From the IMG/VR virus record IMGVR_UViG_2541047695_000006: a stretch of 10,524 nt of DNA; one strand, 5' to 3'. This document shows, piece by piece, positions 1 through 10,524 of the stretch. Under the pieces are notes generated by a model. The model was not told the origin of the DNA and did no database searches. It saw only the letters and a list, made by a program, of their open reading frames with translations. This DNA comes from a virus. Taxonomy: Duplodnaviria > Heunggongvirae > Uroviricota > Caudoviricetes. How positions within the stretch are numbered: position 1 is the stretch's first letter; every line of letters starts with the position of its first letter. Made by a program: the position numbers and the translations under genes.

Positions 1-1242
1 ATGGCACGAAAAACCACCCCACTAACTATTACGGAGATCAAAAACGCACGACCAGGGGAAAAGGAATATACCCTGCAGGATGGCGGAGGATTATTTCTTC
101 TGGTGAAGCCCTCCGGATCAAAAATCTGGCGTTTTACGTACTACCGTCCGGCAGATAAAAAACGGACTATTATCAGCCTTGGATCGCTAAATGATGTTTC
201 CCTGTCTGATGCCAGAGAGCGACGGAATGAATACAGGTCACTCATAGCAAAGGGAACTGACCCACAGGACTACGAACGCCGGAAACGTGAAGCAGAGAGC
301 AGGAAAAAGGGCAACACGTTCGAAAAAGTTGCCTTGGACTGGTACGAGATGAAAAAAGGCCAGAATCTGGCTTACAACACGATTAAGGATATCTGGCGAT
401 CCCTGGAAAAATACGTATTCCCGTACATCGGAAACACGCCAATAGATACCCTCACCGCTCGCCGCTTTGTTGAGATACTCACACCCATTAAAGCACGCGG
501 CAACCTGGAAACTCTGAAACGCGTTTTACAACGCATCAATGAAGTGATGGATTTTGCTGCCAACAGTGGGCTGATTGACATCAACACCGCCGCGAACGTC
601 CGCAAGGCATTCCCTTCCCCCACTAAAAAGCATATGCCAACCATCCGACCGGAACAGCTACCGCAGCTAATGCACGATTTATCGGTCGCCAGCATAGAAC
701 GGCAAACCAGATTGCTAATCGAGTGGCAACTGCTGACCGTAGCACGCCCAGCCGAAGCAGCCGCCGCACGCTGGGAAGAAATAGATCTCGATGCCGAAAC
801 ATGGACGATTCCAGCCGGACGCATGAAGATGCGCCGTGACCATGTGATCCCTCTTTGCGGTCAGGCGATGGCTGTACTGGAAACAATGAAGCCAATCAGC
901 GCACACAGGGAACATGTTTTTCCCAGCCTTAAAAATCCAATGCTGCCAATGAGCAGCCAGACCGCTAACGCTGCATTGCGCCGGATGGGATACGCTGGTG
1001 TGCTGGTGTCTCACGGATTACGCGCCATATTCAGTACAGCAGCGAACGAGGAAGGATTCGAGCCGGACGTAATCGAGGCCGCACTCGCACACGTGGACAC
1101 GAACGAGGTAAGGCGAGCATATAACCGAAGTAACTACCTGGAAAAACGTGTAGTACTTATGCGCTGGTGGGGTGAATTTGTGGAAGCCGCAGCAACCGGA
1201 GTGACCATAGCCAGTGGTAAAAGGGGTATCCGTGCGGTGTAA
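1..1242 (+). CDS. int: Tyrosine recombinase / site-specific integrase, P4-like family
   Basis: 413-aa ORF. N-terminal arm-binding-type domain (LTITEIKNARPGEKEYTLQDGGGLFLLVKPSGSKIWRFTY), C-terminal catalytic region with HGLRAIFST and a Tyr in RRAYNRSNY. The ATG sits exactly at the window start, so the upstream RBS is not visible. Confidence 0.9.
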   Translation: MARKTTPLTITEIKNARPGEKEYTLQDGGGLFLLVKPSGSKIWRFTYYRPADKKRTIISLGSLNDVSLSDARERRNEYRSLIAKGTDPQDYERRKREAESRKKGNTFEKVALDWYEMKKGQNLAYNTIKDIWRSLEKYVFPYIGNTPIDTLTARRFVEILTPIKARGNLETLKRVLQRINEVMDFAANSGLIDINTAANVRKAFPSPTKKHMPTIRPEQLPQLMHDLSVASIERQTRLLIEWQLLTVARPAEAAAARWEEIDLDAETWTIPAGRMKMRRDHVIPLCGQAMAVLETMKPISAHREHVFPSLKNPMLPMSSQTANAALRRMGYAGVLVSHGLRAIFSTAANEEGFEPDVIEAALAHVDTNEVRRAYNRSNYLEKRVVLMRWWGEFVEAAATGVTIASGKRGIRAV

Positions 1243-1412
1243 CTGTACAAAAAACCAGTGCAACCAGTGCAAACCATGCTAAACCATCGTATAATCGCCT
1301 ATCTCCTCAGCAGACAAGGAAAAACCCGACTCATGAGAAATCGAGATTTATTGAAATGGTCTGGCACGAAAAATCATCCAATGTCTGCGGTGAAGGGCTG
1401 CAACTGGCGTTA

Positions 1413-1598
1413 ATGGCAAATCGTGAATTCTGGTCAACATACGATCCGGAAGACAAATCAACAGCCCCCACAAAACACGAGGTAGTCAGTTTTTTACGCT
1501 CGCGTGGCGCATCGAAAAATCTGGCTGAAAGCATCGACAAGGTGCTGAGGCCCACCAGCCTTAAATGTGGTGGGCGACCTAAGAAGTGGAAACGGTAA
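1413..1598 (+). CDS. Hypothetical small protein (alternative start at 1356)
   Basis: ORF in the track (1356..1598). It follows a perfect TATAAT at 1290-1295 and is followed by an intrinsic terminator at 1606-1633. RBS is weak and there is no recognisable domain. Confidence 0.35.
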   Translation: MANREFWSTYDPEDKSTAPTKHEVVSFLRSRGASKNLAESIDKVLRPTSLKCGGRPKKWKR

Positions 1599-1605
1599 TC
1601 ACAAT

Positions 1606-1633
1606 AGCGGCCCCTTGCGGTCGCTATTTTTTT
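1606..1633 (+). terminator. Rho-independent terminator (7-bp stem with one G-U pair, 6-nt loop, T7 tail)
   Basis: AGCGGCC-ccttgc-GGTCGCT followed by ATTTTTTT. Confidence 0.5.
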
Positions 1634-1666
1634 GCAAAAAGAAAGCGTAATCAATGAGATAAAAAA

Positions 1667-1698
1667 CAGTGAGTACCGTTTTAAAACGGTGAGTACTG
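1667..1698 (+). promoter_or_regulatory. Repeat/palindrome element upstream of alpA (candidate operator)
   Basis: Two copies of GTGAGTAC(C/T)G flanking the perfect palindrome ACCGTTTTAAAACGGT, about 70 bp upstream of the alpA start. Confidence 0.35.
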
Positions 1699-1767
1699 TT
1701 TTTCCCGCCCTGCCCTGTTTTACCGTATTTACCACCGGAATACGCCGGATTAACGAGGTAAAACACG

Positions 1768-1974
1768 ATGGAAGTAATCAGAAAAATTCTTACCCGTCAG
1801 GAAGTAAAAAATATTCTGCGCATCAAGGCAGACAGTTCGCTACAGGACATGATCAACGCCGGAAAATTCCCGAAAGGCTTCAAAATCGGTCTGCGCCGTG
1901 TTGGCTGGTATGAAGATGAGGTGCAGGCCTGGTTGAAAGAACGCGAGGAAGAAGCGCGCGGAACGGCTGCGTAA
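1768..1974 (+). CDS. alpA: AlpA-family phage transcriptional regulator (HTH, excisionase-like)
   Basis: 68-aa ORF with the AlpA-type motif LTRQEVKNILRIKADSSLQDMINAGKFPKGFKIGLRRVGWYEDEVQAWL. GAGGT RBS about 9 nt upstream. Confidence 0.85.
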   Translation: MEVIRKILTRQEVKNILRIKADSSLQDMINAGKFPKGFKIGLRRVGWYEDEVQAWLKEREEEARGTAA

Positions 1975-2232
1975 TGGTGTGAGGTGTAACGCAATGAACA
2001 TAACAAAAAGCGCCCCGTTGCCGGAGCGCCCTTGTGAACAATTAACCTGCTGCGAAAAAAATGGATCAGTGCAGGGGAATTATATCAACTGTGTGAAGAA
2101 GCGCCACTATTGCCGGATAACAGGCAAAGAAAAGGCCACCAGTCACGGTAGCCCTGCGACACAAATTTCGCGTTATCCCCAACGCATGAGCATCGCCAAC
2201 AATGCCACATTTGCGGCTGGTGGGCAATGCAA

Positions 2233-2421
2233 TCAGTCTGGTTCAGTTCGTTGCCATACCTGCAATGAGCGCTTTTCCCTGTACTCTTTAAGGAATTGCT
2301 CAAGGGCAAAAGCACATGGCGCGAATCTTTCTGATTCATGCTCTATCTTTCTGCGCCGTCTTTTCCGTGCCGGTGATAATGTTTTGGTCAATTCTTTATC
2401 GGTCATTGTGTTGTCCTGCAT
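2233..2421 (-). CDS. Hypothetical small basic protein, possibly co-transcribed with the RHH gene
   Basis: 62-aa ORF in the track, immediately downstream (minus strand) of the RHH ORF. No domain recognised and RBS is weak. Confidence 0.2.
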   Translation of the reverse strand: MQDNTMTDKELTKTLSPARKRRRRKIEHESERFAPCAFALEQFLKEYREKRSLQVWQRTEPD

Positions 2422-2463
2422 AGCAATGCGCCGTAATACCTTACACCACGGCGCTGATGGTGA

Positions 2464-2643
2464 TTACTCTGGTTCTTTGGCCTTGCGCCGCTGGCGATAT
2501 TCAACTTCTCGTTTTAATGCCGCAGTAACAAATTGCCCCGTACTTTCGCCAGGCATTTTTACCGCCTCAACATTGTTCATAACTTCATGCGGAACCCTTG
2601 CCGCAACGGTTTGTGATTTTGCGTTTACCGCTTTTGTCGCCAT
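2464..2643 (-). CDS. Small ribbon-helix-helix-like DNA-binding protein (59 aa), candidate repressor; not in the ORF track because it is under 60 aa
   Basis: Translated by hand: MATKAVNAKSQTVAARVPHEVMNNVEAVKMPGESTGQFVTAALKREVEYRQRRKAKEPE. GAGGGG RBS 8 nt upstream. Divergent from the rightward operon and directly facing three palindromic operators. Confidence 0.5.
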   Translation of the reverse strand: MATKAVNAKSQTVAARVPHEVMNNVEAVKMPGESTGQFVTAALKREVEYRQRRKAKEPE

Positions 2644-2693
2644 GTGGTGTACCCCTCATAAAAAACAAATGCAGTATGCAGGAAAAAAAATAA

Positions 2694-2745
2694 GTGTTCA
2701 ACACTTGACGTGTTTAACACCTGGGTTTAAATTGGTGTTCAACAC
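2694..2745. promoter_or_regulatory. Divergent promoter/operator region with three 11-bp palindromes GTGTT(C/T)AACAC
   Basis: Palindromes at 2694-2704, 2710-2720 and 2735-2745. A sigma70-like -35 TTGACG (2705-2710) and -10 TTAAAT (2728-2733) with 17-bp spacer point rightward and are interleaved with the palindromes. Confidence 0.5.
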
Positions 2746-2842
2746 CTTGTTGGCGCAAGGTGCAGAAACGACGAAACCCGGCAGTGCGCTAACACTAACC
2801 GGGCTTCTAACCACCAACGATAGCGAAAGTATCGAGGTAGCT

Positions 2843-3049
2843 ATGAGAAATCATACCACACACCCGCAAGGGCGGGACTCGCACAACCTGAATAAATACA
2901 TCTGGCGTTTTATCGCCCTGAGCACGGCACAACCGCGCGTGATTACCATTGAGGCCACCAGCGAACAGGAAGCGCGTCAGCAATCTCCTGATGGCTGCGT
3001 GATGGTATTCGCTGCCCGTATTCGCCAGGGGGAAACCTATGCACAATAA
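2843..3049 (+). CDS. Small protein (68 aa), first gene of the rightward operon; tentatively Icd-like
   Basis: In-frame C-terminal part of the 1979..3049 ORF, preceded by GAGGT RBS. Sequence MRNHTTHPQGRDSHNLNKYIWRFIALSTAQPRVITIEATSEQEARQQ... The family call is from memory and tentative. Confidence 0.55.
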   Translation: MRNHTTHPQGRDSHNLNKYIWRFIALSTAQPRVITIEATSEQEARQQSPDGCVMVFAARIRQGETYAQ

Positions 3050-3275
3050 AACCACACCGGACGCAGCCGCCGAAGCCATCAAAACGCTGATGCACGCGCT
3101 GATTGATATTTCTGTTATCGCAGACAAGGCGCATAAGCGCGCCACCAGCGAAACAGAATATGCCGGGGCTTTCGTTCCTCACTCACTGGCTGTTATGCAA
3201 CTTAGTGCTGATATGGCGCTGAATGAAGCAGGCAAAATTCTTACCGCAGATATTCAAGGGGCGCACCATGCATGA
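3039..3275 (+). CDS. Hypothetical protein (78 aa)
   Basis: ORF in the track. GGGGGA RBS; start overlaps the upstream stop (translational coupling). Confidence 0.5.
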   Translation: MHNKTTPDAAAEAIKTLMHALIDISVIADKAHKRATSETEYAGAFVPHSLAVMQLSADMALNEAGKILTADIQGAHHA

Positions 3276-3495
3276 TGACCGTTATTTTAAATCAATGAGC
3301 CATGCAGAAAACGCACTGACTAACAGTGAATGTTTGAGGCAAATATTTCTTATCTGGCTTGATGGTTTAAGTGATGCGCCGGAAGATGAGCGTGAGTCTA
3401 ATCTTGCTGGTGCGTTTATTTCATTACTCGATACGGTAATCGTCGAATTAAATAAAGCGATCGAAATTCACGATAAAAAAATAAACGCGGAATAA
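3268..3495 (+). CDS. Hypothetical protein (75 aa; track ORF begins at 3223)
   Basis: In-frame ATG at 3268 has an AAGGGG RBS at 7-nt spacing and overlaps the upstream stop. Confidence 0.45.
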   Translation: MHDDRYFKSMSHAENALTNSECLRQIFLIWLDGLSDAPEDERESNLAGAFISLLDTVIVELNKAIEIHDKKINAE

Positions 3496-3500
3496 AAACC

Positions 3501-3788
3501 ATGAAACAGAAAATTTCTGGCTTTACTGCCAGCGGCCCCGCTCGGCCTGAAATCCGCCCCGGCGATATTTTCCGGGATAACTATGGCGGCACGGTAACGA
3601 TAAAAGGCGTGGCAGAACGGCGCATCACTTACCGCCGTGATGGCTACGAATATGACTGCGTGATGCCTGTTTATCAGTTCCGGCGTGATTTCACGCTGGT
3701 GGGCCATCGTAAAGCCGTAAATCAGAAACGTGCAGCAAGTCATATCCGCAAAATTCGTGAAATGCTGGTCGCAGGGGGTAAAAAATGA
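3501..3788 (+). CDS. Hypothetical protein (95 aa)
   Basis: ORF in the track. Its stop overlaps the rep start in an ATGA arrangement. Confidence 0.5.
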   Translation: MKQKISGFTASGPARPEIRPGDIFRDNYGGTVTIKGVAERRITYRRDGYEYDCVMPVYQFRRDFTLVGHRKAVNQKRAASHIRKIREMLVAGGKK

Positions 3789-5191
3789 AACTGGCACCGA
3801 ACGTAAAACTGTTACCGAAAGATAAACACACTGAGGCGGTTATTTTTGCGGGTGATAATGCTCACTCCTTTGCAGAACATTACATGATTGCACAGGCCAA
3901 AAAAGCAGGCGATCCCATCCCTCCGGTTTACCTGGGCCGTTATCAGTTAAGCGAACTGGACAACCTGCAGATTGTTGATGAGGGGCGATACAGGGTAACG
4001 GTGATACGCGCCGGAAATATTGACGAAGCGCAGCTGTTAACCATAGCGACAAAACTGGCGATCGCCGGAGTCCAGGAAGCGCGGCTGCTTTCTGAAAACT
4101 TCGAATTACTGGAGAAATGGACCGACCAGCTTCCACGGCTACGGGAGACATGGGAGAGAGGGGAAAGCCTGATCATGAACGGAGGAAAACAAAAAATCAC
4201 GCTACCGATTTCATGGGGTTCTGAGGGATTCGACGCGCAGCAAAGCTACGTAATTAAGGGGCTTATTCCGGCTGAATCATTATGCAGCACCTACGGGGCC
4301 AGCGGTTCTTATAAATCGTTCCTGGCTATTTCCTGGTCGTGCCATGTTGCCACAGGTATGGCATGGGGAGGCCGCAGGGTAAGTAAGGGCGCGGTTATCT
4401 ATATCGCTGGCGAAGGCAGTATGGGCGTAAAACGCCGCGTTAAGGCGTGGGAGATAACCCACGACAAGGTGGTTACGGATTTGTGCATCGTTAACGCGCC
4501 TGTCTTCCCTGCATCGCCTGACTATGTGGAGCAGGTTATCAGGACCGCCGGATTAGTGCAGGACAGAACGGGCGAAAGGGTGCGGATGATTGTCATTGAC
4601 ACGCTGGCCCGTTGCTTTGGTGGTCATGATGAAAATGACTCCCGCGACATGGGGGCGTTTATCCAGGGGTGTGACGCGATAAAGCAGGCCACGGGGGCCA
4701 CGGTTCTGGTTGTGCATCATTCCGGCAAGGATGAGACGAAAGGGGCGCGGGGTTCCAGTGCATTCCGTGCGGCGCTTGATGCTGAGTTCCGAATCAGTCG
4801 GGAACATTCAGAGGCTACGGCGCTGGTTGCAGCATGTACGAAGATGAAGGACGCGGAGGAGCCAAAAGAAAGCGCCTACGACCTTAAGAGCGTGGAGGTA
4901 TTTACGGATCCTGAGGGTGAAGAAATCGTGTCCATGGTGGTGATTGACGTTCCCCGCGCCCCTGCTGAACTGGAGCGCATAGAGGAGGCCGGGAACAAGA
5001 CGGAAAATCACACGGCTTTATGGGGTTGTATCCGGTCACGTATACAGCATGGTGATAAATGCACGATCCCGCTGCTACGTGATGACATGAAAAAGCTGGG
5101 ATATGACACAAAACACCTTAAACGATGGTTAGCCAAACTGGAAAAAGACGGCGTGATTTGCGTCGATGGGGATGATGTTCACCCACTGTAA
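3785..5191 (+). CDS. Replication initiator / helicase-like protein (RecA/DnaB-like ATPase, PICI pri-rep-like)
   Basis: 468-aa ORF with a P-loop-like GASGSYKS, a Walker-B-like MIVIDTLARCF and VLVVHHSGKDETKGARGSSAF. AGGGGGT RBS. Directly followed by an iteron array. Confidence 0.8.
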   Translation: MKLAPNVKLLPKDKHTEAVIFAGDNAHSFAEHYMIAQAKKAGDPIPPVYLGRYQLSELDNLQIVDEGRYRVTVIRAGNIDEAQLLTIATKLAIAGVQEARLLSENFELLEKWTDQLPRLRETWERGESLIMNGGKQKITLPISWGSEGFDAQQSYVIKGLIPAESLCSTYGASGSYKSFLAISWSCHVATGMAWGGRRVSKGAVIYIAGEGSMGVKRRVKAWEITHDKVVTDLCIVNAPVFPASPDYVEQVIRTAGLVQDRTGERVRMIVIDTLARCFGGHDENDSRDMGAFIQGCDAIKQATGATVLVVHHSGKDETKGARGSSAFRAALDAEFRISREHSEATALVAACTKMKDAEEPKESAYDLKSVEVFTDPEGEEIVSMVVIDVPRAPAELERIEEAGNKTENHTALWGCIRSRIQHGDKCTIPLLRDDMKKLGYDTKHLKRWLAKLEKDGVICVDGDDVHPL

Positions 5192-5390
5192 AAAGTGGGC
5201 GTTAAAAGTGGGAATAGTGGGTAATTTAACTGGAATTTAACAAAATCGCCCACTTTCCCACGTGTATACATCCCAAAAAGTGGGCACTAAAAAAATTCTT
5301 ATGAAACAGTACGATATAAAACCACAAAATCCCAGGTGGGACGAAGTGGGAAACCATGAAAAGTGGGTAGAAAAAGTGGGCACAGGTGGG
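5182..5390. repeat. Iteron array, putative replication origin (consensus about AAAGTGGG)
   Basis: Twelve copies of the GTGGG core: nine forward (5195, 5208, 5217, 5280, 5336, 5346, 5363, 5376, 5386) and three reverse (5182, 5249, 5257). They flank an A/T-rich spacer holding a direct repeat AATTTAAC x2. Confidence 0.7.
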
Positions 5391-5393
5391 CGC

Positions 5394-5645
5394 ATGACCA
5401 GAAAAACCAGAGATAAGACAGCACCAAAATATCGCGCATTAGACATGACAGAGCACGCCTTAAAGGTGGCAATCAGAACGATAGACCGCCACGCCGGAGA
5501 AGGATACGCGAAAGCACATCCCGAACTGATAAGCGCATTCATGACCACGACGGCGGCAAATTTTGCCACGCTGACAGAGCGGGAGATTGCCGAAGCGGAA
5601 CAGGTAACAACAATCAACGTTAAAACCGGAGAGGTGGAATCATGA
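5394..5645 (+). CDS. Hypothetical protein (83 aa; track ORF 5262..5645 probably over-extended into the iterons)
   Basis: In-frame ATG at 5394 with an AGGTGG RBS. Stop overlaps the ssb start (ATGA). Confidence 0.45.
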   Translation: MTRKTRDKTAPKYRALDMTEHALKVAIRTIDRHAGEGYAKAHPELISAFMTTTAANFATLTEREIAEAEQVTTINVKTGEVES

Positions 5646-6064
5646 CAGCACAGATAGCGGCTTACGGGCGGCTGGTGGCTGACCCGCAGTTAAAGACCAC
5701 TAGCAAAGGGACACAAATGGCGATGGCGAGTATGGCGGTTCCCCTGCCGTGCAGCCAGGCAGATGACGGAACGGCGACGATGTGGTTATCTGTCCTGGCG
5801 TTTGGCAGACAGGCCGACGCACTGGCAAAACACCACAAAGGCGAACTCCTGAGCGTGGCGGGTAACATGCAGGTGAGCCAGTGGACAGGCCAGAACGGCA
5901 AAACGCGGCAGGGCTGGCAGGTTATCGCAGATAGTGTAATCAGTGCCAGAACGGCGCGACCGGGCGGCAAAAAAGGTCAACAGGGCCAGGCCACTGACGC
6001 ATTGAACAGGGCAAAACAACAGTCAGGGAATGATGAACCGTACGGCGATAATATACCGTTTTAA
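5642..6064 (+). CDS. ssb: Single-stranded DNA-binding protein (SSB) homologue
   Basis: 140-aa ORF. OB-fold-like segments align by eye with E. coli SSB (LVADPQL; WLSVLAFGRQADALAKHHKGELLSVAGNMQVSQWTGQNGKTRQGWQV), and it has the acidic C-terminal tip ending DNIPF (compare DDDIPF). Confidence 0.75.
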   Translation: MTAQIAAYGRLVADPQLKTTSKGTQMAMASMAVPLPCSQADDGTATMWLSVLAFGRQADALAKHHKGELLSVAGNMQVSQWTGQNGKTRQGWQVIADSVISARTARPGGKKGQQGQATDALNRAKQQSGNDEPYGDNIPF

Positions 6065-6080
6065 ATTCTGCAAACAAAAA

Positions 6081-6109
6081 ATGCCGGAAAAAAATAGATT
6101 TTCCGGCAT
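6081..6109 (-). terminator. Perfect 11-bp-stem hairpin; canonical intrinsic terminator only in minus orientation
   Basis: ATGCCGGAAAA-aaataga-TTTTCCGGCAT. On the minus strand it is followed by TTTTTTGTTTG; on the plus strand no U-tract follows. Confidence 0.4.
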
Positions 6110-6280
6110 GCTACATAAATCCCGACCAAAGGAAGTAAATACATTAACACGAATTATCAGCACTGAAGTTGTCACGGCAGATTTTATACAACATTGCACT
6201 TGGTTGCATGTATTCGCATAGCAGACATCGGTAATAGAATATATTCACAATTATTTGTAATGAATGTAAAGAGGATGAGT

Positions 6281-7321
6281 ATGGTTGATTTATATTCGCC
6301 TACACAGCTTGTGCAGGTGGCTAATGCTGAAGATGTGCAAAAAAAACTAAATGCGTTGTTTACCAGTTTGTTTTTCACTCGCTCGGTAATGTTTGAATCG
6401 AGAGACATTATTCTTGATACGATCGACGATCCAAATATCCCGATCGCGGCGTTTTGCTCTCCTATGGTGGGCAGTAAAGTTTCACGAGATGAGGGATACG
6501 AATCAAAAACAATTCGCCCAGGCTATATGAAACCGAAAAGCAGTATTGATCCAAATAAGTTAGCTGTGCGCCCTGCTGGTGTATCACCTGAACAATACAA
6601 TGCTTTTGGAGCGCGTAATATTAAAGTTAAACAGGCGATTGTAAATCAGGCTAAAGCTATACGTGCACGTATTGAATGGCTTGCTGTTCAGGCAATCACA
6701 ACGGGGAAAAATATCATTGAGGGCGATGGTATTGAACGTTATGAACTGGACTGGAATATAAAACCACAAAATATTATCACGCAGTCTGGCGGTGCTGAGT
6801 GGTCAGGTAAGGATAAAGAAACTTTTGATCCAAATGATGATATTGAGAGCTACGCAGAATTTAGTGAGGGCGTCACTAATATCATCATTATGGGCGGTAA
6901 TGTATGGAAGAAATACCGTTCATTCAGAGCGATAAAAGAGGCTCTGGATACCCGTCGTGGTTCTAATTCCGAACTGGAAACGGCCCTTAAAGACCTTGGT
7001 GATTCGGTGAGTTTTAAAGGGTATATGGGCGATGTTGCGATTGTTGTTTACAGCGGACGTTATACCGACGAGGACGGAACTGAAAAACATTTCCTTGATC
7101 CTGATTTGATGGTGCTTGGCAATACGGCTCTTCAGGGGATTGTCGCCTATGGCGGTATTCAGGATCCGGAGCTAATCCGAATGGGGCTGACTAAAGCCGA
7201 ACTTGCACCGAAAAACTATATTGTGCCTGGTGATCCGGCTATTGAGTACATACAAACGCACTCTGCACCACAGCCAATACCGGCCCGCATCAATCGTTTT
7301 GTTACCGTTCGCATTGGCTAA
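6281..7321 (+). CDS. Major capsid protein, lambda gpE-like family
   Basis: Collinear similarity to lambda gpE, for example NIITQSGGAEWSGKDKETFDPNDDIESYA and DTRRGSNSELETALKDLGDSVSFKGYMGDVAIVVYSGRY. AGAGG RBS at 6-nt spacing. An alternative start at 6275 (MSM...) matches the lambda N-terminus. Confidence 0.9.
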   Translation: MVDLYSPTQLVQVANAEDVQKKLNALFTSLFFTRSVMFESRDIILDTIDDPNIPIAAFCSPMVGSKVSRDEGYESKTIRPGYMKPKSSIDPNKLAVRPAGVSPEQYNAFGARNIKVKQAIVNQAKAIRARIEWLAVQAITTGKNIIEGDGIERYELDWNIKPQNIITQSGGAEWSGKDKETFDPNDDIESYAEFSEGVTNIIIMGGNVWKKYRSFRAIKEALDTRRGSNSELETALKDLGDSVSFKGYMGDVAIVVYSGRYTDEDGTEKHFLDPDLMVLGNTALQGIVAYGGIQDPELIRMGLTKAELAPKNYIVPGDPAIEYIQTHSAPQPIPARINRFVTVRIG

Positions 7322-7330
7322 GGGGGAGCA

Positions 7331-7672
7331 ATGGCTACTCATTACACTGAACTCATGTCTGGTACTGAAGCACTGGTTACTACGCTGGGGATATTTTCAG
7401 CCAATAAAGGGGTAATACCTGCGTTTACGCCACTGATGCAGGAAGATGCAACTGGTGCGCTAGTGGTATGGGATGGAACGAGCGCAGGCAAAGCGGTTTA
7501 TGTTTCCGCTGTACAAATCGACACAGCGAAAAAAACACAGGCACAGGTTTATAAGACAGGTGTTTTAAATGTTGATGCTCTGAACTGGCCTGAGTCTGTA
7601 AGAGAACTGTCGGCAAAGGTTGCCGCGTTTGTTGGCTCAGGTATTTCTGTTCAGCCGCTGGCTCGTGTGTAA
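7331..7672 (+). CDS. Head decoration protein, lambda gpD-like
   Basis: 113-aa ORF with gpD-like motifs PAFTPLM, VVWDGT, YKTGxxxxDALNWPE and AFVGSGISV. GGGGGAG RBS. Confidence 0.8.
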   Translation: MATHYTELMSGTEALVTTLGIFSANKGVIPAFTPLMQEDATGALVVWDGTSAGKAVYVSAVQIDTAKKTQAQVYKTGVLNVDALNWPESVRELSAKVAAFVGSGISVQPLARV

Positions 7673-7683
7673 AGGGGGATACA

Positions 7684-8067
7684 ATGCAGAATCATTACAA
7701 TGACCTTAAGCCAATTGCCGAAATGATGTATCCGGATCCAGCAGTAGAGGAATTAAAGGCTATTGCTGACAAAATGCGTTTAAGTGAACGCCTTGTTGAT
7801 ATGAATCAGGTGATGGAACTTACTACCCTTAGCCGTCGCACATTGCTAAACCTTGAGGCTCGTGGAGAGTTCCCCGAACGCGTACAGGTTACGGAAGGGC
7901 GTAAGGCCTGGTATTTAAGTGAAGTGATCGACTGGATAAACAATATTCCTCGAGCTTCTGAATATTGCCGCGTACCTGTCCCCAAAAAGCCAGATGCGGC
8001 GCTATGCCTCAAGATTGAGCGTGTACGTCGCAATGCACGGGATGGTCGCTATAAGTTGATTGGTTGA
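7684..8067 (+). CDS. AlpA/MerR-like HTH DNA-binding protein (127 aa) immediately upstream of cos
   Basis: HTH segment LTTLSRRTLLNLEARGEFPERVQVTEGRKAWYLSEVIDWINN. AGGGGGA RBS. About 40 N-terminal residues have no recognisable signature. Confidence 0.65.
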   Translation: MQNHYNDLKPIAEMMYPDPAVEELKAIADKMRLSERLVDMNQVMELTTLSRRTLLNLEARGEFPERVQVTEGRKAWYLSEVIDWINNIPRASEYCRVPVPKKPDAALCLKIERVRRNARDGRYKLIG

Positions 8068-8120
8068 TGAAATTAGGGCCCGTTCTGGCTGGCGGGTCCT
8101 TTCCGGCGATCCGGCAGGCT

Positions 8121-8241
8121 ACGGGGCGGCGACCTTGCGGATTTTCGCTATTTATGAGCCTTTTCGGGTTGGTGGTGGTGGTTTTGTTTTTCGCTCTATC
8201 TCTATGAATAAAAAGGGAAAGATAACACCAACACACCAACC
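8121..8241 (+). other. Lambda-like cohesive end site: cosN (12-nt cohesive-end sequence at 8124-8135) plus cosB-like repeats
   Basis: GGGCGGCGACCT at 8124-8135 and the following about 35 nt closely match the lambda left-end sequence as recalled. Downstream are GGTTGGTGGTGGTGG (8167-8181), an A/T-rich tract, and a tandem ACACCAAC x2 (8225-8240) in inverted orientation, ending about 30 bp before the Nu1-like start. Confidence 0.7.
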
Positions 8242-8268
8242 TGAAACCTTAACTAAGTGGGGATATTG

Positions 8269-8811
8269 ATGAAATCGCACCTGATGAACAAAAAAACTAT
8301 GGCGCAAAGCTGCCGCGTAAGTGCGACAGCGTTCGACAAGTGGGGAGTAACTCCCGTTGAGCGTAAAGGCCGTGAGGCGTTTTATGATGTTGCTAGCGTG
8401 ATAGACAATAGGGTTAACAATGCAATTAACCAGCTTACAAACGACAAAGGCGAGATTGATGATGATGAACTTTTACGCGTAAGAATCAGATTAATGACGG
8501 CCCAGGCGGAAGCGCAGGAACTTAAAAACGAGCGCGAACGCGGCGAGGTGATTGATACAAAGTTTTGCATCTACGCGATTTCAAAACTAGCGAGTCAGAT
8601 TTCATCAATCATGGACAGCCTCCCGCTCACAATGCAAAGGCGCTTTCCCGATATAAGGCCGTATATGCTGGATGAACTAAAAAGGGAAATAGCCAAAGCA
8701 TGTAACGCATGTGCAAGACTTGACGAAAACCTGCCACAGATACTGGCTGATTACCTGATGGAAACTACCGGAAACGCGCCTGAGAAGTTGCTACAGAACA
8801 AAGGCGAGTAA
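8269..8811 (+). CDS. Terminase small subunit, lambda Nu1-like
   Basis: About 180 aa, collinear with lambda Nu1: N-terminal winged-HTH region (NKK...FYDVASVI) and TAQAEAQELKNERERGEVIDTKFCIYAISKLASQISSIMDSLPLTMQRRFPD. The start at 8269 has a GGGGA RBS; the track ORF begins at an upstream GTG (8257). Confidence 0.85.
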   Translation: MKSHLMNKKTMAQSCRVSATAFDKWGVTPVERKGREAFYDVASVIDNRVNNAINQLTNDKGEIDDDELLRVRIRLMTAQAEAQELKNERERGEVIDTKFCIYAISKLASQISSIMDSLPLTMQRRFPDIRPYMLDELKREIAKACNACARLDENLPQILADYLMETTGNAPEKLLQNKGE

Positions 8812-8884
8812 CCGCCGCCCCGTAACGGGCCATAATTCCAGGAAGGACCCGACGACACCAGGCTATCGGAACGATGAGGGCACA

Positions 8885-9166
8885 ATGACTGAAGCCGAAC
8901 TACTGGGATTAATCCGCCGCGTCGTCGGAATCAGCCAGCAGCATGACGAACAGGCCACACAGCCGGACAGCGTGACCGCTGAAAATTATGTGCGTGTTGT
9001 TGCTGAGGTGATGCGCCGTGATGGTATTGAGCTTAACGGCGTGGATATGCGCAACATACGAACAAGAGTCCTTGAGTTGCTGGCATACCGTCGCCGTTCT
9101 CAACAACGGAGGGAGAGCGCGAAAAATACTTACCAGTGGAAGAAGCCGGAACGGTTGCGGCGGTAG
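8885..9166 (+). CDS. Hypothetical protein (93 aa) downstream of terS; not a large-terminase homologue
   Basis: ORF with a GAGGG RBS at 6-nt spacing. No similarity to lambda gpA recognised. Confidence 0.45.
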   Translation: MTEAELLGLIRRVVGISQQHDEQATQPDSVTAENYVRVVAEVMRRDGIELNGVDMRNIRTRVLELLAYRRRSQQRRESAKNTYQWKKPERLRR

Positions 9167-9573
9167 ATTCCTGATATTCAGGAAAACCACGAATCTGTGG
9201 GGTTTACTGGCGCGGTTACGGCGGTGACACGCACCGAGGCAGAACAATTACCGTAGGTTAAAGCGACAGTATTCACACCAAAGGCAGAAATTAGCGGTTA
9301 ACGTAACTGACTGATATTTTCGGGAACAGCCAACGGCTGAGGCCGGAGCTATAAAAATAGCTTTGGGTACAGTCCTCAGTTTTGAGGGATGTTAACCAAC
9401 TGAATAATAAGCAAACCTCAAAATTGAGTTTTGTATCTGCCTGAGTTATTTCTGTGCTAACTTGCTGATATTCCCGATAACGTAAAATTGCGTTGGCTGG
9501 CAGAGTGCAAATTTGCACGATGGCCTAACCCATTGATTGTTTCGGAAACCTCAATTTGAGGAGGCCGGACAGC

Positions 9574-9608
9574 GTGACGGAGGGTGACAACCAGTGACAC
9601 GCCGTGAC
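9574..9608 (+). repeat. Four direct GTGAC repeats at exact 10-bp periodicity
   Basis: GTGAC at 9574, 9584, 9594 and 9604. The 9-mer GTGACACGC also occurs at 9224-9232 and 9594-9602. Confidence 0.55.
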
Positions 9609-10062
9609 AAAAAGACGGTTTAACCATCCATTAAAAATCGACGTGATTTTGTGCTTTCCGTATGAGGTGGCCAGCGTCATTTTTTAGTGAGAAATTCTGG
9701 TCAGGGGCGTTGGCTGAATGGTTATTTTATCGTGCCCATGCACAGGGAGGGGGCGGGTAAAATCTCTGGAGGTGATGCCTGTCAGGACCGCCGCCTGACC
9801 CTTCCTCACATCGCCGCAGGTTCGAAAACTTTTTTTGTGTCAGGTGCGCACGGAATTGATAGGTAAAACCTATATTAAAAAATCACGGAAGCCGCGCCAT
9901 TGCTGGATCAGTCAAAAATTCCACATCTCACGGCAGGCAAAAAAAGCGAATTTTGGGCCAGTTGAGGATAAAAAAGGGCTCACTAGTTTTGCACATCCTG
10001 GTATCGGGGTCGTCAGCCTCCCGCCAGTAACCAGGTAACTAATCACGCTGGTGGGCATGATG

Positions 10063-10090
10063 CCGATGCCGGGATCTCGGTATCGGTTTA
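10063..10090 (+). terminator. Candidate hairpin / weak terminator
   Basis: CCGATGCCG-ggatct-CGGTATCGG (one G-T pair) followed by the T-rich TTTATCTG. Confidence 0.25.
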
Positions 10091-10280
10091 TCTGTGATCA
10101 TCCACCAGCTTGATGACAGATAACAGGGAGTCATAACGATTAAAATTGTATATTTTTGCAGCAAACATTTTTAGCTACACGCTAAGCTATACGATTTTGA
10201 GTTTAAATTTTTTGTATTCAATTAAATCAAATGGTTATATGCACGTTTTGAATACTCTCGTGGACCAAAAATCCCAAGAA

Positions 10281-10307
10281 AACCAACCTATTGCGGTTGG
10301 TTTTTTT
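10281..10307 (+). terminator. Rho-independent terminator, strongest in plus orientation and possibly bidirectional
   Basis: AACCAACC-tattgc-GGTTGGTT followed by T7. Lies about 60 nt beyond the stop of the minus-strand edge ORF. Confidence 0.5.
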
Positions 10308-10368
10308 ATATCTGCATTTAATTCGATAAACAGACAGCGACACATCACGGCCTGTTTATTTTCTGTTA

Positions 10369-10524
10369 TCAGAACGTCCAGACTACACCCGCCTGAGTTG
10401 TGCTGCTTTCTTCACGGGAGAAACGGCTGTCGATACCAAGCGTTAGCCCCGTCAATGTTTGCTCAAAGCCAGCGCCTGCATCAGTGGTCACGTTGTTGCG
10501 GCTGTTAATTGCCGAACTCCACAT
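10369..10524 (-). CDS. Short minus-strand ORF at the window edge (51 codons from an ATG at 10522-10524; may be the C-terminus of a longer gene starting outside the window)
   Basis: Translated by hand: MWSSAINSRNNVTTDAGAGFEQTLTGLTLGIDSRFSREESSTTQAGVVWTF, stop at 10369-10371. Under 60 aa so absent from the track. Function unknown. Confidence 0.3.
   Translation of the reverse strand: MWSSAINSRNNVTTDAGAGFEQTLTGLTLGIDSRFSREESSTTQAGVVWTF

Follow-up and report, generated by a model that had tools for sequence, protein, structure and literature searches.

The int-alpA interval

The window analysed here, a stretch of 10,524 nucleotides from the IMG/VR record IMGVR_UViG_2541047695_000006, is an E. coli phage-inducible chromosomal island (PICI) of the EcCICFT073 type. 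Apart from int and alpA, it carries genes for DUF4222, a RepA-type helicase, SSB, capsid-E-like and decoration-D-like proteins, a second AlpA-family ORF and a Nu1-like protein. The features by which Gram-negative PICIs are recognized (int, alpA, a pri/rep replicon and packaging-redirection genes, a size of about 10-15 kb, and a site that prophages do not use) are present. Between int and alpA lies a compact, self-contained transcription unit, as proposed in the initial annotation of this DNA, and its parts (promoter, ORF and terminator) are all present and conserved in relatives. The positions of these and the neighboring features are collected in Table 1. We refer to the ORF as ORF80 and to its product as X.

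Near-identical copies of the element in complete genomes are integrated at tRNA-Pro, adjoining yejM. RefSeq labels the ORF in these copies as a hypothetical protein of 80, 76 or 61 amino acids. By blastn, 374 of 5426 complete E. coli genomes (~7%) carry a homologue of the unit, in all cases on the chromosome; Nissle 1917, ATCC 25922 and many O111/STEC strains are among the carriers. The phage collection that we searched for the unit yielded no match, and scans of genome contigs returned next to nothing.

Table 1. Positions of the genes and sequence features of the int-alpA interval in the window.
Feature	Position	Strand	Remarks
int, P4-type tyrosine integrase	1..1242	+	Pfam Arm-DNA-bind_3, Phage_int_M, Phage_integrase
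LexA/SOS-box-like putative operator AACTGTACAAAAAACCAGTG	1241..1260		core CTGT-N8-CCAG at 1243-1258
Phased direct repeats AACCAGTGC, AACCAGTGC, AAACCATGCT, AAACCATCG	1253..1289	+	period 9-10 bp
-10 hexamer TATAAT, perfect	1290..1295	+	invariant in 39 distinct sequences
Hypervariable cassette, 5'UTR and codons 1-12	1298..1394	+	at least 6 alleles
ORF80 (X), 80 aa	1356..1598	+	short form of the int-X-alpA family
Intrinsic terminator	1603..1635	+	10-bp stem 1603-1612/1619-1628, 6-nt loop, T7 run
Two adjacent 20-bp units AAAACRG-TGAGTA-CYGTTTT, each a 7-6-7 palindrome	1663..1702		candidate operator upstream of alpA
alpA	1768..1974	+	Pfam Phage_AlpA

The location of the unit directs attention to alpA. 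AlpA has been described as the master activator of Gram-negative PICIs (PMC6092414), and its gene, which lies downstream of int, is self-activating and needed for induction (PMC6092414, PMC11773190, bioRxiv 2022.09.08.507074). The route by which helper phages turn on alpA in these elements is still called unknown (PMC6092414), and the alpA genes of the prototypes EcCICFT073 and EcCIMP1 have been reported not to respond to SOS alone (PMC6092414, PMC11773190). When we checked the int-alpA gaps of EcCICFT073 and EcCIMP1, neither contained a homologue of X. As both prototypes are functional and helper-induced, X is not needed for induction there; it would be a modulator or an added input, not a core part. 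Two further candidates, EcCIMP1_002, which is a small gene between int and alpA (PMC11773190), and yfjH of K-12, were checked and are not homologues of X.

Coding capacity of the unit

Our comparative set consisted of 53 IMG/VR loci, 37 metagenome loci and several genome loci, from which 39 distinct int-to-alpA intervals were aligned. These 39 intervals form two deep clades, A and B, between which synonymous sites are saturated (pS ~0.78). Different parts of the interval have diverged to very different degrees between the clades: identity is 100% for TATAAT, 82% for a 42-bp repeat block upstream of alpA, 79% for the 47 nt from the int stop to the -10, 67% for the ORF, and 46% for the terminator together with the spacer.

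Across related islands, the frame of the ORF is intact in 38 of the 39 distinct sequences, and the other two frames hold 3-5 stops. Over codons 13-77, the alleles of clade A differ by 5-9 synonymous changes and by no nonsynonymous one. For alleles of clade B, dN/dS is 0.05-0.12 (the overall range is 0-0.12), and between the clades pN is ~0.17, compared with the saturated pS. Judged by this selection on the frame, the unit is very probably a real gene. Two products had been envisaged for it, one of 80 and one of 61 amino acids. The codons immediately upstream of Met20, codons 13-19, show synonymous change only (GGG/GGC/GGT, CTG/CTT/TTA, CAA/CAG and GCG/GCC), which argues for the 80-aa product and against the 61-aa form. 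We also considered that an upstream ORF in the +1 frame (1333-1413), which ends in TAATG on Met20, might couple its translation to that of a 61-aa product. This was ruled out, because all changes of the main frame upstream of Met20 are synonymous, while the +1 frame changes nonsynonymously, and because four of the six Leu codons create such a stop in front of the ATG anyway.

The ORF80 frame is open further upstream, to position 1221, and has no start codon there. As one other frame is equally open, this is uninformative. A search of positions 1243-1767 against Rfam (E <= 1) gave no match, and the 5' leader of ORF80 has no significant RNA structure (z = +1.4).

The start of the gene differs strongly from the rest. 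The 5'UTR and the first twelve codons form a hypervariable cassette, whose alleles are 20-54% identical and essentially unalignable, between flanks that are 93-98% identical. Cassette versions have been shuffled between lineages, so that for example one locus (L003) has a clade-B-like cassette in clade-A flanks, and every version brings its own start codon and ribosome-binding site. The N-terminal tail that the cassette encodes is predicted to be disordered (pLDDT <50 for residues 1-10). The cassette may be the scar of the loss of an N-terminal domain, or a specificity determinant. A terminator-like hairpin on the minus strand (1345-1325) lies inside this allele-specific region and is full of G-U pairs, and we have taken it as a chance occurrence.

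The int-X-alpA family

ORF80 encodes a basic protein (pI 9.7), with 8 K or R among its last 20 residues. Its AlphaFold (AF2) model has three helices (pLDDT 76), and X is predicted to be a small, helix-turn-helix-like bundle of three helices that ends in a basic GRP tail. The fold matches for ORF80 are weak. Searches of Pfam, PHROG, NCBIfam and PADLOC gave no match for ORF80 or its longer relatives. When the PDB sequences were searched with a profile, and 37 family members were scanned with Pfam, the result was only noise. In the source databases, all relatives are named “hypothetical protein”.

A profile of ORF80 homologues matches 610 representative proteins at E < 1e-3. Nearly all of these are 150-300 amino acids long and match through their C-terminal 60 residues; we call them long forms. 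The shared domain of ~60 amino acids has the motif FWSTYDPxDxxTAPxKxxVxxxLxxxGxSxNxAxAIDxxLRP, which is carried by residues 13-80 of ORF80. ORF80 is the stand-alone C-terminal domain of this large, uncatalogued family. The C-terminal tail GGRPKKWKR is found in ORF80 and its close relatives, and degenerates to GPRK, GRRP or GLKNxR in the wider family. In the AlphaFold model of a long form (pLDDT 81), a disordered linker joins an N-terminal alpha/beta domain to a C-terminal domain with the same three helices as in ORF80, and the short form looks like a long form minus its N-terminal domain. In place of the cassette of the short forms, the long forms have a conserved structured leader.

The gene order is conserved. 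The arrangement of a P4-type int, X and an AlpA/HTH_17 gene on one strand is found in more than 50 loci, distant long forms included, and at every locus with enough flanking sequence. In L063, X starts 5 nt after int. In some relatives, cargo has entered the int-X interval: L057 has a type III restriction-modification system there, and L115 ~1 kb.

The region upstream of X

The first two positions of a LexA/SOS-box-like site, AACTGTACAAAAAACCAGTG, are the final two bases of the int stop codon. The site scores 17.7 bits on a provisional LexA weight matrix that was derived from 21 E. coli LexA boxes, and whose training sites score 12.9-27.0 bits. It is the top site in the window, and its score was reached in 8 of 1500 whole-window shuffles (p ~0.005 per window). 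Compared with the E. coli LexA consensus TACTG(TA)5CAGTA (PMC9578287), the site retains CTG-N10-CAG, agrees at 13 of 20 positions and has an A/T-rich spacer. The pattern CTGT-N8-MCAG has a single occurrence in the window, which is this site. All alleles share CTGTA and CAG without exception, and the spacer between them varies. The E. coli alleles score 16.0-21.4 bits; L003 and L012, which reach 21.4 bits, are among those in which CTGT-N8-ACAG is perfect.

The position of the site is conserved as well. Both E. coli clades and the related islands have LexA-type sites of 13.6-21.4 bits, always at the same place with respect to the int stop. We extended the survey to 15 further loci with long forms and one Kluyvera genome, most of which carry a LexA-type site. 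The box lies on the int stop in 11 of the 13 long-form loci among L110-L124 that have sequence upstream of X and an adjacent int, and also in L109. In L109-L112, L114 and L117-L124, it starts one base before the end of int and scores 13.6-20.8 bits. For comparison, sites of at least 13 bits occur at ~1e-5 per position in shuffled sequence. The long-form loci of this survey encode a different Int (404 aa), a different X (240-300 aa) and a different AlpA (65 aa). Going by this distribution, we consider the SOS-type box to be ancestral to the int-X-alpA module. The idea, raised in the initial annotation, that the unit could be an induction sensor gains unexpected support from the presence of a conserved LexA/SOS-box-like site in the repeats.

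From the end of the SOS box to the -10, phased direct repeats take up 29 bp. AACCAGTGC occurs twice in tandem (1253-1261 and 1262-1270), and ACCA recurs at 1254, 1263, 1273 and 1283. This is the only place in the window with a chain of four ACCA at spacings of 9-10 bp, and none of 2000 block shuffles produced such a chain; the phasing described in the initial annotation is real. The first repeat copy is at the same time the right half-site of the SOS box; read in this way, the tandem ACCAGTGCA that had been pointed out there is the SOS-box right half-site, duplicated. The exact ACCAGTGCA tandem is private to this allele, and already the nearest relative has ACCAGTACA in copy 1. Conservation in the repeat block concerns the phasing of AAAC(C) and, most of all, the core CTGTA...CAG (1243-1258).

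The -10 hexamer is invariant in 39 of 39 distinct homologous sequences, and this includes the clade with saturated synonymous sites. As a bare hexamer, TATAAT is not enriched (2 in the window versus 4.9 expected), so the hexamer alone means little. A promoter scan of positions 1000-2200 found no promoter-like -35/-10 pair. The best -35 candidate with a 17-bp spacing, GTGCAA, was read by eye and has 3 of 6 matches, and there is no TGn extended -10, since the bases before TATAAT are TCG. In sigma-70 terms, the promoter thus has a -10, and neither a -35 nor an extended -10. This agrees with the original description of a perfect TATAAT with no obvious -35. The promoter had also been suggested to depend on an activator. 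Nothing in our data points to one, and the conserved upstream site looks like the operator of a repressor, LexA.

With respect to the presumed transcription start, the SOS-box-like site extends from about -61 to -42 and is centered near -51. The box ends 29 bp upstream of TATAAT, and this geometry is kept in both clades. Such a position is atypical for simple promoter occlusion, and repression would therefore need another way, for example by blocking upstream contacts of RNA polymerase, and may be weak. In relatives the arrangement is different. In the long forms, the -35 hexamer is at the same time the right half-site (TAGACA-17-TAGACT), and it lies within the box in L109-L119. The box of L057 is placed between TTAACT and TGgTATAAT, where it takes up the spacer. 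By their sequence, these arrangements in the long forms and L057 are classical layouts of LexA-repressed promoters. Taken together, the match, the positional conservation and the promoter layouts of the relatives suggest that X is probably under the control of LexA.

The region downstream of X

The intrinsic terminator starts 5 nt after the ORF80 stop. With -14.3 kcal/mol and z = -3.25, it is as clean as the initial annotation had it. Clade B has a different stem sequence that forms the same structure and is equally strong (-15.0 kcal/mol, z = -4.2). The predicted role of this terminator is to end the ORF80 transcript, as well as any read-through from int, ahead of the alpA control region. There is no terminator between int and the unit, so read-through from int would also enter ORF80.

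The palindromic AAAACRG-N6-CYGTTTT units upstream of alpA are unique in the window (5 strand matches versus 0.16 expected) and strongly conserved. If the -10 of alpA is TATTTA at 1725-1730, which was read by eye, the two palindromes are centered near -64 and -44. Palindromic repeats also occur between X and alpA in all long-form lineages, with lineage-specific sequences such as GGTGGCACC or TACCCAC. As AlpA is known to activate its own promoter (PMC6092414), the palindromes could be sites for AlpA rather than for X. They could be bound by X, by AlpA or by a phage protein.

A model for X and its alternatives

Together, our data suggest a model in which X is a DNA-binding regulator that is gated by LexA and links DNA damage to the alpA control region. 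In undamaged cells, LexA would hold X low. DNA damage, the signal that also induces helper prophages, would lead to the cleavage of LexA, and X would rise. X would then bind to adjacent control DNA, with the two 20-bp palindromes around -64 and -44 of alpA or its own phased repeats as candidate targets. Binding would modulate alpA, and through alpA excision and replication, and the terminator would stop transcription of int or X from entering alpA. The model builds on the conservation of the elements, the selection on the coding sequence, the synteny, and the match and positional conservation of the SOS box; from these, we infer binding by LexA, induction by SOS, DNA binding by X and alpA as the target. 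As a complete chain, the model is the reading that we favor over the alternatives below, but we propose it tentatively, as a possible rather than a probable account. A different formulation is that X represents an SOS input to Gram-negative satellites that has so far gone unrecognized, either as a LexA-repressed, family-specific DNA-binding protein or as an antirepressor, and that it switches on alpA or the helper prophage. We consider this formulation doubtful.

Satellites that derepress their helper exist, P4 epsilon being an example, and X could likewise be an SOS-induced antirepressor or other protein-binding factor that inactivates a repressor of the helper prophage or of the island, comparable to 186 Tum, Gifsy GfoA/GftA, N15 AntC or P4 epsilon itself, with the hypervariable tail setting the partner. 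A small protein behind a LexA box and with its own terminator has the layout of the LexA-controlled antirepressors (PMC3121763), and a hypervariable 5' cassette between conserved flanks is expected of an interface in an arms race. However, the variable tail is merely 8-13 residues long and predicted to be disordered, and neither PHROG nor Pfam gave a match, although both searches covered antirepressor families. The strict synteny of int, X and alpA, the lineage-specific palindromes nearby and the two DNA-binding-like domains of the long forms all speak for a DNA-binding role in cis instead, and we regard an antirepressor as unlikely. The same synteny would suit an accessory factor of site-specific recombination, which would assist Int and AlpA at the att sites as an architectural or directionality cofactor and, being under SOS control, would make excision responsive to damage. 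The gene is always found between int and the Xis-like alpA, in L063 almost directly behind int, and the basic GRP tail resembles a minor-groove binding motif. Yet relatives that lack X excise normally, and the weak fold matches do not help this explanation either, so that it seems distinctly unlikely to us.

A perfect -10, a terminator that insulates the unit from alpA, and palindromic candidate operators upstream of alpA are also what one might see if X were the maintenance repressor of the island, a Gram-negative counterpart of Stl of the SaPIs. On this view, the TATAAT promoter would supply X constitutively, X would act at the palindromes to keep alpA off, and a protein of the helper phage would inactivate X. 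Whether any repressor of Gram-negative PICIs exists has been called unclear (PMC6092414). Given the conserved LexA-type site, however, X should increase during SOS, whereas a repressor of induction would have to decrease; centers near -64 and -44 are typical of activators; and PICIs that lack X are silent without it. A repressor of this kind is therefore improbable. The unit might, finally, be an unrelated accessory gene (a moron), or a functional RNA or DNA site with an incidental ORF. It has the promoter-plus-terminator layout of a moron, it matches no known protein family, and the int-X interval does take up cargo in L057 and L115. But the frame is under strong purifying selection, the synteny is kept across distant lineages, PADLOC found nothing, and neither Rfam nor the leader gives any indication of a functional RNA. 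We hold this explanation, too, to be improbable. Where the initial annotation had left the choice between a small regulator and an sRNA, the sRNA is disfavored by the purifying selection, the unstructured leader and the Rfam result, and a regulator is likelier than cargo.

Significance and relation to known systems

Small genes on temperate elements that are gated by LexA are already known (PMC3121763). The literature that we searched contains no description of the X family, of its address between int and alpA, of the box on the int stop, or of an SOS link for Gram-negative PICIs. The locus puts a conserved LexA-type site and an uncharacterized, widespread gene directly upstream of alpA. If LexA controls X and X affects alpA, then part of the induction of these satellites and of many genomic islands with P4-type integrase and AlpA would be a matter of sensing DNA damage independently of the helper, and this would bear on the spread of islands with virulence and defense genes under antibiotic stress. 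If X is indeed the SOS input considered above, a whole class of P4-integrase/AlpA islands, with hundreds of protein clusters, would sense SOS directly through a module of LexA box, X and alpA, and the hypervariable leader and N-terminal cassette would be a specificity determinant. Even if X has another function, the analysis adds a protein domain family that is new and always found at one genomic address, and with it a regulator that can be tested.

The closest parallels are the small antirepressors of phages that are controlled by LexA: Tum of 186, GfoA, GftA and GfhA of the Gifsy phages, FsoA of Fels-1 and AntC of N15 (PMC3121763). As in these cases, a small gene of a mobile element is placed behind an SOS box, terminator-like hairpins separate it from its neighbors, and induction is wired to the SOS response of the host (PMC3121763). 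In contrast to them, X has no detectable sequence or family relationship to the antirepressors, it resides between int and alpA, whereas they reside outside the immunity region, and it looks like a DNA-binding domain. Moreover, no cognate repressor is known in Gram-negative PICIs. The induction modules of EcCICFT073, EcCIEDL933 and EcCIMP1 belong to the same kind of element and have the same order of int and alpA, but in EcCICFT073 and EcCIMP1 the gap is without X, whereas here a gene with an SOS box and a terminator has been inserted upstream of alpA. Integrons are another case of a mobile element with a LexA box by the gene of a tyrosine recombinase; there, the box in the intI promoter ties recombination to DNA damage (PMC9578287). 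There is a difference in the target, since the box described here is at the 3' end of int, with putative control of the downstream gene and not of int.

The antitermination by AlpA of P. aeruginosa resembles our locus in that a promoter and then an intrinsic terminator precede the AlpA-dependent genes. The P. aeruginosa protein is larger, with eight helices, and Q-like, and its binding element lies between -35 and -10 (PMC9371919). The AlpA of the PICI, by contrast, has 68 amino acids and is a plain HTH_17/Xis-like protein. Because of this difference in protein architecture, we have set aside a model after the P. aeruginosa example, with an AlpA binding element, a sigma-dependent pause and the terminator tB.

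The repeats in front of the -10 can be compared with the sites of P2 Cox and 186 Apl. Both proteins are Xis-like regulators whose targets are arrays of direct repeats, spaced one helical turn apart. What our locus shares with their sites is the presence of direct repeats, phased at 9-10 bp, in a promoter region by a gene of the Xis/AlpA type. It differs in that the TAGAC repeats of the long forms, the equivalent of the AACCA repeats of this window, coincide with the -35 and -10 hexamers. An analogous array, in which ACAAC is repeated six times, follows int in EcCICFT073.

Leader of the long-form X genes

The products of the long-form X genes, nearly all of 150-300 aa, match the 80-aa protein ORF80 (the short form of X) through their own C-terminal 60 residues. 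Upstream of these genes, at L109:2190-2290 and at the corresponding positions of L110-L119 (alignment A7), is a leader of about 57 nt that is both conserved and structured. In its fold, an outer stem GGCTATGTC/GGCATAGCC encloses an inner stem CCCGCA/TGCGGG, and compensatory changes occur at two pairs, with L113 carrying CCAGTA/TACTGG. The leader occupies the place that is taken in the short form by the hypervariable cassette, which comprises the 5' UTR and codons 1-12 of ORF80.

In the window, a short upstream ORF runs in the +1 frame relative to ORF80. Its TAA overlaps the ATG of Met20 (TAATG), and the counterpart in clade B, one of two deep allele groups, reads TGATG. Because coding constraint is seen in the main frame only, we judge this upstream ORF incidental.

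Features of the window, with positions in nucleotides
Feature	Position	Strand	Details
+1-frame upstream ORF	1333-1413		26 codons from ATG 1333
Long ORF of the mechanical listing	1979-3049		
SymR-like Rfam match	2770-2842	-	33 bits, E = 0.003
Second AlpA-family ORF	7684-8067		127 aa; Phage_AlpA domain, residues 36-85
Long imperfect inverted repeat	8161-8247		GGTTGGTGGTGGTGGTT ... AACACCAACACACCAACC
Nu1-like gene	8257-8811		
Second-best LexA-matrix site	10144-10163		AATTGTATATTTTTGCAGCA, 12.8 bits
ORF starting at this site	10146-10508		

Natural variants and X-less islands

Several loci depart from the usual arrangement around X. Alignment of the int-to-alpA intervals shows that the first of the two 20-bp alpA-proximal palindromes is missing from L050 and L054 through a 21-bp deletion. 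The alpA leader of L052 has one additional CACCGGAATA copy, and X itself is truncated in L056. In the protein P0011, a deletion has produced a fusion of X to AlpA; the sequence is labeled as coming from a nematode assembly, an origin that is probably contamination. A type III restriction-modification system lies 5' of X in L057 (L057:1146-5755), on a contig where no int was found, and about 1 kb separates int from X in L115 (L115:1186-2207), which together suggest that the interval upstream of X accepts cargo.

Examination of the int-alpA gap of E. coli CFT073 (L104:9185-9245 and L104:9289-9308) revealed no X homologue in the island EcCICFT073. Immediately 3' of int, this island has six ACAAC repeats with 10-bp phasing, and more ACAAC/ACAAT copies lie immediately 5' of alpA. 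The gap also contains a LexA-like site, TACTGTTTTTTTATACACTG, scoring 17.0 bits against a weight matrix of 21 E. coli LexA boxes, with CAC rather than CAG in its second half. EcCIMP1, from E. coli MP1, likewise lacks X; the published small gene in its int-alpA gap, EcCIMP1_002, was considered as an ORF80 relative and is not a homologue. A weak LexA-like site (CTGG-N8-ACAG, 10.5 bits; L102:2762-2781) is located 4 nt past the EcCIMP1 int stop.

Other observations in the window

The packaging module contains a second AlpA-family ORF, an arrangement reported for some other PICIs. Immediately 5' of the Nu1-like gene is a long imperfect inverted repeat, which Rfam matches spuriously on both strands as a microRNA, and which could be a packaging (cos-type) or regulatory site.

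A weak match to the SymR antitoxin RNA falls short of the gathering score of 61, in a region of small divergent genes that include Icd-like and YlcI/YnfO genes. The mechanical listing gives a long ORF there that is unlikely to be a gene; the RefSeq annotation of this region has small genes on either strand. Both half-sites of the second-best LexA-matrix site are imperfect, and the site sits at the start of an ORF, with similar sites in L037, L067 and L074.

Follow-up and report, generated by a model that had tools for sequence, protein, structure and literature searches.

The window, by which we mean the whole stretch of 10,524 nucleotides analysed here, is a 10.5-kb integrative element, a phage-parasitic island of E. 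coli. It opens with an integrase gene (1-1242), and alpA (1768-1974) lies between this gene and two small leftward genes. The upstream gene of the leftward pair (2464-2643, minus strand) encodes a 59-aa protein and is followed by a 62-aa basic ORF (2233-2421, minus strand; phrog_21027, 1.6e-15). A sequence scan found a terminator-like hairpin with a T run (2006-2033, minus strand), at which the leftward unit would stop. The rightward block starts with an Icd-like gene of 68 aa (2843-3049, plus strand; NCBIfam NF033153, 70.4 bits), continues without a gap into two small ORFs on the same strand, and then contains a DUF4222 gene (3501-3788, plus strand; Pfam), a RepA-type helicase gene (3785-5191, plus strand; Pfam AAA_25 and the RefSeq annotation of a twin island) and an SSB gene. 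Further to the right, at 6194-8811, the element has its own lambda-like major capsid protein, decoration protein, 127-aa HTH protein and small terminase subunit (TerS). No portal, protease or large terminase gene was found among the genes of the window. With capsid genes present and these three missing, the window is neither a classical capsid-less phage-inducible chromosomal island (PICI) nor a full cf-PICI. Islands like it, PICIs with capsid genes, are described in PMC10111431.

The gene order of EcCICFT073 (NC_004431.1, 1377930-1388654; locus L041) is int, alpA, a hypothetical gene (minus strand), a gene of the YlcI/YnfO family (minus strand; L041:20473-20652) and an icd-like gene (plus strand), followed further on by DUF4222, primase, SSB, PerC, capsid and decoration genes. 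Like the window, EcCICFT073 has capsid and decoration genes of its own. Since the gene order is common to both, the window belongs to the EcCICFT073-type PICIs. The twin island (L001, strain 504239) lies at tRNA-Pro, with yejM on one side and yejO on the other.

The 62-aa ORF lies directly downstream of the 59-aa gene and is probably co-transcribed with it. It is annotated in L001 and in CFT073 and is kept in the E. coli islands; outside them, no conservation was seen across the compared loci. In the gap between int and alpA, the int-alpA RNA motif (RF02996) scored above its gathering score in three related loci (L003:6853-6921, L007:6893-6961 and L022:6519-6587). Rfam gave no match to this motif in the window.

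A small gene of the YlcI/YnfO family

The 59-aa gene starts with ATG and stops with TAA, and its product is MATKAVNAKSQTVAARVPHEVMNNVEAVKMPGESTGQFVTAALKREVEYRQRRKAKEPE. The strong ribosome-binding site reported from the sequence-only reading is there: a Shine-Dalgarno sequence, GAGGGG, at 2652-2657 (minus strand), 8 nt before the ATG. The same reading had called the gene unannotated, a label that came from its 60-aa threshold and that does not hold, since RefSeq names the gene in E. coli genomes a YlcI/YnfO family protein. The protein scored 59.7 bits against the NCBIfam model YlcI/YnfO_N (NF041551; cut-off 30, E 2.1e-16, residues 9-50) and also matched phrog_949. Of 5426 complete E. coli genomes, 508 contain the exact cassette 2505-2800. 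The small ORF is thus conserved in related elements, as had been expected of it; the family, conserved across genera, is small: clustering at 90% identity gave 74 clusters, and 1.84 billion representatives contained 82 at 50% identity. A phage collection yielded a single relative, on a 16.5-kb satellite-like record. We refer to the protein as YlcI below.

Some family members are longer than the YlcI of the window (100-137 aa). One E. coli island carries, about 500 bp downstream of ylcI, a second ribbon-helix-helix (RHH)-like gene of 59 aa (L042:2185-2364, plus strand; FQFRLDPDLREKMEKA...) that looks unrelated and has its own GC-rich hairpin in front.

An RHH-like sequence pattern had been noticed in the protein. 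The strand pattern itself was borne out: the predicted recognition strand covers approximately residues 11-17 (QTVAARV) and is followed by helices at 19-28 and 35-56, with the alternation of outward polar and inward hydrophobic residues and the subsequent Pro/Gly cap that are seen in RHH strands. In the family alignment R16, P18 and H19 are invariant, positions 13, 15 and 17 are small or hydrophobic, and positions 12 and 14 are hypervariable. Aligned by hhalign with Arc, K9-P31 of YlcI fell on K6-E28, with R16-V17-P18 on R13-W14-P15. The predicted fold of YlcI matched RHH proteins exclusively, with low scores, and the AF2 monomer did not form the N-terminal strand. A match to curated models was not obtained: the Pfam RHH models hit neither the window protein nor any of 32 close relatives, a PDB sequence search with the window protein returned no match, and Foldseek against PDB and viral models gave nothing significant. 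A distant family member (P0150) reached 20.5 bits with Pfam RHH_1, exactly the gathering score, which makes a transitive link only. Profile and structure prediction thus placed the protein in an NCBIfam family and pointed to a single fold at low scores, and we regard an RHH fold for YlcI as likely but not proven.

Putative operator sites and their co-variation with YlcI

Between ylcI and the icd-like gene lie three near-identical 11-bp palindromes of the form GTGTTYAACAC, interleaved with a rightward sigma70-like promoter, as the sequence-only reading had described. They are designated O3 (GTGTTCAACAC, 2694-2704), O2 (GTGTTTAACAC, 2710-2720) and O1 (GTGTTCAACAC, 2735-2745; GGTGTTCAACACC with flanks) and are spaced 16 and 25 bp from start to start. 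No other copy exists in the window at one mismatch or less, and no further credible copy at two mismatches. Counted by strand, there were 6 matches versus 0.45 expected by chance, and none of 200 shuffles had as many.

The rightward promoter, PR (2705-2733, plus strand), consists of TTGACG (-35, 2705-2710), a 17-nt spacer and TAAATT (-10, 2728-2733) and was the sole sigma-70-like match of a promoter scan over 1900-3100. A leftward promoter, PL (2673-2701, minus strand), is inferred from a -35 TTGAAC (2701-2696), a 17-nt spacer and a -10 CATACT (2678-2673); it was read by eye, with 8 of 12 consensus positions, under the threshold of the scan. The position of its -10 (CATACT or TATACT) is conserved across related loci, and its -35 falls inside the leftmost palindrome. 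From the coordinates of PR it follows that one site lies upstream against the -35, one in the spacer and one over the expected start. O3 covers the PL -35 and abuts the PR -35, O2 begins with the last base of the PR -35 and lies within the spacer, and O1 comes right after the -10 and covers the expected start at about 2740. These positions, in a promoter spacer, at a start site and on a divergent promoter, are those of a repressor.

At the 5' end of the predicted PR transcript, an inverted repeat, CACCTTG..CAAGGTG (2742-2749 and 2756-2763), begins within O1. Other loci also have a repeat of this kind after O1. Possible roles are a stem-loop at the 5' end of the mRNA or an additional half-site.

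We compared 36 related loci (one genome per species) plus 13 retrieved via exact-protein look-ups. In nearly all of them the order is int, alpA and a leftward ylcI, with PR reading into an icd-like gene and on to DUF4222 and a primase or helicase gene. The proposed divergence of the small gene from the replication operon is a recurrent arrangement. In about 45 loci the layout of promoter and sites is conserved base for base, the few exceptions (for example L004, L005, L025 and L026) being loci whose upstream DNA differs or has been rearranged. In nearly all loci, 62 ± 1 nt separate the start codon of ylcI from the TTGAC of the divergent promoter. A search for the palindrome in the related islands gave sites at fixed places, all of the form GTG-N5-CAC; the copies inside one locus have an identical N5, which is allele-specific. 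For 28 loci, with the -35 at +62 in each, the offsets of the sites are fixed, N5 is uniform within a locus and it differs among alleles. Generally, one site begins with the final base of the -35, another comes after the -10 and the third lies over the leftward -10 (TATACT). In the allele class of the window the third site lies on the -35 of the leftward promoter instead, and some members have both, which makes four sites. In other islands (L045, L044 and L053) the RHH/operator unit drives different first genes, KilA-N and Ash, with AntA nearby; it is thus a portable control module.

Sites and protein co-vary in about 16 specificity classes. Alleles with QT(V/L/I)AA at strand residues 11-15 (A14) have the operator GTGTTYAACAC, those with (K/R)KLEA (E14) have GTGGCTGACAC, KRFDV (D14) goes with GTGTCSGACAC, QSLKS or QALKA (K14) with GTGGRCCACAC, and QKLQ(A/T) (Q14) with GTGGAGTCCAC. 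The operators of QKIHA, QKMSA, QSVTA and QALRA are GTGGAACAC, CTGGCACCCA, GTGTAAGACAC and GTGTAGACCAC, respectively. Residue 14 was the best single predictor of the operator: the probability of the same operator given the same residue was 0.86 (versus 0.00), and its mutual information with the operator was 0.50 bits, compared with at most 0.26 for any other column. The strands of the QALRAR and QALKAR alleles differ at residue 14 only, and their operators differ. Four operator predictions made from residue 14 were borne out. The alleles P0043 (E. coli), P0053 (Salmonella) and P0035 (Klebsiella) have the predicted operator at all sites, and P0059 has it at two of three; the gene controlled in the Salmonella locus is a KilA-N gene, not an Icd-like one. 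EcCICFT073 contains the same module of ylcI, operators and icd-like gene with a QALKAR allele, and its sites, GTGGGCCACAC, are those expected of K14. In the A14 class, with loci from four genera, invariant bases make up 28 of the 33 operator positions but 13 of 38 in the remaining intergenic DNA (Fisher p 3e-5), and O3 is among the conserved sites.

Mantel and partial Mantel tests of operator distance versus beta-strand distance did not separate the strand from the rest of the protein (partial r 0.14), in a data set dominated by near-duplicates from Xenorhabdus, with sites and protein inherited together through their physical linkage. Because of this linkage, the case rests on the concerted change of three or four site copies, on the restriction of the change to N5 and to outward strand residues, on prediction from residue 14, and on natural swaps.

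Two such swaps are informative. The window and its twin L001 are 100% identical in Int, AlpA, orf78, DUF4222, RepA and the HTH protein, and 96% identical in the Icd-like protein, with the DNA replaced between approximately 2505 and 2802. The YlcI of L001 has 101 aa and is 37% identical to that of the window over the RHH part, and all sites of the window are replaced by GTGTGCATACA, TGTACACACAC and GTGTATGTACA around a TTGACA promoter. The reverse situation is found in Edwardsiella hoshinae (L002). Here the cassette (2473-2914) has 91% DNA identity, with 100% identity of YlcI along 57 residues. The flanks cannot be aligned, and identity is 77% for Int, 52% for Icd-like and 51% for RepA. YlcI was the sole protein that changed together with the sites, so that neither AlpA nor the Icd-like protein nor a host factor can determine the specificity. 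Together with its operators and the leader, the repressor gene appears to behave as an exchangeable immunity cassette with many specificities, and the comparisons support the sites as the cognate operator of YlcI.

The 101-aa allele of L001 (L001:9765-10070, minus strand) is composed of the RHH part and a helical C-terminal extension. It keeps the RRKAKEQE tail, so that on the left the recombination boundary of the cassette falls within the 3' end of the gene. The 62-aa ORF lies outside the exchanged cassette.

A predicted antisense RNA at the icd-like start

A conserved leader separates O1 from the icd-like ATG. A sub-threshold Rfam match together with covariation predicts a structured cis-antisense RNA of about 80 nt (2762-2842, minus strand), complementary to the leader, Shine-Dalgarno sequence and start codon of the icd-like gene. 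It would consist of a 5' hairpin (2842-2809) with a loop complementary to the icd-like Shine-Dalgarno sequence, a single-stranded stretch, a GC-rich 3' hairpin (2807-2773) and a U-rich tail. The Rfam match is to SymR (RF01809), full-length on the minus strand at 2770-2842, with 33.3 bits (E 1.5e-4). It recurs on the same strand in L010, L013 and L006, and relatives score 28-40 bits; the gathering score of 61 is not reached. At gathering thresholds Rfam gave nothing in the window, and C4 and isrK, which are reported in other PICIs, were not matched.

In an alignment of 25 loci, 97.4% of the cells of the two hairpins pair, 16 of 25 pairs show compensatory changes, and none of 500 shuffles paired as well. 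The strand can be told from 99 G-U pairs, which are A-C mismatches on the sense strand, where pairing drops to 81.9% of cells. The minimum free energy of the window RNA was -35.1 kcal/mol (z -4.45) for the minus strand and -20.5 kcal/mol (z -1.35) for the sense strand. A putative extended -10, TGgTATGAT (2850-2858, minus strand), is located 7 nt upstream of the 5' end. A TAnnnT hexamer occurs at this position in 25 of 25 aligned loci (TATAAT in L001); lying in the coding part of icd-like, it is also under coding constraint, which partly confounds its conservation. Where the RHH module precedes a KilA-N gene instead, the predicted antisense RNA is missing; it goes with Icd-like genes rather than with the RHH gene.

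A candidate switch, its alternatives and its relatives

The layout had been read as a repressor-controlled switch, and the comparisons lend support to this reading: the co-variation of sites and protein in roughly 16 classes and the natural swaps support a cognate operator, and the recurrent gene order supports a divergently arranged switch in front of the replication operon. We propose that YlcI is an RHH repressor that silences the PR operon and its own gene, with an antisense RNA as a second layer, and we give this reading about three chances in four. A YlcI dimer would insert its N-terminal beta-ribbon into the major groove of the 11-bp GTG-N5-CAC sites. Probable contacts are those of the invariant Arg16 with the outer G-C pairs, which are invariant too, and those of residues 12 and 14 with the variable central 5 bp; both assignments are inferred. 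Occupancy of O2 and O1 would block RNA polymerase at PR, the promoter of the icd-like/DUF4222/RepA-helicase operon, and so keep the integrated satellite quiescent, while O3, over the repressor's own -35, would provide negative autoregulation of PL. Independently, the ~80-nt antisense RNA would block translation of leaky icd-like transcripts.

Candidate inducing signals are an antirepressor of the helper phage or AlpA-driven transcription converging on ylcI; a speculative route is rightward alpA transcription that runs against the leftward ylcI unit. Published work on EcCICFT073 shows that the island is neither induced nor transferred without AlpA, and that over-expressing AlpA is enough to start excision and replication (PMC6092414). 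This means that a YlcI repressor cannot be the only gate. AlpA may act upstream of or against YlcI, or the module may guard only part of the programme.

The gene for YlcI lies between int and the replication module and is divergent from the latter, the location expected of a PICI master repressor. A wider proposal, which we put forward tentatively and with rather less confidence than the switch itself, is that YlcI/YnfO-type RHH proteins are the missing master repressors of EcCICFT073-type islands and related cf-PICIs, with at least about 16 interchangeable specificities set mainly by one beta-strand residue, and that the helper overcomes the repressor directly or via AlpA-driven transcription converging on ylcI. 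If true, this would replace the activator-only picture.

The strongest alternative accepts that YlcI binds the sites and takes the module for an immI-like accessory circuit that silences a toxic or helper-directed product, as P22 Mnt guards ant, with AlpA remaining the master switch. The product would be the Icd-like protein here, or Ash, KilA-N or AntA in other islands. The nature of the first controlled gene, Icd-like in the window and of the Ash, KilA-N or AntA type in other loci (this work; PMC13612085), speaks for such a circuit, as do the predicted antisense RNA, which would guard the icd-like gene specifically, and the requirement for and sufficiency of AlpA in EcCICFT073 (PMC6092414). 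However, the genes from icd-like to the helicase or primase gene are contiguous or overlapping on one strand in both the window and EcCICFT073, and the scan found no other promoter before the replication genes. PR is thus the obvious promoter of the replication genes, and we consider an accessory circuit unlikely.

Much less probable is that YlcI is an RHH antitoxin paired with the downstream 62-aa ORF, with sites that serve autoregulation only. The would-be partner is unconserved, and other loci have different genes or none after ylcI; YlcI has no domain beyond the RHH part and a basic tail, two of the three sites lie on the core of PR rather than on PL, and neither PADLOC nor toxin families gave a match. 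We rejected membership of the type II toxin-antitoxin systems, since a conserved cognate toxin is not part of the operon. A reading as a defence system was likewise rejected.

Equally improbable, in our estimate, is that a different factor binds the palindromes, be it AlpA, the Icd-like protein, or a host or helper-phage protein, and that the small gene has no relation to these sites. PHROG labels relatives of the Icd-like protein 'transcriptional repressor', and AlpA is a known DNA-binding activator of these islands (PMC6092414), but AlpA is identical and the Icd-like protein nearly so between the window and L001, yet every site differs. Nor can a host factor switch specificity among strains of one species, and the site sequence tracks residue 14 of YlcI, from which it was predicted. 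That the repeats arose by chance or are replication-origin iterons, and that the ORF is not a real gene, has only the small size of the ORF in its favour and may be dismissed, given the shuffling result, a family kept across genera, sites locked to promoter elements, and a PICI origin that lies downstream of the replication genes (PMC6092414).

A 2018 paper on these islands considered it 'unclear' whether a repressor exists in Gram-negative PICIs, and proposed for them a strategy wholly different from that of Gram-positive islands, namely activation by AlpA (PMC6092414). In later papers we found neither a repressor role nor any other function given to YlcI/YnfO. Switches made of an RHH repressor on divergent promoters are known, as is the name of the YlcI/YnfO family. 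The searchable literature contained no function for YlcI/YnfO, no mention of YlcI/YnfO in the model Gram-negative PICI, and no description of a co-varying specificity panel or of the antisense RNA. The functional assignment, the presence in EcCICFT073, the specificity panel and the antisense RNA therefore appear to be undescribed there. With the cassette of the window allele in about one tenth of complete E. coli genomes and a cassette in EcCICFT073, the proposed repressor switch is directly testable. The cassettes would be ready-made, small, orthogonal repressor/operator pairs, the relation of residue 14 to the central 5 bp suggests a simple recognition code, and a likely function is indicated for two K-12 genes for which none has been reported, ylcI and ynfO.

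Mnt and Arc are RHH proteins. The immI region of P22 (mnt, Pant, arc, ant and sar) resembles the proposed switch in that a small RHH repressor is divergent from the operon that it silences. In both, the operator overlaps back-to-back promoters, and the small cis-antisense RNA sar covers the ribosome-binding site of a downstream gene, as the predicted RNA would here (PMC2629481). The window has two features of a P22-type immI, namely a predicted divergent RHH repressor with operators on the promoters and an antisense structure over a ribosome-binding site. It differs in having three 11-bp sites instead of one Mnt operator and in having neither arc nor ant. P22 is a phage, whereas the window is a satellite in which the controlled operon carries replication genes. 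No antirepressor cargo (Ant, KilA-N, Bro or Ash) was found in the operon of the window, whereas such genes follow the module in other loci. Pfam and PDB searches detected no sequence relationship to P22 immI.

The immI region of P1/P7 (c4 RNA, icd, ant) and the CI RNA of P4 share with our proposal an immunity determinant of a mobile element in which an RNA blocks translation. In P1/P7 immI icd is controlled, and the first controlled gene of the window is Icd-like. However, c4 and CI arise by cleavage of the sense transcript, whereas in the window only the antisense strand supports a structure. In P1, transcription is controlled by C1 and not by an RHH protein.

The Stl proteins of Gram-positive islands are helix-turn-helix proteins. 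YlcI thus has a different predicted fold and is much smaller. The position is the same: Stl and Rpr of Gram-positive PICIs, including SaPIs, are encoded next to int and divergently from the excision/replication operon (PMC6092414). They keep the island silent until a helper phage is active, which is the role that we would expect of YlcI (PMC6092414).

SymR has the two-hairpin architecture and the length of the window RNA, which matched the full model (1-77). It lies antisense to a gene for a small, potentially harmful protein, over the 5' UTR and start codon, as the window RNA would. The target of SymR is SymE and that of the window RNA would be the Icd-like gene, with scores (28-40 bits) far under 61.

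YlcI and YnfO of K-12 (DUF3950) belong to two cryptic prophages, DLP12 and Qin. Both have the NCBIfam N-terminal domain in common with the YlcI of the window, and YnfO also shows its R-x-P...F-S-x-W-V pattern. Upstream of K-12 ynfO (L055:6756-6989, in the nohA/ydfO interval of the lambdoid prophage Qin) there is no triple site or fixed promoter layout, and the role of YlcI/YnfO in lambdoid prophages may differ. A likeness to lambdoid phages of another kind lies in immunity mosaicism, in which repressor and operators are exchanged as one cassette, as they seem to be here; nearly identical genomes then differ in the cassette, and genomes that are otherwise dissimilar have it in common. The lambdoid repressor CI is an HTH protein; in the islands the repressor would be of the RHH type, and the cassette spans just ~300-440 bp.

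Follow-up and report, generated by a model that had tools for sequence, protein, structure and literature searches.

We propose that positions 5191-5390 of the DNA analysed here (the window, 10,524 nucleotides) very probably serve as the vegetative replication origin of a ~10-kb Escherichia coli phage-inducible chromosomal island (PICI) with the gene order of EcCICFT073, the iterons of which would be read by the winged helix of the island's own RepA-type helicase. The island adjoins yejM/tRNA-Pro and carries int, an AlpA-like HTH gene, DUF4222, the RepA helicase gene, SSB, lambda E- and D-like capsid genes and TerS. In strain 504239 it is placed in the order tRNA-Pro/yejM, island, yejO; yejM PICIs are catalogued in Table S1 of PMC6092414, and the att core given there for the yejM islands has no match in the window, the first gene of which is int. 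Judged from its sequence, the element appears to be a Gram-negative PICI, with the size (~8-12 kb), terminal int, alpA-like regulator, replication module, phage-like packaging genes and specific att site of this class. RepA-type modules were matched in 1712 of 5426 complete genomes, and the origin region of the window in 875 of the 5426.

The gap between the rep gene and the following 83-aa gene is filled by an array of short repeats (Table 1). The initial annotation had reported twelve GTGGG cores within 5182-5390, and our count agrees (9 on the + strand and 3 on the - strand), only 17 copies being present in the remaining 10.3 kb of the window. From this outside rate, ~0.34-0.35 copies are expected per 209 bp (Poisson P about 4e-15 to 1e-14), and when the window was shuffled 2000 times, no 209-bp stretch held more than 7 copies. 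Seven of the array copies have the form AAGTGGG, which occurs elsewhere in the window only at 8255 and 8338. The repeat sequence of this island is AAAGTGGG. The copy at 5182 is probably incidental, and the intergenic copies number 11, with 6 to the left and 5 to the right of the tract 5286-5332. The array was first described as two clusters around an A/T-rich spacer carrying a duplicated AATTTAAC. The duplication (5223-5230 and 5234-5241) is real, but the array has three parts (a direct triplet at 5195-5221, a dyad core at 5248-5285 and five direct copies at 5336-5390), of which the dyad core had been overlooked; moreover, the AATTTAAC spacer lies within the left half, the most AT-rich tract being 5286-5332. 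Both AT-rich tracts are of low stability, yet other segments of the window are less stable still. The dyad core has a single-strand fold z-score of -4.

Table 1. Positions of the rep gene, the parts of the repeat array and the downstream genes in the window.
Feature	Position	Strand	Remarks
rep, 468-aa RepA-family helicase	3785..5191	+	RefSeq 'helicase RepA family protein'; full-length phrog_2850 match
Codons of the predicted Rep C-terminal winged helix (residues 396-468)	4970..5188	+	
Rep helix 3 with N-cap (residues 439-457)	5099-5155		His444 at 5114-5116
GTGGG in final rep codons (His-Pro-Leu)	5182..5186	-	Missing there in L002-L008
Left cluster, three direct iterons	5191..5221	+	AAAAGTGGGC, AAAAGTGGGA, ATAGTGGGT; cores at 5195, 5208, 5217
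AT-rich spacer 1	5222..5247	.	AATTTAAC twice; includes some of the window's 5% least stable 20-mers
Dyad core	5248..5285	.	Perfect 9-bp inverted repeat, GCCCACTTT (5248-5256) and AAAGTGGGC (5277-5285), around palindrome TGTATACA (5263-5270); additional inverted copy 5257-5261; GTGGG starts 5249 and 5257 (-), 5280 (+)
Spurious 44-codon extension of 127-aa ORF	5262..5393	+	
Main AT-rich tract, candidate DNA-unwinding element	5286..5332	.	GC 0.225 at 5290-5329; low duplex stability
Right cluster, five direct iterons	5333..5390	+	Cores at 5336, 5346, 5363, 5376, 5386
Gene of 83-aa conserved protein, function unassigned	5394..5645	+	phrog_1231, profile match 1-83 of 83
SSB gene of the island	5642-6064		

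The array is conserved in homologous islands, a point raised by the initial annotation, in its layout, and varies in its core sequence. About 70 loci across the Enterobacterales, with differing cores and including Xenorhabdus, Pantoea, Pectobacterium, Serratia, Morganella and Kosakonia, share the succession of 2-4 direct repeats, a spacer, an inverted pair at a TGTATACA-like palindrome, an AT-rich tract and 3-5 direct repeats. The left cluster begins at 5191, where the rep stop codon ends, and its positions are kept in the E. coli homologues and family-wide; the first conserved core lies 4 nt past the stop (5189-5191 to 5195), as in L002-L008 and L010-L089. The length of spacer 1 is kept (about 26-32 nt) and its sequence only in the closest relatives. 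The dyad element is found family-wide, with a 24-nt gap between its 6-nt cores in 48 of 74 loci. The tract between the dyad and the right cluster is AT-rich in most loci, and its block AAAAAAAT-N-CTTATGAAACA (about 5290-5310) is kept, or nearly so, in the eight E. coli islands of alignment A3. The copies at 5257 and 5336 are only partially conserved. The core base switches in all copies of a locus together (GTGGG, GTGAGG or GTGCGGC): at every copy aligned in A3, five islands have G as the fourth core base and the other three have A, AAAAGTG being invariant. The same layout, with TGCGGC repeats, occurs in a circular 16,971-bp Klebsiella pneumoniae record carrying a RepA homologue, a rep-ori module which hints at autonomous replication.

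The initial annotation's reading of the region as an origin made of iterons and an unwinding element gains computational support from the conserved layout, from its place in the slot of a tested ori and from a repeat class that tracks the recognition helix of the predicted Rep winged helix. Concerning the position, Fillol-Salom et al. 2018 (PMC6092414) found that a rep-ori plasmid of EcCICFT073 no longer replicated once rep or ori was deleted, EcCICFT073 being the one island for which rep and ori have been shown to suffice for autonomous replication; the same paper states that several E. coli PICIs have this layout (Fig. 2a therein). EcCICFT073 and the present island have the same gene order (int, alpA-like, DUF4222, rep, ori, 83-aa gene, ssb, capsid, decoration, terS), and in both the ori slot lies in the same intergenic position and holds short repeats of both orientations flanking AT-rich DNA. 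A published CFT073 primer matches the GGTAGA slot sequence between rep and the 83-aa gene; the text of the supplements of PMC6092414, searched for these repeats, yielded the CFT073 primers only. The two islands differ in that EcCICFT073, the origin of which alone was tested, has as its Rep a Pri-Rep fusion of 584 aa ('DNA primase family'), with 11 GGTAGA repeats, whereas the 468-aa RepA/AAA_25 helicase of the present island has no recognisable primase and is accompanied by AAAGTGGG.

The shared slot also bears on the proposal that the Rep-bound repeats serve chiefly for regulation or copy control (as operator of ssb-capsid-terS, or as handcuffing sites), with initiation elsewhere, which we consider unlikely. 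It is true that the final repeat lies right against the start of the 83-aa gene, that the genes are co-directional and that in 5000-5700 no + strand terminator was found after rep (the search returned a single - strand hairpin, at chance level); but no sigma-70-like promoter was found in 5000-5700 either, the tested ori of EcCICFT073 occupies this same slot, and a dyad palindrome next to an AT-rich tract is an origin-type layout which is kept family-wide. Plasmid iterons often serve autoregulation and copy control as well, and the origin and regulatory roles are compatible. No structured RNA family was found in an Rfam search of the whole window.

Rep comprises an N-terminal domain (residues about 1-135), an SF4/RecA-type AAA_25 core (about 146-317) and a C-terminal winged helix (396-468). 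The core matches Pfam AAA_25 (PF13481) with E 6.8e-43 (147 bits, for a cut-off of 27) and the structure of RSF1010 RepA (1G8Y) with E 2e-4 over residues 155-320. Its Walker A motif reads GASGSYKS, and neither GxSGxxKS nor the D272 motif varies within the Rep alignment A1; by its Walker A/B RecA-type core Rep belongs with the RSF1010 RepA-like SF4 helicases. In all, 1986 Rep homologues were detected. No primase domain was recognised. The AF2 model of the C-terminal domain (pLDDT 86.9, topology H-H-H-E-E) has as top Foldseek matches winged-helix DNA-binding domains (DtxR, the LexA N-terminal domain, Fur, IdeR and the MCM8 WH; TM 0.6-0.74); the initiator would thus join a helicase to a DNA-binding winged helix at its C-terminus. 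The helicase core is poorly modelled (pLDDT below 50 over 313-396), and the full-length model, being multidomain (pTM 0.41), gave no useful matches when its fold was searched.

Three lines of evidence connect the repeat class with this winged helix. First, the residue at the alignment position of His444, where helix 3 begins, goes with the core base in 69 of 69 loci without exception (H/G 11, K/G 30, N/A 22, S/C 6), an association that represents few independent residue-base switches because it is phylogenetically clustered and because the 3' end of rep is physically linked to the repeats; the switches comprise at least one within E. coli, plus those of separate Xenorhabdus, Kosakonia-group and Pectobacterium-group lineages. 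Second, the Rep proteins of L002 and L006, the iterons of which are GTGGGC and GTGAGG respectively, have 446 of 450 residues identical outside positions 439-457 vs 12 of 19 inside, so that 7 of their 11 differences fall within this segment. Third, the Rep proteins of the window and L002, which share their iteron, are 67% identical in the helicase core and identical at 18 of 19 positions in 439-457. We also considered whether co-resident islands change their origin specificity to avoid cross-talk; this idea is unsupported, the same class being shared by paired loci within one genome (L012 and L014 in Xenorhabdus bakwenae, L011 and L020 in Xenorhabdus sp. TCT-1, L047 and L049 in Pectobacterium sp. 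B2J-2).

It is very unlikely that the repeats are bound by some other protein of the island or of a phage (serving TerS in packaging, for example, or as a target of AlpA or DUF4222), a reading suggested by the presence of TerS and two HTH proteins in the island and of two AAGTGGGG copies at the terS start. The identical DUF4222 protein WP_000770163.1 lies beside GTGGGG, GTGAGG and GGTAGA origins, and the repeats therefore travel with rep and not with the neighbours. Islands of one and the same iteron class carry different packaging modules, as in L004 (ClpP-capsid fusion) vs L005 (TerS and capsid), and in L006 vs L007. The 83-aa gene is retained across islands with different rep-ori cassettes, its 5' end being 88% identical even in Pri-Rep islands. 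In addition, whereas the repeat class tracks Rep helix 3, the terS-proximal AAGTGGGG copies do not follow the origin class: the second is unchanged in GTGAG or GGTAGA islands, and the first is unchanged in the Pri-Rep island and reads AAGTTGG (not GTGAG) in the GTGAG island. One of these copies is a Shine-Dalgarno-like sequence of terS, and the other encodes Lys-Trp-Gly.

The notion that the repeats encode a repetitive N-terminal peptide of the 127-aa ORF, or are a product of chance composition, for which the frame open from 5262 in the window and from further upstream in L003 could speak, is refuted by the length of the family profile (83 aa), by the homologue frames, which are closed in L004-L008, and by the shuffles, three copies also lying on the opposite strand. 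The view that the N-terminal 44 codons of the ORF 5262..5645 are non-coding is supported: the RefSeq start is the equivalent of 5394, the 83-aa product aligns end to end with phrog_1231, the extension frame meets a stop 6 nt upstream in L004 and L005 and within 25 codons or fewer in L006-L008, and one-base indels occur in this region among the homologues. The extension owes its open frame solely to the absence of stop codons from the repeats in that frame. It also holds, as first stated, that the ribosome-binding site of the start at 5394 is itself an iteron, the core 5386-5390 lying in AGGTGGG, 3 nt before the ATG and the sole Shine-Dalgarno-like sequence upstream of it.

Returning to the origin, we infer Rep binding, the melting site, a pair of facing assemblies, the self-loading of the helicase and how priming is supplied, and propose the following sequence of events. 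After induction of the island, Rep would bind through helix 3 to the direct iterons on both flanks and to the inverted pair at 5248-5285, residue 444 probably contacting the fourth core base. The inverted pair, ~30 bp from centre to centre, would position two outward-facing Rep assemblies over the easily melted TGTATACA. The dyad core would thus be the site of Rep nucleation and of first melting, which would spread into 5286-5332. The helicase would need no other protein to load it, and the island SSB would coat the strands.

Among the known systems, the region best fits the PICI/SaPI type of origin, as it lies directly 3' of the initiator gene, with short iteron sets flanking AT-rich DNA and iterons in opposite orientations. 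SaPI Reps read penta- or hexanucleotide iterons just 3' of rep via a C-terminal winged helix (Qiao et al. 2022, PMC9371898), and SaPI origins are described, in the account of Ubeda et al. 2007 given in PMC9371898, as six to twelve iterons 3' of rep with a central AT-rich region and opposite-orientation iterons on each side. The likeness extends to iterons directly 3' of rep, the central AT-rich region, the opposite orientations and a winged-helix helicase that would load itself here too, but the SaPI Reps are AAA+ SF3 or SF6 (3'-5') proteins without sequence homology to the SF4/RecA-type Rep of this island, the host of which is Gram-negative. An SF4/RecA-type core like that of RSF1010 RepA would imply, going by its family, a translocation polarity opposite to that of the SaPI Reps. 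RSF1010 RepA itself (1G8Y) has an AAA_25 core of the same family, and RSF1010 oriV also has iterons; there, however, a separate RepC binds the iterons, which are 20-bp direct repeats, and a separate primase, RepB', primes, whereas here the winged helix is fused to the helicase and the cores are of 5-9 bp in both orientations. P4 alpha, also from an E. coli satellite, is likewise a multidomain initiator-helicase with a C-terminal domain binding short repeated octamers, but it combines a primase with an SF3 helicase, uses TGTTCACC repeats and requires a second site, crr. The window, with its AAA_25 Rep, lacks the multiple TGTTCACC, the second cis site and the alpha-type primase-SF3 helicase of the P4 ori/crr system: its one TGTTCACC match, at 5176, was rejected as an iteron, being single, at chance level and not conserved, and a crr-like second Rep site near terS was rejected as neither of the AAGTGGGG copies (8255, 8338) follows the Rep type. 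For 5248-5285, SV40 and the papillomaviruses (large T antigen, E1) offer a mechanistic analogy, with inverted pentanucleotides around a central element by an AT tract and a helicase initiator acting as two units, but these are unrelated SF3 proteins of eukaryotic viruses with a different origin-binding fold, and in our case the double assembly is inferred. Finally, the region does not belong to the classical plasmid iteron origins (Rep_3/pPS10/R6K/RK2; 17-22-bp phased iterons, DnaA boxes, WH1-WH2 non-helicase initiator), because its 5-9-nt cores are irregularly spaced (8-17 nt inside clusters; 23, 32 and 56 nt across the spacers and dyad core), Tandem Repeats Finder detects no tandem array, neither DnaA boxes with fewer than 2 mismatches nor IHF sites were found in 5140-5420, and Rep is a helicase.

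Origins of this kind are already known, and the existing picture of PICI replication is unchanged. The present analysis gives a very common satellite replicon of E. coli its probable origin and corrects an over-long ORF call. It also shows that rep and ori move as a single cassette among islands with differing packaging modules. The series of origin variants, together with the near-isogenic Rep pair L002/L006, is a natural test of how initiator-origin specificity evolves, and the variants could supply orthogonal small replicons. More tentatively, and with somewhat less than even confidence, we suggest that these Reps form an uncharacterised class of self-loading initiator-helicases, which would combine an SF4 RSF1010 RepA-like motor with a winged helix, nucleate on a dyad of iterons which face outward, with 30 bp between them, over a palindrome resembling TATA, and owe their specificity largely to one residue where the recognition helix begins (His or Lys for G, Asn for A and Ser for C at core position 4). 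If this is true, the rep-ori pairs of the Enterobacterales satellites would form a natural set, mutually orthogonal and open to re-programming.

The 209-bp stretch 5182-5390, located 3' of rep, harbors 12 of the 29 GTGGG motifs present on both strands of the window, in agreement with the count of the initial annotation. The expectation from the outside density is 0.34 (Poisson P ~4e-15), and the maximal count in any 209-bp stretch of 2000 shuffles was seven. Seven of the array copies read AAGTGGG, for 1.3 expected over the entire window. The repeats are irregular, and no regular tandem array was found by TRF. The initial annotation also described two iteron clusters around an AT-rich spacer with a duplicated AATTTAAC; the iterons, the spacer (5222-5247) and the duplication were retrieved, but five parts fit the layout better than two clusters.

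Features of the island and anatomy of the repeat array (window coordinates)
Feature	Position	Strand	Remarks
Tyrosine integrase	1-1242		
DUF4222 protein	3501-3788		
AAA_25 helicase (rep)	3785-5191		468 aa
SSB	5642-6064		
Lambda-E-like capsid protein	6194-7321		
Lambda-D-like decoration protein	7331-7672		
GTGGG cores	5195, 5208, 5217, 5280, 5336, 5346, 5363, 5376, 5386	+	nine copies
GTGGG cores	5182, 5249, 5257	-	three copies
Direct iterons	5191-5221	+	three copies, directly 3' of the rep stop
AT-rich spacer	5222-5247		AATTTAAC twice
Dyad core	5248-5285		GCCCACTTT and AAAGTGGGC, perfect 9-bp inverted repeat
Most AT-rich tract	5286-5332		GC 0.225 at 5290-5329
Direct iterons	5333-5390	+	five copies

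The axis of the inverted repeat (5266/5267) is also that of the palindrome TGTATACA (5263-5270), and the dyad core comprises an additional inverted copy at 5257. The 5182 copy corresponds to His-Pro-Leu codons of the 3' end of rep and has no counterpart in the homologues, while the 5257 and 5336 copies are only partially conserved. Within the AT-rich tract, the block AAAAAAAT-N-CTTATGAAACA (5290-5310; columns 120-139 of A3, the alignment of eight E. coli origin regions) is fully or almost fully conserved among the E. coli islands irrespective of their iteron class; it matched none of the DnaA, IHF and promoter consensus sequences.

The proposal that the N-terminal 44 codons of ORF 5262..5645 are non-coding is upheld by three lines of evidence. 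First, in every island RefSeq places the start of this gene at the equivalent of 5394. Second, its 83-aa product matches phrog_1231, an 83-position profile, over the full length. Third, the upstream in-frame stretch meets a stop 6 nt upstream of the ATG in two divergent islands (L004 and L005) and within at most 25 codons in three others (L006-L008). The 5262 start is thus an artefact of the stop-free repeats. As also suggested previously, an iteron would act as the ribosome-binding site of the 5394 start: the last repeat (AGGTGG), which ends 3 nt upstream of the ATG, is the sole Shine-Dalgarno-like sequence before it.

The gene order of the window is that of the Gram-negative phage-inducible chromosomal islands (PICIs; Fillol-Salom et al. 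2018, PMC6092414), further ORFs encoding excisionase/AlpA-like HTH proteins and a small terminase. A 99.3%-identical copy occurs in E. coli 504239, between tRNA-Pro/yejM and yejO, where RefSeq names the helicase 'helicase RepA family protein'. The 356-aa ORF at 1979-3049 is probably spurious. It has no Pfam hit and only its last ~90 residues match a phage 'transcriptional repressor' family; on the same strand the near-identical RefSeq copy carries only an Icd-like gene (~2843-3049 in the window), while the other strand has two small genes, one of the YlcI/YnfO family and one for a hypothetical protein.

The origin region matched 875 of 5426 complete E. coli genomes, with identities from 100% down to ~68%. 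The islands compared were seven divergent ones of the RepA type (L002-L008) and one of the CFT073 type (L009). As the initial annotation had invited, conservation was examined: the repeats occupy the same positions in all RepA-type islands, and their cores differ, being AAAGTGGG(C/T) in the window, L002 and L003; AAAGTGGGGAG in L004 and L005; and AAAGTGAGG in L006-L008. In A3, AAAAGTG and the next G are invariant in each repeat. The fourth core base splits the islands: five carry G and three carry A, without exception among the aligned copies, and the inverted copy switches too (CCCAC versus CTCAC). In L009, the corresponding slot contains 11 GGTAGA repeats and Rep is a 584-aa 'DNA primase family' protein. 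A published CFT073 primer matches the L009 repeat sequence in reverse complement, and L009 is therefore of the tested origin type; as shown in PMC6092414, the replication of a rep-ori plasmid of EcCICFT073 requires both rep and ori to be intact. An identical DUF4222 protein (WP_000770163.1) is encoded upstream in L005, L006 and L009, and the downstream 83-aa gene is conserved in the window, L002-L008 and L009. Hence, rep and the repeats were exchanged jointly, as one cassette, so that neither neighbour can determine the specificity.

The DUF4222-rep-ori-83-aa module is combined with at least three different head/packaging modules in L002-L008, L091 and L092 (lambda E/D-like capsid with TerS; ClpP-protease/capsid fusion; another 'phage major capsid protein'), which suggests modular exchange between classical and capsid-forming PICIs. 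PerC-family regulators are frequent insertions in these islands, and up to nine places of a single E. coli genome match RepA-type modules. Decay was also observed: RM10809-3 (L003 461-1869) has a frameshifted rep, several degenerate repeats (ATGGGG) and has lost one inverted copy, and MS6198 (L002 2000-2328) has the 83-aa gene and ssb only as truncated pseudogenes.

The Rep alignment shows three independently recombining segments: an N-terminal domain (~1-135), the helicase core and the last ~75 residues. The N-terminal domain occurs in E. coli as two alleles (~40% identity), independent of the helicase core and the iteron class. It is confidently modelled (3785-4190; pLDDT ~76-93), has no family match, and may have a role in priming or partner recruitment; a 57%-identical domain heads a DUF927 protein of a 16-kb K. 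pneumoniae plasmid record. The C-terminal 73 residues are predicted to form a helix-helix-helix-strand-strand fold (AlphaFold, pLDDT 86.9), with the same topology in the full-length model. Their best structural matches are the winged-helix domains of DtxR, LexA (N-terminal domain), Fur, IdeR and MCM8 (query-normalised TM 0.6-0.74, with weak E-values, as expected at 73 residues).

Helix 3 spans residues 445-454 in the model, with His444 as its N-cap. In the loci with at least five repeats, we compared the residue aligned to 444 with the fourth core base: His (11 loci) and Lys (30) go with G, Asn (22) with A and Ser (6) with C. There was no exception in 69 loci, which represent far fewer independent events since the classes are lineage-clustered and the end of rep is linked to the repeats; linkage alone does not explain the concerted change of all copies in an otherwise alignable origin. 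A is a common base partner of Asn, as G is of His or Lys. Two comparisons serve as natural domain swaps. The L002 and L006 Reps share 446/450 residues outside 439-457 and 12/19 inside, with GTGGGC and GTGAGG repeats, respectively. Conversely, the window and L002 Reps share 175/260 core residues and 18/19 in 439-457, and have the same repeat.

Outside E. coli, we scanned one genome per species and retrieved 80 loci whose Reps are 50-62% identical (Xenorhabdus, Pantoea, Kluyvera, Kosakonia, Serratia, Pectobacterium, Morganella, Erwinia, Citrobacter and others). De novo k-mer counts revealed repeated motifs 3' of the rep stop in most of them, with four core types: AAAGTGGG(G), AAGTGGGGGAA, AAAGTGAGGAA and TAAGTGCGGCAT. 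The common layout comprises 2-4 direct repeats, a ~26-32 nt spacer, 1-2 inverted repeats, a TATATA/TGTATAC-like element, one direct repeat, a ~45-55 nt AT-rich or variable tract, and 3-5 direct repeats. In 48 of 74 loci, among them the window, exactly 24 nt separate the inverted 6-nt core from the next direct one, i.e., ~30 bp between centres. Co-resident copies in Xenorhabdus and Pectobacterium have the same iteron class, so cross-activation among resident satellites seems tolerated. An island with the TGCGGC layout occurs in K. pneumoniae CP018459.1, a circular 16,971-bp record deposited as a plasmid that also encodes an integrase, a RepA homologue, capsid, head-tail adaptor, terminase and tape-measure genes. 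This record resembles a capsid-forming PICI-like element that was excised and assembled into a circle; it is consistent with an episomal form, or may be an assembly artefact.

Among worked-out systems, the SaPI origin comes closest, with 6-12 penta- or hexanucleotide iterons in both orientations directly 3' of rep and an AT-rich centre (PMC9371898). In SaPIs, a self-loading helicase reads these iterons through its winged-helix C-terminal domain, probably in the form of two hexamers (PMC9371898). Following this logic, we propose that the Rep winged helix would read the iterons of the window, the dyad core being the putative site of Rep nucleation and first melting, and 5286-5332 the candidate unwinding tract. 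The motor differs: SaPI Reps are AAA+ SF3 or SF6 proteins, whereas the window Rep has an RSF1010 RepA-like AAA_25 core. This RSF1010 RepA-like family consists of SF4 5'-3' helicases. No primase domain was recognised in Rep.

Rep-bound repeats could instead be purely regulatory or serve copy control, roles that may coexist with origin function; a search for a promoter-like site found none, and the slot of the array is that of the tested origin. Both the cassette analysis and the terS-proximal copies contradict binding by TerS, AlpA or the DUF4222 protein, and a packaging site is at odds with the occurrence of one repeat class with different packaging modules. A coding feature and chance composition are excluded, respectively by the phrog_1231 profile with the frame stops of L004-L008 and by the Poisson and shuffling results. 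Extra AAGTGGGG(A) copies lie at 8255-8262, 6 nt upstream of the terS start codon (8269), and at 8338-8346, inside terS. In islands with GTGAG or GGTAGA origins the AAGTGGGG copies are unchanged, or diverged independently of the Rep type; we therefore rejected a second Rep site at terS and regard the first as a Shine-Dalgarno-like sequence and the second as Lys-Trp-Gly codons.

Iteron origins 3' of rep are already known as a defining PICI trait, and islands of this family at the yejM att site are catalogued, several E. coli PICIs at yejM being listed in PMC6092414. In the literature searched, we found no description of the RepA/SF4-plus-winged-helix initiator type of these islands, of its AAGTG-N-GG iteron family, or of a helix-3 residue tracking the variable base; some of the origins may be drawn in Fig. 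2a of PMC6092414. Together, these data provide a sound and useful annotation and a neat specificity series, which would not surprise a specialist.

Follow-up and report, generated by a model that had tools for sequence, protein, structure and literature searches.

A conserved minus-facing hairpin and a candidate small RNA gene between ssb and the capsid gene of an Escherichia coli phage satellite

Related systems and the island in the window

Base-pairing small RNAs (sRNAs) are usually built of a single-stranded seed region, a terminator hairpin, and a U-tail, and phage lambda provides the example of OOP, a leftward RNA of 77 nt that has a promoter and an intrinsic terminator of its own and is antisense to the 3′ end of cII. 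Pathogenic E. coli strains carry Hfq-type sRNAs encoded by islands or prophages, namely Esr41, AgvB, AsxR, and PasA-D (PMC5286369; bioRxiv 10.64898/2026.05.13.724894), and the Vibrio cholerae satellite PLE encodes the sRNA SviR (bioRxiv 10.1101/2022.04.08.487710). SviR, which belongs to an unrelated satellite, was the only satellite sRNA found in the literature. In two reports on E. coli PICIs (PMC6092414, PMC6739421), control is described as exerted by proteins only, with AlpA as the activator and Rpp in packaging redirection, and these papers mention no terminator, antisense RNA, or sRNA.

The window, i.e., the whole stretch of 10,524 nucleotides analysed here, is a Gram-negative PICI of the EcCICFT073 type, that is, an E. 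coli phage satellite. Its large ORFs are all on the plus strand (Table 1), and their order is that of the Gram-negative PICIs typified by EcCICFT073 (PMC6092414, PMC6739421). Gene identities were obtained from Pfam and from the RefSeq annotation of a 99.2%-identical copy, in which no feature is annotated between ssb and the capsid gene, in agreement with the initial annotation, which had reported nothing annotated on the minus strand at this place. For comparison, EcCICFT073 was located in the CFT073 chromosome. It resembles the window in bearing int, alpA, an Icd-like gene, DUF4222, a replicase, ssb, and genes for a gpE-like capsid protein, a gpD-like decoration protein, and a wHTH protein. 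In contrast, its packaging module is of another type, with 54.7% capsid identity (measured to the IHE3034 island, L003, which is closely related to it), a perC-like gene, and one additional small ORF. It also differs in having tandem terminators in the control region, with no copy of the promoter pattern TGnTAWnnT described below recognisable by eye at the matching place.

Our main reading, to which we assign a probability of roughly 0.6, is that the hairpin at 6081-6109 of the window ends an unannotated minus-strand sRNA of ~60 nt and marks a probable new sRNA gene. The predicted RNA would resemble Esr41, AgvB, AsxR, and PasA-D, which are likewise sRNAs of the accessory genome with a 3′ stem-loop followed by poly-U, a single-stranded seed, and a patchy distribution in E. 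coli. In contrast to Esr41, AgvB, AsxR, and STnc100, all of which are in Rfam, the unit in the window has no Rfam match: release 15 returned nothing at 6070-6150 even at E<=1, and in nine diverged loci nothing but tRNAs reached the gathering threshold. Esr41 was specifically excluded by the absence of an Rfam match (RF02676) and sits in SpLE1, while the Pas sRNAs were excluded since all four types match INPHARED phage genomes and the region of the window matches none. The unit is a candidate new sRNA gene without a match to Rfam or to these sRNAs.

The likeness to OOP lies in a short RNA with its own predicted promoter and a Rho-independent terminator, directed against a long operon in a lambdoid-type element, and in the complementarity of the predicted RNA to the 3′ region of the transcript of the upstream gene. 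Unlike OOP, the predicted RNA overlaps only the ssb 3′ UTR and read-through RNA and no coding sequence, and the two share no sequence similarity. SviR is also a satellite-encoded small RNA and sets a precedent for satellites tuning the expression of satellite or helper genes; it belongs to another satellite family and host, and its targets are experimental, whereas here none is predicted above chance.

Table 1. Coordinates, strands, and supporting evidence of the genes and of the observed and predicted control elements in the window.
Feature	Position	Strand	Evidence
Tyrosine integrase	1-1242	+	Pfam/RefSeq
AlpA	1768-1974	+	Pfam/RefSeq
DUF4222 protein	3501-3788	+	Pfam/RefSeq
AAA_25/RepA-type helicase	3785-5191	+	Pfam/RefSeq
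ssb, last gene of the replication module; stop codon 16 nt from the hairpin	5642-6064	+	Pfam SSB
U-tract of the predicted terminator, TTTTTGTTTG (plus strand CAAACAAAAA)	6071-6080	-	Sequence
Predicted terminator hairpin, perfect 11-bp stem and 7-nt loop	6081-6109	-	Sequence, fold, shuffles, conservation
Predicted single-stranded 5′ body of the RNA, 5′-ACUUCCUUUGGUCGGGAUUUAUGUAGC-3′	6110-6136	-	Conservation, fold
Extended -10 element TG-T-TAATGT, hexamer 6146->6141; predicted start ~6136-6133	6141-6149	-	Cross-lineage conservation
Weak -35-like hexamer TTCAGT, 15-nt spacer to the -10 hexamer	6162-6167	-	Sequence
Second, weaker promoter candidate ATGCAA-17-TAAAAT, overlapping the control motif	hexamer 6186->6181	-	Scan
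Control motif TTTATACA-N2-ATTGCAC-N4-TTGCAT, operator/activator-site-like repeats	6183-6209	+	89% invariant in E. coli
Promoter-like site of the packaging operon, TTCGCA-16-TAGAAT	6213-6240	+	Reading and promoter scan
Lambda gpE-type major capsid homolog, ATG at 6281	6281-7321	+	Pfam/RefSeq
gpD-type decoration protein	7331-7672	+	Pfam/RefSeq
Second AlpA-like HTH protein	7684-8067	+	Pfam/RefSeq
Nu1-type small terminase	8257-8811	+	Pfam/RefSeq

The hairpin at the left edge of the packaging control region

On the plus strand, the hairpin reads ATGCCGGAAAA-AAATAGA-TTTTCCGGCAT, with 5 of the 11 stem pairs being G-C, and is preceded by CAAACAAAAA and followed by GCTACATAAATC; a U-tract is thus found on the minus strand only. 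Directly after the stem, the minus strand continues with TTTTTGTTTG (6080->6071), a run of five U, one G, and three U, which amounts to six U only when the last stem base is included. The isolated hairpin folds at -14.5 kcal/mol, its fold z-scores in a 66-nt context relative to dinucleotide shuffles are -3.45 (minus strand) and -3.63 (plus strand), and none of 200 dinucleotide shuffles folds as well as the hairpin region. When strict terminators were defined as a perfect stem of at least 9 bp with at least 4 GC pairs and at least 5 T in the next 8 nt, two sites were found in the window against a mean of 0.023 per shuffled window, with 1.7% of the shuffled windows having any such site. The perfect 11-bp inverted repeat with a U-tract on the minus strand alone is confirmed as initially described.

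With regard to the features that define intrinsic (Rho-independent) terminators, the minus strand has a G+C stem of at least 5 bp with a loop of 3-8 nt, and a U-rich tract immediately 3′ of the stem, which the plus strand does not have; an upstream promoter is suggested by computation in the form of a conserved extended -10 element 32 nt away. By these features, the hairpin is a predicted intrinsic terminator of the minus strand. The hairpin does not fit an intrinsic terminator of the ssb operon in the plus orientation, because the downstream GCTACATAAATC has no U-tract, and no plus-strand terminator-like site was found between 6064 and 6281. Nor does it fit a bidirectional terminator in the window, where it has the A-run but no T-run on the plus side, which makes it a unidirectional element facing the minus strand.

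The ssb gene is common to many E. coli islands, but they cease to resemble the window precisely where ssb ends, at its stop codon; in the IHE3034 island, for instance, an ordinary terminator facing the plus direction comes after ssb, and then a different control region. Since homology to the other PICI types ends at this stop codon, the hairpin is part of the control module on the capsid side rather than of ssb. The 221-bp unit from the ssb stop to the capsid ATG was present in 366 of 5426 complete E. coli genomes, its copies falling into two identity bands (95-100% and about 86%), and positions 6065-6285 had no blastn match among 50,697 phage records. Carriers include E. coli 504239 (NZ_CP025859.1), which matches the window at 100% over 5900-6400, E110019 (NZ_CP035751.1) at 99%, and the ETEC strain TW11681. 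All ~70 unique E. coli variants retain a plus-strand A-run of 6-8 ahead of the hairpin, and the hairpin is unchanged where the replicase type switches from RepA helicase to primase. In one genome, an IS200C element is inserted exactly in the A-run, and a stem change in the E. coli variant L004 gives a G.U pair on the plus strand and a C.A mismatch on the minus strand.

A search with the capsid protein revealed the element in Kluyvera, Superficieibacter, and Kosakonia, and viral and metagenomic contigs were searched for the motif TTTATACA-N2-ATTGCA-N5-TTGCA upstream of a capsid gene, yielding 172 usable loci with 92 unique upstream regions. In nearly all collected loci, the dominant hairpin lies 73-99 nt left of the conserved motif. 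The stems are GCCGGAAAA../..TTTTCCGGC in E. coli and AGCGGGC../..GCCCGCT or AGGCGGGC../..GCCCGCCT elsewhere, and the gene left of the hairpin also varies; because both differ between lineages, the structure is what is kept. The geometry of the plus-strand runs on the two sides of the stem is A6-8/T0 in E. coli and A8/T0, A6/T3, A~10/T2, A5/T5, A4-5/T4, A3/T3, or almost none in the other lineages. The plus-side T-run is missing in lineage C, as in the window, in contrast to bidirectional terminators, a form shown by lineages D and D2 (A5/T4-5) and by the second hairpin of EcCICFT073 (A7/T4), while lineages L010 and L138 have almost no U-tract. The T-run never exceeds the A-run in length, and no lineage has a terminator of the plus strand only, so that independent lineages share a polarity biased to the minus strand. 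Additionally, in IHE3034 and EcCICFT073 the upstream gene has its own plus-facing terminator, accompanied by a second hairpin with A6-7 upstream and T4 downstream, ~75-78 nt before the ATTGC promoter motif. A leftward, or also-leftward, terminator thus recurs at the left edge of the packaging control region.

A conserved extended -10 element and the predicted RNA

Scanning both strands of 12 lineages by position weights brought out a -10-like hexamer on the minus strand whose position is constant. In every lineage surveyed, the minus strand carries TGnTA[A/T]nnT (TGnTAWnnT) 41-42 nt downstream of TGTATAAA; in the window, this extended -10 element is TGTTAATGT (6149->6141), ~32 nt upstream of the hairpin on the minus strand. 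E. coli type B has TG-T-TAATAT where the window has TG-T-TAATGT, and the hexamers of the other lineages are TATCGT, TATGGT, TATTGT, TATGCT, and TATCAT. When 14 representatives were anchored at the -10 element, the TG, T-12, A-11, and T-7 were the sole invariant columns in 82 nt, the variable columns of the element being those that sigma-70 tolerates; without this anchoring, only the TTGCA/TTTATACA motif was invariant in the spacer. Each lineage has essentially one match to TGnTAWnnT in the spacer (three lineages have one further match elsewhere in it), the chance per position being about 0.001, and among 59 unique E. coli variants the element varies at position -8 only. In the window, this locus is the sole place where the pattern has a perfect-stem terminator downstream of it on its own strand, and none of 200 dinucleotide shuffles contains such a pairing.

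Most lineages have TTCA-type -35-like hexamers at a spacing of 15-16 nt (TTCACC, TTCACA, TTCAGA, TTCACT, TTGAAT). A G is found 7-8 nt downstream of the -10 hexamer in lineages C-F, the normal place of a start site. Speaking against the proposed RNA gene, the -35 of the window is weak and no purine occupies its canonical +1 position. The second promoter candidate listed in Table 1 would start transcription at ~6174 and yield an RNA of ~100 nt ending at this terminator. On the capsid side, the -10 of the packaging operon (TAnnAT) is preceded by TG in most other lineages, and the control motif lies between the divergent RNA promoter and the capsid promoter; a link of this motif to the alpA promoter through a shared TTGCAC was rejected, as the rest of the window shows no excess of the motif, with 33 matches where 43 are expected. 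In principle, the invariant TG.TA...T may be a site at which a protein binds the DNA. An IHF site was considered in its place and rejected, as the corresponding plus-strand TA[A/T/G]CA varies at a base that IHF needs, and TGnTAWnnT is the more consistent description. The only promoter-like site within the capsid gene (6645->6618) was discarded as the main source of a long antisense RNA because it is not conserved outside E. coli.

We propose that a minus-strand non-coding RNA gene lies between ssb and the packaging operon, with the hairpin as its intrinsic terminator. Transcription would start at ~6136-6133 from the extended -10 sigma-70 promoter, pointing away from the capsid promoter, and would end in the U-tract at ~6076-6072, giving a product of ~60-65 nt composed of a single-stranded C/U-rich 5′ part, an A/U-rich stretch, the terminator hairpin, and a U-tail. 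In the window, the predicted RNA consists of 5′-ACUUCCUUUGGUCGGGAUUUAUGUAGC, the 29-nt hairpin, and UUUUUGUUUG. Its 5′ body (6110-6136) has a C/U-rich motif resembling an anti-Shine-Dalgarno sequence at its 5′ end and the A/U-rich stretch before the terminator. Among the 59 unique E. coli variants, 85% of the columns of this 27-nt body are invariant, with one common SNP at 6133, a conservation equal to that of the operator-like repeats and higher than that of the neighbouring spacer. A promoter of its own and a poly-U terminator, which mark an sRNA as an independent unit, are both present as predictions from conserved signals, and it is from these sequence signals that we infer the firing of the promoter, the exact ends of the RNA, and its functionality.

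The suggestion in the initial annotation that the hairpin ends a small minus-strand RNA has gained support from the conserved extended -10 element ~32 nt upstream and from the minus-biased polarity across lineages. The proposed start of that RNA near the 5′ end of the capsid gene did not hold, as the predicted start at ~6136-6133 is ~145 nt upstream of the capsid ATG. Since this position lies upstream of the capsid promoter, the RNA would not be antisense to the 5′ end of the capsid gene.

Across genera, the 5′ parts have only their C/U-rich character in common (CUUCCUUU, UUUCCUCC, ACUCCUGA). The RNAs predicted in the other genera are ~80 nt long and share one architecture, namely a stem-loop, SL1, with the C/U-rich loop UCCUCC, an A/U-rich linker, and the terminator, SL1 beginning at the predicted +1. 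Compensatory changes affect three stacked pairs of SL1 (GUUAU/AUAAC, GUUAC/GUAAC, GUCGC/GCGAC), and five sequences contain U.G pairs whose plus-strand counterparts would be mismatched C.A, in a test that leans towards the strand on which the helices were defined. Formal covariation is weak, with two pairs showing double-sided changes and a score of 0.090 vs. 0.074 in shuffles, while 88% of the cells in the alignment are paired vs. 33-58% for slid controls. RNAalifold recovered the terminator helix only, and on both strands (-14.1 vs. -11.2 kcal/mol), so that its strand assignment is not decisive. A covariance model built from the other genera found all members on the expected strand, including a left-out lineage (E=1e-5), and had no match to the RNA of the window, L003, or L001. 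Because the model misses the E. coli version, the layout alone is common to the genera, i.e., promoter position, C/U-rich 5′ part, and terminator, and we make no claim of homology for the RNA body.

As for coding potential, no conserved ORF was read in the spacer on either strand. ORFs of 63 and 58 aa were rejected as small genes, as both cross the hairpin, and the Shine-Dalgarno-like plus-strand sequence AAAGGAAG was set aside, being followed only by a 7-codon frame that starts with ATT and shows non-synonymous variation.

Possible action, competing explanations, and significance

The action of the predicted RNA, as judged from its sequence, may be in trans, on G-rich Shine-Dalgarno sites, or in cis, as antisense to read-through RNA. 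Regarding the former, the best duplex with the 14 translation-initiation regions of the window reached -21.1 kcal/mol, a value matched by 28% of shuffled RNAs. None of 45 lambda initiation regions stood out (P=0.55 and 0.28), and neither the whole plus strand nor the orthologous genes in 12 lineages provided a target above shuffled controls. The capsid initiation region, at -9.5 kcal/mol, was among the weakest partners, and with no target beating the shuffles, the initial idea of a regulator of capsid expression found no support. Across the 12 lineages, pairing is stronger with the decoration and HTH2 genes, both with strong G-rich Shine-Dalgarno sequences (AAGGGGGAG, AAAGGGGGAU, UGAGGAG), than with the capsid gene, which is the generic pairing that any anti-Shine-Dalgarno-like sequence gives. 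Regarding the latter, early ssb transcripts should read through the hairpin because it has no U-tract on the plus strand. The predicted RNA would then be fully complementary to ssb read-through RNA and the ssb 3′ UTR, as OOP is to cII. Its predicted 3′ end at ~6076-6072 is ~7-10 nt short of the ssb stop codon (6064), so the overlap is with the 3′ UTR and read-through RNA only, and read-through is expected since no plus-strand terminator is present.

As a tentative proposal, for which the odds appear to be somewhat against, EcCICFT073-type PICIs of Enterobacteriaceae may carry a conserved sRNA gene whose 5′ region, mimicking an anti-Shine-Dalgarno sequence, would repress satellite packaging genes with G-rich Shine-Dalgarno sequences and/or helper or host mRNAs, or whose product would cause cleavage of early read-through RNA by antisense pairing. 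Such an RNA could time the switch from replication to packaging or aid interference with the helper, and would be the first riboregulator known from the PICI family.

The minus-biased polarity across lineages would also be expected of a directional insulator without a functional RNA, which was the other suggestion of the initial annotation. Here the hairpin would stop leftward leak from the AT-rich packaging control region into ssb and the replication genes, read-through on the plus strand would remain possible, and the short transcript would be a by-product. The position of the hairpin within the capsid-side control module is in line with such a barrier, as are the minus-favoured hairpins that EcCICFT073 and IHE3034 keep beside a plus terminator, the absence of a significant target for the predicted RNA, and the lack of homology between the RNA bodies of E. 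coli and the other genera. We nevertheless regard it as unlikely, because it leaves unexplained the promoter signature at a fixed position under purifying selection, the 27-nt body, which few other non-coding segments surpass in conservation within E. coli, and the SL1 of the other genera, whose C/U-rich loop is kept by compensatory changes. The polarity thus agrees with the insulator, while the conservation of the RNA body is explained less well by it than by an sRNA. It is rather improbable that the hairpin serves the plus strand at the 3′ end of the ssb/early-operon mRNA, as a weak terminator, an exonuclease barrier, or a processing site, with the U-tract of the minus strand being incidental. 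Its location 16 nt past the ssb stop and, in other lineages, past the stop of the preceding plus-strand gene would suit such a role, the plus-strand fold of the stem is just as good, 3-5 T follow the stem in some lineages, and the L004 change preserves a G.U pair on the plus strand and gives C.A on the minus strand. However, most lineages have no plus-strand U-tract, the A-run is conserved and plus-only lineages are absent, the hairpin lies outside the ssb module by homology, and the true plus terminators found elsewhere are still accompanied by a second minus-favoured hairpin.

Conservation extends to the structure and the tract and not to the stem sequence, as is characteristic of an RNA hairpin rather than of a sequence-specific site, which makes an element acting at the DNA level quite improbable, be it a protein-binding site, a cruciform, a single-strand initiation or origin signal, a packaging site, or a hotspot of recombination or insertion. 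The hairpin does sit at a mosaic junction next to the replication genes, and the IS200C insertion of one genome falls exactly in the A-run, but the hairpin stays the same despite the change from RepA helicase to primase, and the origins published for PICIs are located immediately 3′ of the gene for the replication initiator (PMC6092414). A leftover terminator of a lost minus-strand gene, or a chance palindrome, in either case with no present function, would accord with the absence of an annotated minus-strand gene. We consider it very improbable in view of the 0.023 sites expected per shuffled window, the retention of the hairpin in 366 genomes, the different hairpins at the same place in other genera, and the coupling to a conserved promoter.

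If the RNA is not made, the finding shrinks to an ordinary directional terminator at a module boundary. If the sRNA gene is real, it would account for the recurrent terminator facing the "wrong" way after the last replication gene in these islands, and it would be the first small RNA proposed for the PICI family, on the basis of sequence comparison. An RNA of ~60-80 nt at the hinge between replication and packaging would then add an RNA layer to the conflict between satellite and helper, a layer so far demonstrated only for the unrelated Vibrio PLE, with SviR.

The control region of the packaging operon and translation signals of the island

Upstream of the capsid gene, a control motif precedes a promoter-like site (table), so placed that it lies between two predicted divergent promoters. 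The motif contains two to three copies of a TTGCA(C/T) unit, which was kept across genera while the flanks were divergent, and it showed no enrichment in the rest of the window. It resembles a binding site of an activator or a repressor of the packaging operon. Regarding translation, the orf3039, repA, decoration, and HTH2 genes of the island have in common unusually G-rich Shine-Dalgarno regions, behind which there may be a common translational control; the region of the capsid gene (AAAGAGGATG) is not of this type.

Coordinates and sequences of the features identified in the window and in the prototype island EcCICFT073
Feature	Position	Strand	Sequence	Remarks
Control motif	window 6183-6209		TTTATACA-N2-ATTGCAC-N4-TTGCAT	upstream of capsid-operon promoter-like site
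Capsid-operon promoter-like site	window 6213-6240		TTCGCA-16-TAGAAT	
G-rich Shine-Dalgarno region	window 3020-3039		CAGGGGGAAA	orf3039
G-rich Shine-Dalgarno region	window 3765-3785		CAGGGGGTAA	repA
G-rich Shine-Dalgarno region	window 7312-7331		TAAGGGGGAG	decoration
G-rich Shine-Dalgarno region	window 7665-7684		TAAAGGGGGAT	HTH2
Terminator-like site	window 2033->2006	-		minus-facing; within 1979-3039
Terminator-like site	window 2155->2132	-		minus-facing; within 1979-3039
Strict intrinsic terminator	window 10280-10303	+	AAACCAACC-tattgc-GGTTGGTTT + TTTTATAT	rightward; near right end of window
First EcCICFT073 hairpin			AGCCGGA-gcaa-TCCGGCT + TTTTTG	plus-facing terminator
Second EcCICFT073 hairpin			GCCCGATAAG-gtcagaggtgg-CTTATCGGGC	A7 upstream, T4 downstream

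The hairpin locus in related islands

In E. coli SCU-102 (NZ_CP051753.1; locus L008, 90-830), an IS200C element is inserted exactly in the A-run adjoining the hairpin, that is, in the U-tract of the minus-strand terminator, and one stem arm of the hairpin is also disrupted by a substitution that turns CCGGC into CCTGC. Judged from these sequence changes, the predicted minus-strand sRNA gene, composed of an extended -10 promoter and the hairpin terminator, appears to be inactivated in this strain, while the insertion itself may alternatively reflect the targeting by IS200 of A/T runs beside hairpins. In the prototype island EcCICFT073 of strain CFT073 (L280, 20230-20297), as well as in the IHE3034 island (L003, 6180-6420), two adjoining hairpins are situated ahead of the packaging control region. 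The minus-strand loop of the second EcCICFT073 hairpin (CCACCUCUGAC) is C/U-rich, and inspection by eye of the segment between this hairpin and the conserved ATTGC motif revealed no minus-strand extended -10 pattern (TGnTAWnnT).

Other candidate elements and the island ends

Approximately 1 kb located 3' of alpA (1979-3039) contains no convincing plus-strand ORF. Among its short minus-strand ORFs is one that matches in length (59 aa) the annotated YlcI/YnfO genes of relatives, and positions 2770-2842 (-) gave a weak SymR-antitoxin-like Rfam match (33 bits vs. a gathering threshold of 61, E=0.003); the region may be home to further small genes or RNAs. Directly upstream of the small-terminase gene, the gap contains a long imperfect inverted repeat of about 33 pairs (8161-8247), which may be a cos-related site for packaging or a site of regulation. 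It came to notice solely through a microRNA-precursor match that was spurious and scored far under the gathering threshold (both strands, E=0.007 and 0.24).

The terminator near the right end, the only strict one in the window besides the 6081-6109 hairpin, possibly lies where the island, or else a flanking host gene, ends. The Kluyvera and Superficieibacter islands carry a tRNA gene (L009 8057-8129 and L010 8166-8238 (-), respectively) roughly 3 kb rightward of the capsid gene; it probably serves as the attachment site of the right island end. The island of E. coli DS26-1 (L002) has an ISCro1 transposase on one side and, on the other, a lambdoid head-tail region that is truncated (1-1189 and 10343-12527) and comprises a partial major capsid gene, FI, and genes for head-tail joining and the tail; hence, the satellite lies inside or beside a prophage remnant.

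Follow-up and report, generated by a model that had tools for sequence, protein, structure and literature searches.

The whole stretch of DNA analyzed here (the window, 10,524 nt) is an almost complete classical Gram-negative PICI (GN-PICI) of the EcCICFT073 family, a phage satellite of Escherichia coli, and positions 6281-8811 are the standard late (packaging) zone of such islands. The joint explanation that we regard as probable combines this identity with packaging by way of a helper TerL, directed by a TerS/cosB pair of the island, and with a functional pair of capsid and decoration genes. The original prediction held that the zone encodes only a gpE-like capsid protein, a gpD-like decoration protein and a Nu1-like small terminase (TerS), in the order E-D-HTH-cos-Nu1, against cos-Nu1-A-W-B-C-Nu3-D-E in lambda; all three genes are found there, with matches far beyond chance, and both gene orders could be confirmed. 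It further held that such a partial module differs from those of described capsid-forming satellites. As a claim of novelty this did not stand, as the proper comparison is not with capsid-forming PICIs (cf-PICIs) but with the classical GN-PICIs, of which the set of capsid, decoration and small terminase only is the already published standard layout: the capsid and decoration genes c1499 and c1500 of EcCICFT073 were described by Fillol-Salom 2018 (PMC6092414), a capsid gene is present in 21 of the 29 reference GN-PICIs (PMC10111431), and capsid morphogenesis and terS are among the PICI core components of SatelliteFinder (PMC10085698). The island is thus one more member of a published norm, and its architecture has little weight as a discovery. 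What is added here concerns the selection on and divergence of the capsid and decoration genes, the C-terminal region of TerS, the PICI-specific cosB and the swap of TerS and RppA cassettes.

The island measures ~10.3-10.5 kb (10-20 kb being the range for PICIs), has att repeats at a specific chromosomal site and lies between yejM/tRNA-Pro and yejO, with core genes on either side. A copy of 99.2% identity that includes flanks of 12 kb (L001) shows the arrangement yejM/tRNA-Pro, island, yejO-narP-ccm, and all flanking genes are core genes. The published PICIs EcCIED1a.1, EcCI11128 and EcCIATCC25922 occupy the yejM site as well, with a closely similar att sequence. [quoted passage not shown] The PICI early or "Bro" zone (2843..3788, + strand; PHROG 6196, 5146, 2196 and 285, and the RefSeq annotation of L001) contains an Icd-like repressor-type gene (2843-3049), two small ORFs without assignment and a DUF4222 gene (3501-3788). 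The island has its own replication module, composed of a RepA-family replicative helicase (3785..5191, + strand; Pfam AAA_25, E=6.8e-43; PHROG 2850, E=5e-185) and a single-strand DNA-binding protein (SSB; 5642..6064, + strand; Pfam SSB, E=1.3e-15), and the gene set is completed by the capsid and decoration genes, a second AlpA-like gene, cos, TerS and a 93-aa ORF. Toward the right end, a 26-nt direct repeat (10168..10193, + strand), which has its partner upstream of int, resembles the published att of yejM-site PICIs, while a damaged copy of the tRNA-Pro 3' end (10253..10272, + strand), matching tRNA-Pro in other genomes, is the probable true attR core. The 3' end of yejO (10370..10524, - strand; L001 annotation converted to window coordinates) is chromosomal and lies outside the island.

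The major capsid protein (MCP; 6281..7321, + strand, 346 aa) belongs to the lambda gpE family (Pfam Phage_cap_E, E=3.6e-41; PHROG 29, E=5.5e-91), is full length and has the ribosome-binding site AAAGAGG 6 nt upstream. Its fold is covered by the crystal structure 3BQW, the capsid of a CFT073 "prophage" and a 55%-identical homologue (E=1.5e-121), and by cryo-EM of lambda gpE (7VI9, E=5.9e-77). It has 55% identity to c1499 of EcCICFT073 and 42% to lambda gpE; for the MCP of the lambdoid icd prophage of CFT073, taken as the helper-type comparator, the value is 43%. Even the best of its matches in 50,697 phage records reaches only 41.8% identity. Starting 9 nt past the MCP stop codon, with the ribosome-binding site GGGGGAG, is the head decoration protein (D; 7331..7672, + strand, 113 aa) of the gpD/SHP family (Pfam HDPD, E=4.6e-15; phage 21 SHP and lambda gpD in the PDB, E=3e-16 to 1e-12). 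Both genes have strong ribosome-binding sites and are intact in all islands compared, with dN/dS values, at near-saturated dS, of 0.07-0.27 for MCP and 0.05-0.22 for D. They fall into two lineages that lie ~45% apart in MCP and in D alike, a sign of co-divergence; the window shares the lineage of the island L004 (84% and 97% identity, respectively) and is ~55% identical to the lineage of L005, L006 and CFT073. Given the intact ORFs, the strong ribosome-binding sites, the low dN/dS and the joint divergence, MCP and D are, judging from their sequences, a functional, co-evolving and satellite-specific pair. The only direct helper-satellite pair that was found comes from Kosakonia, where a relative with 85% identity in MCP interrupts a lambda-like E gene near codon 80, just as described for the helper-embedded PICIs (HE-PICIs; Mageeney 2023). 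The host prophage has a portal 90% identical to lambda B; its E has 87-91% identity to lambda E and 43-45% to the satellite MCP. Considering the last value, together with an identity of at most 42% to the MCPs of sequenced phages, the satellite MCP is an old, satellite-resident lineage and no newly acquired spare. The island of the window differs from the Kosakonia element in its chromosomal tRNA-Pro site, and the two integrases are unrelated (24% identity).

Downstream of D, the second AlpA-like HTH protein (7684..8067, + strand, 127 aa; Pfam Phage_AlpA, E=1.4e-8; PHROG 2790, E=1.8e-48; PDB 8C3T, E=1.6e-10) is followed by cos1 (8092..8170, + strand), which comprises a lambda-type cosQ-cosN together with the ~35 nt that adjoin it on the right. 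The cosN GGGCGGCGACCT at 8124-8135 is exactly that of lambda, and over the 79-nt stretch as a whole, ~90% of the letters agree with cosQ-cosN of lambdoid phages (E=2e-21). The adjoining putative PICI-specific cosB (8171..8268, + strand) includes a GGTGGTGGTGG run and, in the alignment of islands, is conserved among TerS-type PICIs and unlike the cosB of lambda. Of an inverted second cos site, a remnant (GGGGCGGCGG...) is left at 8811..8821 (- strand), where the inverted cosN is still complete in sibling islands. Another sequence similar to cosN, at 1569-1580, departs from it at two positions, which is within chance expectation, and was discarded.

The small terminase gene (8269..8811, + strand; alternative start, GTG at 8257) encodes a full-length Nu1-like protein of 180 aa (PHROG 57, E=3.6e-53), in which the Pfam Phage_Nu1 match (E=9.3e-24) spans profile positions 35-162 of 164. 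It aligns over its full length with N15 gp1 (48% identity) and with lambda Nu1 (37%), and is predicted to have the N-terminal wHTH, the central self-association region and the C-terminal TerL-binding region of a Nu1-type small terminase. Its most divergent part is the DNA-binding domain (35%, with 16 gap positions). The equivalent of Nu1 100-181, which is the TerL-interacting part of Nu1 (PMC6739421), aligns without gaps at 41-51% identity. TerS keeps this region, and from the identity alone we infer that it would bind gpA; the C-terminal 12-14 residues of PICI TerS have no Nu1 counterpart. The gene is under purifying selection as well (dN/dS 0.12-0.20). It occupies the position of rppA in EcCICFT073 and is nonetheless no Rpp, as the Rpp proteins have ~144-153 aa, with a wHTH and a C-terminal dimerisation helix and without the TerL-binding region. 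BLASTP gave no similarity between RppA and the TerS of the window, and a TerS profile including lambda Nu1 matched lambda-type TerS chains only in the PDB, leaving the RppC chain of 6HN7 unmatched at E<=10; the PDB search with TerS alone had no match.

Based on these features, we propose that a lambdoid cos helper would induce the island through AlpA, and that the island would excise and then replicate as concatemers. The full-length Nu1-type TerS would bind the PICI-specific cosB beside the lambda-type cosQ/cosN, and its conserved C-terminal region would recruit the gpA-type TerL of the helper, so that the helper terminase would cut the island DNA and package it into helper-built heads, to be fitted with helper tails. 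Such a route would resemble the TerS strategy of the SaPIs and be another option besides the RppA strategy known from EcCICFT073. That the helper would be lambdoid fits the lambda-like prophage that hosts the Kosakonia relative. In the literature searched, no experiment on the island of the window or on any TerS-type E. coli PICI was found; induction, packaging and high-frequency transfer that depend on a helper phage have been shown for EcCICFT073 alone, and its transfer is lost with a phi80 delta-terS helper.

EcCICFT073, the model GN-PICI (Fillol-Salom 2018 ISME J, 2019 Mol Cell; coordinates taken from Table S1 of PMC6092414), is of the same size class as the island of the window and shares with it the order int-alpA-early zone-replication-SSB-MCP-D-X-cos-packaging specificity gene-93-aa ORF, as well as a lambda-type cosQ/cosN combined with a cosB unlike that of lambda. 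Its MCP, D and 93-aa ORF are, respectively, 55%, 54% and 78% identical to those of the window. In contrast, the packaging specificity gene is a 144-aa RppA in EcCICFT073, with no detectable similarity to the 180-aa full-length TerS, and its cosB is different too. Moreover, EcCICFT073 has a second, inverted cos site where the window has only a remnant, a primase as replication gene versus the RepA helicase, and an att site at roxA-phoQ versus tRNA-Pro/yejM, while islands of its type encode an unrelated 137-aa protein in the place of the AlpA-like HTH. Among the TerS-type islands, found at cspD/clpS, roxA/phoQ and yejM/yejO, TerS is 86-87% identical to that of the window and cos and cosB are conserved, although the window lacks the cos2 of its closest relatives.

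As to the role of MCP and D, they would most probably assemble into, or along with, the head lattice on helper portal, scaffold and protease, and under laboratory conditions their contribution would be redundant with helper E and D. The original prediction had suggested capsid remodelling or interference with helper assembly; this is not supported by the experiments on the sibling EcCICFT073, where deletion of c1499 or c1500 left transfer and interference unchanged (Fillol-Salom 2018, PMC6092414) and where, of the genes cloned and expressed, only c1503 (rppA) reduced lambda plaques. The MCP/E identity seen in the Kosakonia pair, 43-45%, may be too low for co-assembly. MCP and D could also build a satellite-specific shell on the portal, scaffold and protease of the helper, which would place the island halfway from the classical PICIs to the cf-PICIs, at a "half capsid-forming" stage; if built, such a shell may be of reduced size or may help the island to escape from capsid-targeted interference. 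This would go along with lambda and phi80 helpers hiding the effect, their own E and D masking the loss, and we hold the shell, alone or together with such masking, to be rather doubtful.

It is unlikely that MCP and D are captured late genes of a helper, kept as vestigial cargo or as a spare copy that matters only inside the capsid gene of the helper itself. Mageeney et al. propose late-gene capture and a backup role of the capsid copy in HE-PICIs, the relative of the module in Kosakonia does sit within the E gene of its lambdoid host prophage, and the EcCICFT073 knock-outs have no phenotype. However, the strong purifying selection (dN/dS 0.05-0.27 at saturating dS), the intact ORFs across four genera and four att sites on the chromosome, the low identity of the satellite MCP to the interrupted E and to any sequenced phage MCP, and the E-D order, the reverse of the helper D-E, argue against this reading. 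Also unlikely is a redirection of capsid size, in which the island MCP, with D, would divert helper assembly to small heads that fit ~10 kb and exclude the helper genome. The MCP homologue Ccm has this effect in SaPIbov5, the same is suspected for PmCI172, which has small capsids and encodes an MCP homologue, and the cognate, co-diverging D suggests patches or shells made purely of island MCP; in addition, there is a single cos site here and the island has only ~21% of the lambda genome length. Against this, EcCICFT073, with the same module and 55% MCP identity, gave only phage-sized packaged DNA with lambda (PMC6092414), the lack of effect of its capsid or decoration deletion on interference and transfer extends to resident helper prophages, and reviews place the E. 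coli PICIs of its family in large capsids.

Searches against Pfam, PHROGs and PADLOC gave no portal, protease, scaffold, TerL or other structural family in the remaining ORFs of the window, where the profile searches of all ORFs found no structural families beyond MCP, D and TerS, and tblastn detected no homologue of lambda A, W, B, C, FI or FII in the chromosomal islands. Tail, lysis, portal and connector genes are absent by Pfam, PHROGs and tblastn, and the portal, prohead protease, head-tail adaptor/connector, TerL and HNH genes of a cf-PICI are found neither inside nor beside the island. Thus, the prediction that portal, scaffold/protease, TerL and tails must be borrowed agrees with the gene content of the window and the adjoining DNA, and so does the one that the element is a mobile satellite and not a decayed prophage, given the core genes in the 12 kb flanks of L001, the PICI backbone and the intact ORFs. 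That the region is a degraded lambdoid prophage, or a cf-PICI with its remaining head genes beyond the window, is extremely improbable and was rejected: the three virion-related proteins do all fall in lambda families and there is no difference between this cosN and the lambda one, but core genes bound the island on both sides with no portal, protease or TerL between the att sites, the lambda homologues listed above are missing, the int-alpA-replication backbone is of PICI type, the gene order is E-D-HTH-cos-TerS, the same 10-11 kb architecture is found again at several att sites, and the genes are intact and under purifying selection.

A capsid-morphogenesis gene and a packaging-specificity gene with cos, as expected of a PICI, are present as MCP, D, cos and TerS. 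All five components of the "Type A" PICI of SatelliteFinder (int, alpA, pri-rep, capsid morphogenesis and terS) occur in the window, and none of the forbidden ones (tail, holin, portal, connectors) was found in it. The cf-PICIs (EcCIEDL933 type; Alqurainy 2023) share the PICI int/alpA/rep backbone and have an MCP and TerS of their own, but they also encode portal, protease, head-tail adaptor/connector, HNH and TerL and build their own small capsids; in published trees, the capsid and TerS genes of PICIs and cf-PICIs are almost perfectly separated. Among the SaPIs, SaPI1 and SaPIbov1 (pac-type, TerS_S) resemble the window in using their own TerS to redirect the helper TerL, and SaPIbov5 (Ccm) in encoding an MCP homologue, although the protein families and the host phylum are different, packaging is of pac type there and of cos type here, the window has no homologues of the SaPI proteins Ppi or Cpm, and the size redirection of SaPIbov5 is not seen in the E. 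coli sibling EcCICFT073.

Among late-zone proteins, PADLOC matched no defense system, ARAGORN detected no tRNA in the window, and Rfam gave two matches only, both sub-threshold: one is symR-like (2770-2842), the other a spurious match of a miRNA model that overlaps cosB. The conserved 93-aa ORF (8885..9166, + strand; PHROG 1561, E=1.2e-56; 78-87% identity across islands) follows TerS or RppA in every island compared, and the 1.0 kb between it and attR (9167-10167) has no family match and is unannotated in relatives. Compared with its closest relatives, the window has lost 123 nt from the YlcI/YnfO region.

MCP and D occur in 395 of 5,426 complete E. coli genomes. The same architecture is found in EcCICFT073 and in islands at cspD/clpS and roxA/phoQ. 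Outside E. coli, where the genome-contig scan with a single protein gave three loci only, the MCP-D-AlpA-like block also occurs in Kluyvera, Superficieibacter and Kosakonia. About 7% of the complete E. coli genomes, and several other genera, thus keep a satellite-specific pair of MCP and D under purifying selection, while deletion of the pair has no known phenotype. Finally, between near-identical islands, cosB with TerS is exchanged for another cosB with RppA. TerS-type and Rpp-type islands, with the same backbone and a swapped cassette between the cos sites, offer a natural comparison, and this swap bears on the origin of Rpp, a question raised in the Rpp paper.

By its backbone and its late module, the island is a classical Gram-negative PICI (phage-inducible chromosomal island), and hence a further member of a well-described satellite family. 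On the plus strand, the window begins at the ATG of a tyrosine integrase gene (1-1242), followed by alpA (1768-1974), a stretch of short genes with an Icd-like and a DUF4222 gene among them, a RepA-family helicase (3785-5191), an SSB (5642-6064), a 346-aa lambda gpE-like major capsid protein (MCP; 6281-7321, Phage_cap_E), a 113-aa decoration protein of the gpD family (D; 7331-7672), a 127-aa AlpA-like HTH protein (7684-8067), a cos site carrying the exact lambda cosN 12-mer (8124-8135, within 8092-8170), a 180-aa Nu1-like small terminase (TerS; 8269-8811, Phage_Nu1) and a conserved 93-aa ORF (8885-9166); the chromosomal 3' end of yejO (10370-10524) lies on the minus strand. The gene content, order and coordinates of the original prediction for 6281-8811 were accurate. 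MCP aligned over its full length with crystal structure 3BQW (E=1.5e-121) and with the lambda gpE structure (E=5.9e-77), and D matched the structures of phage 21 SHP and lambda gpD. At 351 aa, 3BQW has the length of c1499, the capsid protein of the model PICI EcCICFT073, an agreement of length alone that does not imply that the two are identical. No other window ORF matched portal, protease, scaffold, TerL, tail or lysis families in Pfam, PHROGs or PADLOC.

In E. coli 504239, a copy with 99.2% identity (L001) was examined with 12 kb of flank per side, which contained yejL, yejM and tRNA-Pro on the left and yejO, narP and the ccm operon on the right. Portal, protease or TerL genes just outside the window would have refuted the original prediction; these are absent, both flanks being core genes. 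A 26-nt direct repeat brackets the island, with one copy ~90 nt ahead of int and the other at 10168-10193, and the 3' end of tRNA-Pro recurs in damaged form at about 10253-10272. Given these positions, the island is about 10.3-10.5 kb long and lies entirely within the window except for attL. The att sequence listed for the published yejM-site PICIs EcCIED1a.1, EcCI11128 and EcCIATCC25922 (Table S1, PMC6092414) closely resembles this repeat. The motif TAGCTAYACG is found in several copies and both orientations beside attL (L001 11900-11990, immediately before window position 1) and as one pair beside attR (10168-10193). These copies resemble arm-type sites for the integrase more than a crossover core; the likelier core is the 3' end of tRNA-Pro, of which attR holds the damaged copy.

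The original prediction correctly read the element as a parasite lacking most head genes, but judged the partial head module novel by comparison with capsid-forming PICIs (cf-PICIs); the right comparator is the classical PICIs, where such a module is the norm. EcCICFT073, located by the coordinates of Table S1 (PMC6092414), has the order int-alpA-early zone-primase-SSB-(perC)-MCP (351 aa)-D (111 aa)-137-aa ORF-cos-144-aa RppA-93-aa ORF, and a terS homologue is present in some Gram-negative PICIs (PMC6092414). A capsid gene occurs in 21/29 reference Gram-negative PICIs of Mageeney et al. 2023, who defined the "Late zone" (PMC10111431). In SatelliteFinder, capsid morphogenesis and terS are two of five PICI core components, all five being present in 375 PICIs; portal, head-tail connector/attachment, tail and holin profiles are the forbidden components in the separation of PICIs from cf-PICIs, and terL is among the cf-PICI-specific core genes (PMC10085698). 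Three more E. coli islands, at cspD/clpS (L004), roxA/phoQ (L005) and yejM/yejO (L006), have MCP-D-X-cos-TerS and the 93-aa ORF (X being the ORF between D and cos), no other structural gene, and core genes on each flank. MCP together with D, at a coverage of at least 80%, was found in 395 of 5426 complete E. coli genomes, and Kluyvera, Superficieibacter and Kosakonia have relatives with the same MCP-D-AlpA-like block (MCP 84-86% identical).

TerS is a full-length Nu1 homologue (48% identity to N15 gp1, 37% to lambda Nu1). Divergence is greatest in its DNA-binding N-terminus (35% identity, 16 gap positions), and the region equivalent to Nu1 100-181, the TerL-interacting portion as cited in the Rpp paper (PMC6739421), has no gaps and 41-51% identity. 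RppA, the packaging-redirection protein in the TerS position of EcCICFT073, has no similarity to the window TerS detectable by BLASTP, and a TerS profile did not match the RppC chain of 6HN7 (E<=10). Over the 79 nt at 8092-8170, identity to the cosQ-cosN regions of many lambdoid phages is about 90%; lambda-like sequence runs through cosQ and cosN and for ~35 nt beyond cosN on the right, and the next ~100 nt are unlike lambda cosB and conserved among TerS-type PICIs. A GGTGGTGGTGG run lies in this putative cosB ~40 nt right of cosN (8171-8190), and EcCICFT073 has its reverse complement, CACCACCACCAC, similarly spaced from cosN (L009 10610-10630); the match may have arisen by chance or mark a recognition element common to both but oppositely oriented. 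The 69-aa "hypothetical protein" (8060-8269) that RefSeq places across cosQ, cosN and cosB is probably not a gene, since the cos site accounts for its conservation.

Sibling islands have the published cos2, a complete cosN in inverted orientation, on the minus strand between TerS or RppA and the 93-aa ORF (L004 10755, L005 10359, L006 10349, L009 11298). All that the window has of cos2 is GGGGCGGCGG directly after the TerS stop codon (8811-8821), the gap to the 93-aa ORF being 73 nt versus about 256 nt in siblings, so that only one cos site remains in this island. L005 and EcCICFT073 (L009), both at roxA/phoQ, are 90-94% identical from MCP through D and X to ~40 nt beyond cosN, and this identity resumes at the second, inverted cos site. 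Because these near-identical flanks enclose cosB and TerS in L005 (9534-10325; window counterpart 8171-8811) but an unrelated cosB' and RppA in L009 (10601-11264), the packaging-specificity cassette, delimited by inverted cos sites, appears to have been swapped as a whole.

Beyond gene content, boundaries, homologies, conservation and selection, which were observed directly, a packaging route can be proposed from established EcCICFT073 and lambda terminase biology. A lambdoid cos helper would induce the island through AlpA, leading to excision and replication. The island TerS would then bind its own putative cosB and recruit a helper gpA-type TerL via its conserved C-terminal region, the terminase would nick the lambda-type cosN, and helper heads would take up island DNA, probably concatemeric as in EcCICFT073, before joining helper tails. 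We somewhat favour this route, a strategy like that of SaPIs, which package with their own TerS, in place of the Rpp solution of EcCICFT073. A relative in Kosakonia sp. S29 (L012, FONB01000025.1, 1-15400; MCP 85% identical) interrupts E of a lambda-like prophage at about codon 80; portal and protease precede it, and the remainder of E follows together with FI and FII. It is thus a helper-embedded PICI, in the configuration described by Mageeney et al. (PMC10111431). This location points to a lambdoid helper for the MCP-D module.

The sole remaining point is what MCP and D do, a question already recognised in the field for PICIs; our search of later literature found no resolving paper. Two MCP/D lineages exist, one comprising the window, L004 and the Kluyvera, Superficieibacter and Kosakonia relatives, the other CFT073, L005 and L006. 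They differ by ~45% in MCP and likewise in D, so the two proteins co-diverge, unlike TerS, which is 86-98% identical across the lineages. Since a cognate, co-diverging D makes sense only with lattice sites of the island MCP, the most likely reading, although a tentative one, is that both enter a head lattice built on helper portal, scaffold and protease. Deletion of the capsid or decoration gene of EcCICFT073 changed neither lambda interference nor transfer by resident prophages (Fillol-Salom et al., PMC6092414), null phenotypes that masking of the loss by helper E and D would explain. The competing readings are size redirection, a spare copy and a vestigial state; for this PICI family, none has positive support. 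Speaking against a vestigial state, MCP, D and TerS are intact in all islands compared, with dN/dS of 0.07-0.27, 0.05-0.22 and 0.12-0.20, respectively (dS often near saturation), and MCP and D have good ribosome-binding sites, with 9-11 nt spacing in MCP-D-X. By sequence, MCP belongs to a satellite-specific lineage: its best match among 50,697 phage records was lambda gpE (41.8%), it shares 43% identity with the MCP of the lambdoid icd prophage of CFT073, the site where Mageeney et al. (PMC10111431) placed the EcCICFT073 helper, and in L012 the satellite and helper proteins share 43-45% (MCP and interrupted E) and about 40% (D). Such low identities argue against a gene captured recently or kept simply as a spare. 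As for redirected capsid size, DNA packaged for EcCICFT073 with lambda was all phage-sized (PMC6092414), and the Dokland 2019 review states that normal-sized capsids package this island despite its capsid homologue. The function originally proposed, capsid remodelling or interference with helper assembly, is unsupported by the EcCICFT073 knock-outs; when genes downstream of the origin were cloned singly in the 2019 Rpp paper, only c1503 (rppA) reduced lambda plaques (PMC6739421).

The ~1.0 kb from the 93-aa ORF to attR (9167-10167), the accessory-gene position in other PICIs, has no convincing ORF and no PHROG match, is unannotated in relatives, and only parts of it are common to other E. coli genomes. 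At ~2643-2770, in the YlcI/YnfO gene region, 123 nt present in 99.2%-identical ETEC relatives are absent, the ORF measuring 101 aa in L001 and 59 aa in the window. A weak symR-like Rfam match (33 bits, below the gathering score; 2770-2842, minus strand) adjoins this deletion.

Follow-up and report, generated by a model that had tools for sequence, protein, structure and literature searches.

A lambda-type cos site with a putative private cosB beside a Nu1-family small terminase gene in an Escherichia coli PICI

Transfer by phage-inducible chromosomal islands (PICIs) is frequent and spreads genes for virulence, resistance and anti-phage defence. Among the cos-type satellites, P4 depends on its helper's complete terminase and on a recognition site identical to that of the helper. 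SaPIbov5 is likewise a cos-type satellite packaged by helper terminase, and depends on the complete enzyme and on a helper-identical site (PMC6092414). SaPI-type pac PICIs (SaPIbov1 etc.) combine a satellite TerS of altered specificity with helper TerL (PMC10530653). For E. coli PICIs, the Rpp adaptor of EcCICFT073 is the only packaging mechanism worked out; experiments showed that lambda- and phi80-mediated transfer needs cos1 of that island (PMC6092414, PMC6739421). PICI cos sites with an altered cosB have already been published for Rpp-type islands (Fillol-Salom 2018, 2019; Murialdo & Feiss 2022). The literature searched, with subscription-only papers outside its scope, contained no description of the TerS-type cosB of E. 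coli PICIs.

The stretch of DNA analysed here in its entirety, 10,524 nucleotides and hereafter "the window", is an approximately 10 kb PICI of the EcCICFT073 family from E. coli, in agreement with the island setting given in the initial annotation. Its genes are ordered int-AlpA-Icd-DUF4222-RepA-SSB-MCP-decoration-HTH-terS, with cos lying between the HTH gene and terS. Rpp-type PICIs belong to the same family and have the same gene order and the same cos position upstream of the rpp/terS slot, which in EcCICFT073 is filled by rppA (L006:17660-18094), with cos1 just upstream. The main features flanking cos are:

1-1242, plus strand: integrase, left end of the element (Pfam Phage_integrase and Arm-DNA-bind_3)
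1768-1974: AlpA regulator
6281-7321, plus strand: lambda-E-like major capsid protein (Pfam Phage_cap_E, 2.7e-41)
7331-7672, plus strand: gpD-like decoration protein (Pfam HDPD, 4.6e-15)
7684-8067, plus strand: AlpA-family HTH protein of 127 aa, adjoining cos upstream (Pfam Phage_AlpA, 1.4e-8)
8269-8811, plus strand: terS, Nu1-family small terminase of 180 aa (Pfam Phage_Nu1, PF07471, E = 8.6e-24)
10168-10193, plus strand: att, right-end copy of a 26-nt direct repeat (1 mismatch, 0 expected by chance)

Near-identical islands sit between tRNA-Pro/yejM and yejO, and in NZ_CP025859 the integrase gene follows tRNA-Pro, between yejM and yejO. The 26-nt direct repeat is found in L001 at 3910 and 14291 (spacing 10,381), and the att repeats thus define an element of about 10.26 kb. 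Replicon genes (DUF4222, RepA/AAA_25, SSB) are present. The capsid and decoration genes form one operon (6281-7672) upstream of cos and encode proteins 54% identical each to EcCICFT073 c1499 and c1500; a c1504-like protein is 78% identical to its EcCICFT073 counterpart, the order of the genes being the same. The 127-aa HTH protein matched the AlpA-family structure PDB 8c3t (E = 1.6e-10). Neither a portal nor an Rpp, the latter searched for as RppA by tblastn, was found in the window.

A lambda-like cos site had been proposed upstream of terS. Alignment to lambda and lambdoid cos regions bore this out: positions 8092-8170 and the cosQ-cosN-I2 block of lambda share about 89% identity. Searched against 2.3 Gb of phage DNA, a segment of 78-79 nt (8092/8093-8170) is 88.5% identical to phage DE3, a lambda-derived record with an annotated cos, and reaches 89.9% with other lambdoid phages (E = 2e-21). 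The cos features of the window are:

8094-8100, plus strand: cosQ, GGGTCCT, packaging-termination subsite, identical to lambda cosQ
8124-8135, plus strand: cosN, predicted 12-nt cohesive end GGGCGGCGACCT, exact single match (12/12)
8136-8166, plus strand: I2-like segment (CGCTATTTATGA...TTTTC), the cosN-cosB interval, identical to lambda at 25/31 positions
8167-8189, plus strand: R3-like predicted TerS site GGTTGGTGGTGGTGGTTTTGTTT, with core GGTGGTGGTTT at 8174-8184 (cos bp 51-61)
8190-8224, no strand: A/T-rich spacer in the place of the IHF site I1 (69% A+T vs 51% for the window)
8225-8243, minus strand: R2-like inverted predicted TerS site, ACACCAAC x2 (reverse complement CAGGTTGGTGTGTTGGTGT), aligned to AF14/L015 R2
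8813-8850, minus strand: inverted cos2 remnant, cosQ (8850-8844) and the first 8 nt of cosN (8820-8813)

The exact GGGCGGCGACCT occurs once in the window, on the plus strand, against an estimated chance expectation of about 0.001 in 2 x 10.5 kb. It equals the annotated cos of the lambda-derived record as well as cos1 and cos2 of EcCICFT073, and nicks are predicted 5' of 8124 (top strand) and after 8135 (bottom strand). The 35 nt following cosN (8136-8170), described earlier as near-identical to lambda, agree at 29 positions; the likeness also extends upstream of cosN (28/32 over 8092-8123), which the initial annotation had missed. From cosQ to bp 1 of cosN the spacing is 30 nt, as in lambda. 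cosQ is unchanged in the islands of E. coli, Enterobacteriaceae and Citrobacter, as it is in the AF14 prophage. The I2 core CGCTATTTATGAG does not vary across the islands and N15/Monarch-type phages, nor does the I2 core CGCTATTTATGA in any of the relatives. Lambda cosN is identical to that of the window and lambda I2 about 80% so, subsite order and spacings are the same, and a Nu1 homologue starts downstream of cos in both, at bp 146 in the window and 191 in lambda. Judged by its sequence, the window site is a lambda-type cos in which cosQ, cosN and the I2-like segment are conserved in both sequence and spacing.

Downstream of I2, in place of lambda cosB, the island has GGTTGGTGGTGGTGGTTTT (8167-8185) and, in inverted orientation, ACACCAAC x2 (8225-8240), and the lambda R sequences, CGTTTCC(T/G)TTCT, are unrelated to those of the island. 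The repeats lie where they had been reported, GGTTGGTG at 8167-8174 and ACACCAAC x2 at 8225-8240 (TRF). GGTTGGTG runs on into (GGT)n as far as 8182, and its exact inverted copy, CACCAACC, is found at 8234-8241, within 13-nt arms (8162-8174 and 8234-8246) that are 92% complementary; there are no further copies of the repeat motifs anywhere in the window. An 8-nt inverted repeat within about 130 nt has an estimated chance expectation of about 0.1 and, taken alone, is not beyond chance; its significance derives from comparative evidence. The cosB-like layout proposed in the initial annotation is a real arrangement. It is not that of lambda, however, but is colinear with R3-I1-R2 of N15/Monarch-type cosB.

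The "Monarch" group comprises N15-like prophages, and the cosB of N15 has been described (Feiss et al. 2015, PMC4669245). R3-N15 was mapped to bp 48-60 (PMC9026076, PMC4669245), by mutagenesis (PMC9026076); in the N15 sequence this segment reads GAGGTTGTTGTTT. A gap-free alignment pairs the island R3-like site with GGTTGTTGTTT, present in the AF14/L015 prophages and in N15 (bp 50-60), and the island core at bp 51-61, a predicted site, is in both position and alignment a homologue of the R3 mapped in N15. The R3-spacer-R2 arrangement as a whole is colinear with that of the Monarch type, again without gaps. Compared with the inverted R2 of AF14/L015 (ACAACAACC), the R2-like site shows one T-to-G change on the R strand, and CACCAACCTGAA is kept in 6/6 E. 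coli islands. The T-to-G changes affect different positions in island R3 and R2: N15/Monarch R cores read GGTTGTTGT, while those of the island read GGTGGTGGT (R3) and GGTTGGTGT (R2). In a homology-based alignment the R3 and R2 cores agree at 9/13 positions in the island and at 12/13 in Monarch-type phages. R1 is absent from the island cosB, where terS starts 25 nt past R2, and unlike N15/Monarch-type phages the island also has no terL after terS. A complete tripartite cosB is not obligatory, as N15 shows (PMC4669245).

The spacer (8190-8224) is colinear with that of Monarch-type prophages, and 30-35 of its 35 positions are kept among E. coli islands despite a terS dS of 0.45-0.6. Scanning the spacer of the window and of the O157 island for the IHF consensus (WATCAANNNNTTR) gave no match at up to 2 mismatches, while lambda, AF14 and L043 have 1-mismatch IHF sites at the equivalent place; IHF bending of the spacer is thus proposed by analogy only. 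Overall, the window differs from lambda as a 10-kb satellite without gpA, without R1 and without an IHF consensus match. Conservation of the non-coding cosN, R3 core, spacer and R2 core is well above the dS background of island terS. Taken jointly with the packaging model set out below, the best explanation, and a probable one, is that the island cosB derives from an N15/Monarch R3-I1-R2-R1 in which the R cores were altered and R1 was lost.

The Nu1-like start placed downstream of these repeats proved to be the ATG at 8269, and the encoded protein scores 84.4 bits against PF07471 (cut-off 30). It is 37% identical to lambda Nu1 (residues 3-180), 50% to Monarch-type prophage TerS and 48% to N15 gp1, N15 and the Monarch prophages providing the closest TerS; the best TerS match in the phage collection is likewise 48%. 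The segment aligned to lambda residues 141-181, the TerL-binding equivalent, has 16/41 identical positions. Among islands the terS dN/dS is 0.10-0.21, indicating purifying selection; conservation across E. coli islands is 92-96% in the DNA-binding domain and 63-73% in the TerL-binding-equivalent region. An AlphaFold2 prediction from a 16-sequence alignment had low confidence (pLDDT 52) and was used for its secondary structure only, H-H-beta-beta-H, which fits a winged HTH. A profile built from the islands only reached the lambda TerS DNA-binding domain in the PDB (6hn7_B, E = 0.0035; 1j9i, E = 0.8); a phmmer search of the PDB with TerS returned nothing relevant, so that lambda TerS was reached by the island-family profile only.

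No TerL was found in the window; by contrast, terL directly follows terS in 33/33 related genome loci (terS-terL-portal). With no large terminase adjacent to island terS, the terminase would have to be hybrid, its TerS from the island and its TerL from a helper.

The putative reader and its site vary together. In 33/34 related prophages the helix VQAFDKW is accompanied by GTTGTTGT upstream of terS, and in 11/11 island loci (E. coli, Enterobacteriaceae, Citrobacter) the helix (A/V)TAFDKW is accompanied by GGTGGTGG, which occurs at the R3 position in 0/34 of the prophages. As the prophage set was fetched by a pattern containing the helix motif, only the DNA side of this association is unbiased, and it probably reflects one or two evolutionary events and not 45 independent ones. 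The distinguishing Thr20 is unvaried in 16 island TerS sequences and aligns with lambda Arg17, with which recognition helix alpha2 begins (helix limits: PMC9026076).

In the Citrobacter sister island the island-type R3 is retained and cosN differs, reading AGGCGGCAGCGT. Together, the anatomy, homologies, conservation and helix/R-core association described above point to a modular site, and we regard it as probable that 8092-8243 is the packaging site of the PICI, a private cosB being read by the island TerS acting with helper TerL. That the element is a packaging substrate, as had been suggested, is also expected from its kinship to EcCICFT073, whose equivalent cos1 is needed for transfer. The TerL-read half (cosQ, cosN, I2) would be the part kept almost identical to lambda-like coliphages; because it is conserved, any lambda-type helper TerL, resident or infecting, should be able to nick cosN, leaving a 12-nt GGGCGGCGACCT 5' overhang. 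The TerS-read half would be private, consisting of the R3-like site (bp 44-66), the inverted R2-like site (bp 102-120) and the A/T-rich spacer between them. Its presumed matching reader is encoded directly downstream, a TerS whose helix starts with Thr (S-A-T-A-F-D-K-W) where phage relatives have Gln (S-V-Q-A-F-D-K-W) and which keeps the counterpart of the C-terminal TerL-binding segment of lambda Nu1. Upon helper induction the island would excise and replicate as a concatemer, TerS dimers would dock on R3 and R2, and the TerS C-terminus would bring helper TerL to cosN. Packaging would then proceed rightward, terS first, into helper-built heads, and would stop at a downstream cos when the head is full, at an inferred multimer of about four 10.26-kb units for a lambda-sized head.

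The proposed pairing of island TerS with a helper's TerL departs from the Rpp mechanism as published. The island also stands apart from P4 and SaPIbov5 in encoding a TerS of its own and in the divergence of its cosB. SaPI-type islands follow the same strategy with an unrelated TerS family and by headful (pac) packaging, while the window has a cos-type site whose defined cutting position is borrowed from the helper. If the model is correct, helper status would be set by compatible TerL and cosN, not by TerS, and competition for TerL would explain a potential for interference.

Three other readings were weighed. As in the window, Rpp-type PICIs share conserved cosQ, cosN and I2 with lambda-like helpers and have a private cosB, and terS occupies the exact rpp slot, downstream of the position of cos1 in the sibling EcCICFT073. 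Rpp has a TerS-like winged-HTH domain and acts via heterodimers with phage TerS (PMC6739421), and mixed dimers are conceivable since lambda-family TerS dimerise through the DNA-binding domain (PMC6739421, PMC9026076). The cos site could then be functional with the island TerS serving as an Rpp-like adaptor, which would heterodimerise with helper TerS, retarget TerS-TerL to the island cosB and block phage packaging. We consider this unlikely. The cognate protein of Rpp-type PICIs is an Rpp of 135-153 aa that combines a wHTH with a coiled coil; Rpp proteins are 30-40 residues shorter and apparently miss the TerL-binding segment (PMC9026076), whereas the 180-aa island TerS is a full-length Nu1-family protein that keeps the segment aligned to lambda residues 141-181. 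Moreover, it has no detectable relation to RppA (no BLASTP match; hhalign probability 0.07%) or to RppC (PDB search with the island-only profile). The sites differ as well: the window cosB is R3 plus an inverted R2, and that of Rpp-type islands a single R3 as proposed (PMC9026076), with cores GGTGGTGGT and ACCACCACC, respectively. Global alignment of the Rpp-type cos1 cosB (bp 43-101) with TerS-type cosB gave z = 2.8 for the O157 island and 0.7 for the window against shuffles; these scores are not convincing and no homology is claimed, although one may speculate that the Rpp-type R3 (ACCACCACC) is the GGTGGTGGT motif in the opposite orientation.

The two remaining readings question the packaging role of part or all of the site. 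The terS start codon follows the GGTGG/CACCAAC repeats at 25-100 nt and the gene upstream of cos encodes an AlpA-family DNA-binding protein, so that the repeats might be terS operators, bound by TerS or by the AlpA-like protein (7684-8067), with packaging relying on cosQ-cosN-I2 and helper proteins. Consistent with this, plasmid-cloned EcCICFT073 cos sites transfer somewhat even without the cognate factor (PMC6739421). Against it, the repeats occupy the N15/Monarch R3 and R2 positions, down to the spacing of R3 from cosN, which is critical in lambda (PMC9026076), and they track the TerS helix type, while O157, LTC201 and CFT073-type islands share the cosB with an unrelated upstream protein (137 aa); nor was a sigma-70-like promoter found in 7600-9300. 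We judge an operator role very unlikely, and more improbable still, if by little, that cos and terS are the decaying remains of a lambdoid prophage head region that has lost its packaging use. The phage-derived head genes (E-like, D-like) have no known phenotype in EcCICFT073 (PMC6092414), and most of the second cos site is gone from the window. In addition, two TerS-encoding E. coli PICIs (IHE3034 and 18098), whose TerS may differ from that of the window, were not transferred after induction of resident prophages in one published test (PMC6092414), a result that also speaks against the packaging model. Such decay is hard to reconcile with a terS that is intact and under purifying selection across islands at dS up to 0.6, with non-coding cosN, R3 core, spacer and R2 core conserved well above that background, with an intact integrase, replication genes and att repeats, and with the recurrence of the module described below.

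Within the favoured reading of a packaging site served by island TerS and helper TerL, we tentatively entertain a narrower proposal, more doubtful than the model itself, namely that TerS-type enterobacterial PICIs carry an orthogonal TerS/cosB pair descended from the N15/Monarch lineage through a minimal recoding (first position of the recognition helix from Gln to Thr, T to G in GGTTGTTGT), while the TerL-facing parts (cosQ, cosN, I2 and the TerS C-terminus) track local helpers. The N15-specific terminase packages lambda DNA despite a different R3 (PMC4669245, PMC9026076), so R-core differences need not discriminate, and discrimination against phage cosB stays conditional here. Were the pair recoded in this way, it would provide a simple recognition code for lambda-family small terminases, and there would be an explanation for how the commonest PICI type of E. 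coli, in about 14% of complete genomes, is packaged without Rpp. The model would further imply a compact specificity switch (Gln/Thr in the helix, T/G in the R core) and could be put to use in orthogonal cosmid or PICI delivery vehicles.

A search of 5,426 complete E. coli genomes found cosB with the terS 5' segment in 767 (at least 84% identity), compared with 83 complete genomes for the RppA-type cos1. A first count of 965 genomes was dropped because it included Monarch-type prophages; the cosB-plus-terS query gave the figure of 767. The chromosomal location of the module varies (yejM/yejO, phoQ/icd, cspD/clpS), and other genera carry it too. Beyond the cosQ-cosN-I2 block, the cosB and terS 5' segment has no match in the phage collection, and a scan of GTDB representative genomes with the TerS alignment yielded prophages only (terS-terL-portal) and no islands, the sister islands in Enterobacter and Citrobacter having come from the protein database.

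Two further observations concern the vicinity of cos. An open reading frame spanning the site (8060-8269) was rejected as a gene, its frame being interrupted by stops in the O157, Enterobacteriaceae and Citrobacter islands; the hypothetical protein that RefSeq calls across cos in some genomes is a spurious annotation. Finally, where EcCICFT073 has both cos1 and cos2, the window keeps no more than a truncated remnant of the second. Read on the minus strand, this is gGGGTCCTtcctggaattatggcccgttacgGGGCGGCG followed by the terS stop codon, the remainder of cos2 being deleted; L003 and L006, in which cos2 is intact, are identical to it on the cosQ side.

Several E. coli chromosomes carry DNA 99.2% identical to the window between tRNA-Pro/yejM and yejO; the island is bounded by a 26-nt direct repeat and is ~10.26 kb long. 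Its genes encode, in order, a tyrosine integrase, AlpA, an Icd-like protein, a DUF4222 protein, a RepA-type helicase and SSB, followed by a lambda-E-like major capsid protein, a gpD-like decoration protein, a second AlpA-family HTH protein and, beyond the cos site, a Nu1-family small terminase (terS); no large terminase, portal or Rpp gene was found in the window. This architecture is that of a Gram-negative PICI (PMC6092414, PMC10085698). EcCICFT073 has the same gene order, its c1499 (capsid) and c1500 (decoration) being 54% identical to their window homologues and its last gene 78%, but it carries rppA (144 aa) in the slot where the window has terS, with cos1 just upstream of rppA. Cos1 is needed for lambda- and phi80-mediated transfer of EcCICFT073, and combines a phage-like cosQ and cosN with a different cosB, read by an Rpp-phage TerS complex (PMC6092414, PMC6739421, PMC9026076). 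By position, the cos site of the window is therefore equivalent to an experimentally validated PICI packaging site. The capsid and decoration genes of the window (6281-7672) are present without portal, protease or scaffold; their EcCICFT073 homologues showed no detectable phenotype (PMC6092414).

The initial annotation had recognised a lambda-like cosN with ~35 near-identical following nucleotides and, beyond it, a cosB-like layout of a repeat, an A/T-rich tract and an inverted tandem pair. Both hold, and the cos features of the window are as follows.

Cos-related features of the window
8094-8100: cosQ, GGGTCCT, 30 nt before cosN, spacing as in lambda
8124-8135, + strand: cosN, GGGCGGCGACCT, the single occurrence of this 12-mer in the window
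8167-8174: GGTTGGTG repeat, running on into a (GGT)n tract
8225-8240: ACACCAAC x2, perfect tandem
8234-8241: CACCAACC, inverted copy; 13-nt arms 92% complementary
8813-8850, - strand: truncated inverted second cos site (cos2 remnant), directly after the terS stop codon

When aligned to the phage DE3 record, a lambda-derived record with an annotated cos site, similarity begins at 8092, passes through cosN and an I2-like segment and ends at ~8170 (88.5% identity, 78 nt), with 29 of the 35 positions after the exact cosN 12-mer the same as in lambda. The match thus includes the cosQ side and is wider than originally described. For other lambdoid coliphages the identity is 89.9% across 79 nt (E = 2e-21; phage collection of 2.3 Gb). 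From 8171 onward, no similarity to lambda cosB was seen in the alignment to the lambda-derived record, and no record in the phage collection matched the window beyond the cosQ-cosN-I2 block. The repeat motifs of the cosB-like region have no other copy within the window; A+T makes up 69% of the spacer that separates them. Taken by itself, the short inverted repeat is not above chance; its meaning rests on comparison with relatives. A 69-aa TTG-start ORF spanning cosQ, cosN and cosB (8060-8269, +) is probably spurious, its frame having stops in the O157, Enterobacteriaceae and Citrobacter islands; the ORF across cos is listed as ‘hypothetical protein’ in some RefSeq genomes (L001:12183-12392, L008:9019-9177).

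In 33 of 34 prophages examined, GTTGTTGT, mostly in the form aGGTTGGTTGTTGTTT, is present upstream of terS, just after an I2-like CGCTATnTATGA...TTTTC block. The left end of N15 reads GAGGTTGTTGTTT at bp 48-60 (counted from cosN bp 1), the segment mapped by mutagenesis as R3-N15 (PMC9026076, citing Feiss et al. 2015), and prophages AF14, L010, L011 and L015 carry a triple motif ordered R3, inverted R2 and R1, the arrangement of the ‘Monarch-type’ complex cosB (PMC4669245). The window aligns gap-free to this type from cosQ through R2. The core of its R3, GGTGGTGGTTT, occupies bp 51-61 (bp 50-60 for the N15 core) and differs from GGTTGTTGTTT by two T-to-G changes, while the reverse complement of its inverted R2, GGTTGGTGT, differs from GGTTGTTGT by one. 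Whereas the Monarch type has R3-R2-R1, the window has a predicted R3 and inverted R2 only, R1 being absent because terS starts only 25 nt after R2. These alignments mark the cosB-like region as a recoded version of the N15/Monarch cosB. In EcCICFT073, the proposed Rpp-type R3 core (L006:17601-17621, cos1 bp 43-63; core bp 55-63), ACCACCACC, is the reverse complement of GGTGGTGGT, the TerS-type R3 core (window 8171-8182), at nearly the same distance from cosN; wider colinearity between Rpp-type and TerS-type cosB had no statistical support (z = 0.7-2.8).

The protein encoded downstream, already taken to be Nu1-like, is a 180-aa small terminase that passes the Pfam Phage_Nu1 threshold and shares 37% identity with lambda Nu1 across residues 3-180, with 16 of 41 residues identical in the stretch aligned to the C-terminal TerL-binding segment of lambda. 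An Rpp identity is ruled out by this full-length homology and by the lack of RppA/RppC similarity: neither BLASTP nor hhalign detected anything between island TerS and RppA, and PDB searches with island TerS did not reach RppC. Island TerS might act as an Rpp-like adaptor that forms heterodimers with phage TerS. Among phages, its nearest relatives are N15 gp1 (48%) and the TerS of the E. coli lambdoid prophage AF14 (50%). Scanning one genome per bacterial species with a TerS alignment yielded 33 loci in genera ranging from Escherichia to Pseudomonas and Halomonas; each has the order terS-terL-portal and is therefore a prophage. Island-type TerS (at least 72% identity) was found in E. coli and Shigella only; relatives at 55-57% come next, in Enterobacter and Citrobacter islands that share the capsid-decoration-AlpA-cos-terS module. 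A 12-aa C-terminal tail is present in E. coli islands, and absent from Enterobacter/Citrobacter islands and phages.

At the R3 position, GGTGGTGG was found in 11/11 island loci (six E. coli, five Enterobacteriaceae or Citrobacter) versus 0/34 prophages. The TerS helix reads (I/V/L)-S-V-Q-A-F-D-K-W in prophages, V-S-A-T-A-F-D-K-W in E. coli islands and V-G-V-T-A-F-D-K-W in Enterobacter and Citrobacter islands. Thr20, invariant across 16 island TerS sequences, aligns to lambda Arg17, the residue with which recognition helix alpha2 begins (helix limits from PMC9026076). Protein and R core thus change in parallel. Because the prophage retrieval pattern contained the helix motif, the unbiased half of this association is the DNA side only. 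The eleven island loci, moreover, probably stem from just one or two events in evolution.

Could cos and terS be a ‘dead relic’? This is contradicted by signals of selection on both: terS is intact and, compared between E. coli islands, has a dN/dS of 0.10-0.21 with dS reaching 0.6, and cosN (12/12), the R3 segment (20-21/23) and the spacer (30-35/35) are conserved among the same islands, versus only 17/25 for the stretch from R2 to the ATG. Several insertion sites, several genera and high prevalence also speak against it. Of 5,426 complete E. coli genomes, 767 contain the cosB plus terS 5’ segment, among them O157:H7 and O145:H28 genomes and a Nissle derivative, and 83 contain the RppA-type cos1 plus rppA segment. 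The TerS type is the commonest among E. coli PICIs. In the derivative of probiotic strain Nissle 1917 (H139, NZ_CP035486, 2544976-2545255), the TerS-type segment has 90.7% identity. The repeats are unlikely to serve regulation alone: they lie exactly at the R3 and R2 positions and follow the type of TerS helix, not the variable gene upstream, and no promoter-like site was found in 7600-9300.

Between the window terS (8269-8811) and those of L003 and L007, related E. coli islands, the N-terminal DNA-binding domain is 92-96% conserved and the TerL-binding-equivalent region 63-73%; this C-terminal variation may reflect adaptation to different helper TerLs. Citrobacter islands L046 and L047 (~6850-6865) keep the island-type R3 (GCAGGTGGTGGTGTTGTT) with the cohesive end AGGCGGCAGCGT instead of GGGCGGCGACCT, and cosN and cosB therefore evolve independently. 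Both observations fit a modular site, one half of which would co-evolve with island TerS while the other would follow the TerL/cosN type of local helpers.

Building on the observed cos anatomy, homologies and associations, we infer that induction of a lambda-type helper would lead to island excision and replication, whereupon island TerS would bind R3 and R2 and discriminate against phage cosB; its two sites may be brought together by a bend in the A/T-rich spacer, following the model for lambda. The C-terminus of island TerS would recruit helper TerL, which would nick the conserved cosN and translocate DNA rightward, and packaging would end at cosQ-cosN-I2 in a copy farther downstream. A lambda-sized head would presumably be filled by four 10.26-kb units (41 kb), given the packaging limits of lambda. 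The estimate also draws on EcCICFT073, multimers of which are packaged in full-sized capsids (PMC6092414). Counting against this mechanism, two TerS-encoding E. coli PICIs did not transfer (PMC6092414), N15 terminase packages lambda DNA though the R3 sequences are dissimilar (PMC4669245), the R3 and R2 cores of the island match each other less well than phage cores do, the A/T-rich spacer of the window has no match to the IHF consensus, and the TerS structure model was poor.

Earlier work already describes PICI cos sites in which cosQ and cosN are conserved while cosB is private, E. coli PICIs that encode TerS (PMC6092414, PMC6739421, PMC9026076, PMC10085698) and the N15/Monarch cosB (PMC4669245). 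Subscription-only papers aside, we found no description in the literature of a TerS-type island cosB, its N15/Monarch derivation or the helix/R-core recoding. TerS-type packaging is an expected strategy, here with a putative specificity switch that is useful and testable.

In related islands, two inverted cos sites flank terS or rpp, with cos2 at L003:9910(-), L006:18309(-), L008:9910(-) and L009:9911(-). The window remnant consists of cosQ (8850-8844) plus the 8 nt that open cosN (8820-8813); the remaining cosN, I2 and cosB are deleted relative to these intact sites. The R3-R2-R1 repeats of the complete cos2 sites are of phage type but differ in specificity: they are CAGATCC-type in L003 and L008, ATGTCCGG-type in EcCICFT073 and, in L009, CATGTCGG-type, like the CFT073 prophage (L005:34745). 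One island may thus be addressable via cos1 by its own TerS/Rpp and via cos2 by a particular helper TerS. In L008 (NZ_AP027156, 8686-9971), cos1-terS-cos2 as a whole runs opposite to the remainder of the island and its two cos sites have exchanged their cosQ-side flanks, which implies an inversion through recombination between the ~80-bp inverted cos repeats.

The int-alpA interval of the window contains a 9-nt tandem unit (AAACCATGC) x3.8 at 1252-1287 and a 20-nt unit (AAAACAGTGAGTACCGTTTT) x2 at 1663-1702, which could be regulatory or att-proximal sites. In the Enterobacteriaceae metagenome contigs L043-L045 (7559-14513), the RepA-capsid-decoration-AlpA-cos-terS module gives way to opposite-strand genes with FRG and DUF3892 domains and then to a truncated E-like capsid gene, FI, and head-tail and tail genes; this island looks to have inserted into, or recombined with, a lambdoid prophage head region.

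Follow-up and report, generated by a model that had tools for sequence, protein, structure and literature searches.

PICIs are major gene-transfer vehicles in E. coli and related pathogens. The described systems closest to the locus analyzed here are EcCICFT073, the prototype of the Gram-negative cos-type PICIs, and EcCIEDL933 (CP-933C), the prototype of the capsid-forming PICIs (cf-PICIs), and helper induction with high-frequency transfer has been shown only for these two (PMC6092414; 10.1101/2022.09.08.507074). EcCICFT073-type PICIs are packaged by lambda and phi80 (PMC6092414, PMC6739421). Near cos, islands of this family can encode a small Rpp protein (RppA, RppB or RppC; 139-154 aa, combining a winged HTH and a coiled coil). 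Rpp redirects the helper TerS; the islands that carry it cannot transfer without it, and it blocks lambda (PMC6739421). EcCIEDL933 has capsid, protease and portal genes besides a complete TerS-TerL-HNH set of the HK97/P27 type, and needs only tails from its helper (10.1101/2022.09.08.507074).

We analyzed a 10,524-nt stretch of DNA, the whole of which is called the window below, and identified it as an EcCICFT073-type PICI, a phage satellite, integrated at the tRNA-Pro gene proL (Table 1). Comparison of the occupied site with the empty site of K-12 indicated that the left boundary of the island is the 3' end of proL and its right boundary a partial proL copy, giving about 10.5 kb between the att copies; 3' of attR follow the proL-yejO spacer and the chromosomal gene yejO. 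Since the attR copy is located in the window, the right side of this ~10.5 kb integrative island lies fully inside it. The genes by which PICIs are recognized (P4-type Int, AlpA, AAA_25 Rep and SSB) were all present and the size agrees with the norm of about 10-15 kb for EcCICFT073-like PICIs; no portal, tail or lysis genes were found in the island. An identical right half lies between tRNA-Pro proL and yejO in E. coli NCTC10444 (L001), whose island at this same site encodes right-half proteins 98-100% identical to those of the window. The replication gene of the NCTC10444 island (9065-10885 in L001) is a different, primase-type gene as compared to the AAA_25 Rep of the window, suggesting modular exchange of the replication module. 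The lambda-E-like capsid and lambda-D-like decoration proteins of the window (6281-7672) are encoded without a portal, protease or scaffold gene; neither transfer nor interference reportedly needs their CFT073 orthologues, c1499 and c1500 (PMC6092414). We also noted a 356-aa GTG ORF (1979-3049) that matches no family and is odd in composition. The region that it overlaps is annotated with small genes by RefSeq in the sister island (YlcI/YnfO-like on the minus strand, and Icd-like), and the ORF is probably spurious.

Table 1. Features of the proL island, with positions in the window unless another locus is named.
Feature	Position	Strand	Basis or remark
P4-type integrase	1-1242	+	ORF listing and Pfam
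AlpA	1768-1974	+	ORF listing and Pfam
DUF4222 protein	3501-3788	+	ORF listing and profile search
AAA_25 replication protein (Rep)	3785-5191	+	ORF listing and Pfam
SSB	5642-6064	+	ORF listing and Pfam
Major capsid protein, lambda-E-like	about 6281-7321	+	ORF listing and profile search
Decoration protein, lambda-D-like	7331-7672	+	ORF listing and profile search
Second AlpA-like HTH protein	7684-8067	+	ORF listing and profile search
cosN, lambda-identical, GGGCGGCGACCT	8124-8135	+	Nicking site for helper lambda-type TerL; exact match
TerS, Nu1-type, full-length, island-encoded	8269-8811	+	Pfam Phage_Nu1; lambdoid alignments
cos2 region	8813-8851 (window); 38298-38340 (L003, CFT073); 7027-7065 and 7925-7967 (L019 and L027)		
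Leader of the 93-aa gene, including RBS GAGGG (8876-8880)	8813-8884	+	Conserved
93-aa gene, c1505 orthologue (phrog_1561)	8885-9166	+	Last cistron of the rightward late/packaging operon (likely)
Right-arm DNA, ~1.1 kb, no annotated gene	9167-10254	.	Blocks common to other islands
attR core, copy of the tRNA-Pro proL 3' end, CTCTCGTGGACCAAA	10255-10269	+	Right boundary of the island

The packaging genes of the island were then compared with those of the described systems. Profile searches detected no TerL domain in any ORF of the window, and no ORF combined ATPase and nuclease domains with a length of at least about 400 aa; the TerL of another locus (L028), used as the positive control, was readily detected. 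Only four open stretches of at least 250 aa occur in the window, namely Int, Rep, the capsid protein and one frame without a family match, and no unassigned open stretch in the window was long enough for a TerL. There is also no TerL further right in the element, because the window contains attR, beyond which comes chromosomal yejO, and RefSeq annotates no gene between the 93-aa ORF and yejO. This absence is as expected, as satellites of the EcCICFT073 class use the TerL of the helper phage. The island does carry a TerS gene. Its 180-aa product matched Pfam Phage_Nu1 at 9e-24 and was 35-36% identical to the TerS of lambdoid prophages when aligned end to end, including the C-terminal region, and this full-length alignment makes it plausible that the protein is able to recruit a lambda-type TerL. 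The cosN site, for which 0.03 chance matches were expected, ends 133 nt before terS, and a cosN upstream of the packaging gene is the layout of lambda and of EcCICFT073 as well (PMC6092414, PMC9026076). The island is not of the Rpp type, its cos-proximal gene encoding a Nu1 homologue with no similarity to RppA of CFT073 detectable by BLAST.

The first 39 positions of the leader that follows terS were recognized as the remnant of an inverted second cos (cos2), which is degenerate in the window (AACCGCCGCCCC); most related islands have an intact reverse-complement cosN at this position. Inverted cos copies thus flank the terS or rpp gene on both sides, and this may be why the gene is exchanged as a cassette. 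The interval from cosN to terS contains, where cosB would lie, a long imperfect inverted repeat (8161-8247, GGTTGGTGGTGGTGG...CCAACACACCAACC), which may be a binding region for the island's own TerS. In an Rfam scan of 7600-10524 the only matches were miRNA-like and below threshold; they fell on both strands and picked up this hairpin near cos.

An earlier note on this DNA had described an ORF with a good ribosome-binding site at the position of the 93-aa gene, a Nu1-type TerS gene upstream of it, non-coding DNA after it and the lack of a TerL gene, and each of these descriptions was borne out by our analysis. Its view that the TerS is the island's own and that the TerL has to come from a helper is likewise supported by inference from the cosN site, the full-length Nu1 homologue, the lack of TerL and the EcCICFT073-type architecture, so that such a dependence would be expected from the sequence. 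The doubts that the same note attached to its proposal, a gene that is not conserved or a TerL just beyond the window, do not apply, since the gene is conserved and the element ends at attR.

The 93-aa gene is an ATG ORF of 93 codons with the GAGGG located 5 nt 5' of the start codon. Among 47 distinct ungapped alleles the mean dN/dS was 0.22, and the variable sites were distributed over the codon positions with 60 at the third position as against 31 and 28 at the first and second. These two values indicate a protein-coding gene under purifying selection. Start, stop and length were conserved across the 47 alleles. The gap between terS and the ORF in the window is 73 nt, and a consensus scan of its plus strand found no sigma-70-like promoter and no terminator-like site. 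Since neither element lies between the two genes and the gaps are as short as 13-17 nt elsewhere, terS and the 93-aa gene are probably co-transcribed. Judged from this spacing and the consensus scan, the gene is likely to be the last cistron of the late operon.

A search of protein families with the product matched phrog_1561 over positions 1-93 of 93 (E=1.2e-56). Pfam, NCBIfam and PADLOC profile searches with the ORF gave no match. The family comprised more than 1000 clusters at 90% identity, all of them enterobacterial and named 'hypothetical' or 'prophage protein', and of 5426 complete E. coli genomes, 1467 matched a query made of terS and the ORF. When 1.84 billion representative proteins were searched exhaustively with HMMER, 41 matches were returned; nearly all were enterobacterial fragments of the same family, and that set therefore held no distant annotated relatives. 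The most distant copies (from Citrobacter, Salmonella and a Klebsiella record) were 38-58% identical, a search seeded with the divergent Citrobacter copy retrieved only 9 proteins, and a scan of genome contigs for the gene found a single locus. By these searches phrog_1561 is a narrow family. The sole match in the phage collection was the Klebsiella 'phage' P12620-1. In this 106-kb record (L089, PQ569648.1), positions 2143-5233 hold a TerL gene, an unannotated short homologue of the 93-aa gene and a P4-type integrase gene in succession, an island-like junction of the kind that a PICI, and not a phage, would be expected to have; DNA of a satellite or of the host may thus be part of the record.

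To place the gene in its genomic context, we compared 82 related loci drawn from IMG/VR, CFT073, EDL933 and Shigella. The 93-aa gene was the last gene of the rightward operon in all 82, as it is the last gene in the window. Its upstream neighbour varied. A Nu1-like TerS gene preceded it in 47 loci, at gaps of 17-257 nt, and RppA in 12; another 12 had a 553-aa TerL of the HK97/P27 type, with TerL_ATPase and TerL_nuclease domains, at gaps of only 13-14 nt. The neighbour was c1501, followed by ~660 nt without a recognized gene, in 7 loci and SSB in 2. The TerL-bearing loci are cf-PICIs, because portal, HNH and P27-type TerS genes are also present. Several loci sit within the late regions of lambdoid prophages, for which helper-embedded PICIs are a published parallel (PMC10111431). 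The two loci with SSB as the neighbour are minimal islands from IMG/VR (L015 and L020) that keep the 93-aa gene and have no recognizable capsid, decoration or terS/rpp gene; in L015 the 93-aa gene comes directly after int-alpA-pri-ssb, and in L020 about 2.8 kb separate it from ssb.

Allelic variation was also compared with the identity of the upstream gene. The most variable stretch of the protein is residues 71-75, where SQQRR occurred with TerS and with RppA, and VEMYR with TerS, RppA, the TerL of cf-PICIs and others. Alleles were thus shuffled across the partner classes and did not co-vary with the upstream gene; CFT073 and EDL933 share an att site and an allele type and have different packaging modules. 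The constant last position, the varied partners and the shuffled alleles together indicate that the gene lies outside the exchangeable cos-terS/rpp cassette and is no substitute for TerL. The earlier note had called it an orphan standing where a large terminase would be expected. The first is wrong, given the full-length phrog_1561 match, the number of clusters and the frequency in E. coli genomes, and the second is a coincidence of position, as cf-PICIs carry the gene 13-14 nt after a complete TerL gene.

The homologue in EcCICFT073 is c1505 (WP_000133413.1; 38374-38652 in the CFT073 locus, L003), which is 78% identical to the ORF over all 93 residues. The right half of the CFT073 island encodes the capsid protein (c1499), the decoration protein (c1500) and proteins of 137, 144 and 93 aa, and mapping of the published primers on CFT073 identified the 144-aa gene as c1503 (rppA) and the 93-aa gene as c1505. 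Like the ORF of the window, c1505 is terminal, follows a cos-proximal packaging gene and has the same conserved 70-bp leader; conservation between the two DNAs runs from ~70 bp 5' of the ATG to ~15 bp past the stop codon. The surroundings differ in that c1505 follows the 144-aa rppA gene after a gap of ~280 nt with an intact inverted cos2, whereas the ORF of the window follows terS after its shorter gap with a degenerate cos2, and in the att site, which is roxA/phoQ in CFT073 and proL in the window. In EcCIEDL933 the 93-aa homologue (WP_000133425.1) shows 81% identity by tblastn, starts 13 nt after terL and has no further gene between it and attR. It is highly probable, taking identity and context together, that the 93-aa ORF is the conserved terminal gene of an E. 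coli/enterobacterial PICI family and the orthologue of c1505.

The orthologue has been part of published experiments. Fillol-Salom et al. (2019) cloned c1499 to c1507 singly in pBAD18 and found that only c1503 (rppA) reduced lambda plaquing, pBAD18-c1505 being without effect (PMC6739421). By primer mapping, the c1505 amplicon covers 38317-38690 of L003 and contains the whole gene in the sense orientation. The 'wild type' of the transfer assays was EcCICFT073 c1504-07::cat, which was mobilized by lambda and phi80 (PMC6739421). Its arms mapped to 38044-38094 and 39032-39061 in L003, so that the deletion, from 38095 to 39031, removes the 93-aa gene and most of the right arm. The inactive clone and the mobilized deletion island together indicate that the gene is no strong inhibitor of lambda, and the latter that induction, packaging, transfer and establishment can proceed without it under the conditions of the assay. 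These dispensability assays cover lambda and phi80 in K-12 and the orthologous allele rather than that of the window, and the part of the text of PMC6739421 available to us holds no quantitative comparison of transfer with and without the gene. In the PICI papers that we consulted the 93-aa gene appeared in strain and primer tables only, and we found no mention of it in their main text, nor any phenotype for it in cf-PICIs. We considered whether it could be the 'hypothetical gene 1792' of a cf-PICI preprint, mutation of which severely cut transfer, and rejected this. With the locus tags calibrated from two papers (EDL933_RS08680 = EDL933_1785 and EDL933_RS09140 = EDL933_1877), 1792 should be the head-closure gene and the EDL933 copy of the 93-aa gene about EDL933_1798, assignments that come from the calibration and not from the original annotation; the severe phenotype would therefore not apply to the 93-aa gene.

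The product is an 11-kDa protein with a pI of 10.5. AlphaFold2 modeled three helices with a mean pLDDT of 75 (88-92 over residues 31-70), from an alignment that was shallow at 30 sequences, mostly more than 85% identical. In the model the N-terminal helix (3-13) is weak, the linker after it is disordered and the hairpin (H28-45 and H52-82) is predicted with confidence; no HTH or Xis-like fold was predicted. Residues 68-93 form a basic tail with 11 K+R as against 2 D+E, ending in YxWKKPERLRR. Y83, W85 and P88 did not vary, and the basic residues on either side hardly did, even in the copies of 38-58% identity. We take the tail, RRRSQQRRESAKNTYQWK, to recall loosely the arginine-rich RNA-binding motif of lambda N, RRRERRAEKQAQWK, including the Trp after the arginine run, a likeness that has no statistical support; the motif is C-terminal in the 93-aa protein as against N-terminal in lambda N, and no boxB-like partner came to light. 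Searching PDB sequences with the basic tail by itself gave no match, and searching them with the whole protein gave only a chance-level one (E=1.1). Foldseek found nothing below E=0.5 for the model in PDB or BFVD. A possible peptide mimicry was also considered and rejected: in a six-frame search of six loci, lambdoid prophage sequence included, the pattern W[KR][KRT]P[EDK][RK] was found only in the gene itself.

The explanation that we favor overall, with moderate confidence, is that the gene encodes a conserved, dispensable late accessory protein of enterobacterial PICIs that acts by binding nucleic acid or by docking. The gene is placed last, directly after whatever packaging genes an island carries, and would be expressed late on a transcript presumably shared with terS. 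The helical hairpin (28-82) and the arginine-rich tail of its product would bind nucleic acid or would dock through the C-terminal peptide, a biochemical mode of action that we put forward tentatively. In every enterobacterial PICI lineage the protein would serve as an accessory or regulatory factor that is not essential and does not depend on the terminase system, and it would not be a specific adaptor between island TerS and helper TerL. Conservation this strong fits poorly with the word 'dispensable'. It could be, unlikely as we consider it, that the protein is a universal late PICI factor whose YxWKKPERLRR tail binds a specific RNA or DNA element, or a protein of the helper or host, and controls a step common to all the lineages. 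If so, antitermination or stability of late transcripts, protection or processing of concatemers and establishment in the recipient would be candidate steps, and the lambda and phi80 assays in K-12 would have missed the function.

Another explanation is a right-arm or recombination factor, that is, a small DNA-binding protein acting near attP/attR, for example at the palindrome CCTCAATTTGAGG, and modulating integration, excision or circularization. The position of the gene agrees with such a role, as it is always nearest attR and in the excised circle would lie just 5' of attP and int on the same strand. Its allele type tracks the att site and not the packaging module in CFT073 and EDL933, and the tail is strongly basic. 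The palindrome itself (9549-9561) is invariant; of the 51 loci with enough flanking sequence, 40 have it 112-378 nt 3' of the gene, and its orientation never changes. However, c1504-07::cat lacks both the gene and most of the right arm and still gave transductants, which need excision and integration; AlpA and Int are already known to be essential for induction and transfer (PMC6092414), and the predicted structure is neither HTH nor Xis-like. We therefore regard a recombination factor as rather improbable. The palindrome is a candidate protein-binding site in the right arm in any case. Repeats of the TAGCTAYAC type, including a 26-nt direct repeat, were also seen near both island ends (10168-10193 in the window; 5436-5500 in L001) and are probably arm-type integrase binding sites. 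The right-arm DNA as a whole is a mosaic, with the blocks 9312-9347, 9458-9499, 9525-9569, 9573-9725 and 9785-10122 common to islands at other att sites.

The earlier note had proposed an adaptor or inhibitor at the TerS/TerL interface, which would couple the island TerS to the helper TerL or block the helper terminase. Cloned c1505 was without effect on lambda plaquing, only c1503 being active (PMC6739421), and the c1504-07 deletion island was mobilized by lambda and phi80 all the same. The partners of the gene range from lambda-type TerS through Rpp to the unrelated HK97/P27-type TerS, TerL and HNH set, or to no packaging gene at all, and its alleles do not co-vary with them. It does lie directly after terS, or after terL in cf-PICIs, with which it is probably co-transcribed, and small proteins directed at terminase are known from satellites, Rpp being an example (PMC6739421). 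The 93-aa protein is like Rpp in being a small protein encoded near cos in the same island family, but it has no sequence similarity to Rpp, or to any PDB chain, and no predicted winged HTH, and c1505 neither blocks lambda nor is needed for transfer. An adaptor or inhibitor is thus not supported and appears improbable, and a terminase modulator for helpers other than lambda and phi80 also has a low probability.

We rate equally low the probability of an accessory protein directed at the host or at competitors, which would act in defense, anti-defense or interference with phages other than lambda and phi80. Immunity genes are thought to reside in the flanks of the packaging operons of PICIs (10.1101/2025.02.11.637232), an accessory role would agree with dispensability for transfer, and the single clones were, according to the part of the text of PMC6739421 available to us, assayed for interference against lambda only. 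Defense cargo is usually variable, however, whereas this gene is nearly invariant across the lineages sampled; it had no PADLOC match, and its coupling to terminase genes at 13-17 nt points to the island's own cycle. That there is no functional gene, the open frame being a by-product of conserved DNA such as cos2 or an attP arm, is hardly credible, for although the leader overlaps the inverted cos remnant and 30 of the 47 alleles have an open antisense frame of 85 aa or more, the low dN/dS and the third-position excess belong to the plus frame, start, stop and length are kept behind a good ribosome-binding site, and the protein motifs persist in the most distant copies.

The window documents a sub-type of EcCICFT073-like PICI in which a complete Nu1-type TerS stands in place of Rpp, and this bears on the exchange of packaging specificity as a cos-flanked cassette. 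The late accessory protein that we favor is encoded by one of the few genes carried by every lineage sampled, whether Rpp-type, TerS-type, capsid-forming, prophage-embedded or minimal. The 93-aa gene is thus a core gene rather than an orphan in the slot of TerL, and the question becomes which function is common to all these satellites.

Follow-up and report, generated by a model that had tools for sequence, protein, structure and literature searches.

A non-coding array of composite repeat units, each made of an IHF-consensus box and an adjacent dyad and each homologous to a segment of phage roi genes, lies at the right end of an E. coli phage satellite. The architecture of the unit is conserved among satellites and the symmetry of its dyad is maintained by covariation. 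Two of the five palindromes noticed earlier in this DNA (palindromes 3 and 5) are dyads of such units. We infer that these two, with the unit dyads that had been missed, are the dyad cores of an array of IHF and Roi-type sites by which the satellite engages the Roi protein of a helper phage; to this binding and role we would give about an even chance.

A satellite island and its non-coding right end

The window, by which we mean the whole stretch of 10,524 nucleotides that was analysed, is identified by its organization as a phage-inducible chromosomal island (PICI) of ~10.3 kb at tRNA-Pro/yejO, that is, a phage satellite of E. coli. In E. coli N12, a near-identical element is located between tRNA-Pro and yejO. 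The integrase gene stands at one end beside the tRNA att site and the element is flanked by direct repeats; it carries alpA together with primase/replication and packaging modules, falls into the ~10-15 kb size class and is devoid of tail and lysis genes (Table 1). The AlpA-like 127-aa protein gave no match to an RppC chain at E <= 0.01. No Roi homologue or roi gene was found among the genes of the island, so that a reading based on Roi depends wholly on a helper protein.

The coding strand of the last gene, which encodes a 93-aa protein, was deduced from its variable sites (58 at third, 29 at first and 33 at second codon positions), and these counts rule out the long antisense ORF opposite to it. 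The AlphaFold model of the protein is all-helical and of low confidence (pLDDT 62.7), and a search for PDB relatives by sequence found none.

Table 1. Features of the island, with positions in the window
Feature	Position	Strand	Remarks
Tyrosine integrase	1-1242		with arm-binding domain
AlpA	1768-1971
AAA_25 primase-helicase	3785-5191		SSB also encoded
Lambda gpE-like capsid protein	6194-7321		gpD-like decoration protein also encoded
AlpA-like 127-aa protein	7684-8067		matches AlpA structure 8c3t
Exact lambda cosN	8124-8135	+	GGGCGGCGACCT; lambda-like flanks; directly 5' of the Nu1-type terminase gene
Nu1-type small terminase (TerS)	8257-8811		complete
93-aa protein, phrog_1561	8885-9166	+	last island gene; precedes the repeat array in most satellites
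Weak unit remnant	9166
Module with palindromes 1-3	9188-9457		present in L007, L008, L013; absent from L003, L004
Unit U2	9304-9347	+	box TAACTGACTGATA (1 mismatch); dyad CAGCC-aac-GGCTG, 9327-9339; flank AGGCCGGA; HMM E=2e-7
Palindrome 1	9347-9362		AGCTAT-aaaa-ATAGCT; outside the repeat unit
Palindrome 2	9374-9387		CCTCA-gttt-TGAGG; orphan dyad with half-sites of the unit, wider spacing and no IHF box
Unit U3 (degenerate)	9393-9436	+	box TAACCAACTGAAT (2 mismatches); dyad (C)CTCAA-aa-TTGAG, 9416-9428
Palindrome 3	9417-9428		CTCAA-aa-TTGAG; dyad of U3
Unit U4	9457-9501	+	box TAACTTGCTGATA (1 mismatch); imperfect dyad; flank TTGGCTGG
Module with palindromes 4 and 5	9458-9569		begins at the stop codon of the last gene in L003, L004
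Imperfect dyad of U4	9481-9492		CGTAAAATTGCG; CGTAA-aa-TTGCG
Palindrome 4	9505-9518		GTGCAAATTTGCAC; second kind of dyad, between U4 and U5
Unit U5 (canonical)	9523-9569	+	perfect IHF consensus, 9526-9538; flank AGGCCGGA; HMM E=3.5e-17
Palindrome 5	9549-9561		CCTCAA-t-TTGAGG; dyad of U5
Separate module	9573-9725		found alone in other satellites
Four GTGAC(A) repeats	9574-9608	+	at 9574, 9584, 9594 and 9604; exact 10 bp spacing
Copy of HNH-terS intergenic (cos) region	9727-9880	+	of HK97/P27-type lambdoid phages
Core of the cos copy	9727-9768		in all compared elements; 86-93% kept in L004, L007, L008, L013
Conserved block	10043-10122		near the att side
Double-hairpin module	10043-10125	+	hairpin 10062-10087, then T-rich tail; terminator-like
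attR side	10173-10272	+	boundary approximate; compared with the attL side in L001
TAGCTACACG/TAGCTATACG repeats	10173-10195		also on the attL side
Perfect IHF consensus, att side	10225-10237
Degenerate copy of tRNA-Pro 3' end (attR core)	~10255-10270

No gene was found between 9167 and the degenerate copy of the tRNA-Pro 3' end, and the "gene-poor 1.1 kb" of the first-pass annotation is thus the non-coding right end of the island. Its remark that no convincing ORF covers the region holds as well: the longest ORF has 75 aa, none of the five small ORFs matches Pfam and no codon pattern is apparent across copies. In the records examined, the repeats bear no annotation. A promoter scan found none in 9167-9700 and a tRNA scan was likewise negative. 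The sole terminator-like call inside 9347-9561 is a weak one on the plus strand (9518-9535; 6 pairs, 3 of them G-C, 6-nt loop). A structured RNA locus had also been considered, and no known RNA family answers to it: Rfam gave no match at gathering thresholds and chance-level matches only at relaxed E-values.

Pairwise comparison of satellite loci (designated by L numbers), by which the right-end modules of Table 1 were defined, revealed a mosaic common to lambda-type PICIs and capsid-forming PICIs (cf-PICIs). In both kinds of element, the right end consists of a gene for a 93- or 94-aa protein and, after it, 0.8-1.1 kb of non-coding DNA. The cf-PICIs carry HK97 protease, portal, HNH, P27-type TerS and TerL and are integrated elsewhere (near clpS, beside tRNA-Ile or near hpt). 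L003 is 99% identical to the window over 9458-10144 despite the different satellite families. The GTGAC(A) repeats are kept in L040 and L051, and another palindrome stands in their place in L016. Further to the right, 9735-9880 copies the entire HNH-terS intergenic region of phages like vB_EcoM-606R7 and mEp235 and can be aligned as far as the start codon of the phage terS; judged from this similarity, the island has a second, different, phage-type cos copy, whose cos function is putative. Both stems of the double-hairpin module show compensatory changes among five variants.

These landmarks bear on two candidate roles that were rejected. A location in an att region, as the first-pass annotation had offered, does not fit the palindromes: the attR core, the arm-type repeats and an IHF site lie 700-900 bp further right. 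The idea of attP arm or core sites was dropped because the array lies beyond 150-250 bp of the core and because the same units are shared by islands with other integrases at tRNA-Ile, clpS and hpt. The TAGCTAYACG repeats near both att ends appear to be better candidates for arm sites than the palindromes. A lambda-type cos (cosB) function of the palindromes was dropped since the search for cosN placed cos elsewhere, with a single match at 8124-8135 and none in the palindrome region.

A broader architectural role, in which IHF-bent DNA would aid terminase at the adjacent HK97-type cos copy in a cosB-like manner or would aid an attP intasome, seems very unlikely to us. It would agree with the position of the array 170-430 bp left of the phage-like cos copy, with the use of an IHF site in lambda cosB, and with the joint movement of array, cos copy and module C between different PICI families as one 99% identical block. 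However, phages have the HNH gene and not such repeats at the equivalent position upstream of cos, and roi, to which the units are homologous, is distant from cos in phage genomes. Moreover, the phage-like stretch runs to the terS start, so that cosB would be expected on the opposite side. As to the intasome, 700-950 bp separate the att core from the array, which is common to islands with different integrases and att sites, and the island's own arm-type repeats and IHF site adjoin the core.

Architecture of the repeat unit and symmetry of its dyad

An independent scan for palindromes with perfect arms of at least 5 and loops of at most 4 nucleotides recovered exactly all five palindromes of the first-pass annotation, and three more (9168-9184, 9327-9339 and 9539-9549). 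The earlier list was incomplete in that it lacked two unit dyads, at 9327-9339 and 9481-9492. Where dinucleotide shuffles of the 215 bp segment 9347-9561 give 1.14 palindromes, the segment itself has 6 (P=0.003); its arm lengths add up to 34, those of the shuffles to 6.0 (P=0.0015). In ~10% of whole-window shuffles, 6 or more palindromes cluster somewhere in the 10.5 kb window (P ~0.10), so that counting is only suggestive; the case for the palindromes rests on comparative evidence, which is independent of counting. That whole-window value and the lack of conservation of palindrome 1 would suit a chance cluster of short palindromes in AT-rich non-coding DNA, an explanation which we consider highly improbable in view of the local enrichment, the recurrence of the unit in dozens of independent loci and the covariation of its dyad. 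The comparisons contradict chance for palindromes 3-5 and leave room for it only with palindromes 1 and 2.

Palindrome 1 is probably incidental; in L007, its loop and one arm base differ and one pair is broken. Palindrome 2 is complementary to 9416-9435, and its only homologues are ~96% identical. Neither of the two is explained by the unit. At the position of palindrome 4, L013 has the perfect 18-mer AGTTGCAGATCTGCAACT and L007 has AGTTGCAGATTTGCAACT; palindrome 4 was found in 15 IMG/VR contigs.

A direct-repeat search combined with an iterated nucleotide HMM identified the repeat as a composite unit of ~45-55 bp and not as the palindrome alone, as had been supposed. It consists of an IHF-consensus box, a fixed spacer of 10 bp, a dyad of ~13 bp and a CCGG-containing flank, with the consensus [C]TAAC(C/T)N(G/A)(T/C)TGAT(A/T)NTT(T/C)CG(G/A)AAAC, 12-13 bp dyad, A(G/A)G(C/T)CGG. 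The degenerate unit U3 was recognized through direct-repeat family D3 and is alignable with the other units. Identical copies of U2 are present in L007, L008, L012 and L013, and in cf-PICIs U4 begins right at the stop codon of the last gene. Matches to 9300-9625 were found in 1,563 of 5,426 complete E. coli genomes, satellites and prophage roi-type genes being counted together.

The IHF consensus (WATCAANNNNTTR, minus strand) is perfect in 43 of the 67 distinct satellite units and has one mismatch in 22 of the 67. The whole window contains only two perfect matches, one of which is the minus-strand AATCAATGGGTTA of U5 at 9526-9538, and boxes with one mismatch at 9304 and 9458. Satellites carry 1-4 units, all co-oriented with the 93-aa gene in those loci that could be oriented by this gene. 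Such a single orientation downstream of a late operon also fits a role at the transcript level, which is a point against Roi. In tight arrays, adjacent unit starts are 54 bp apart in 78 of 106 pairs, and the spacer is without indels in 22 of 26 aligned variants. Most of the variation between columns falls on the NNNN positions, the spacer and the dyad; the TAA, the TGAT and the distal GG are near-invariant. The spacing of the dyad arms differs by one base in some copies, with CCTCAA-tt-TTGAGG in L004 and both 5-4-5 and 6-2-6 forms in the window; such changes would be easier for a hairpin than for a rigid dimer, which again weighs against Roi.

The sequence of the dyad varies widely, the observed forms including CCTCAAtTTGAGG, CCCCCAtTGGGGG, CCTGCAaTGCAGG, CAGCCaacGGCTG, TTCGCCagcGGCGAA, CGCAAaaTTGCG and CCCAaaaaTGGG. 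Its symmetry is kept through compensatory changes across homologues. In 26 distinct units, 88.5% of the dyad cells are paired versus 67.0% in shuffles, none of 500 shuffles reaching 88.5%. Two-sided changes affect 31 cells versus 11.2 in shuffles and were seen in 5 of the 6 dyad pairs. When the partner was slid by 1-3 columns as a control, pairing was 36-54%. For 64 of the 67 distinct units, which could be anchored on the IHF box, the 13-mer at fixed offset is a perfect 6/6 palindrome in 37 and a 5/6 palindrome in 22. U4 gives a direct example: in a context of ~96% identity, L007 has only this dyad swapped, from CGTAAAATTGCG to CCCAAAAATGGG, and L008 and L013 have the perfect CGCAAAATTGCG there. 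These observations indicate that the dyad symmetry is under selection. The CCTCA(A)/T(T)GAGG half-sites shared by three of the palindromes had suggested repeated binding sites of one dimeric protein. The repeats are real and sites for a dimeric protein are their best reading; since the dyad sequence varies in relatives with its symmetry kept, they are not one half-site for one protein. Covariation of the dyad is equally expected of a hairpin in RNA or in single-stranded DNA, a third point against Roi.

Coding by the units was also considered and rejected. The small ORFs on both strands match no Pfam family, the most variable columns are the second codon positions of the roi frame, and the T of the IHF-box TAA, which would be the wobble position of a Leu codon, never varies. 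Open antisense frames over some arrays were discarded as genes, having no start codons and being non-protein-like. As judged from these comparisons, the repeat units are non-coding.

Homology to phage roi genes and possible roles of the array

U5 is 89% identical over 46 bp to the 5' third of roi, Rha and KilAC antirepressor genes of HK620, H-19B, HK75 and Stx phages. Other unit types resemble other alleles: CCCCCATTGGGGG units are 88.7% identical to the roi genes of VT2-Sakai and HK629, and CCTGCAATGCAGG units match the roi gene of CP-1639, the unit-to-roi matches being of 88-89% over 46-53 bp. Roi combines a DNA-binding Rha domain with a KilAC domain. A scan of viral contigs indicated that roi alleles differ at this spot in four or five codons, each with its own near-palindrome beside a perfect IHF consensus. 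The peptides encoded there are PQIEV (CCTCAATTTGAGG), PPMVV (CCACCATTGGGGG), PALQV (CCTGCAATGCAGG), PPMAV (CAGCCATTGGCGG) and AHFCV (CGCAAAAATGCG). The dyads of the satellites form a family of allele-specific forms matching different phage roi alleles. They are often perfected, as in CCCCCATTGGGGG vs the phage CCACCATTGGGGG and CAGCCAACGGCTG vs the phage CAGCCATTGGCGG. For the types TTCGCCagcGGCGAA, CCCAAAAATGGG and GCAAATTTGC, no phage counterpart was found in a limited sample of phages. The IHF match in phage roi may in part be a by-product of I-N-x-L coding.

In the 1996 work of Clerget and Boccard, Roi of HK022 is reported to bind inside its own gene beside an IHF site, with IHF stabilising the binding. 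To our knowledge, IHF-stabilised Roi binding is known only for HK022 roi. This gene, the roi allele that has been examined by experiment, has a perfect IHF consensus (TAAATCATTGATT) followed 12 bp further on by CTGCAATGCAG, and the Roi footprint would coincide with the IHF-adjacent dyad. Open papers describe Roi as a DNA-binding protein with a connection to IHF.

The best-supported reading of the comparisons is that the array was copied from helper roi genes and has since been kept by selection. The unit would derive from the segment of a helper-phage roi gene in which an IHF site adjoins an allele-specific palindrome. IHF would bend each unit and a dimer of the Roi family, provided by the helper phage, would bind the adjacent dyad. 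The satellite would in this way display Roi operators, often of several allele types, in a 54 bp register, and upon its replication the array would capture the Roi protein of whichever lambdoid phage is growing. The outcome might be titration of Roi by a decoy, or Roi might serve the satellite as a cue or as a transcriptional roadblock where the late operon ends. More tentatively, satellites may carry swappable, "stolen" operator arrays to recognise or sequester the Roi proteins of several lambdoid phages. It is similarly possible, at the same rather low level of confidence, that dyad cassettes turn over in step with roi alleles, the array being a DNA sensor or decoy for the helper within an arms race.

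The array could instead act at the RNA level, as the 3' untranslated end of the late operon, where short hairpins (5 bp stem, 3-4 nt loop) would stabilise or process the transcript, or where antisense RNA would silence the roi mRNAs of several alleles. Several observations fit: pairing is preserved by compensatory changes and changes of loop length are tolerated, the units all point the same way as the gene before them, the stretch from the last gene to the array has no convincing terminator, folding is better than in shuffles for both strands (z -4.3 and -5.0), and for 46-53 nt, at 88-89% identity, the plus strand runs antisense to roi. We nevertheless hold this explanation to be unlikely. 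The hairpins would have very short stems, and a 1-nt loop would leave no room for closure of the innermost conserved A-T pair. G-U pairs are not in excess on either strand; G-U counts did not separate RNA from DNA. The "repair" by satellites of a phage mismatch to a perfect palindrome reduces the complementarity to roi mRNA. Conservation in the unit is highest in the IHF consensus, whose NNNN positions vary freely, and this is a signature of DNA-protein interaction. Finally, the array of L103 is not downstream of a co-oriented gene, and Rfam has no match to the units.

Alternatively, the units might be debris, i.e. scars of recombination or gene conversion between satellites and roi that were later duplicated, with a palindromy inherited from the phage gene. 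Satellite ends are indeed highly mosaic with breakpoints at unit edges, a unit runs into at least 15 bases of roi-like flank in L103 and L155, and some arrays keep units open in the roi reading frame. Yet in many satellites the place and orientation of the units are fixed, their register is 54 bp, and their spacers are free of indels at a divergence of 30-40%. With no coding constraint on them, IHF consensus and dyad symmetry have been retained or even improved, and the dyad alone can be swapped between flanks of ~96% identity. An origin of this sort, with nothing further at work, appears quite improbable.

Relation to known systems and significance

The closest known things to the array are the Roi/IHF site inside roi, the helper-protein sites of satellite P4 and titrating iteron arrays. 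With the HK022-type site in roi, the array shares the sequence family, the order and spacing of IHF box and dyad, and an allele-specific set of dyads. The phage site is a single copy inside coding sequence, in the nin region, whereas the units, homologous to this roi segment and located outside roi coding sequence, are present in several non-coding copies in an island devoid of roi. The phage dyads are also constrained by codons, whereas those of satellites are often perfect.

In satellite P4, Cox and Ogr of phage P2 act on P4 promoters. The arrangement proposed here is alike in that satellite DNA would present sites to a DNA-binding protein of the helper phage and couple its behaviour to helper growth. 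It differs in that no promoter is evident beside the units of the array, the sites are copied from inside a helper gene, and several specificities are adjacent. P4 has been compared with PICIs (PMC6092414).

Plasmid iterons such as P1 incA are likewise tandem, co-oriented repeats spaced in helical phase that could sequester a regulator. An iteron array repeats one sequence directly and binds the initiator of its own element; here, an IHF site is joined to a variable dyad and the ligand is presumed to be foreign. Lambda cosB (R sites and IHF site I1) and the Rpp-dependent cosB of EcCICFT073 offer another parallel, as IHF-assisted nucleoprotein sites in a cos packaging region; the island belongs to the same broad PICI group as EcCICFT073 and has capsid and decoration homologues. 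The island, however, has its lambda-type cosN/cosB at 8124-8256, 1.2 kb away from the palindromes, and the dyads are roi-homologous and not R-type repeats.

The means by which Gram-negative PICIs sense and manipulate their helpers are understood only in part; in the 2018 PICI paper, their activator remained to be identified. Little is understood of Roi itself, a lambdoid regulator with ties to IHF. The papers searched on PICIs, cf-PICIs, Rpp and Stx phages make no mention of the array or the element. Even if it acted at the RNA level, the array would be a widespread, conserved non-coding module, unannotated in the records examined and unmentioned in these papers. If the Roi reading is true, a multi-allelic Roi/IHF array in two PICI families would constitute a testable protein link between satellite and helper. 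It would also account for the fact that roi alleles keep a palindrome inside their coding sequence, and the deletion or swapping of units would provide a handle to engineer or block satellite transfer.

Two cos-like sites in the island

The exact lambda cosN of the island is followed directly downstream by a complete Nu1-type small terminase gene. This PICI (phage satellite) possesses its own lambda-type TerS beside its cos, whereas EcCICFT073, a known PICI of the same broad group, has been described as being without a TerS homologue. The cos region that HK97/P27-type lambdoid phages have between HNH and terS is copied in full in the island, which therefore has, with lambda cosN, two cos-like sites, each of a different phage type. 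The core of this copy, 42 bp long (9727-9768), is retained at the ends of capsid-forming PICIs as well.

Coordinates of sequence features in the window and in comparison loci.
Feature	Location	Remarks
Lambda cosN, exact	8124-8135	GGGCGGCGACCT; lambda-like flanks, within 8070-8256
Nu1-type small terminase gene	8257-8811	complete
Open frame, minus strand	8909-9247	112 codons
GTGAC(A) motif, four copies	9574-9608	spacing exactly 10 bp (one helical turn)
HK97/P27-type cos region	9727-9880	full copy
Double-hairpin module	10043-10125	conserved, near att side; first hairpin 10062-10087
TAGCTACACG/TAGCTATACG-type repeats	10173-10195; L001 4540-4610
IHF consensus	10225-10237	perfect
Satellite-like element with unit array and GTGCAAATTTGCAC dyad	L103 11212-12720	same unit array as in the window

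Antisense to the 93-aa gene, the last gene of the island, we noticed an open frame that is open in many homologues as well. It was rejected as coding, codon-position counts indicating that the plus-strand 93-aa gene is the coding one.

Conserved elements towards the att end

The four GTGAC(A) motifs are conserved in the comparison loci L040 and L051; L016 has a 15 bp palindrome, GTACGTAATACGTAC, in their place. The double-hairpin module is common to satellites with different integrases. Compensatory changes were observed in both of its stems when five variants were compared, and a T-rich tail follows the first hairpin. The module could serve as a terminator, or else be a small structured RNA.

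The TAGCTACACG/TAGCTATACG-type repeats flank the att core on both sides: one set is in the right arm, the other lies between attL and int. Together with the IHF consensus, they are likely to represent integrase arm-type sites of attP. The copy of the tRNA-Pro 3' end at attR is degenerate (CTCTCGTGGACCAAA versus CTCTCGTGCCGACCAAA, window 10255-10270 compared with 4395-4420 of L001, used for the attL side), which fits the 'damaged tRNA fragment at attR' recorded for PICIs (PMC10111431).

The unit array and phage roi

The array of repeated IHF-consensus boxes and dyads was also found in L103, a different satellite-like element with AlpA and a PerC-like 95-aa protein. In this element the 93-aa gene does not precede the array, whose last unit runs on into roi-like sequence. 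Within the coding sequence of phage roi itself, a near-palindrome of 12-13 bp is retained across alleles (L104, L106, L278, L158-L277), while the peptide encoded at this position varies by allele (PQIEV, PPMVV, PALQV, PPMAV or AHFCV). The roi near-palindrome is an unusual example of protein sequence variation dictated by a DNA element.
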